From: a virus
Taxonomy: Duplodnaviria > Heunggongvirae > Uroviricota > Caudoviricetes
Virus record (IMG/VR): IMGVR_UViG_3300046786_000272
Coordinates: 1 to 14,061 of that record
Strand: one strand, 5' to 3'
Length of the DNA stretch: 14,061 nt
The position numbers were made by a program, and so were the translations under genes. The notes beneath the pieces are model-generated. The model made no database searches. It was not told where the DNA came from and saw only the letters and a list, made by a program, of their open reading frames with translations. This document shows, in pieces, positions 1-14,061 of this stretch (the first letter of the stretch is position 1; every line of letters begins with the position of its first letter).

Positions 1-2
1 GA

Positions 3-869
3 GGTCACGGAGGTGGTGGTGGACATGCTAGTTCTGGTGGACATGCTTCTAGCGGCGGTCACGCTAGTGCAGGTGGCAAGGGTGGAGGTAGTTCTGCACC
101 ACACGCTACATTCAGACCAGGTACACCGTTTGTACCACACGGAGCAACTGCTGGACGCGGCGCCAGCGGCAACCTAGATGCTAACAATGCGGACAGAGAA
201 GAATATATTAAGTTCTTAACAAGCTATGCTAACGCTATTCGTGCAGGCAAGATGACACCTGAAATGCGTAAATGGTTGACAGTACACCCTGACGTTATTG
301 AAGATTTAAAGCGTGGTCCGCATGGATTAACTATGGGTCAATTGAATGCTGATTTGGTTGACTTAGAATCTCGCAAGAACTATCACTTGATGCGTGAACA
401 AGGTCCTAGTCTATCAATAGAACAACTAGCACATATCAGCGACAAAGCATTAGACGATGCGTATCATTATGGTCGTAGTACTCCAGGCGCAAACTTTGGT
501 TGGTTAGCTAACTTGCAATCAGCCAAAGCCGCAAAGCGTTTAATTGATGCAGGCGAAACTGATATCGAAGTTATTAGTGACGCTATTCACAAGGGTTGGA
601 ATGTTACAGCGGCAGCTGATTACAAAGGTCAACTAAAGCTAGACACACCTACTCCGGACGAAAAGAAATTGAAACGTGCTAAGTTAGCAATGCAATCATA
701 TAGTCAACTTCCAGAAGAAGAAAAAGAGAAGGATCGTGTAGTTGCACGTGCTTTGTTGCAAGCTATAAAGGGTGACCAGTTAGCTGAACGTATGGTCATC
801 GGATGCTGTCCGAATGAAGATCAAAATAGCAATATGTCCGAATCTGCTGATTATCTAGACGAAAAATAA
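3..869 (+). CDS. 5'-truncated RyR-domain-containing protein with N-terminal Gly/His/Ser-rich repeat
   Basis: The frame is open from nt 3 (GHGGGGGHASSGGHASS...) straight into the track ORF at 252, so the true start lies upstream of the window. The C-terminal part has AIHKGW...YSQLPEEEKEKDRVVARALL, which resembles the RyR repeat pattern (H-x-x-W ... Y-x-x-L-x-E-E-E-K-x-x-D-R). Confidence 0.75.
   Translation, partial: GHGGGGGHASSGGHASSGGHASAGGKGGGSSAPHATFRPGTPFVPHGATAGRGASGNLDANNADREEYIKFLTSYANAIRAGKMTPEMRKWLTVHPDVIEDLKRGPHGLTMGQLNADLVDLESRKNYHLMREQGPSLSIEQLAHISDKALDDAYHYGRSTPGANFGWLANLQSAKAAKRLIDAGETDIEVISDAIHKGWNVTAAADYKGQLKLDTPTPDEKKLKRAKLAMQSYSQLPEEEKEKDRVVARALLQAIKGDQLAERMVIGCCPNEDQNSNMSESADYLDEK
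18..71 (+). repeat. 3 x 18-nt coding tandem repeat (GGHASS, GGHASS, GGHASA)
   Basis: ggtggacatgctagttct / ggtggacatgcttctagc / ggcggtcacgctagtgca read directly; the units differ mostly at synonymous positions. Confidence 0.9.
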
Positions 870-890
870 TTTGACCCCCTCTTTAGAGTG

Positions 891-900
891 TAAATATTTA
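891..900 (+). promoter_or_regulatory. Putative T4-type late promoter core (TAAATA) within a perfect palindrome TAAATATTTA
   Basis: Intergenic TAAATA at 891-896, followed by a Shine-Dalgarno-like AGAGGA (910-915) and the ATG at 920. Confidence 0.5.
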
Positions 901-919
901 TATCTTTAAAGAGGACCAA

Positions 920-1801
920 ATGGCAACTAAGAAAACCAAAAAAACTGAAGAAGCGACAGTACCCGTCGAGAAGGTACAAGAAATCGCAGAACAAGCCGCC
1001 CAAGAGCAACAACAGCAACAGGGTCAAGTGCAAGTTAACGTAGACTTTCTACGCACCACAAAAGTACACATTGCAATGCCATGCTATGGCGGCATGTTGA
1101 CTGAATCAACATTCATGAGTTTCATCAAGTGGGCTAACACAGCCCGTCAACTTGGTATTGACTGGACATTAGAAACAATGGTCAACGAATCATTGATTAG
1201 CCGAGCACGTAATACATTAACTGCAAAGTTCTTGGACATGCCTGACGCTACTCACTTGTTCTTTGTTGATGCTGATATTGGTTGGGAACCATGGCACTTG
1301 TTGGTATTACTAAACCGCGATGTAGATGTATGTGCAGGCTTATACCCAATGAAGACTATGCCAATCAAGTGGGTTGTTAATGGCTTTGAGGGCGCAGAAG
1401 AAGGACCTGATGGCTTCCAAGAAGTATCTAAAGCAGGTACTGGTTTCTTATTGATTAAGAAGCATGTATTTGAAAAGCTTAATAAGCACCCAGCAGTTAA
1501 GCCATACAAGAACGATATTGGTCTAGATCCAAAGTATGACCAACACTTGAAGACTTATTTTGACACAGCAGTTCGTCAAGGCCGCTATTACTCAGAAGAC
1601 TGGACATTCTGTGAAAACTGGCGTGATCTAGGTGGTAAGATTTGGATGGACAAACGTATTCTATTGCGTCATTCAGGATCTTATGTATTCTGTATGGAGA
1701 ACCAAGAACACTTGTTGAACACTGTAGGCCCAATGTATATGGATCAACAGCGACAAAAAGGTTTCAAGCTTGTAGATCAAGCTGGTAACGAAATCAAATA
1801 A
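920..1801 (+). CDS. GT-A fold glycosyltransferase-like protein (phage GT2-like)
   Basis: Motifs VHIAMPCYGG, ESLISRARNTL, THLFFVDADIGW (DxD), GTGFLLIKKHVFEKL and YYSEDWTFC. Good SD. The N-terminus is acidic and Gln-rich low complexity. Confidence 0.75.
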   Translation: MATKKTKKTEEATVPVEKVQEIAEQAAQEQQQQQGQVQVNVDFLRTTKVHIAMPCYGGMLTESTFMSFIKWANTARQLGIDWTLETMVNESLISRARNTLTAKFLDMPDATHLFFVDADIGWEPWHLLVLLNRDVDVCAGLYPMKTMPIKWVVNGFEGAEEGPDGFQEVSKAGTGFLLIKKHVFEKLNKHPAVKPYKNDIGLDPKYDQHLKTYFDTAVRQGRYYSEDWTFCENWRDLGGKIWMDKRILLRHSGSYVFCMENQEHLLNTVGPMYMDQQRQKGFKLVDQAGNEIK

Positions 1802-1804
1802 AAT

Positions 1805-1825
1805 GGCCCCGAAAGGGGCTTTTTT
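1805..1825 (+). terminator. Rho-independent terminator
   Basis: GGCCCC-GAAA-GGGGCT stem with a GNRA loop, followed by a T run (1820-1825), 3 nt after the stop codon at 1801. Confidence 0.93.
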
Positions 1826-1847
1826 ATTACGTACTATAAAGTAAGCA

Positions 1848-1862
1848 TTGATAAATACTATA
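1848..1862 (+). promoter_or_regulatory. Putative T4-type late promoter TTGATAAATACTATA
   Basis: An identical 15-mer occurs at 4256-4270, also intergenic. It resembles the T4 gp55 late consensus TATAAATA(ctatt). The core ends 7 nt before the ATG at 1865. Confidence 0.8.
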
Positions 1863-1864
1863 CT

Positions 1865-4243
1865 ATGAATTTAAAAGAGCTTGATTCCTTCAAACTGTCA
1901 GATGCAGTTACTTTCCACGATCATTTGAACCCTGCATTATGGGCGGGTCATAAACTTAAGCCCGCAATAAAAGAACAACTTCTTATCATAGCAAAGGATT
2001 TTTTAGAAGAATTAGGCATTGAAGATTTGGATGTAGTAGATGTTACAGTGTCCGGGTCTAATGCCGCATATAGTTACACTAAGCATAGTGACTTGGATTT
2101 ACATATCTTAGTAGATATGCGTAACTTAAATGATGACGAAGTTTACAAAGAGTTGTTTAATGCAAAAAAGACATTGTACAACGATTCACACCATATCACT
2201 ATAAACAATATACCTGTTGAATTGTATGTACAAGATGCTAGCGAACCAGTAGTAAGTTTGGGTGAGTACAGCATTCTTCATGATAACTGGTTACGACTAC
2301 CTACAAAGCGTAGAGCAAACTTTGACCAAACTGCTACTAAAGAAAAGTATGCAAAGCTTTTGAAACTTATCGAAGTAGCGTTATTGTCTAAAGATATTCA
2401 TAAAGTTCAAGCTGTATTAAAAACAATCAAGCGTTATCGTCAAGCAGGATTAGACAGAGGTGGTGAGTTTGGTCCTGAGAATTTAGCATTCAAGGCACTG
2501 CGTAGTCAAGGATATATCACTAAATTATATCAATTGAGAGACAAGTTACACAGTGAAATTTTGACCATTGAGAACATGTATCAAGATCCTGTTAAGGTTC
2601 AAGAGGATAATTTAGCAGAACAGTTTGCTAGAGAATTTAATCAACAAGAAGTAGACGAAGCAAGAACTAATCCAGAACAAAATGTCAAACTAGAGTCAGG
2701 CATGAAAGAGTTAGAAGCAGTTGCTAAAACTATTAGTGATCCTGAAAATTGGGCTGTAAGTATGACCAGTGAGCCTAAGTTAGGTATCAATCCGCAAGTA
2801 GGTATCAGCGAAGATACACCTAAAGGCATATACTTCTATCCATTGAATTATGTGTTGGGTAAGATTCATAGTAGAAAGCCTTTACCTTGGGCAAATGACT
2901 ATCCCTACATTCAGTTGTTTCAATATGACCGTTCTGGTGAAATGACACAACAAACACAGGTTGATAGTGCTAAACTAAAACAAGCATTAAGTCAATATTG
3001 CTCTCCTGAAATAATGCAACAGGCTGAGGAAGAAGATAGTTATGATGGTACACCATTTTGGTATATCTATGATTGTTTGAGTAGACTAGGTAAAGGTGAC
3101 GAGACTAACATCATTCGCTGGAATAAAGTACTAAGAGACTTGGGCTTTACTAGCGTGTTTGATCCAGGTCGTGGATGGATAGCAGAAAACGAACCAACAC
3201 AAGGTGTTGTACTAGATCCAAGAATTATAAAACAACATAAGACAATTGCTAATCGTAAAGAATCAAAAGTAGTTACTCCTGCTAGTATCGCAAAATCACT
3301 ATTTGACGAAATAGATATGGAACTGGCCAGAAATAGGATATGGCAAATGTATGATCCAGATGGTAGTAAACTTAAGCAGGCTGTTAAGAAATATGCCGCA
3401 GACCCTAAATTCAAACCAGATATCGGTAAAACATACAGTCAAGAATTAGAAGATAAAATAAAGGGTTATAGACTATACGGTGCAAGAGAGTTATCAACTA
3501 TTGCTATGGAATGGTATAAAGCACAGCAGCCAGTCAACGAAGCATTTGACCAACCCTATAAACTTAAATGGGAAGCAGGGGATTACGGTGATGTTGATGC
3601 ATATGCTAAATTAGATGATGGTAACTATCTAAGCATTATGTTCAACAAAGGATATAATCAAGATAAAGAAGAAGCATGGAATGTTGAATTCTTTAGAAAC
3701 AACAGCCAAGAAGTAACAGGTGAAGGTGATGCTCAACGAGTATTTGCTACTGTGTTAGGTGCTATACAAACGTTCATTAAGAAATACAAACCAAATAGAA
3801 TTATCTTTTCAGCAAGTAAGGATAACTGGGCAAAGCAACAACAGAATAGTGAAAGCCGTGCTTCACTATACGACAAGCTAGTTCAGCGTTATGCTAAAGC
3901 ATGGGGCTTTAGAGCTTTTCGTGCCGATACAGGTGATAAAGTTATATACGAATTGAGTAGAATAAAACCTCTTGTAGCAAAAGAAGATACAATGCAATAT
4001 GCGGCAGAGAAAACATCTGCTACAAATCCGTACGGTGGTCAACGAGATATTCAATATCGTGGGTCAATCTCAGAAGCTAGCGGGTACATTCCAAGCGAAA
4101 AAGAGAAAAATGACCCTCGTTTTAAGACAGCATTAACAGTAGATGTTAAGCCTGACAGTATCAAAAAGAATGCAAAAGCATTCGCTTGGTTAACTGACAG
4201 AGCAGGAATACCCCCAACTGCGAATCCTAACGGCAAATTCTGA
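1865..4243 (+). CDS. Multi-domain (polyvalent) phage protein: Pol-beta-superfamily nucleotidyltransferase + ADP-ribosyltransferase-like domain + GNAT-like domain + short C-terminal module
   Basis: N-terminal VSGSNAAYSYTKHSDLDLHILVD (G-S...D-x-D) with a third acidic strand VELYVQD. The middle has TPKGIYFYP...LRDLGFTSVFDPGRGWIAENEPTQGVVLDPRIIK (ART-like). A third block has TGEGDAQRVFATVL...SRASLYDKLVQRY. The NTase call is strong; the other two are pattern-based. Confidence 0.8.
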   Translation: MNLKELDSFKLSDAVTFHDHLNPALWAGHKLKPAIKEQLLIIAKDFLEELGIEDLDVVDVTVSGSNAAYSYTKHSDLDLHILVDMRNLNDDEVYKELFNAKKTLYNDSHHITINNIPVELYVQDASEPVVSLGEYSILHDNWLRLPTKRRANFDQTATKEKYAKLLKLIEVALLSKDIHKVQAVLKTIKRYRQAGLDRGGEFGPENLAFKALRSQGYITKLYQLRDKLHSEILTIENMYQDPVKVQEDNLAEQFAREFNQQEVDEARTNPEQNVKLESGMKELEAVAKTISDPENWAVSMTSEPKLGINPQVGISEDTPKGIYFYPLNYVLGKIHSRKPLPWANDYPYIQLFQYDRSGEMTQQTQVDSAKLKQALSQYCSPEIMQQAEEEDSYDGTPFWYIYDCLSRLGKGDETNIIRWNKVLRDLGFTSVFDPGRGWIAENEPTQGVVLDPRIIKQHKTIANRKESKVVTPASIAKSLFDEIDMELARNRIWQMYDPDGSKLKQAVKKYAADPKFKPDIGKTYSQELEDKIKGYRLYGARELSTIAMEWYKAQQPVNEAFDQPYKLKWEAGDYGDVDAYAKLDDGNYLSIMFNKGYNQDKEEAWNVEFFRNNSQEVTGEGDAQRVFATVLGAIQTFIKKYKPNRIIFSASKDNWAKQQQNSESRASLYDKLVQRYAKAWGFRAFRADTGDKVIYELSRIKPLVAKEDTMQYAAEKTSATNPYGGQRDIQYRGSISEASGYIPSEKEKNDPRFKTALTVDVKPDSIKKNAKAFAWLTDRAGIPPTANPNGKF

Positions 4244-4255
4244 TTACATAGTGTT

Positions 4256-4270
4256 TTGATAAATACTATA
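4256..4270 (+). promoter_or_regulatory. Putative T4-type late promoter TTGATAAATACTATA driving the 4288-10141 operon
   Basis: Exact 15-nt copy of 1848-1862, in the 44-nt intergenic gap. Confidence 0.8.
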
Positions 4271-4287
4271 TTACTTCGGAATTCGCT

Positions 4288-5049
4288 ATGAAAATCAATC
4301 AAATTATCAATGAAACTACTACTGCGGGGTCAGTAGCAACTGTTTCAAAACCCTTAGGTGAAGTGCAAACACGCACTCAAGTTGCAGGTCTACAGCCAGC
4401 AGAAAAAATCATGAAGGGTTCGACAAAGAAAAAAGGTCCTTATGCTAATAGCTTAACTGAAGGAGCTGTAAAGCAACTATCAATGGATCTTAAAGAATTA
4501 AAAGACGAAGAATTCAAAAAGAAGTACAAGATGACTAAGCAGGAAGCTCGTAAAAACTTATCTGCTAAACCTGAACCAGTACAAGAAGCTAAACTAGAAG
4601 AAGAAGATATTATTCTAGTACCCGGTAGAGGATCTAAACGCAAGACTGGCTTTGTTCCTCGCGGTCAAAGTCGAGTAGACCATGAAGTTGAAATGGCTCG
4701 CAGTGATGTTTTAGCTACAATTAAAAATGCAAAAGCAATTTATCAATTGTTAAAAGACCGTAGTGAAGACGAAGGACTTGAAGGTTGGGTACAAGAAAAA
4801 CTAATCAAAGCAAATGATTACTTAAATGCTGTCAAAGAATATTATGACGAAAAGATGATGGAAGAACTCCAAGGCGCCGGCGTCATTGCAGGTGGGCCAG
4901 CATATGAAGGTAAAAAAGTTGACCGCATGGTTAAGCATATTGAAAAGAGTGAAAAGAAATTAGGTCACTCTAAGAAAGAAGCAGAGAACATTGCATGGGC
5001 AACTGCTAACAAGCGTGGCATGTTAGATAACAAGAATAAGAAGAAATAA
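4288..5049 (+). CDS. Modular hypothetical protein, probable internal head (capsid cargo) protein; C-terminal basic ChaB-like motif
   Basis: The N-terminus MKINQIINE resembles the T4 internal-protein capsid-targeting sequence MKTYQEFIAE. Modules are separated by LTE, VQE and MEE/AYE. It ends with KKEAENIAWATANKRG. The CDS is well supported; the function is inferred. Confidence 0.7.
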   Translation: MKINQIINETTTAGSVATVSKPLGEVQTRTQVAGLQPAEKIMKGSTKKKGPYANSLTEGAVKQLSMDLKELKDEEFKKKYKMTKQEARKNLSAKPEPVQEAKLEEEDIILVPGRGSKRKTGFVPRGQSRVDHEVEMARSDVLATIKNAKAIYQLLKDRSEDEGLEGWVQEKLIKANDYLNAVKEYYDEKMMEELQGAGVIAGGPAYEGKKVDRMVKHIEKSEKKLGHSKKEAENIAWATANKRGMLDNKNKKK

Positions 5050-5050
5050 T

Positions 5051-6280
5051 ATGAGCAAGATTACAGATGGCTTAAACGAAGCGTTTAATCGCTACAATCG
5101 CAGAGATTCATACCAGCGTGACTATGATAATAGCGTAGCAGGTATGGGCAAGCGTCAATCATATGCTTACCAACAAGACGGTGGCGCAAATGATGAAGGT
5201 TGGGATGAACCTCAGCGTGACTATACACCTAAACCAGTTTCAAAAAAAGGTATGTATTTCTACAATGTACCAGCCGATCAAGAAGATAAAGCAAATGAAG
5301 TTGGTTTATTCAAAACAAAATCAGGTAAGTGGTACAGTCCGTTTCAGAACTCACGTGCTGATATGTTCTTTGGTAAAGGTAGATACTGGGAACCAAAGAC
5401 TAATGAATCACAATTAGATGAATTAAGCAACGATACATTAGCAAGCTATAAAAAGAAAGCCGGAGCCGACGCATCAGCCGCTGACAAAGCAGGTGATTAT
5501 AAGCGTGGTGACAAGCGTTTCAGCGGTATTGTCAAAGCAACTAATAAAGAATTAGACAACGATGTTAAACAATCTAACGCAAGGTCACAAATAAAAACCG
5601 ATGACAAATTACGTGCTTATTATGCCCAACGCAAAGCAGAGAAGCAAGGTGTAGAAGAAGGTTGGCAAGACGATACACAAGAATTAGAAGACTGGTCAAA
5701 AGAAGTTAACAAGAGATTATATAGAGCACACGAAAGTCAGCGCCCTGCTCTAGCAAGACAATTAAGCAAAGTAGAACAAAAGAATTTTGGCAGTACTCTA
5801 AATCAAGGTGGACTTACAGAATTAATTCATTCAGCATTGAGAGCATTACAAAAAGGTCAAATGGTTCACTACGATCCACAGAGCGTAGGTCAAATGGCAT
5901 TTGGTAGTCTAGTGGGTGATGATGCTAGAATTATAGCGGCTGCTGGAGTTTCTAGTGATGAGCTTGCTGGTTATCGCATGTTGTCTGACAAGGGCATCGT
6001 AGACAACATACAACAATTCCTTCAATTACGCCGTGCGGTTTATAACAAAGAGTGGCCGCAAGAGTATCTTGACGAATTTGCTGGGCGCCCAGGAGCACTA
6101 TGGCTTCAATTTGTTGAAGATTTGGGTTGGTCTAAAGATGACATGAACGAAGAAAAGCAACGTCTAGATCCTAAATGCTGGGATGGTTATAAAAAGCAAG
6201 GCACCAAGATGAAAGGTGATACAAGAGTAAATAACTGCGTTCCAGTAAAAGAATCAGCTATTATGAAGGGTCTTAGATAA
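5051..6280 (+). CDS. Modular hypothetical protein, probable internal head protein, with a C-terminal CWxGY...NCVP mini-domain
   Basis: The N-terminus is MSKITDGLNE. Internal junctions occur at QLDE|LSNDTLASYKKKA, GVEE|GW and MNEE|KQR. The start is 1 nt after the upstream stop. Confidence 0.7.
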   Translation: MSKITDGLNEAFNRYNRRDSYQRDYDNSVAGMGKRQSYAYQQDGGANDEGWDEPQRDYTPKPVSKKGMYFYNVPADQEDKANEVGLFKTKSGKWYSPFQNSRADMFFGKGRYWEPKTNESQLDELSNDTLASYKKKAGADASAADKAGDYKRGDKRFSGIVKATNKELDNDVKQSNARSQIKTDDKLRAYYAQRKAEKQGVEEGWQDDTQELEDWSKEVNKRLYRAHESQRPALARQLSKVEQKNFGSTLNQGGLTELIHSALRALQKGQMVHYDPQSVGQMAFGSLVGDDARIIAAAGVSSDELAGYRMLSDKGIVDNIQQFLQLRRAVYNKEWPQEYLDEFAGRPGALWLQFVEDLGWSKDDMNEEKQRLDPKCWDGYKKQGTKMKGDTRVNNCVPVKESAIMKGLR

Positions 6281-7794
6281 TGAGAGCATTAGACTTAACT
6301 AGAAAACAATCTATTTTTGAAAGTATCGGTAGAGGAGATACATATTTTAGCACATGGGAACGTGAGATTCATCCTACATTGTGTGAGATGGCTTTAAACC
6401 CTACGCAGATTGACCAGATATTTTCAACAGTTCAACAAAACGCAGGACGTAGTATGTTGGGCAGAGCTACTGATGCAGTCGGAGCAGCCAAAGATAAAAT
6501 CAGTGATGCGTGGTTCAATAAGTTTGGTGGCATGTTACAGAATAGTGCACCAGTACAAGGATTTGATGACAAGTGGGAATCTATCAAAAGTAGTGTCGCT
6601 ACTAAACATCCTGAAATAGCCGCTAAGTTAGCAAAGTACGGAGAGTACGCTAAGAACAATCCTAAGATGCACAAGTTCCTGTTAGCAATTGCCGGATCTA
6701 TTGCGGCGTCATTAGGTGTTGCATTAGCAGGTGGAGTTGGAGCTAGTGCGTTAGCAGTAGGTACTGGTGCAGGTATTGCAACTGGTATCATCAACATTGC
6801 TGATAGATTATTACAAGGTCAAAAAGCATCTACTGCTATTGGACGTGGTGCAACAGCAGGTGCAGTTGCAGGATTAACTGCAGGTGGATTGTCTAAAGCT
6901 AAAGAAGCATTGAGTGCGTTAGGTGCAACTAAGTTTTTAGATAGCGGTGTGGGTATGATTAATAACAATGGCACAACGTTCTATCTAAAACCAGAAGACA
7001 TGGCTGCATATCACGAAGGTCAAAAAGTAGCCAATGCTCTGTTAAGAAATGCTAGTATAAATGATTTGGGAGCCGCAATGGATGCTTCCGCGGCAGCAGA
7101 TGCGGCTAATTGGGCTAAGACTTTAGCAAAGATTGGGTCTGAAGCATATCAACAAGAAGCAATACGAGATATGGGAACTATTACAGAAATCCCACCCGGT
7201 GCAGTTGGTGACGCGGCTAATGCAGTAGCTTCATTGCTAAATTCAATTGGACCCGCTTTATCATCAATTGCAGGTCAAGCTGCCGGCGGCTCTAAGCCAT
7301 CTGCACAAAAAGTAACAGAAGGCCAGCTTAATGAGTTATTTGGAATGACTGGTAACAAAGTTGATGCATCTAAATTGAAAGCGGCTTGGGAAAAAGCAGG
7401 AAGCCCTACTGACAGTGTTGCACTCGGTAAGTTTCTAACAACGCAAGGTATATCAAGTCCGGCAGTTACATCAGCGTTCGCACAATTGAAACTACCGGAT
7501 CCATTTGCGGCAGCGCCTGTAGCTAAACCAACGGCAACTACAACAAGTCAACCTACAGCACCAGCTACAACAGCACAACCAACGGCAGCTACAGCAAGTC
7601 AACCGACAGCACAACCTACAACGCCTGCACCAACATCAGCAATTGGTCAAGGCATTGCACAATATAAGCCTGGTCAACAAGGCGTTAATCCAGAATTGCA
7701 AAAGAGATTGGCTGCACGTAAAGCAGGTAAGCCCCAATATGCGGCAAACTTAGAAGAAAACAGATTAAGAAAGCATAAGCATGTTATCAGATAA
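6280..7794 (+). CDS. Hypothetical virion/ejection-type protein with Gly/Ala-rich hydrophobic (glycine-zipper) segment and Pro/Thr/Ala/Gln-rich tail
   Basis: TAATG coupling to the upstream gene. Hydrophobic stretch FLLAIAGSIAASLGVALAGGVGASALAVGTGAGIATGII (from 6676). QPT repeats near the C-terminus. The function is inferred. Confidence 0.7.
   Translation: MRALDLTRKQSIFESIGRGDTYFSTWEREIHPTLCEMALNPTQIDQIFSTVQQNAGRSMLGRATDAVGAAKDKISDAWFNKFGGMLQNSAPVQGFDDKWESIKSSVATKHPEIAAKLAKYGEYAKNNPKMHKFLLAIAGSIAASLGVALAGGVGASALAVGTGAGIATGIINIADRLLQGQKASTAIGRGATAGAVAGLTAGGLSKAKEALSALGATKFLDSGVGMINNNGTTFYLKPEDMAAYHEGQKVANALLRNASINDLGAAMDASAAADAANWAKTLAKIGSEAYQQEAIRDMGTITEIPPGAVGDAANAVASLLNSIGPALSSIAGQAAGGSKPSAQKVTEGQLNELFGMTGNKVDASKLKAAWEKAGSPTDSVALGKFLTTQGISSPAVTSAFAQLKLPDPFAAAPVAKPTATTTSQPTAPATTAQPTAATASQPTAQPTTPAPTSAIGQGIAQYKPGQQGVNPELQKRLAARKAGKPQYAANLEENRLRKHKHVIR
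7525..7638 (+). repeat. Degenerate coding repeat of (S/A)QPTA units (PTS/A-rich linker)
   Basis: Translates as KPTATTTSQPTAPATTAQPTAATASQPTAQPTTPAPTS, with recurring caacc(t/a/g)ac units in the DNA. Confidence 0.75.
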
Positions 7795-8221
7795 TTTAAA
7801 AGTATTATTAGCGAGTACTCAATCATTCGCTATCAAGTCACAGAACTTTCACTGGAATGTTGAAGGTAGTAACTTCCCACAGTATCATGCATTCTTTGAT
7901 ACATTGTACAGTGATGTAAGTGCTACAATTGATCCTATTGCTGAATACATTCGTATTCTTGGTCATTATACTCCTGGTAGCTTAACACGCTATGCTGAAC
8001 TATCAATCATACAAGACCAAATTAAGATTCCTCGTGCTGAATTGATGTTTCAAGAATCATTGCATGATTGTGAACAGATGGGACAATTAGTAACAGCGAT
8101 GTTTGATGAAGCGGCGAACGAAAAGCAACACGGTATAGAAAACTATATGGCTGAACTACAAGACTTGTATGGAAAGAAGGCTTGGTTTATTCGTTCTATA
8201 TTAAAGAAAGAACGTGAATAA
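7781..8221 (+). CDS. dps: Dps family DNA-protection / mini-ferritin protein
   Basis: NFHWNVEGSNFPQYHAFFDTLYSDVSATIDPIAEYIRILG carries the Dps signature (HW, H, D, AE ferroxidase ligands). 146 aa. Confidence 0.92.
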   Translation: MLSDNLKVLLASTQSFAIKSQNFHWNVEGSNFPQYHAFFDTLYSDVSATIDPIAEYIRILGHYTPGSLTRYAELSIIQDQIKIPRAELMFQESLHDCEQMGQLVTAMFDEAANEKQHGIENYMAELQDLYGKKAWFIRSILKKERE

Positions 8222-8298
8222 TGCGTGAAAATGAATATCCAGTATATCCTGAAGATGATGGGTATGACACGTTTAAAAACCCATATAGTCCTGTATGA
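8221..8298 (+). CDS. 25-aa peptide MRENEYPVYPEDDGYDTFKNPYSPV (missed by the ORF track)
   Basis: The ATG overlaps the dps stop (TAATG, 8219-8223) and its TGA overlaps the next start (ATGA, 8295-8298), filling the gap exactly. Confidence 0.75.
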   Translation: MRENEYPVYPEDDGYDTFKNPYSPV

Positions 8299-9320
8299 GA
8301 GCAACAGAATTCATTACTGAAGAAGCAAAAGCCGCCAAATATAACGGCTTAGTTATGAAGTACGCCTTCAACGATAGTGCTTTGATAATGAAAGCATTTG
8401 AACAAGGTAGTCCAATTGCTTATGTTAAGTTTGTCAAAGAAGACAAAGAGTTATATCCACAGGATCTTTGGGTCAATGATGACTATCGCAACAAAGGCAT
8501 TGCTAAGTCAATGTATGACTATCTAAAGAGTGAAGGTTATGTCATCAATAGAAGTCACGACCAAACTAAAGCTGGCACCGGCTTCTGGGATAAACACCGA
8601 GGTGAAGATGCGTATGTTTGGGAAGATGAAGACGTAGATGAAGATATGTCACGTAGAGGCTTCTTAGGAGCATTAGGCGGCGCGGCTATGGCAGCCGCCG
8701 GATTAGATGCAGAAGCAAAACCTAATGCTATTAAACCTAAAACTAAATCACCTTCACAAGATGCTATTCAACAAGCAAAGAAGCAACAAAATGTTAAACC
8801 AGCATCACCTACAAAAGATCCACAAGCAGAAGCAATGTTGTATAGAACAGCAAAAGCTAGCGGAATGAAGGGTAGTGAGTTAGCACAGTTCTTAGCACAA
8901 ACAAAACATGAGTCTTGGGATCACAGCAGATTACAAGAGAAATCAATCGGTGATCCTAATCAGTACTTTGCTAAGAAGTATGATCCTACGTTAGCACCTA
9001 AGACAGCAAAGATTTTAGGTAATAAGCATCGAGGCGATGGTGCAAAGTATCACGGTCGCGGATTCATTCAGTTAACTGGTAGAGATAACTATCGCATGGC
9101 TAGTGAAGCATTGGGATTAGATTTATTGAATCATCCTGAAATAGCAAGTAAGCCAGACGTTGCCGCAAAGATTGCAGTGTGGTATTGGAATACAAGAGTT
9201 AAACCAAAAGTTCAAAACTTTGAAGATACAGTAGCAGTTACAAAAACAATTAACAATGCGATGTTTGGTTTAGAGGATCGACTTGCAAACTTTGTAGATT
9301 ATAAAAAAAGAGTAGCATGA
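8295..9320 (+). CDS. GNAT acetyltransferase-like domain + internal Tat signal peptide + GH19 (chitinase/lysozyme) peptidoglycan hydrolase fusion
   Basis: N-terminus MRATEFITE. GNAT motif A WVNDDYRNKGIAKSMYDY (8472-8504 core). MSRRGFLGALGGAAMAAAGLDAEA at 8646-8717. GH19 motifs FLAQTKHES, YHGRGFIQLTGRDNY and AAKIAVWYW. Confidence 0.88.
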   Translation: MRATEFITEEAKAAKYNGLVMKYAFNDSALIMKAFEQGSPIAYVKFVKEDKELYPQDLWVNDDYRNKGIAKSMYDYLKSEGYVINRSHDQTKAGTGFWDKHRGEDAYVWEDEDVDEDMSRRGFLGALGGAAMAAAGLDAEAKPNAIKPKTKSPSQDAIQQAKKQQNVKPASPTKDPQAEAMLYRTAKASGMKGSELAQFLAQTKHESWDHSRLQEKSIGDPNQYFAKKYDPTLAPKTAKILGNKHRGDGAKYHGRGFIQLTGRDNYRMASEALGLDLLNHPEIASKPDVAAKIAVWYWNTRVKPKVQNFEDTVAVTKTINNAMFGLEDRLANFVDYKKRVA

Positions 9321-10141
9321 AAAAAATTATAACAATATTACTATCAACATTATCATTAACGGCATCAGCATGGGAGCAACGTGCTCCCTTACCACCTCAA
9401 TCTTGTCAAGTACATAGTCCATATGGATTTGCACAAACGCAACGTCCTGCACAGCCGATCTGTCGTGAGGCTTATCTAGTTGCATATGACGCTCCTGTTA
9501 AAATTCCTGCTTATGTAGCGTATACATTAAAGCCAGAAAACGCATTAGGTTGCTTTCCGAGAACAAACGCCTTCGTGGCTGACCAATCATTAGGCGGTAC
9601 AGGTGCAAGACCTGACGACTATGCTGGTACAGGATACGACAAGGGACACGCGGCACCGGATGGGGACCTATCTTACACTCAGCAAGTTGAATATGAATCA
9701 TTCTTGATGACTAATATGTATCCACAACATGGTTCACTAAATCGTGGTATATGGAAATTACTAGAGACAAGTATACGCGGTTGGAGTGTACAGCGTAATC
9801 AAACGTTCACTATCTATGTTGGCGCATTCTACGCACAAAGTACAGAGTACATTGGCGCAAGTAAAGTTATTGTTCCTCATGGTTACTACAAGATTGTCAT
9901 TAATCAAGCAACAGGTGAAGTAGCAGGATGGGTATTCCCTCATACTAAACCTTATGTTAACTTAGGAACTGACTTAGTTAAGTTTCGTCATCCAATCGCA
10001 CAGATTCAAACAGTAGCAGGTGTTAAGTATGCATTCCCTAAGAATGCAAAAGAAGTGGCACCAGGCCAAGAATGGCCTGTTAACTACGGTGATTTGACTA
10101 AAGCTAAACGCGCCAAGTGCGGCGCAAATGCACAAGATTAA
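9317..10141 (+). CDS. Secreted DNA/RNA non-specific endonuclease (Serratia NucA/EndA-type, beta-beta-alpha-metal)
   Basis: Sec-type signal MKKIITILLSTLSLTASA. Motifs GYDKGHAAP, SFLMTNMYPQHGSLNRGIWKLLE and IVPHGYYKIV. ATGA coupling to the upstream gene. Confidence 0.92.
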   Translation: MKKIITILLSTLSLTASAWEQRAPLPPQSCQVHSPYGFAQTQRPAQPICREAYLVAYDAPVKIPAYVAYTLKPENALGCFPRTNAFVADQSLGGTGARPDDYAGTGYDKGHAAPDGDLSYTQQVEYESFLMTNMYPQHGSLNRGIWKLLETSIRGWSVQRNQTFTIYVGAFYAQSTEYIGASKVIVPHGYYKIVINQATGEVAGWVFPHTKPYVNLGTDLVKFRHPIAQIQTVAGVKYAFPKNAKEVAPGQEWPVNYGDLTKAKRAKCGANAQD

Positions 10142-10872
10142 TTCTTTTGATAAACAAAATAGAGCCTGCCAAGTTCGGCAGGTTCCTTTTTGAACTCTAG
10201 TAACGTAAGATTGTACTTTTCAGCAAACTCATTTACAATTTCAAAACTCCAAGGAAAGATATCAACATAAGGTCCTGTCTTGTGTGGTAAACCTGGATTA
10301 GCACGCAAATAGAATCTACCACCCTTTTCAAGTAATGATACACAGTGACTGAATCGTTCTTCAATCTCATCTTTGCTGTTAAAGTTGATGCTACCTAATG
10401 CAATGATAACATCATGTGATTCAGGCTTGACCTTATAATCTAATATATCAACCTCATAGTCAGCACAGTTATTGTATGGATCAATACCGATTAAGTTTGG
10501 AATACGTCCTTTGAAAGGGTGATACCCACATCCAACATCTAACACTTTCTTTGGATTCAGTTTGGTAACTTCTTCACACAATGCCCAACCACTGTGGTCA
10601 TAATCACCTGTTCTTGGCTTCCAAATTTCAGCAAAGAACCGATGTGTATAACGTTCTGATAAATCAGCAACTATATCACGCAATGATCCTATGTAGTCTG
10701 ATTGAATTTGTAGTTCATCCCAAACATGATCTTTGAATTTCTTGTATCGTGCAGGAGTCCAGGGTAGGTCTTGAACAATAGTGTCCCCGTTGATAGAAAT
10801 TTTTGCATACTTAGGTAAATTAAACGCTAACTGCAAATTTTCTTGTAAAAGCTTAAAAATTTTAGTATTCAT
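10138..10872 (-). CDS. Class I SAM-dependent methyltransferase with ~75-aa N-terminal extension
   Basis: Motif I KVLDVGCGY, then IGIDPY and DVIIALGSINF. The start is placed at ATG 10872 (MNTKIF) because the longer start at 10908 overlaps the divergent promoters. Its stop shares the TTAA at 10138-10141 with the convergent nuclease. Confidence 0.85.
   Translation of the reverse strand: MNTKIFKLLQENLQLAFNLPKYAKISINGDTIVQDLPWTPARYKKFKDHVWDELQIQSDYIGSLRDIVADLSERYTHRFFAEIWKPRTGDYDHSGWALCEEVTKLNPKKVLDVGCGYHPFKGRIPNLIGIDPYNNCADYEVDILDYKVKPESHDVIIALGSINFNSKDEIEERFSHCVSLLEKGGRFYLRANPGLPHKTGPYVDIFPWSFEIVNEFAEKYNLTLLEFKKEPAELGRLYFVYQKN
10162..10191 (+). terminator. Intrinsic terminator for the 4288-10141 operon, embedded in the antisense methyltransferase CDS
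   Basis: GAGCCTGCC-AAGTTC-GGCAGGTTC is a 9-bp stem with one G-U pair, followed by C and TTTTT, 20 nt after the nuclease stop. Confidence 0.75.
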
Positions 10873-10883
10873 GGAATTTTTTT

Positions 10884-10891
10884 GATAAATA
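10884..10891 (+). promoter_or_regulatory. Putative late promoter GATAAATA for the tctC operon
   Basis: Same core as at 1850 and 4258, intergenic, followed by SD-like TAGGA and the ATG at 10919. Confidence 0.7.
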
Positions 10892-10898
10892 GAATGAT

Positions 10899-10904
10899 TA
10901 TTTA
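10899..10904 (-). promoter_or_regulatory. Possible minus-strand late promoter core (TAAATA) for the methyltransferase
   Basis: tattta at 10899-10904 reads TAAATA on the minus strand, 26 nt before the ATG at 10872. Only a 6-mer in AT-rich DNA. Confidence 0.4.
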
Positions 10905-10918
10905 ACATAGGAAATCAC

Positions 10919-11872
10919 ATGAAAAAACTTTTATTTGCCCTATTACTATTACCTAGTCTAGTATTTGCTTGGCAACCAACAAAACCTATCACTGTTATAT
11001 TCCCGAATGGACCGGGCGCAGGGAACGAAATCTCTTTCTTCTTTGTAGCAGATATCGTTAGTGAGAAGACAAAGGTACAGTTTAATAGAGAACATCGTCC
11101 AGGAGCAGATGGTAATCTAGCAATGAATCACTTTGCTACTGTACCCGCTGATGGACACACTGTTGCAGTTCCAGCATGTAATAGTCAGTGGGTTACAGGT
11201 GAAGTATGGTACCCACAGACATTAAAGTACAATATCTTTGACTTTGAGCCTGTTGCTAACATAGCACGTAGTCCATTAGCATTCTGGGCACATCCTAGTA
11301 GTAAAGTCAACACACCGGAAGATTTGATTAGAGAGATTCGTGAAAAGAAACGTCCTATCAACTTTGCTATTGGTGGCGGTGGTCACAAACTAGCAGTTGA
11401 ATACTTAACTGACAAACTTAATGTTCCTGGTGGCGATAAAGTACAGACAGTTATGTACAAGGGCCCTGCTCAAGCACTTATGGATACGATGGGAGGACAC
11501 GTTGAATTCAGTGTTACTCCAGTAGGTGTAGGTTATCCTCACGTTAAAGCAGGTAAACTTAAATTAATCGGTCTTGCTAGTGAAGTTCCACTTAAAGGAT
11601 TAGAATCAGCACCATTGATGAGCAAGTATGCTCCGGGATTAAATCTATACGGGTGCTGGAACTTAGTACTACCAAAAGGCACTCCGCAAGATATACAAGA
11701 TTGGTATCATAACAATTTTGTTCCGGCAATTCGTAGTAAAGAAGCAAAAGAAAAATTTGATGACAATCAAATGTTCATAACTACTAAAGAGCACACACCT
11801 CAAGGCGTACATGCAAGCATGGCAGTATTGCGTAGAGAGTGGCAACCAATCGCAAGAAAGATAACACCTTGA
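10919..11872 (+). CDS. tctC: Bug/TctC family tripartite tricarboxylate transporter substrate-binding protein
   Basis: Signal peptide MKKLLFALLLLPSLVFA. Motifs WQPTKPITVIFP, HRPGADG, PADGHT, YKGPAQALMDTMGGHVE, VKAGKLKLIG and PKGTPQDI. Confidence 0.9.
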   Translation: MKKLLFALLLLPSLVFAWQPTKPITVIFPNGPGAGNEISFFFVADIVSEKTKVQFNREHRPGADGNLAMNHFATVPADGHTVAVPACNSQWVTGEVWYPQTLKYNIFDFEPVANIARSPLAFWAHPSSKVNTPEDLIREIREKKRPINFAIGGGGHKLAVEYLTDKLNVPGGDKVQTVMYKGPAQALMDTMGGHVEFSVTPVGVGYPHVKAGKLKLIGLASEVPLKGLESAPLMSKYAPGLNLYGCWNLVLPKGTPQDIQDWYHNNFVPAIRSKEAKEKFDDNQMFITTKEHTPQGVHASMAVLRREWQPIARKITP

Positions 11873-12492
11873 AATATATTTTCGTAGCCGGCGCACCCGG
11901 CTCTAAATGGTCTAGTGTAGTAAAGAATATTTACTACAGCCCTAGCATAGACCAATCTGATTACAGTGATGAACGCACGTATTATCATGATGCTAGTGGC
12001 AGTATGCAATTAATGCACTTAGGTGCATACTTTGATCCTGGCATGGAGTTTGGTGACCTGCTAGCAGACATGCAGAAATACACTAAAGAAGAACTAGAGA
12101 AAGAATTTGATAGACCTTTCTCGGGTGAGGGAGTTAGAATCATCAAGAGTCATGTGTTTGCAAACAATATCGACTTCATTAAAAAGACATGGCCTGACTC
12201 TCCTATTGTTTTAGTGCATCGTGATAATGACAGTTGTTTGGGATGGTGGGTTAAATGTGGTCATTTTGATATAACCTATCCTAAATATGATATATACTAT
12301 AAAGACTTACGTACAATGGCATCTATCATTGAGAAACAAAACAAAGATATTCAAGATGCATCCGACAAACATAAGCCGTTTAGAGTTTATAATAATAGTA
12401 GACTAGCGTTGATTCTTGGAATCGCACAACCACCAGATGAATATAAGCAGAGTTATATAGAAAACGATATAGAGGTATCAGTAATATGTTAA
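11869..12492 (+). CDS. Sulfotransferase-fold protein with atypical PSB loop
   Basis: YIFVAGAPGSKWSSV (PSB-loop position), RIIKSH and WPDSPIVLVHRD (3'-PB-like R). The start is probably the TTG at 11869, overlapping the tctC stop (TTGA), rather than the ATG at 11839. Confidence 0.6.
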   Translation: MKYIFVAGAPGSKWSSVVKNIYYSPSIDQSDYSDERTYYHDASGSMQLMHLGAYFDPGMEFGDLLADMQKYTKEELEKEFDRPFSGEGVRIIKSHVFANNIDFIKKTWPDSPIVLVHRDNDSCLGWWVKCGHFDITYPKYDIYYKDLRTMASIIEKQNKDIQDASDKHKPFRVYNNSRLALILGIAQPPDEYKQSYIENDIEVSVIC

Positions 12493-13172
12493 GTAATTGG
12501 GAAGAAACAAAAAAGCGCAGTAAGTATCACTTTGACCAGTTCAAATTAGATCCTCAGCAAGATAAAGTAACAGCATTAGGTAAGATTGTAGCAGACTTTA
12601 CCCCTGAACTAAAGGACATTATCAAAAATGCAAAGCCTGCAACATGGCGCACACGTGGTAAAGTTGGAAAGTCTAGACCTGAAGAAGAACTAGCTAGCGA
12701 AGACTATGACTTAGAAAAATTTGGTTACGGCAAAGATTATCAGATAACTCATTTGAACTGGGAAATCCCTGAGAAGCTACAGCGCATTAGCAAGCTATTT
12801 GGACTACAAGACTGTATGGATCGTATTCACGTACAAATGCCGGGCGAAGTATGGAACCTACACTTAGATAAGTTAGAAAAATGGTTACCTGAAGAGACAT
12901 GGAGAATCATGAGAATACAGCTTCAATTGACTGATTGGGAGCAAGGTCATTTTTGGAGTTACGGTAACTATACACATCAATTTTGGCGTGCGGGCGATGT
13001 AACTACATTTGATTGGCAAAACATCCCCCATAGTACAGCGAATGCAGGACATAATCCTAGAGTAACATTTCAAATGACAGGTATTGTAACTGAACAAACT
13101 AATGAATTTCTTAATCGCTTAAGTAGATTCGGTAAACATCAACTAGAGTTAAAAGATGCAGGCTGGTTCTAA
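12486..13172 (+). CDS. 2-oxoglutarate/Fe(II)-dependent oxygenase (Asp/Asn beta-hydroxylase-like cupin)
   Basis: RIHVQMPGEVWNLHLD (HxD), then FDWQNIPHSTANAGHNPRVTFQMTG (distal His and the 2OG-binding Arg). Confidence 0.8.
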   Translation: MLSNWEETKKRSKYHFDQFKLDPQQDKVTALGKIVADFTPELKDIIKNAKPATWRTRGKVGKSRPEEELASEDYDLEKFGYGKDYQITHLNWEIPEKLQRISKLFGLQDCMDRIHVQMPGEVWNLHLDKLEKWLPEETWRIMRIQLQLTDWEQGHFWSYGNYTHQFWRAGDVTTFDWQNIPHSTANAGHNPRVTFQMTGIVTEQTNEFLNRLSRFGKHQLELKDAGWF

Positions 13173-13593
13173 AAGAATATTAATCATGGGTCTTCCTGGA
13201 TCAGGTAAGACTACATTAGCAAAGAGAATTATAGCTAAGATGGAGTCTAGTAATAGGACTGTCACCTGGCTAAATGCTGATGAAGTACGTAAAGAATATG
13301 ATGATTGGGACTTCTCAATTGAAGGCAGGATACGTCAAAGTCTACGCATGAATGAGTTAGCAAAGAAGGCCGAAACTGAGTTTGTAGTTTGTGATTTTGT
13401 ATGCCCTTTGCCTGAAATGCGTAAGAATTTTGACCCGCATTTTATCATCTGGTTAGACACCGTTACATCAAGTCAGTATAAAGATACTGATAACATGTTT
13501 ATCAGACCCGAAGGTTACACCTTCAAATTGCTTGCTAAAGATGCTGAAAAGTGGGGAGATTACATAGCGATAAATATTATGAACACACCTTAG
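13156..13593 (+). CDS. cysC: Adenylylsulfate (APS) kinase-like P-loop kinase, short form
   Basis: RILIMGLPGSGKTT (Walker A), WLNADEVRK...DFSIEGRIRQSLRM and VVCDFVCP align with CysC motifs. The RDPKGLY lid segment is not present. Confidence 0.72.
   Translation: MQAGSKRILIMGLPGSGKTTLAKRIIAKMESSNRTVTWLNADEVRKEYDDWDFSIEGRIRQSLRMNELAKKAETEFVVCDFVCPLPEMRKNFDPHFIIWLDTVTSSQYKDTDNMFIRPEGYTFKLLAKDAEKWGDYIAINIMNTP
13569..13576 (+). promoter_or_regulatory. Putative late promoter GATAAATA inside the 3' end of cysC, upstream of the structured element
   Basis: Same 8-mer core as the four intergenic copies at 1850, 4258, 10884 and 13677. Confidence 0.6.
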
Positions 13594-13675
13594 GACCGGT
13601 ACTCGTTACCGTAGTGTGGGCCGGCTGCTGGCCTGATGTACGAATTCGCTACTCGGAAGTCTAAAGTGAGCATTT
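13579..13675 (+). ncRNA. Candidate structured non-coding RNA (unassigned)
   Basis: 13593-13671 is 45/79 G+C in an AT-rich genome. Stems: CGGTA/TACCG (13597-13611), GGCCGG/CTGGCC (13619-13633) and TAGTG/CGCTA (13612-16/13647-51). It is flanked by two late-promoter motifs. Confidence 0.5.
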
Positions 13676-13676
13676 T

Positions 13677-13684
13677 GATAAATA
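13677..13684 (+). promoter_or_regulatory. Putative late promoter GATAAATA
   Basis: Same core as the other copies; 2 nt before the ATG at 13687. Confidence 0.65.
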
Positions 13685-13686
13685 GT

Positions 13687-13953
13687 ATGAACAAGAAAAT
13701 AATTTATACAGCAAAATTTGGCAAAGAATTCTTAACATGGCATCAGTGGGTTTACACTACTAGGTCAGAAGAAGAAATTGACGAATATGAGACTATAGAC
13801 GAGCAACCAGGAAAAATGACTCCCGGTAAAGAAGCATTATTCAAAGCTTGGATAAAGGATCAGGAAATATTAGCACATACAGTTTATGTAGACACTGATG
13901 ATGACTTTATGAAATATTTTGAGTTTACTATTTTTCCACAAGACGAAACATGA
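13687..13953 (+). CDS. Hypothetical 88-aa acidic protein
   Basis: The start is placed at ATG 13687 (MNKKIIY) directly after the promoter motif; the track start at 13636 would run through the structured element and promoter. ATGA coupling to the next ORF. Confidence 0.6.
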   Translation: MNKKIIYTAKFGKEFLTWHQWVYTTRSEEEIDEYETIDEQPGKMTPGKEALFKAWIKDQEILAHTVYVDTDDDFMKYFEFTIFPQDET

Positions 13954-14061
13954 TAGCAGATGACATTTTAACAGAATCAGCAACTAATGAATTAGCCAAA
14001 AGGCTACCGTCATTACGTAAACACAACTATGATACCATTGATACATTAATGCGTGACATAG
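13950..14061 (+). CDS. 3'-truncated hypothetical protein with capsid-targeting-like N-terminus (MIADDILTE|SATNELAKRLPSLRKHNYDTIDTLMRDI...)
   Basis: ATGA overlap with the upstream stop, and an open frame to the window end. Confidence 0.7.
   Translation, partial: MIADDILTESATNELAKRLPSLRKHNYDTIDTLMRDI

Follow-up and report, generated by a model that had tools for sequence, protein, structure and literature searches.

A portable T4-like leader on candidate head-packaged cargo genes of a RaK2-related jumbo phage lineage

Introduction

Why do unrelated genes of one phage begin with nearly the same nine residues? The window analysed here, a 14,061-nt stretch of viral DNA, is the initial 14 kb of an 82-kb fragment (127 ORFs, 23% complete) from an uncultured jumbo phage whose kin include RaK2, Atu_ph07 and Phosso. 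A sequence-only reading of the window pointed to ORFs that open with a short leader ending in a hydrophobic residue (φ), any residue and Glu, and to the same φ-x-E tripeptide inside the proteins. It took positions 4288-14061 for a cluster of payload genes whose products are packaged in the capsid, cut by the maturation protease and injected. Here, we follow up this reading using, among others, a complete 338-kb relative (G003) and a 303-kb relative that is syntenic with the window (G004) and has a DNA polymerase 82% identical to that of the window's record.

Leader genes and the extent of the set

The ORFs on which the argument turns, with their N-termini, are the following.

1865-4243, + strand: 792 aa, multi-module in domain scans (Pfam, PHROG), outside the range first noted
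4288-5049, + strand: 253 aa, basic (pI 9.4); canonical leader MKINQIINE (4288-4314)
5051-6280, + strand: 409 aa, four modules; atypical leader MSKITDGLNE (5051-5080)
6280-7794, + strand: 504 aa, of a widespread conserved family (~460 aa), without canonical leader; N-terminus MRALDLTRKQSIFE (6280-6321), not of leader type
7781-8221, + strand: Ferritin/Dps-like (PF00210, E 2.7e-16; phrog_3636), without leader
8295-9320, + strand: 341 aa, comprising canonical leader MRATEFITE (8295-8321), GNAT, junction with Tat-type signal, and GH19 muramidase/chitinase
9317-10141: NucA, without leader
13950-14061, + strand: start of a 193-aa ORF that ends at 14531 in the full record; degenerate leader MIADDILTE (13950-13976)

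The N-termini named by the sequence-only reading are all present. Among its four leaders, those at 4288 and 8295 are canonical, while the degenerate one at 13950 and the atypical one at 5051 keep the φ-x-E part alone. Orthologues of the 13950 ORF carry MRATEFITE, MRFKQILSE or MRYTEFIIE, and an orthologue of the 5051 ORF shows LDE at the place equivalent to its leader. The 1865 ORF combines a phrog_36119 module at the N-terminus, a module resembling DUF6934 at residues 552-701 and a tail at the C-terminus; it starts with MNLKELDSF, which looks like a leader except that position 9 is not Glu.

The N-terminus of the 6280 ORF, also read as a leader, does not qualify as one: its SIFE recurs unchanged in 118 of 119 homologues, yet it is part of a larger conserved block. 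This family has at least 290 homologues, and the window's member combines a Gly/Ala-rich hydrophobic core with a Pro/Thr-rich repeat (7521-7622). Its SIFE↓S (6310-6321; arrows mark presumed cuts) is invariant and its QLNE↓L (7324-7335) nearly so. The VTE proposed as a site in the same ORF is not conserved and fits the system poorly; single sites such as this one may be chance. Membership of the 6280 ORF in the set is doubtful.

The cluster holds for the leader genes but not for its full proposed extent, about half of which is unrelated. Positions 9317-13949 are occupied by genes foreign to the leader set, all leaderless: NucA, a methyltransferase on the minus strand, TctC, a sulfotransferase-like and an APS-kinase-like gene, and two ORFans reaching to 13953. 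The Ferritin/Dps-like gene is leaderless as well; in relatives, synteny makes it a constant neighbour of leader genes.

A leader carried by unrelated payloads

The strict form of the leader, M-[KR]-x-x-[EQ]-φ-φ-x-E, begins 3 of the 127 ORFs in the 82-kb record (0.02 expected), 7 ORFs in G003 (0.03 expected) and 5 in G004 (0.02 expected), giving Poisson P values from 1e-6 to 1e-14 across the three genomes; RaK2 and Phosso have none. A loose N-terminal motif, M-x(4-8)-φ-φ-x-E, matches 12 of the 127 ORFs against 3.3 expected from internal windows. Applied to T4 as a positive control, it gave 16 matches against 7.3 and picked up known gp21 substrates, its hits including IPII, IPIII, gp21, gp22, gp24, gp68 and Alt, whereas the null controls showed no excess (RaK2, 15 against 15.6; Phosso, 18 against 17.2). 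The record holds 3 strict and about 6 looser leaders. Leaders are real and lie far above chance expectation, and the genome-wide count against controls bears out the sequence-only reading on this point.

The commonest strict form is MRA[KNT]EFITE. Scanning IMG/VR for MRA[NKT]EFITE returned at least 120 loci; all 122 matches listed are ORF starts, and one and the same leader precedes 15 payload clusters that are unrelated to each other. Conservation ends at the leader Glu, positions 10-12 having no preferred residue, and synonymous codons are used freely at every leader position. A second subtype is represented by MKINQIINE↓TTT and MKINELLTE. Leader-bearing genes number about 5-12 per genome, and neither full-length homologues nor any leader carrier were found among cultured phages. 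These patterns support the view that the leader is a portable module at the peptide level, apparently selected as a peptide.

Cut-site motifs at the borders of exchangeable modules

Behind the leaders, modules are shuffled between close relatives, as comparisons with L006 and G004 show and as the notion of interchangeable payloads had implied. The L006 orthologue of the 5051 ORF keeps the first and last modules and has a different 670 aa in the middle; in the same relative, the GNAT and GH19 parts of the 8295 ORF are two separate leader-bearing ORFs. The 5051 ORF ends in a basic mini-module with two Cys, KQRLDPKCW...NNCVP, that directly follows leaders in L124 and L139, and a stand-alone 56-aa version of the 4288 protein (L167) ends at that protein's first junction.

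A junction is taken here as a point at which a module found immediately behind a leader elsewhere occurs in the interior of another protein. φ-x-E stands in exact register with the leader Glu in 58 of 116 distinct junction contexts, against 2.3 expected (background 0.0199 per residue), the contexts being partly non-independent because homologous modules recur. Only 2 of the 58 are full leader copies (e.g. MRANEFVKE, residues 184-192 of L006_13110); the remaining 56 keep φ-x-E alone and have lost the rest of the leader. The window's candidate sites are listed below; those in register include QLDE↓L, VNE↓A, MNE↓E and VDE↓D.

3530-3541, + strand: PVNE↓AFDQPY in the 1865 ORF; E559 in register with the leader Glu of L117
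4450-4461, + strand: SLTE↓G in the 4288 ORF, conserved junction
4576-4587, + strand: PVQE↓A in the 4288 ORF, conserved junction
5411-5422, + strand: QLDE↓L in the 5051 ORF; E124 in register with MKPSDFLTE↓LSTEKLAKYK of L114
5648-5659: GVEE↓G in the 5051 ORF
6140-6151, + strand: DMNE↓E, junction in the 5051 ORF
8631-8642, + strand: DVDE↓D, junction in the 8295 ORF, directly ahead of a candidate twin-arginine signal
Residue 70 of the 13950 ORF, + strand: KLDE↓T; E70 in register with MKINELLNE↓ of L137

In L117, the module behind MRATEFITE↓AFDKPY is 74% identical to the junction module of the 1865 ORF, and E124 of the 5051 ORF is also in register with MRTNEFLAE↓LSNDKLAKYK of the syntenic G004. 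Orthologues of the 4288 protein keep φ-x-E with a variable P2: SLSE or SINE at the first junction, PVKE or VNE at the second. Trained on the P7-P1 positions of proteins from outside the window, a junction matrix picks out 3.5 times more sites per residue among the candidates (Fisher P 0.005); GVEE↓G scores 15 bits on the junction matrix.

The internal sites proposed by the sequence-only reading are present, and most, though not VTE, gain support from these position-based tests. Raw φ-x-E counts show no enrichment (55 in the candidates against 46.5 from shuffles, with 472 against 394 in other proteins). One site needs a shift: the proposed MNEE↓K exists, but the comparative register sets the cut at MNE↓E. 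Judged by register and matrix, the candidate cut-site motifs sit at module boundaries and not at random positions, and the retention of φ-x-E alone is the mark of selection on a minimal presumptive cut site, not of neutral decay.

A gp21-type protease in the lineage

A protease of the T4 gp21 type is what the proposed processing would call for. The 82-kb record itself (23% complete) yielded neither head genes nor a prohead protease, but Peptidase_S77 of this type occurs in 8 of the 10 large contigs with leaders, in the syntenic G004 and in the complete G003, as well as in Phosso, Atu_ph07 and RaK2. In G003, portal, protease and major head protein were confirmed, and the protease, scaffold and major capsid protein themselves have φ-x-E sites at their starts. 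The conserved block of the major capsid protein comes after LAE↓S, LFE↓S and LME↓T, as it does after LTE↓A in T4 gp23. These homologies support a gp21-type protease and T4-like head genes as part of the lineage's gene content. Having the protease is not enough to predict the system, for RaK2 and Phosso have it without such leaders.

Relation to known systems

The closest parallel is the capsid-targeting sequence of T4, in which Phe7 bears on targeting and Ile8 and Glu10 on processing (PMC9026906). The leader of T4 IPII and IPIII, MKTYQEFIAE (read from NC_000866), shares the core E-F-I-x-E with the window-type leader (QEFIAE against NEFITE), and the two agree at these important positions. In both systems an N-terminal tag ending in φ-x-E is the sole conserved part of unrelated, fast-evolving, often basic proteins, and a gp21-type protease occurs in the lineage. 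The present tag differs in having nine residues instead of ten and in starting with MRA or MKI instead of MKTYQ; its roughly 5-12 carriers per genome belong to a RaK2-related jumbo lineage and, unlike the T4 internal proteins with their one cut, are in many cases multi-module with further internal sites, as far as sequence tells. The propeptide of T4 gp24, MAKINELLRE↓S (N-terminus MAKINELLRE↓STTT), is nearly the second leader subtype MKINQIINE↓TTT. In T4, gp24 belongs to the capsid vertices and is no cargo, and Pfam and PHROG scans detected no capsid-protein homology in the window's proteins. The T4 enzyme Alt is packaged and, processed at both ends, is trimmed by gp21.

In giant phages of the phiKZ/SPN3US type, head and ejection proteins are likewise processed at several sites after Glu by an S77-related protease, and many head-internal proteins have propeptides (PMC5694885, PMC7411985, PMC10052503); the present lineage differs in its T4-type replication and head genes, hydrophobic P3 and small exchangeable modules. 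The polyvalent proteins that the Aravind group described in phages and conjugative elements (cited as ref. 100 in PMC7824862) also string together unrelated effector-type domains (GNAT, NTase and others) and are thought to be co-delivered with DNA and processed. Polyvalent proteins are very large and usually have peptidase domains of their own, whereas the cargo candidates measure 141-792 aa and none contained a peptidase domain in Pfam and PHROG scans of all candidate ORFs; on these grounds we rejected membership. Processing here would instead fall to the head protease, acting on a short linker motif.

The same mini-modules, DUF6321 (85% identity over 87 aa) and CW...NCVP, occur in a multi-module structural protein whose gene lies beside the terminase gene in T4-like cyanophages (P-TIM68 AIR93437; S-B43 QDH50481, annotated 'structural protein'). 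S-B43 has VSE just ahead of DUF6321; P-TIM68 has TNE there, with a P3 that is not hydrophobic. The cyanophage gene lies inside the structural block and lacks the MRAxEFITE leader.

Preferred explanation and its alternatives

Because a T4-like tag is combined with the same cut-site motif between swappable modules, we consider it somewhat probable that the leader genes specify cargo that a T4-related jumbo phage packs into its head and cuts with the head protease. The nine-residue leader would act like the T4 capsid-targeting sequence, docking the protein on the scaffolding core during prohead assembly, after which the gp21-type (S77) prohead protease would cleave behind the leader Glu. In multi-module proteins, the same protease would cleave internal [EQ]-[SGNP]-φ-x-E↓ sites while still in the head and so free small, often basic modules (40-225 aa), which would exit alongside the DNA when a cell is infected. 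In the 8295 ORF, the internal cut would expose the Tat-type signal on the GH19 wall hydrolase, although a Tat-exported wall hydrolase has no obvious benefit in a freshly infected cell, which counts against this explanation. Every step from targeting through cleavage and packaging to ejection is deduced. Of the original payload-system reading, leader portability, module shuffling, in-register junctions and a lineage protease stand; the 6280 ORF, VTE and half of the range drop out.

An unlikely alternative accepts cleavage of leader and junctions by the prohead protease and takes the proteins for core- or scaffold-like factors or DNA-condensing fillers, not injected effectors, with products degraded and expelled or staying with the DNA, like T4 gp22, gp67 and gp68. 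Many fragments are indeed short, basic and rich in Lys, those of the 4288 ORF and the C-terminal module of the 5051 ORF having pI values of 9.1-9.9; T4 core proteins bear the same N-terminal motif, and most modules have no recognisable enzymatic domain. Yet the only recognisable modules are, besides DUF6321, folded enzymes that are improbable scaffold parts (GNAT, GH19, Fe/Mn SOD, NUDIX), and module content turns over fast between phages of ~85% identity, a behaviour characteristic of genes involved in conflict rather than in assembly.

Leader and junctions might also serve a cytoplasmic process unrelated to the capsid, such as polyprotein cleavage by some other protease specific for Glu, the timed release of a lysin that leaves through Tat, or recognition by phage Clp or chaperones, a reading to which we assign little weight. 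Its attraction lies in the Tat-type signals directly behind leaders or junctions, which make sense for export from the producing cell.

8649-8717, + strand: SRRGFLGALGGAAMAAAGLDAEA, candidate twin-arginine signal, residues 117-141 of the 8295 ORF

This putative signal (S/T-R-R-x-F-L, a hydrophobic stretch and AEA) is kept in four relatives and is internal unless VDE↓D is cut. Four proteins with differing upstream modules place φ-x-E two or three residues ahead of S/T-R-R (LGE↓DMSRR, LEE↓NITRR, VDE↓DLSRR, VDE↓DMSRR), and in L162 the leader abuts the motif directly (FITE↓ITRR). The window's record also encodes ClpX, ClpP, ClpS and DnaK; however, Phosso has a ClpP-like gene and no such leaders, the motif equals gp21 specificity plus the T4 targeting residues, the site also occurs in head proteins from this lineage, and the annotated ORFs offer no other candidate protease.

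It is very improbable that the leader is kept for gene expression or recombination, as a translation-initiation context or cassette-exchange site, with internal φ-x-E as functionless, decaying leftovers of fusions. The two full internal leader copies indicate that leader-gene fusions occur, and leader codons are A/T-rich, but those codons vary synonymously at all positions, the other 56 junctions keep φ-x-E alone while P2 and P3 differ among orthologues, and the window contains no DNA-identical linker repeats. Chance is barely credible: x-x-E tripeptides are common and raw internal counts match shuffled sequences, but the strict-leader excess seen in three genomes and not in two control genomes, together with the in-register junctions, rules it out as the origin of the leaders and of the junction class overall.

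A relation between late-promoter motifs and strict-leader genes taken singly was not significant (P 0.11). In favour of the cargo explanation, the late-promoter-like GATAAATACTATA lies 14 nt upstream of the 1865 ORF and 29 nt upstream of the 4288 ORF, and ATAAATA precedes these two ORFs and, in G003, portal and tail genes.

Phage lineage and gene content

The record that contains the window has 82,060 bases and is 23% complete by CheckV. Its DNA polymerase (16984–19698) shares 47–50% identity with the enzymes of Sinorhizobium phage Phosso and of Agrobacterium phage Atu_ph07, 44% with that of Klebsiella phage RaK2, and is 82–86% identical in the uncultured contigs G001, G004 and G011 (also in G007, a partial match of 68 residues only). 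On the basis of this polymerase relatedness, the source is a T4-related jumbo phage of about 300–350 kb. Among cultured phages, a near-identical DNA search gave no close relative; tblastn found no full-length homologues of the 5051, 13950 and 38049 ORFs (named by start position) there. The window encodes the following features.

3–869, partial ORF
920–1801, sole match phrog_1574 (unknown-function family)
1865–4243, 792-aa multi-module protein
4288–5049, ORFan
5051–6280, ORFan
6280–7794, ORFan
7781–8221, ferritin/Dps-like
8295–9320, GNAT and GH19 domains in one ORF
9317–10141, NucA-type endonuclease, N-terminus signal-peptide-like
10138–10908, minus strand, methyltransferase-like
10919–11872, TctC-type binding protein, N-terminus signal-peptide-like
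11839–12492, sulfotransferase-like
12486–13172, ORFan
13156–13593, APS-kinase-like
13636–13953, ORFan
13950 (start), 193-aa ORF

A host-like gene block (9317–13593) sits among the leader genes; the closeness of its sulfotransferase-like and APS-kinase-like genes is a hint of a sulfation pathway. The block is mostly kept in G004 (a 303-kb relative syntenic with the window), where an APS-kinase-like homologue is not listed, and is missing from the related locus L006 apart from the 12486 ORF, which has a partial homologue there. G004 also contains one open reading frame of 6459 codons (187811–207190, minus strand).

A predicted capsid address and its protease

A sequence-only reading had taken all of 4288–14061 as a cluster of capsid-cargo polyproteins, with leaders and internal cut sites ending in φ-x-E (φ, hydrophobic). 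By gene content, no more than part of that range can fit such a cluster; the cargo reading itself stands in a narrowed form, as the best reading. With modest confidence, we favor the view that the leader is a prohead-core address joined to a gp21-type cut site, and that internal junctions are cut sites as well: the leader would direct the protein to the prohead core, a gp21-type protease would cut after the leader Glu, and further cuts at the junctions would release small modules. The predicted fragments are 42–225 aa long, many with a pI above 9, and would start after the predicted Glu with, for example, TTTAGSVATVSK, AFNR, LSNDTLASYK, EKQR, DMSR and AFDQPYK.

Textbooks already describe the T4 capsid-targeting sequence (CTS) and how diverse the T-even internal proteins behind it are, and the concept is decades old for T4. 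N-termini read from the T4 genome (NC_000866) are MKTYQEFIAE for IPII and IPIII, MAKINELLRE/STTT for gp24 (a slash marks the proposed cut), MLKEQLIAE for gp22, MNEPQLLIE for gp21 and MMELITELFDE for Alt. E-F-I-x-E is common to the internal-protein CTS and the main leader subtype, and the gp24 propeptide is close to a second subtype (MKINQIINE/TTT of the 4288 ORF; MKINELLTE elsewhere). Crude ORF calls on the T4 genome give two further CTS-like N-termini: MKTFKEFIKE (54 aa, 18966–19130) and MAIFQIINE (274 aa, 76061–76885). By T4 genetics, residues 4 and 7 of the CTS serve mainly targeting and residues 8 and 10 processing; Asp at position 10 blocks cutting while targeting is kept, and a review suggests that the CTS may be a general loading route for varied proteins in T4-like phages (PMC9026906; PMC3012670). 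The 792-aa protein of the window has a leader-like N-terminus, MNLKELDSF (1865–1891; orthologues MRLREFSQT, MFLREFKVE), most versions lacking Glu9. Because an uncuttable T4 CTS still targets, this N-terminus may, by analogy, be an uncut address.

Two alternatives are about equally likely, both well below the favored view: that the leader proteins are processed assembly or DNA-packing proteins and no effectors, or that they serve a cytoplasmic process with no capsid link.

Head proteins of this lineage have φ-x-E near the N-terminus too (protease MNNLLIE/N; scaffold MFEALKPLLE/S), and their major capsid proteins have a site directly ahead of a conserved block (LAE/S in G003, a complete relative; LFE/S in RaK2; LME/T in Phosso), at a place matching LTE/A of T4 gp23. 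In RaK2, the capsid protein runs at a lower mass than predicted, a shift that its authors attribute to processing (PMC3622015). Giant phages of the phiKZ and SPN3US type are known to process head proteins at several sites (PMC5694885, PMC7411985, PMC10052503).

Peptidase_S77 (the gp21-type prohead protease) and head genes were not found on the 82-kb record, an uninformative outcome for a 23% fragment. Relatives do have the gp21-like protease presumed by the sequence-only reading: Peptidase_S77 occurs in Phosso, Atu_ph07 and RaK2, and among 10 large leader-bearing contigs 8 encode it. G004 matters most on this question. Its polymerase is 82% identical, it has homologues for 78 of the 127 record ORFs, and its synteny with the window spans a homologue of 920–1801, proteins like the 792-aa, 4288 and 5051 ones (the last two starting MRFKQIVE and MRTNEFLAE/LSNDKLAKYK), and Dps, NucA, methyltransferase, TctC, sulfotransferase and 13950-like proteins; the same contig also encodes portal, core proteins, S77 protease, scaffold and major capsid protein. 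For G003, PHROGs confirm portal, head maturation protease and major head protein.

The N-terminal leader as a portable peptide

The five N-termini singled out at first (ORFs 4288, 5051, 6280, 8295 and 13950) were recovered exactly as written there. At eight related loci, homologues of window proteins start with MRATEFITE, MRANEFLLE, MRANEFITE, MKIKEIISE, MKRNEILGE or MRFKQILSE, heading differing domain combinations. MRA[NKT]EFITE, searched as a degenerate DNA pattern, matches at least 120 loci in IMG/VR. Of the matches listed, 122/122 lie at an ORF start and 107 have no in-frame ATG upstream; stripped of the leader, they fall into 15 unrelated payload clusters, the largest a family of about 125 aa. 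Across 231 strict leaders (M-[KR]-x-x-[EQ]-φ-φ-x-E at the ORF start), positions 2–9 are sharply set (R/K, A/I, K/N/T/S, E, F/I/L, I/L/V, T/S, E), with no residue preference at positions 10–12. Several synonymous codons are in use at every leader position, and the leader is therefore under selection as a peptide, not as DNA or mRNA.

This codon variety argues against a third, less likely alternative, in which expression or recombination constraints operate and the motifs are leftovers.

The window contains two near-identical 18-nt repeat pairs, TTGATAAATACTATA[CT]TA at 1848–1865 and 4256–4273, shortly before the starts of ORFs 1865 and 4288, and TTTTGATAAATAG[AT]ATGA at 10880–10897 and 13673–13690. 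Both hold ATAAATA, which resembles the T4 late promoter and looks genuine: of its 71 G003 copies, 56 are found ≤60 nt upstream of ORFs, portal and tail genes included. Tested on single strict-leader genes in G003, the association does not reach significance (3/9 vs 53/399, P 0.11), and DNA-identical linker repeats are absent from the window.

Chance, the weakest alternative, is countered by strict-leader counts of 3 in the record, 7 in G003 (338,435 bp, terminal repeats) and 5 in G004, against 0.02, 0.03 and 0.02 expected. The leaders are thus genuine and exceed background in all three. A looser motif (^M-x(4-8)-φ-φ-x-E) opens 12 of the 127 ORFs of the whole record, against 3.3 expected from internal windows of the ORFs. 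In T4, the positive control, it occurs 16 times against 7.3 expected, matching known gp21 substrates (IPII, IPIII, gp68, gp21, gp22, gp24 and Alt). RaK2 (15 vs 15.6 expected) and Phosso (18 vs 17.2) show no loose-motif excess, and neither has a strict leader. Some Phosso N-termini, MKTTKDIIFE (144135), MKTMRSIISE (327778) and MKTDKVLDE (213423), are nearer the 10-residue T4 form MKTYQEFIAE, and may represent a lineage-specific leader. Literature searches on the leader strings and on DUF6321 returned nothing relevant, and no paper was found on such leaders in RaK2-related or uncultured jumbo phages.

Three further carriers of leader-type N-termini are genes of the record outside the window.

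37495–38049, minus strand, Fe/Mn superoxide dismutase, 15-residue N-terminal extension beginning MRDLIQLLEE (MRDLIQLLEEKSKPQ)
GP88-family protein, N-terminus MNFKELMEG
DUF6321 protein, N-terminus MRITEILAE

Since the dismutase extension is conserved in seven relatives (85–90% identity), this enzyme appears to bear a leader-like tag.

Internal junctions

Plain counts of internal φ-x-E are not enriched (55 vs 46.5 in shuffles, other proteins showing the same ratio), so the proposed internal punctuation fails as a matter of number and turns on position only. There most sites find support. For modules that directly follow a strict leader in one protein and lie inside another (2300 ORFs of the record, G003 and environmental loci), φ-x-E stands in exact register with the leader Glu in 58 of 116 distinct junction contexts, partly non-independent as modules such as DWQKVNKK or NFADGK recur, against 2.3 expected at a background of 0.0199 per residue. 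Another 38 of the 116 have φ-x-E ≤3 residues off register. Upstream sides of recurring-module junctions vary (LVTE, SVEE, SVAE, PVNE, QLNE, PVME, GLDE, GMSE, SMAE); the in-register junctions represent about ten module families, and only 2 are complete internal leader copies.

Among the window's own cases, PVNE/AFDQPY of the 792-aa ORF aligns with MRATEFITE/AFDKPY, QLDE/LSNDTLASYK with MKPSDFLTE/LSTEKLAKYK, GLDE/DWQKVNKK with MKIKEIISE/DWNKVNKK, and KLDE/T of the 13950 ORF with MKINELLNE/G. DMNE/EKQRLDPKCW aligns with FITE/AVKQRLDPKCW at a two-residue offset, and relatives have VAE/EKQRLD at this junction. In orthologues of the 4288 ORF, SLTE/G and PVQE/A keep φ-x-E while P2 changes, and a stand-alone 56-aa version of this protein stops at the first junction. 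The extended preference is E/Q at P5, a small or polar residue at P4, V/L/I/M at P3 and N/D/A at P2. Scored with a matrix of P7–P1 from non-window sites, strong sites reach 2.68 per 1000 residues in nine candidate proteins vs 0.77 in the remaining 118 ORFs (P 0.005); the 12-fold excess in density obtained when the matrix included P1'–P3' was discounted, since module homology inflates it. The proposed GVEE/G site is upheld by the junction-matrix score only.

The 6280 ORF was rejected as a canonical leader protein: it is a member of a conserved family (about 460 aa) whose N-terminus is longer and different. Its proposed sites SIFE and QLNE are conserved yet embedded in conserved blocks, and hence uninformative, and the VTE site is not conserved (25/119 of the family). 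Other features of this protein are a long hydrophobic stretch rich in Gly/Ala, and a Pro/Thr/Ala/Gln-rich linker of three imperfect tandem copies of a 24–27-nt unit (7521–7622).

T4 lacks the in-register junction feature, which here suggests cargo made up of exchangeable mini-modules strung between protease sites. The quantitative in-register result is the new element; the gain is breadth and a polyprotein variant, no new principle.

Putative Tat signals and module shuffling

A putative twin-arginine signal, SRRGFLGALGGAAMAAAGLDAEA, is internal to the GNAT–GH19 protein, directly after VDE/D (8631–8717 together). In four proteins with differing upstream parts, φ-x-E lies 2–3 residues ahead of the twin-arginine motif (VDE/DMSRR, LGE/DMSRR, LEE/NITRR, VDE/DLSRR), an arrangement seen in the related loci L006, L141 and L180. 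The leader abuts the motif directly in L162 (FITE/ITRR) and nearly so in G003 (297068). A cut at VDE/D would produce a normal N-terminal Tat signal. More tentatively, the head protease could be a polyprotein processor, with one tag, exchangeable mini-proteins, [EQ]-[SGNP]-φ-x-E linkers and release in the head, and the cut could unmask a Tat address on the GH19 hydrolase, sending the injected enzyme to the new host's periplasm. If true, injected phage proteins could be identified in metagenomes directly by their tag and linker.

Head-carried proteins are otherwise invisible without virion proteomics; T4 IPI* and Alt, which act against restriction or in host takeover, are of this class. If the leader is a capsid address, proteins carried into hosts could be listed from sequence for a large, uncultured, abundant group of freshwater jumbo phages. 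In practical terms, the leader is also a candidate tag for bringing foreign proteins into other T4-type capsids.

Domain shuffling, proposed earlier as a check, is borne out by the differing architectures of the window and L006 (polymerase 86% identical). The window unites GNAT and GH19 in a single ORF, whereas in L006 they are split over two leader-bearing ORFs; in the L006 version of the 5051 protein, the first and last modules are retained around a different, longer middle (409 aa in the window vs 890 aa); the 792-aa protein has 636 aa there; and L006 lacks the 6280 ORF and the 9317–13600 block. Module strings separated by protease sites would explain such rapid shuffling between near relatives. 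For the 5051 middle module, ESM Atlas returned unnamed viral clusters only, with TM scores <0.5, and its whole-protein model of 5051 has a pLDDT of 0.55.

A 427-aa protein adjoins the terminase gene in two T4-like cyanophages, Prochlorococcus phage P-TIM68 (1981–3264 of locus L014) and Synechococcus phage S-B43 (1954–3237 of locus L015). It has the same mini-modules as the jumbo phage, which implies that freshwater jumbo phages and marine cyanomyophages have exchanged modules: over 87 aa, the cyanophage DUF6321 shares 85% identity with the 39677 ORF of the record, and the CW...NCVP module is also present. DUF6321 occurs in Pelagibacter podophages as well.

Follow-up and report, generated by a model that had tools for sequence, protein, structure and literature searches.

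The window analyzed here is the first 14 kb (14,061 nucleotides) of an 82-kb IMG/VR viral contig (GC 38.7%). CheckV gives this contig a completeness of 23%, which implies a genome of ~360 kb. Near-identical DNA is present in freshwater metagenome runs, some of them perhaps the very source of the window, and a megablast search of the whole window against cultured phage genomes returned no match. We investigated the open reading frame at 8295-9320, which translates into 341 residues with no internal stops. The protein is built, in order, from an MRATEFITE leader, a GNAT module, a DEDVDE joint, a Tat-type signal, a linker, and a GH19 muramidase domain, of which the GH19 half alone was matched when the protein was compared with cultured phages using tblastn. 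The features of the locus are as follows.

8295-8321, + strand: leader MRATEFITE (residues 1-9), capsid-targeting-sequence-like, ending in I-T-E; EFI.E is common to this leader and that of T4 IPII/IPIII.
8322-8624, + strand: small GNAT-like acetyltransferase module (residues 10-110), ending in V-W-E; from PF00583 and a fold match.
8625-8642, + strand: acidic joint DEDVDE (residues 111-116), with putative prohead-protease sites after E110 (VWE) and E116 (VDE); from the [LIVM]-x-E pattern.
8643-8717, + strand: Tat-type signal D117-A141, with a predicted signal-peptidase cut before K142; from sequence and conservation.
8718-8819, + strand: Lys/Pro/Gln-rich variable linker (residues 142-175); from poor alignment conservation and low to moderate pLDDT.
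8820-9320, + strand: GH19 muramidase domain (residues 176-341) and stop codon; from PF00182, phrog_181, and Foldseek.
8910-8912 and 8937-8939, + strand: GH19 residues Glu206 and Glu215, respectively; read from the translation.
9317-10141, + strand: non-specific endonuclease with an N-terminal Sec-type signal and without the leader; from PF01223 (E 6e-38).

The GH19 domain was identified with Pfam (PF00182, E 2e-14, 54.3 bits vs a cut-off of 25.5) and PHROGs (phrog_181 endolysin, E 1e-34). It is modeled with a pLDDT above 90, and the top Foldseek PDB matches are the phage GH19 endolysins 7r6s, 4ok7, 9ms7, and 9eoi, all with a probability of 1.00. The catalytic Glu pair, ~9 residues apart, is seen as H-E206-S and L-Q-E215. 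The domain appears to be of the phage muramidase type, with peptidoglycan or chitin as its predicted substrate. The module ahead of it matches PF00583 weakly (28.7 bits vs a cut-off of 20.7, using residues 1-117 in isolation) and has the GNAT acetyl-CoA loop R/Q-x-x-G-x-G/A as R65-N-K-G-I-A70. In the AF2 model, its pLDDT is ~80-87, and 50 of the 50 top Foldseek PDB matches are GNATs, with TM-scores of only ~0.45. At ~100 amino acids, the module is, judging by the model, a truncated GNAT core, and we assign it as a predicted acetyltransferase. A GNAT domain in front of the GH19 domain had been proposed from the letters alone, and Pfam (weakly for the GNAT) and Foldseek bear this out. Residues 87-150, including the signal region, are disordered in the AlphaFold model, and Pfam detected no built-in peptidase domain in the 341-aa protein.

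The segment between these domains resembles a Tat signal. Such signals have three hallmarks (PMC7317946): a twin arginine set in S-R-R-x-F-L-K, an h-region that is Gly-rich, weakly hydrophobic, and 12 or more residues long, and a c-region with A-x-A. The 341-aa protein has all three. The codon of residue 118 starts at 8646, directly behind VWEDEDVDE/D. It is followed by the twin-arginine motif S119-R-R-G-F-L-G125 (8649-8669), which agrees with S-R-R-x-F-L-K at six of seven positions, and by an uncharged, Gly/Ala-rich h-region (F123-L134, 8661-8696). The full uncharged stretch G122-L134, FLGALGGAAMAAAGL, has a Kyte-Doolittle mean of 1.68 and runs into D-A-E-A/K-P, which holds the c-region A139-E-A141/K-P (8709-8717). 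Translation thus confirmed the SRRxFL motif, h-region, and A-x-A site of the original prediction. The pattern [ST]RR.[FLIVM][LIVMF] has a single occurrence among the 176 ORFs of the 82-kb contig. The best-scoring profiles for the segment are TIGR01409 (14.2 vs a cut-off of 16.7 bits) and PF10518 (18.1 vs 22.7 bits), yet both scores are below threshold. Furthermore, the signal starts at residue 117/118 of 341, away from the N-terminal location usual for Tat signals. However, the premise that such signals act only at or near the N-terminus is too strict, as internal ones are known (PMC5449189, PMC7317946).

We then compared the segment across homologs. RR[GA]FL and the h-region are kept in 94 of the 121 nearest GH19 homologs in a large protein collection. 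Among all sequences gathered, RRGF[LA] is retained in 109 distinct proteins while the linker behind it diverges freely, so the twin arginine has come through the comparison with homologs that was named at the outset as a check on it. One variant (P0150) has S-R in place of RR. A sister clade instead carries G-W-K-D-W, a Gly/Ala stretch, and the same small-x-small/K ending. A small-x-small site follows the h-region in 94/109 RR-type and 23/24 GWK-type proteins. Because the GWKDW clade has the same layout, we regard a signal-like element before GH19 as the constant feature and RR as one of its two forms. The RR motif is more than chance, and conservation is a stronger argument than the sub-threshold Tat HMMs that the signal-like segment is real. 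The conserved small-x-small site points to export from the cytoplasmic side. We found neither a phage-encoded TatA nor an S26 signal peptidase in the five records searched.

The position of the signal differs among family members. In minimal homologs of 211-237 aa, it comes straight after the 9-residue leader and its first Arg is residue 13, so that these proteins have an outright N-terminal signal; in the window's protein, the signal would become N-terminal only after the proposed cleavage. Two minimal forms (P0125 and P0126) are 92% identical to the C-terminal half of the window's protein. In the non-minimal homologs from the protein search, the signal sits behind one or more soluble modules at residues 41-188, and the deepest signal is at residue 391 of an IMG/VR protein (L073). 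The window's gene thus corresponds to the minimal form plus a GNAT module that separates its leader from its signal. We also searched IMG/VR, without regard to GH19 similarity, for DNA that would encode E-D-x-[ST]-R-R-G-F-L-G. This pattern search with its downstream domains, part of the original proposal, yielded 53 loci and 37 distinct proteins. Of these, 33 are GH19-type (some divergent), one (L078) carries a full RR signal behind V-D-E in front of a different cargo, and three have no h-region and are probably chance matches. We therefore rejected the RR signal as a general tag for many cargo types; signal and GH19 domain travel as one unit.

The protein begins with a leader similar to those of T4 internal proteins. 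The T4 IPII and IPIII leaders, read from NC_000866, are MKTYQEFIAE, and the 19-residue leader of IPI ends in I-T-E. MRATEFITE has EFI.E in common with MKTYQEFIAE and is likewise a leader of ~10 residues ending in [LI]-x-E, a match that supports, by comparison, the earlier description of it as capsid-targeting-like. In the T4 capsid-targeting sequence (CTS), targeting depends on residues 4 and 7, and processing by gp21 on residues 8 and 10 (I and E) (PMC9026906, section 2.6). The pattern M-[RK]-x-x-[ED]-[FILVM]-[FILVMA]-x-E starts 133 of 143 distinct family members. The leader codons vary synonymously between genes and genomes, which suggests that the peptide is under selection. More than 200 metagenomic proteins, encoded on contigs as long as 362 kb, match the N-terminal 115 residues (leader and GNAT) at 75-92% identity. 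The C-termini of these proteins differ and include more GNAT copies as well as ParB-like, HD, kinase-like, and DUF6934-like modules.

The motif for the T4 prohead protease has the form L/I-x-E. Taking the motifs found right after the leader as markers of module starts, we looked for them at internal positions. [LIVM]-x-E stands before 110/111 GNAT, 24/24 DUF6934-like, and 87/87 kinase-like module starts, and before effectively 15/15 RR and 13/13 GWKDW signals, whereas the per-residue background is 1.7%. The proteins counted are related by descent and so do not represent independent events, but the modules upstream of the joints vary widely. Within the larger set of GH19 proteins, [LIVM]-x-E precedes the RR signal in 91/94 proteins, and position -1 is Glu in 93/94 despite Asp-rich linkers. 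Prohead proteases of the T4 type recognize a short motif and cut behind its Glu (PMC5694885, PMC9026906), a rule that the joint pattern matches. The protease-like site noted earlier in front of the signal thus has counterparts at all joints of the family, a result of comparison only. The most economical common mechanism would be cleavage at [LIVM]-x-E, which would leave D-[LIM]-[ST]-R-R-G-F-L as the new N-terminus whatever lies upstream. In the GWKDW clade, the 12 residues ahead of the site have a mean net charge of -4.1 vs a background of 0.1 (SD 1.8), which would make for a poor uncut signal. Upstream charge is variable for RR-type signals; in the window's protein, the ten residues before the putative cut (YVWEDEDVDE) have a net charge of -7.

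Four of four related records (233-374 kb, three of them CheckV-complete) encode a Peptidase_S77 (E 1e-22 to 6e-28). In all four, the S77 protease gene lies next to genes for a gp23-type major capsid protein (E ~1e-99) and for a coiled-coil, scaffold-like protein. The head protease invoked by the original prediction is therefore present, as a gp21-type S77 enzyme, in related genomes; the window's own contig, at 23% completeness, has no match to it. Among cultured phages, the closest proteases come from Sinorhizobium phage Phosso (73%), the 349-kb Vibrio phage 2.275.O, and PA5oct. Neither the GH19 protein nor the strict leader pattern has a match in these three phages, which leaves no laboratory model at hand. 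Each complete relative also encodes a second GH19 protein that lacks both leader and signal (phrog_181, E ~1e-74). In one of them (G003), two spanin candidates come after the signal-less GH19 gene, an Rz-like one and an Rz1-like one that has a lipobox. We found no homolog of this soluble endolysin on the window's 23%-complete contig. A search for an SLT domain found none. In some relatives, ORFs of 920 and 752 aa contain a separate lysozyme domain of the tail type. Given the separate soluble GH19 endolysin of the relatives, the leader-signal-GH19 protein is an extra muramidase that is unlikely to be the main enzyme of lysis, and the earlier option of holin-independent lysis is accordingly weakened.

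Downstream, the stop of the GH19 gene overlaps the start of the nuclease gene as ATGA, and this pair is conserved in many related loci. One of the four S77-bearing relatives (G001) shares the dps-GH19-nuclease-methyltransferase-Bug synteny with the window. The overlap with a leaderless, Sec-secreted nuclease is a hint of joint action in the periplasm of the producing cell. We tried to use the neighboring Bug-family gene to identify the host, and its single match, 23% identical and from a Beijerinckiaceae MAG, was uninformative. RNA contigs from two metatranscriptome libraries cover 8149-8488, 8554-8704, and 8745-8895 at 100% identity; contigs of this kind cannot show transcript starts, and DNA carry-over is possible.

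Taken together, we propose that the gene may encode a modular capsid-cargo precursor of a ~360-kb T4-like jumbo phage. In the manner of the T4 capsid-targeting sequence, the 9-residue leader would bring the precursor into the prohead core during assembly. There, a gp21-type prohead protease would cut after Glu in [LIVM]-x-E, at E9 and at E110 and/or E116, and these cuts would free a small GNAT acetyltransferase and a pre-muramidase beginning D-M-S-R-R-G-F-L. Both would be ejected with the DNA into the cytoplasm of the next host. The exposed Tat-type signal would then route the GH19 enzyme across the membrane by way of the host's Tat (or Sec) translocase, and signal peptidase would cut at AEA/KP. 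The mature enzyme of ~200 aa would act on peptidoglycan from the periplasm early in infection, and the GNAT would remain in the cytoplasm. We judge the chances that a packaged precursor is cut by the head protease, and that the exposed signal lets the next host export the muramidase, to be about evenly balanced. We put slightly less trust in the fuller proposal of a two-step address, first to the capsid and then to the next host's periplasm via Tat (or Sec), with the signal masked until protease trimming. Packaging, cleavage, ejection, export route, timing, and a benefit of early wall loosening are all steps that we infer from sequence comparisons.

Several lines of evidence support packaging followed by unmasking. 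These are the T4-like leader, the varied cargo, [LIVM]-x-E at the joints, and the S77 and gp23-type genes of the relatives, as well as the constant N-terminus expected after cleavage, the acidic stretch before GWKDW, the small-x-small site, and the extra GH19 copy. Others weaken it. In the minimal forms, leader and signal together already look like an ordinary N-terminal Tat signal, and many relatives have the ATGA-overlapping, leaderless Sec nuclease. The Tat HMM scores are sub-threshold, and the S77 protease is absent from the 23%-complete contig. It also counts against this model that we know of no obvious benefit of an early periplasmic muramidase. Finally, internal Tat signals can work without unmasking (PMC5449189). 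The overall idea of the original prediction therefore gains from the leader, the joints, the S77 protease in relatives, and RR conservation, whereas the internal start and holin-independent lysis as the main role are not supported.

In the main rival reading, the signal would work uncleaved by any head protease in the cell that produces it, entering Tat or Sec as a loop or hairpin, with signal peptidase freeing the GH19 domain; we regard this as possible but rather unlikely. The leader and GNAT would then stay in the cytoplasm, and the product would be an accessory secreted muramidase alongside the secreted nuclease, serving for example against debris or superinfecting phages or in lysis priming, a role that we hold to be about as doubtful. 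The minimal forms, with RR at residue 13, have normal Tat geometry, and the ATGA overlap and conserved synteny with the leaderless Sec-signal nuclease fit export from the producing cell. The RNA contigs, which cover the intergenic region through the gene start and also the GNAT-signal joint, agree weakly. In the thylakoid loop mechanism, an N-terminal extension of a Tat signal is tolerated. Internal Tat signals and N-terminal extensions are tolerated in other known systems as well (PMC5449189, PMC7317946). However, export from the producing cell leaves three observations unexplained: the retention of a leader common to cytoplasmic-type cargo, the constant [LIVM]-x-E abutting the signal, and the placement of signals behind soluble modules (to ~390 residues in L073) or strongly acidic stretches. 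Cleavage by the head protease would account for the constant N-terminus in all of these contexts.

A further reading is that the Gly/Ala segment is a membrane anchor, of the SAR type or as part of an ejection conduit, rather than a cleaved signal, and this we consider improbable. Gly/Ala-rich, weakly hydrophobic segments are typical of SAR domains. The muramidase would be tethered to the inner membrane, or it would be inserted from the periplasmic side at ejection and aid DNA entry, a variant we find equally hard to favor. There are precedents, as the lysozyme domains of polyvalent virion proteins have been proposed to breach the wall at entry (PMC5512222) and SPN3US gp47 has a predicted transmembrane helix after its protease maturation site (PMC5694885). 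However, the small-x-small site is conserved in 94/109 RR-type and 23/24 GWK-type proteins, a conserved twin arginine is not needed for an anchor alone, and some relatives have the separate tail-type lysozyme domain in their 920- and 752-aa ORFs.

Translation restart at Met118, which would give a stand-alone Tat-signal muramidase alongside the full-length protein, is very improbable: an ATG is present at 8646 here and in some close relatives, and SD-less starts are normal for this gene family, but among 94 homologs the corresponding position holds Leu in 49, Ile in 24, and Met in only 21 (78% Leu or Ile), the GWKDW clade has no Met at this position, and an RNA-library contig (8554-8704) crosses the site, which is weak evidence. 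The anti-SD duplex before 8646 is -1.0 kcal/mol, weaker than that of 65% of random in-frame internal ATGs in the contig and so below their median, in agreement with the earlier remark that no convincing SD precedes M118. The annotated start of the 341-aa ORF is also SD-less, as is usual in the family, which makes the SD test alone weak. With Leu or Ile in 73/94 homologs and no SD, the internal start that had been offered as an option is not supported, and initiation at Met118 is not the conserved mechanism.

Our literature searches, which covered Tat-dependent endolysins, the pairing of Tat with prohead, and ejection proteins that carry signal peptides, turned up no description of this layout. 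They found no capsid-targeting leader or head-protease site combined with a Tat/Sec signal, in line with the original statement that no such system had been described. An address that leads to the capsid and then to the next host's periplasm has not been described for any virus-delivered protein. If our proposal is true, phage-injected proteins would not be confined to the cytoplasm, and a phage could reach the periplasm and wall of its new host within minutes via a borrowed Tat/Sec system. The grammar of leader and [LIVM]-x-E would then be a sequence-only readout of which proteins are packed in giant uncultured phages and where their pieces are destined. The layout also lends itself to a simple construct with which protease-gated export signals can be tested. 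If export instead takes place in the producing cell, a Tat-type signal on a second, non-lysis muramidase with a secreted nuclease would still be an undescribed accessory function in abundant freshwater jumbo phages.

The separate elements are already known, namely CTS-tagged cargo (T4), lysozyme-bearing polyvalent proteins (PMC5512222), and secreted/SAR endolysins. Like the secreted/SAR endolysins of P1, 21, Mu, and N4 (PMC9239132, bioRxiv 10.1101/2025.11.12.688109), the protein would cross the inner membrane with the help of host machinery and without a holin hole, and it has a weakly hydrophobic, Gly/Ala-rich segment. However, the signals of those enzymes are N-terminal, Sec-dependent, and on the lysis endolysin. 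The present signal is of the RR type and often internal; a conserved cleavage site comes after it, and the enzyme to which it belongs is a second GH19 copy that lies apart from the lysis cassette. The protein is also not a SAR endolysin in the strict sense of an uncleaved N-terminal anchor on the lysis endolysin, as the segment is internal and a cleavage-type site follows. Dual Sec-Tat membrane proteins such as the actinobacterial Rieske protein likewise have a twin-arginine signal that is recognized by Tat far from the N-terminus (PMC5449189). In those proteins, Sec-inserted helices lie upstream and the signal stays as an anchor, whereas here the upstream modules are soluble and a cleavage site follows the signal.

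Thylakoid-lumen proteins have bipartite presequences, in which a stromal transit peptide is followed by a Tat/Sec lumen signal that is unmasked by the stromal processing peptidase. The proposed route would be similar in that there are two serial targeting signals, removal of the first exposes the second, and signal peptidase removes the second. The organism and machinery are different, and here the destinations would be a capsid and then the periplasm of a different cell, so the likeness is one of analogy, not homology. Polyvalent proteins join disparate enzymatic domains (lysozyme, ParB-like, and RelA/SpoT-HD) in one polypeptide that is probably co-delivered with the DNA (PMC5512222). Disparate domains are joined here too, in the combination of GNAT and GH19 and in the shuffling of GNAT, ParB-like, HD, kinase-like, and DUF6934-like modules across the family. 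Unlike polyvalent proteins, for which processing by built-in metallopeptidase domains has been invoked (PMC5512222), this protein would be cut by a head protease in trans and would carry a forwarding signal; signal peptides, transmembrane segments, and twin arginines have zero mentions in PMC5512222. The T4 proteins IPI, IPII, IPIII, and Alt are alike in having a short N-terminal leader ending in [LI]-x-E with hypervariable cargo behind this constant leader, and a T4-type S77 protease and gp23-type capsid protein are found in the genomes related to the window. However, unlike the T4 internal proteins, the putative cargo here is multi-modular and has a protease-type site at each joint. Furthermore, one module here carries a host export signal, which is found on no T4 internal protein.

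The gene for the leader-tagged GH19 muramidase has a recurring neighbor on each side:

Window 7781-8221: Dps/ferritin-like gene (PF00210 and phrog_3636), upstream of the GH19 gene
Window 9317-10141, plus strand: non-specific endonuclease (PF01223) that lacks the leader and bears an ordinary Sec-type signal

Synteny of the Dps/ferritin-like and GH19 genes is kept across many relatives, and in some loci the two are separated by leader-tagged cargo genes, which vary in number. The endonuclease start and the GH19 stop codon share an overlapping ATGA (window 9317), and many related loci also carry this pair. The endonuclease may act in the periplasm, either to exclude superinfecting phages or to clear debris.

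Across the window and the L001-L031 loci, leader genes open near-invariably with ATG AGA GC. A Shine-Dalgarno sequence is usually absent before them (window 8235-8294 and upstream of the leader genes in L001-L031), and in these same regions their starts often abut the preceding stop codon or overlap it as ATGA. The strict DNA pattern MR..EF[IV].E matched only one to four genes per complete relative. Leader-like N-termini ending in hydrophobic-x-E, MKINQIINE and MRITEILAE, were seen on further genes (window 4288-5049; genome G000 39677-40102, minus strand).

A single non-GH19 protein shares the layout of leader, V-D-E and RR signal:

L078:2-1111, minus strand: opens with the leader-like MNIIELMEG, followed by V-D-E and a complete RR signal (ending AQA|R), and continues into an uncharacterised domain longer than 300 aa

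Its N-terminus is similar to that of G000 ORF 38049-39680 (minus strand), which is without the RR motif. In P0150, a minimal-form homologue with the signal directly behind the leader, S-S-R-G-F-L replaces S-R-R-G-F-L and the remaining signal is intact, a naturally occurring twin-arginine loss.

The related genome G003 carries a soluble GH19 endolysin in the following gene run:

L042:1028-2365, minus strand: lysis-cassette-like gene run

Its members include the endolysin (209 aa), a coiled-coil membrane protein with a weak Rz-like match and an 84-aa Rz1-like lipoprotein (lipobox LLSGC). The 184-aa gene next after this run is 58% identical to a homologue on the window's contig (78834-79364), and no lysis cassette lies beside that homologue.

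The proposed protease rule, cleavage after Glu in [LIVM]-x-E by a gp21-type prohead protease, also bears on the capsid protein of related genome G001:

L098:1471-2667, minus strand: gp23-type capsid protein

Several [LIV]-x-E sites fall within its residues 1-43, and L-A-E|S lies ~40 residues ahead of the conserved GVQPM block. The T4 gp23 maturation cut has a similar spacing of ~40 residues, and the placement is consistent with the same protease rule.

Follow-up and report, generated by a model that had tools for sequence, protein, structure and literature searches.

Comparative analysis places an element at 13577-13671 of the + strand in a conserved family of predicted structured RNAs, present in single copy in uncultured freshwater jumbo phages whose genomes reach ~350 kb. 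The window, by which we mean the whole 14,061-nt stretch of DNA analyzed, takes up the initial 14 kb of an 82-kb IMG/VR record (CheckV completeness 23%) in which nearly all genes lie on the + strand. A covariance model with five helices (P0, hp1, P2, P3a, and P3b), which we call R1, matched the whole motif at these coordinates with a score of 113.8 bits (E = 2e-30), and this was the sole strong match in the 82-kb record. A sequence-only reading of the same DNA had proposed a structured RNA here. That part of its interpretation is borne out by abundant homologs and by helices that covary beyond controls, while the cassette or duplication origin, the pseudoknot, and the TAGTG/CGCTA pairing that it added did not survive the comparison.

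The genes around the element set the stage for what follows. Upstream, the window encodes a GH19 lysozyme domain (8295-9320), a TctC-like binding protein (10919-11872), a protein with a weak sulfotransferase-like match (11839-12492), and gene X (12486-13172, + strand), whose 228-aa product belongs to no Pfam or PHROG family and which is the commonest upstream neighbor of the element. Next comes a truncated P-loop kinase gene (13156-13593, + strand; Pfam APS_kinase at 1.5e-10 and phrog_10255 ‘kinase’ at 5e-25), the stop codon of which is the TAG within the element's CCUUAGG. Past the element lie gene Y (13687-13953, + strand), an 88-aa gene with no assigned function and a variable downstream neighbor, and gene Z, which begins at 13950. 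The ATG of gene Y is at 13687 and not at 13684, where it had been placed before. ARAGORN found no tRNA or tmRNA genes in the window or in the 82-kb record. In the one RNA run that includes part of the stretch, contigs fell on 13725-13875 and 13932-14061 only, within genes Y and Z; such contigs cannot show RNA ends, and the uncovered part of the stretch is not informative.

Homologs of the element were collected along several routes. A pattern of three motifs matched at least 120 IMG/VR viral contigs, and a search with a 16-nt word recovered further variants. Gene X has at least 138 IMG/VR relatives on contigs of up to 352 kb, and among the 80 loci retained, the element directly follows the gene X stop codon in most. 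These gene X-linked loci yielded 62 R1 matches, one per locus and all on the gene strand. The element was also better conserved than its neighbor, with a median aligned identity to the window's copy of 90% vs 76% for gene X. Across 185,579 prokaryote genomes, the three-motif pattern occurred on two Bacteroidota MAG contigs only, which are probably binned phage DNA. No GenBank phage matched by DNA (962 nt) or by gene X protein, so the element has no cultured relative there.

Copy number was uniform. Ten other records were searched as well as the window's own, and all gave one strong match apart from a 63-kb fragment, which gave none. A 352-kb record with a completeness rating of 100% contained one copy, as did each of four other large records. 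Genomes in which gene X is not followed by the element had exactly one copy as well, 8-25 kb away and beside unrelated genes.

The alignments support a predicted fold in which P0, an optional hairpin hp1, P2, and P3 are kept by compensatory substitutions beyond what controls show. P0 pairs 13584-88 with 13614-18 and encloses both the invariant loop CCUUAGGACC (13588-97) and hp1. It is the CACAC/GTGTG pairing of the sequence-only reading, which had set it in competition with TAGTG/CGCTA. In relatives, 4 of its 5 pairs change on both sides (ACAC/GUGU, ACUC/GAGU, UCAC/GUGA, and AUUUGG/CCAGAU), and it is the rival pairing that was rejected, its GUAG partner being present in only 14 of 90 distinct variants. 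The two hairpins proposed earlier, CGGTA/TACCG (13597-601/13607-11) and GGCCGG/CTGGCC (13619-24/13628-33), were found where expected, and both covary. The former is hp1 (13597-13611; CGGUA, loop CUCGU, UACCG), which occurs in 47 of the 90 variants, with covarying forms such as CGCAA/UUGCG, CCGUA/UACGG, and CUUUG/UAAAG. The latter is P2 (13619-13633), which carries the invariant apex C-GGCUGCU-G; 99-100% of its cells pair, and its three outer pairs covary even in MAFFT-only alignments. P3 (13635-13661) consists of P3a (13635-37/13659-61), an internal loop GUA/GAA, P3b (13641-43/13653-55), and the apical loop AUUCGCUAC (13644-52). All six of its modeled pairs change on both sides, its length varies, and the loop contains UCGCUAC in 70 of the 90 variants. 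The motif ends in a single-stranded 3′ tail, AAAGUGAGC (13663-13671), invariant in all but two of the gene X-linked variants.

We can quantify this support with alignments of differing independence from the model. When 37 variants were aligned with MAFFT alone, RNAalifold recovered P2 and P3, and 9 of the 12 pairs were compensatory. Among 38 distinct gene X-linked sequences, 95.4% of cells pair and both sides change in 17 of the 22 pairs, a result reached in 0 of 500 shuffles. For all 90 distinct sequences the paired share is 93.8%, with 413 double-change cells, against 33-54% pairing in slid controls. Both of these alignments were fitted to the model structure, and their pairing is therefore inflated. 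When 28 hairpin-less variants were aligned by MAFFT only, 82.4% of cells paired vs 62.9% in shuffles. P2 and P3b were at 100% there, and P0 and P3a were lower because small indels shift their register. A scan of all column pairs for additional covariation showed the known helices alone standing out, with no tertiary pairing. The window sequence taken by itself did not fold better than its shuffles (z = −0.83 for the + strand and −1.5 for the − strand); the structure is therefore not established by this one sequence, and the evidence for it is the homologs.

The same alignments bear on whether selection acts on RNA or on DNA. If the element worked as DNA, for instance as an origin, a signal for recombination or packaging, or a binding site for a protein, its single copy at a gene-order breakpoint and the palindromic words CCTNAGG and GCCGGC would fit. 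However, the helices are kept by compensatory changes despite variable sequence and length, which indicates selection on a folded single strand. The strand test on the 90 variants also points to the gene strand, with 93.8% pairing on the + strand vs 86.8% on the − strand and 146 G-U against 27 A-C combinations. We consider a DNA-level site very improbable.

Several further pairings were considered and set aside. The single-sequence fold has a long-range closing stem (CAC..UUAGG with UCUAA..GUG), but variants whose 5′ strand is ACUC, AUUUGG, or CCUG cannot form it, so it is not conserved. The pseudoknot between CTCGT and GTGAG in the sequence-only reading was rejected, since it uses the loop of hp1, a hairpin missing from 43 of the 90 variants and variable in its loop. 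On paper, the P3 loop UUCGCU could form 6 bp with AGUGAG of the tail. This pairing showed no double covariation, one variant (L166) lacks the loop motif, and an intramolecular contact is implausible because P3 can be 10 bp long with a linker of 0-2 nt.

In the gene X-linked set, four unpaired segments are nearly invariant: CCUUAGGRCC, GGCUGCU, AUUCGCUAC, and RAAGUGAGC. We restrict this count to the gene X-linked variants, which were collected via the neighboring gene without selection on the motif, because the pattern used for loci L131-L210 had fixed three of the four motifs. One clade reads GGCUACU in the second segment. The 3′ tail is kept where no promoter box follows it, and alignment scans found no conserved pairing partner for it. 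As to a target in trans, the 82 kb hold a single sequence complementary to the tail, GCTCACTT at 63526, which lies inside an ORF beside an internal Met and is thus taken as chance. CGGCUGCUGGC is complementary to what we take to be the 530 loop of 16S rRNA. By a rough estimate, an 11-mer match to one rRNA site or another would occur by chance in about 1 in 5 elements; at that expectation, and with one clade carrying GGCUACU, we treat it as a curiosity.

The element is bracketed by a direct repeat, and the origin of this repeat matters for how the locus is understood. Two 17-mers that differ by one mismatch stand 108 nt apart from start to start, the left copy GATAAATATTATGAACA at 13569-13585 and the right copy GATAAATAGTATGAACA at 13677-13693, exactly as the sequence-only reading reported. 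Two such matches occurred in 0 of 200 shuffles of the window. The interior is less G+C-rich than had been claimed, at 52.7% rather than 57% over the 91 nt between the repeats, with flanks at ~31-41%. The right copy consists of a late-promoter-like box, GATAAATA (13677-84), and the start of gene Y. The left copy, on the + strand like the right one, has the same box at 13569-76 and joins the kinase codons A-I-N-I-M-N to the element's 5′ edge. Its ATG, which had been described as opening a MNTP-stop frame at the end of a gene, is indeed in frame with the kinase ORF, which ends ...AINIMNTP-TAG (13591-93).

Comparison with relatives shows where the left copy came from. The window's kinase can be aligned to the N-terminal domain of a longer protein, a 267-aa kinase-nucleotidyltransferase fusion, which fills the same slot in L059 and L064. 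Homology extends to ...EKWGDYIAINIMN, and DNA identity restarts exactly at ATGAACACACCTTAGG. The codons GCG ATA AAT ATT ATG AAC match A-A-H-I-L-D-N in L059 and G-F-H-L-K-M-N in L007. Because the kinases align codon for codon and DNA identity resumes at the element, the left 17-mer is native kinase sequence joined to the element's 5′ edge. In L059 and L064, which also bear the kinase, the junction reads TTTAAAATGAACAC and has no box. Before ATAAATA, the left box of the window has CG, where most others in this genome have TG. With the left copy a kinase end plus element edge and the right copy a box plus gene start, their likeness is thus neither a duplication nor a target-site scar. On this sequence comparison, the 17-nt direct repeat is a chance resemblance of the kinase end to the promoter box plus ATGAAC of gene Y, and not a footprint of mobility. 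The kinase gene is a passenger whose presence between gene X and the element varies; it is truncated here, and the second domain of the fusion was probably lost by deletion between short repeats of the ATGAAC type.

The idea that a 108-nt cassette moved by recombination between promoter repeats, or was inserted with a 17-nt target duplication, has in its favor the significance of the repeat within the window and the presence of the element at different loci in different genomes. Against it, a TAAATA box lies in the 40 nt upstream in only ~10 of 160 distinct contexts, none of them repeats the 17-mer, and the left copy is accounted for by the kinase C-terminus. Three relatives of gene Y (L024-L026) carry the same ~95-nt element directly after the gene X stop, without kinase gene and without left box. 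Some relatives have just the right box and others neither. The element is single-copy and lacks terminal inverted repeats. In L097-L099, none of which is a sister genome of the window, gene X is followed by a box and gene Z with no element between them, and the same genomes keep the element ~10 kb away. We find the cassette scarcely credible. A mobile cassette or MITE is likewise disfavored, as the records searched have no dispersed copies and the left box is missing from nearly all of 159 contexts. The case carries a caution, in that an element may be flanked by a significant direct repeat simply because the end of one gene resembles the start of another.

The boxes themselves are informative about transcription. 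The phage clade that carries the element has T4-type late-promoter-like boxes. In this genome, the box TGATAAATA is found repeatedly a short way ahead of ORF starts (1851, 4259, 10885, 13678, 48021, and 61593), with boxes lying 2-7 nt before ATG codons, and it resembles the T4 late promoter TATAAATA. The shorter GATAAATA has 11 copies on the + strand and 2 on the − strand. A scan for sigma-70 promoters returned no more sites than in shuffles. The left GATAAATA may have been selected as a promoter; T4-like spacing would place a start at ~13582. The independently started transcript of the sequence-only reading is accordingly plausible in this phage, and a few relatives also have a promoter-like box directly upstream. 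In one of them, L193, such a box stands immediately before the element in a divergent intergenic region and no upstream gene is co-directional, so the element is not bound to the 3′ end of an upstream mRNA.

Most other copies do follow a gene. In 138 of the 160 contexts, a same-strand upstream gene ends beside the motif. Over all contexts, the upstream stop codon is 3-13 nt before CCUUAGG or is the TAG within it (26 cases, including the window), and the next ATG lies a median of 23 nt past the tail. A TAAATA box is found within 72 nt downstream in 81 of 159 contexts, and in about half it is 8-12 nt past the tail. The genes on both sides vary: gene X is upstream in 42 contexts and many other genes elsewhere, and the downstream genes fall into clusters W (26), Z (23), TctC-like (15), Y (13), and others.

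This placement suggests a cis-acting punctuation of late mRNAs, in which the element would form or protect the upstream 3′ end, as a nuclease target, exonuclease block, or unusual terminator, and insulate the next late promoter. In addition to the position between stop codon and box, L043 and L044 hold an ordinary terminator plus box in the slot after gene X. This genome also has an ordinary terminator at 1806-1825 followed by AAAGTAAGC-ATTGATAAATA, which resembles the element's tail plus box, and the tract past the element's tail is U-enriched and G-poor. However, that tract begins only after the 9-nt unpaired tail, and 13100-14061 contains no terminator-like sites and no G+C-rich hairpin with a U-tract within 0-2 nt. 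One copy in a 350-kb genome is also hard to reconcile with its many operon ends, and the loops are conserved above coding sequence, a feature that terminators and stabilizer hairpins do not need. L193 and the retention of the element when it has moved from gene X point the same way. We regard punctuation as unlikely.

Taken together, the single copy, the loops conserved above coding sequence, the missing hairpin-plus-U-tract geometry, the retention on relocation, and L193 argue against a plain terminator or stabilizer and lead us to favor a putative self-contained RNA module in late transcripts, acting via its invariant loops. We hold this reading tentatively, at a little less than an even chance. 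Such a module would be transcribed in the sense of its neighbors. In most phages, transcription would come by read-through from the upstream late gene, and in this phage and a few others it may also start at the late-type box, near ~13582, the conserved 5′ edge. The four invariant unpaired segments would be recognized by a conserved macromolecular partner, which could be a phage or host protein, RNA polymerase, or the ribosome. There is no terminator or other 3′-end signal after the tail, so a discrete small RNA would require processing, and the module would probably be released from longer late transcripts. It would be neither a terminator nor a regulator of one particular gene.

An alternative with a more specific activity is a new self-cleaving ribozyme or a riboswitch-like ligand sensor in late polycistronic transcripts. 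Such RNAs typically have this architecture: a length of ~80-110 nt, helices that covary and differ in length, a peripheral hairpin that is optional, and junctions and loops with invariant nucleotides. The gene neighbors vary as they do for phage-borne self-cleaving ribozymes. The Rfam comparison proposed along with the sequence-only reading gave no Rfam 15 family for the element: at gathering thresholds the window had no match, and with E values up to 10, only mir-1976 touched the element (17 nt on the minus strand, 13.9 bits vs a gathering threshold of 71), which we ascribe to chance, with no hit for four divergent variants. A ribozyme or sensor would thus belong to a new class. However, the covariation scan gave no tertiary pairing, and the helix order is unlike the HDV-like double pseudoknot, a comparison that was reasoned and not computed, with the other known classes compared through Rfam scans alone. 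For a switch, there is no conserved class of downstream gene, no alternative terminator, and no sequestering helix; variable downstream genes without an expression platform argue against a gene-specific riboswitch. We judge the ribozyme or sensor distinctly unlikely.

Much of the biology of giant phages, a large and mostly uncultured reservoir, is unexplored. To our knowledge, small RNAs that combine strong covariation, near-invariant loops, and a strict single copy are rare. RNAs with such properties have repeatedly proved to be ribozymes, riboswitches, or parts of ribonucleoproteins. Taken more broadly, the motif could represent a new functional RNA class specific to giant phages and not a passive mRNA structure. 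It might act as a new self-cleaving ribozyme, bind a ligand, or serve as the RNA subunit of a phage ribonucleoprotein; we think this unlikely. The element is in any case well defined, at ~80-110 nt with 90 or more distinct variants and a clear consensus, so that it can be synthesized and tested directly, and it is a compact marker for its phage clade.

Some known RNAs resemble the element in part. The put RNAs of phage HK022 act in cis and make RNA polymerase resistant to termination. Like the element, they are compact multi-hairpin structures with conserved unpaired bases, number 1-2 per genome, and are co-transcribed with whatever genes follow, regardless of which genes these are. They differ in having no sequence relation to it, and the element is often separated from the next gene by a promoter box; a put-like action on polymerase would be pure conjecture. 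The PeSL cassettes of T4-type phages, reportedly described by Arbiol et al. in 2010, are said to be modules of a promoter and a stem-loop at gene boundaries. They share with the element a structured RNA next to a phage promoter at a boundary with variable gene content; PeSLs, however, occur many times per genome with early promoters and simple hairpins, whereas the element is single-copy with four helices, invariant loops, and late-type boxes. Rho-independent terminators also sit between stop codon and promoter, as the true terminator in that slot in L043 and L044 illustrates, but the element has no hairpin with an immediate U-tract, and its loops are conserved and its copy single.

The small stable RNAs rnaC and rnaD of T4 (species 1 and 2) offer another comparison. 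They too are small non-coding RNAs with no assigned function, present in one copy each in a T4-type phage, and they lie in a neighborhood of lysozyme and internal-protein genes, as the element does with its GH19 lysozyme domain. The loop of the first rnaD hairpin, GUCGCUA, also resembles the P3 loop AUUCGCUAC. In contrast to the element, whose 82-kb fragment is free of tRNA genes, they are part of a tRNA cluster and have tRNA-like parts. R1 run with filters off on the T4 tRNA-rnaC-rnaD region scored at most 8.3 bits (best ~7-8), with no overall similarity of sequence or structure, which ruled out homology.

Orphan structured RNA motifs of phages have been described by comparative genomics (Weinberg et al. 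2010, PMC2864571), and 10,006 structured RNA candidates have been drawn from IMG/VR (Fremin et al. 2023, PMC10690425). Such orphan motifs are like the element in being intergenic, supported by covariation, without assigned function, and found mainly on uncultured viral contigs; the element is distinct in that no Rfam 15 model matches it. We class it as an orphan structured phage RNA without an Rfam 15 match, which may be among the unnamed candidates of Fremin et al. 2023. Finally, in two contigs (L083 and L084) only the 5′ third of the element is kept, and the module may therefore be divisible.

Across the 160 distinct genomic contexts of the structured RNA element (window 13577-13671, plus strand) and its homologues, no gene accompanied the element as consistently as an 88-aa gene (phrog_12534; phrog_639, "transcriptional regulator"), found at G000 16721-16987 of the 82-kb phage record (L250:2822-3088). 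It lay at most 4 kb downstream of the element in 107 of these contexts and directly downstream in 26.

Upstream of the element, the "cysC-like" kinase gene (window 13156-13593) corresponds to the N-terminal domain of a 267-aa kinase-nucleotidyltransferase fusion, which is full-length in a related contig (L059:3171-3974) and carries the nucleotidyltransferase motif GRWQPWHxGH. This second domain is deleted in the window copy. The domain layout of the fusion is similar to that of NadR, which combines a ribosylnicotinamide kinase with an NMN adenylyltransferase, and by this analogy the kinase gene may function in NAD salvage and not in sulfate activation. Immediately upstream of gene X (12486-13172), window 11839-12492 gave a weak sulfotransferase-like match, under the Pfam cut-off. 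With an APS-kinase-like fold encoded nearby, there may be a sulfation module.

Downstream of the element, parts of genes Y and Z (window 13725-13875 and 13932-14061) were matched by identical contigs in a freshwater metatranscriptome run; since this run may contain DNA, these contigs are no proof of transcription. Among 185,579 prokaryote genomes, the element pattern matched only two contigs (one of them 183 kb), in MAGs of Lishizhenia and Haliscomenobacter. Both are Bacteroidota, which weakly hints at this phylum as host.

The invariant CGGCUGCUGGC (window 13621-13631) is complementary to the universal 530-loop region of 16S rRNA. One clade has GGCUACU, and by a rough estimate it is not unusual for an 11-mer to match an rRNA site somewhere by chance. 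The P3 loop of the element is almost identical to that of the first hairpin of phage T4 rnaD, ACCGG-GUCGCUA-CCGGU (L130:7144-7171), a region that scored only 7.4 bits with the model.

Divergent forms of the element were also found. Two contigs (L083:817-918 and L084:3187-3288) retain only its 5' third, GAACCCACCUUAGGGCC plus hairpin, and carry in addition a GAGC-GNRA-GCUC hairpin, together with a 3' part of unrelated sequence that has a terminator-like hairpin at its end. In a third (L088:3187-3299), the extra GAGC-GNRA-GCUC hairpin occurs together with the normal 3' part.

The T4-late-promoter-like TGATAAATA boxes stand merely 2-7 nt upstream of several ATG codons (window 1851, 4259, 10885, and 13678; G000 48021 and 61593), where T4-like spacing would make transcription begin on the ATG or beyond it. 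This would mean that leaderless mRNAs are frequent in this phage, unless its spacing is different or the box does something else. At window 1806-1858, an ordinary terminator, GCCCCGAAAGGGGC with six T's, stands before AAAGTAAGC-ATTGATAAATA, a sequence very similar to the tail and box of the element (AAAGTGAGC-ATTTTGATAAATA).
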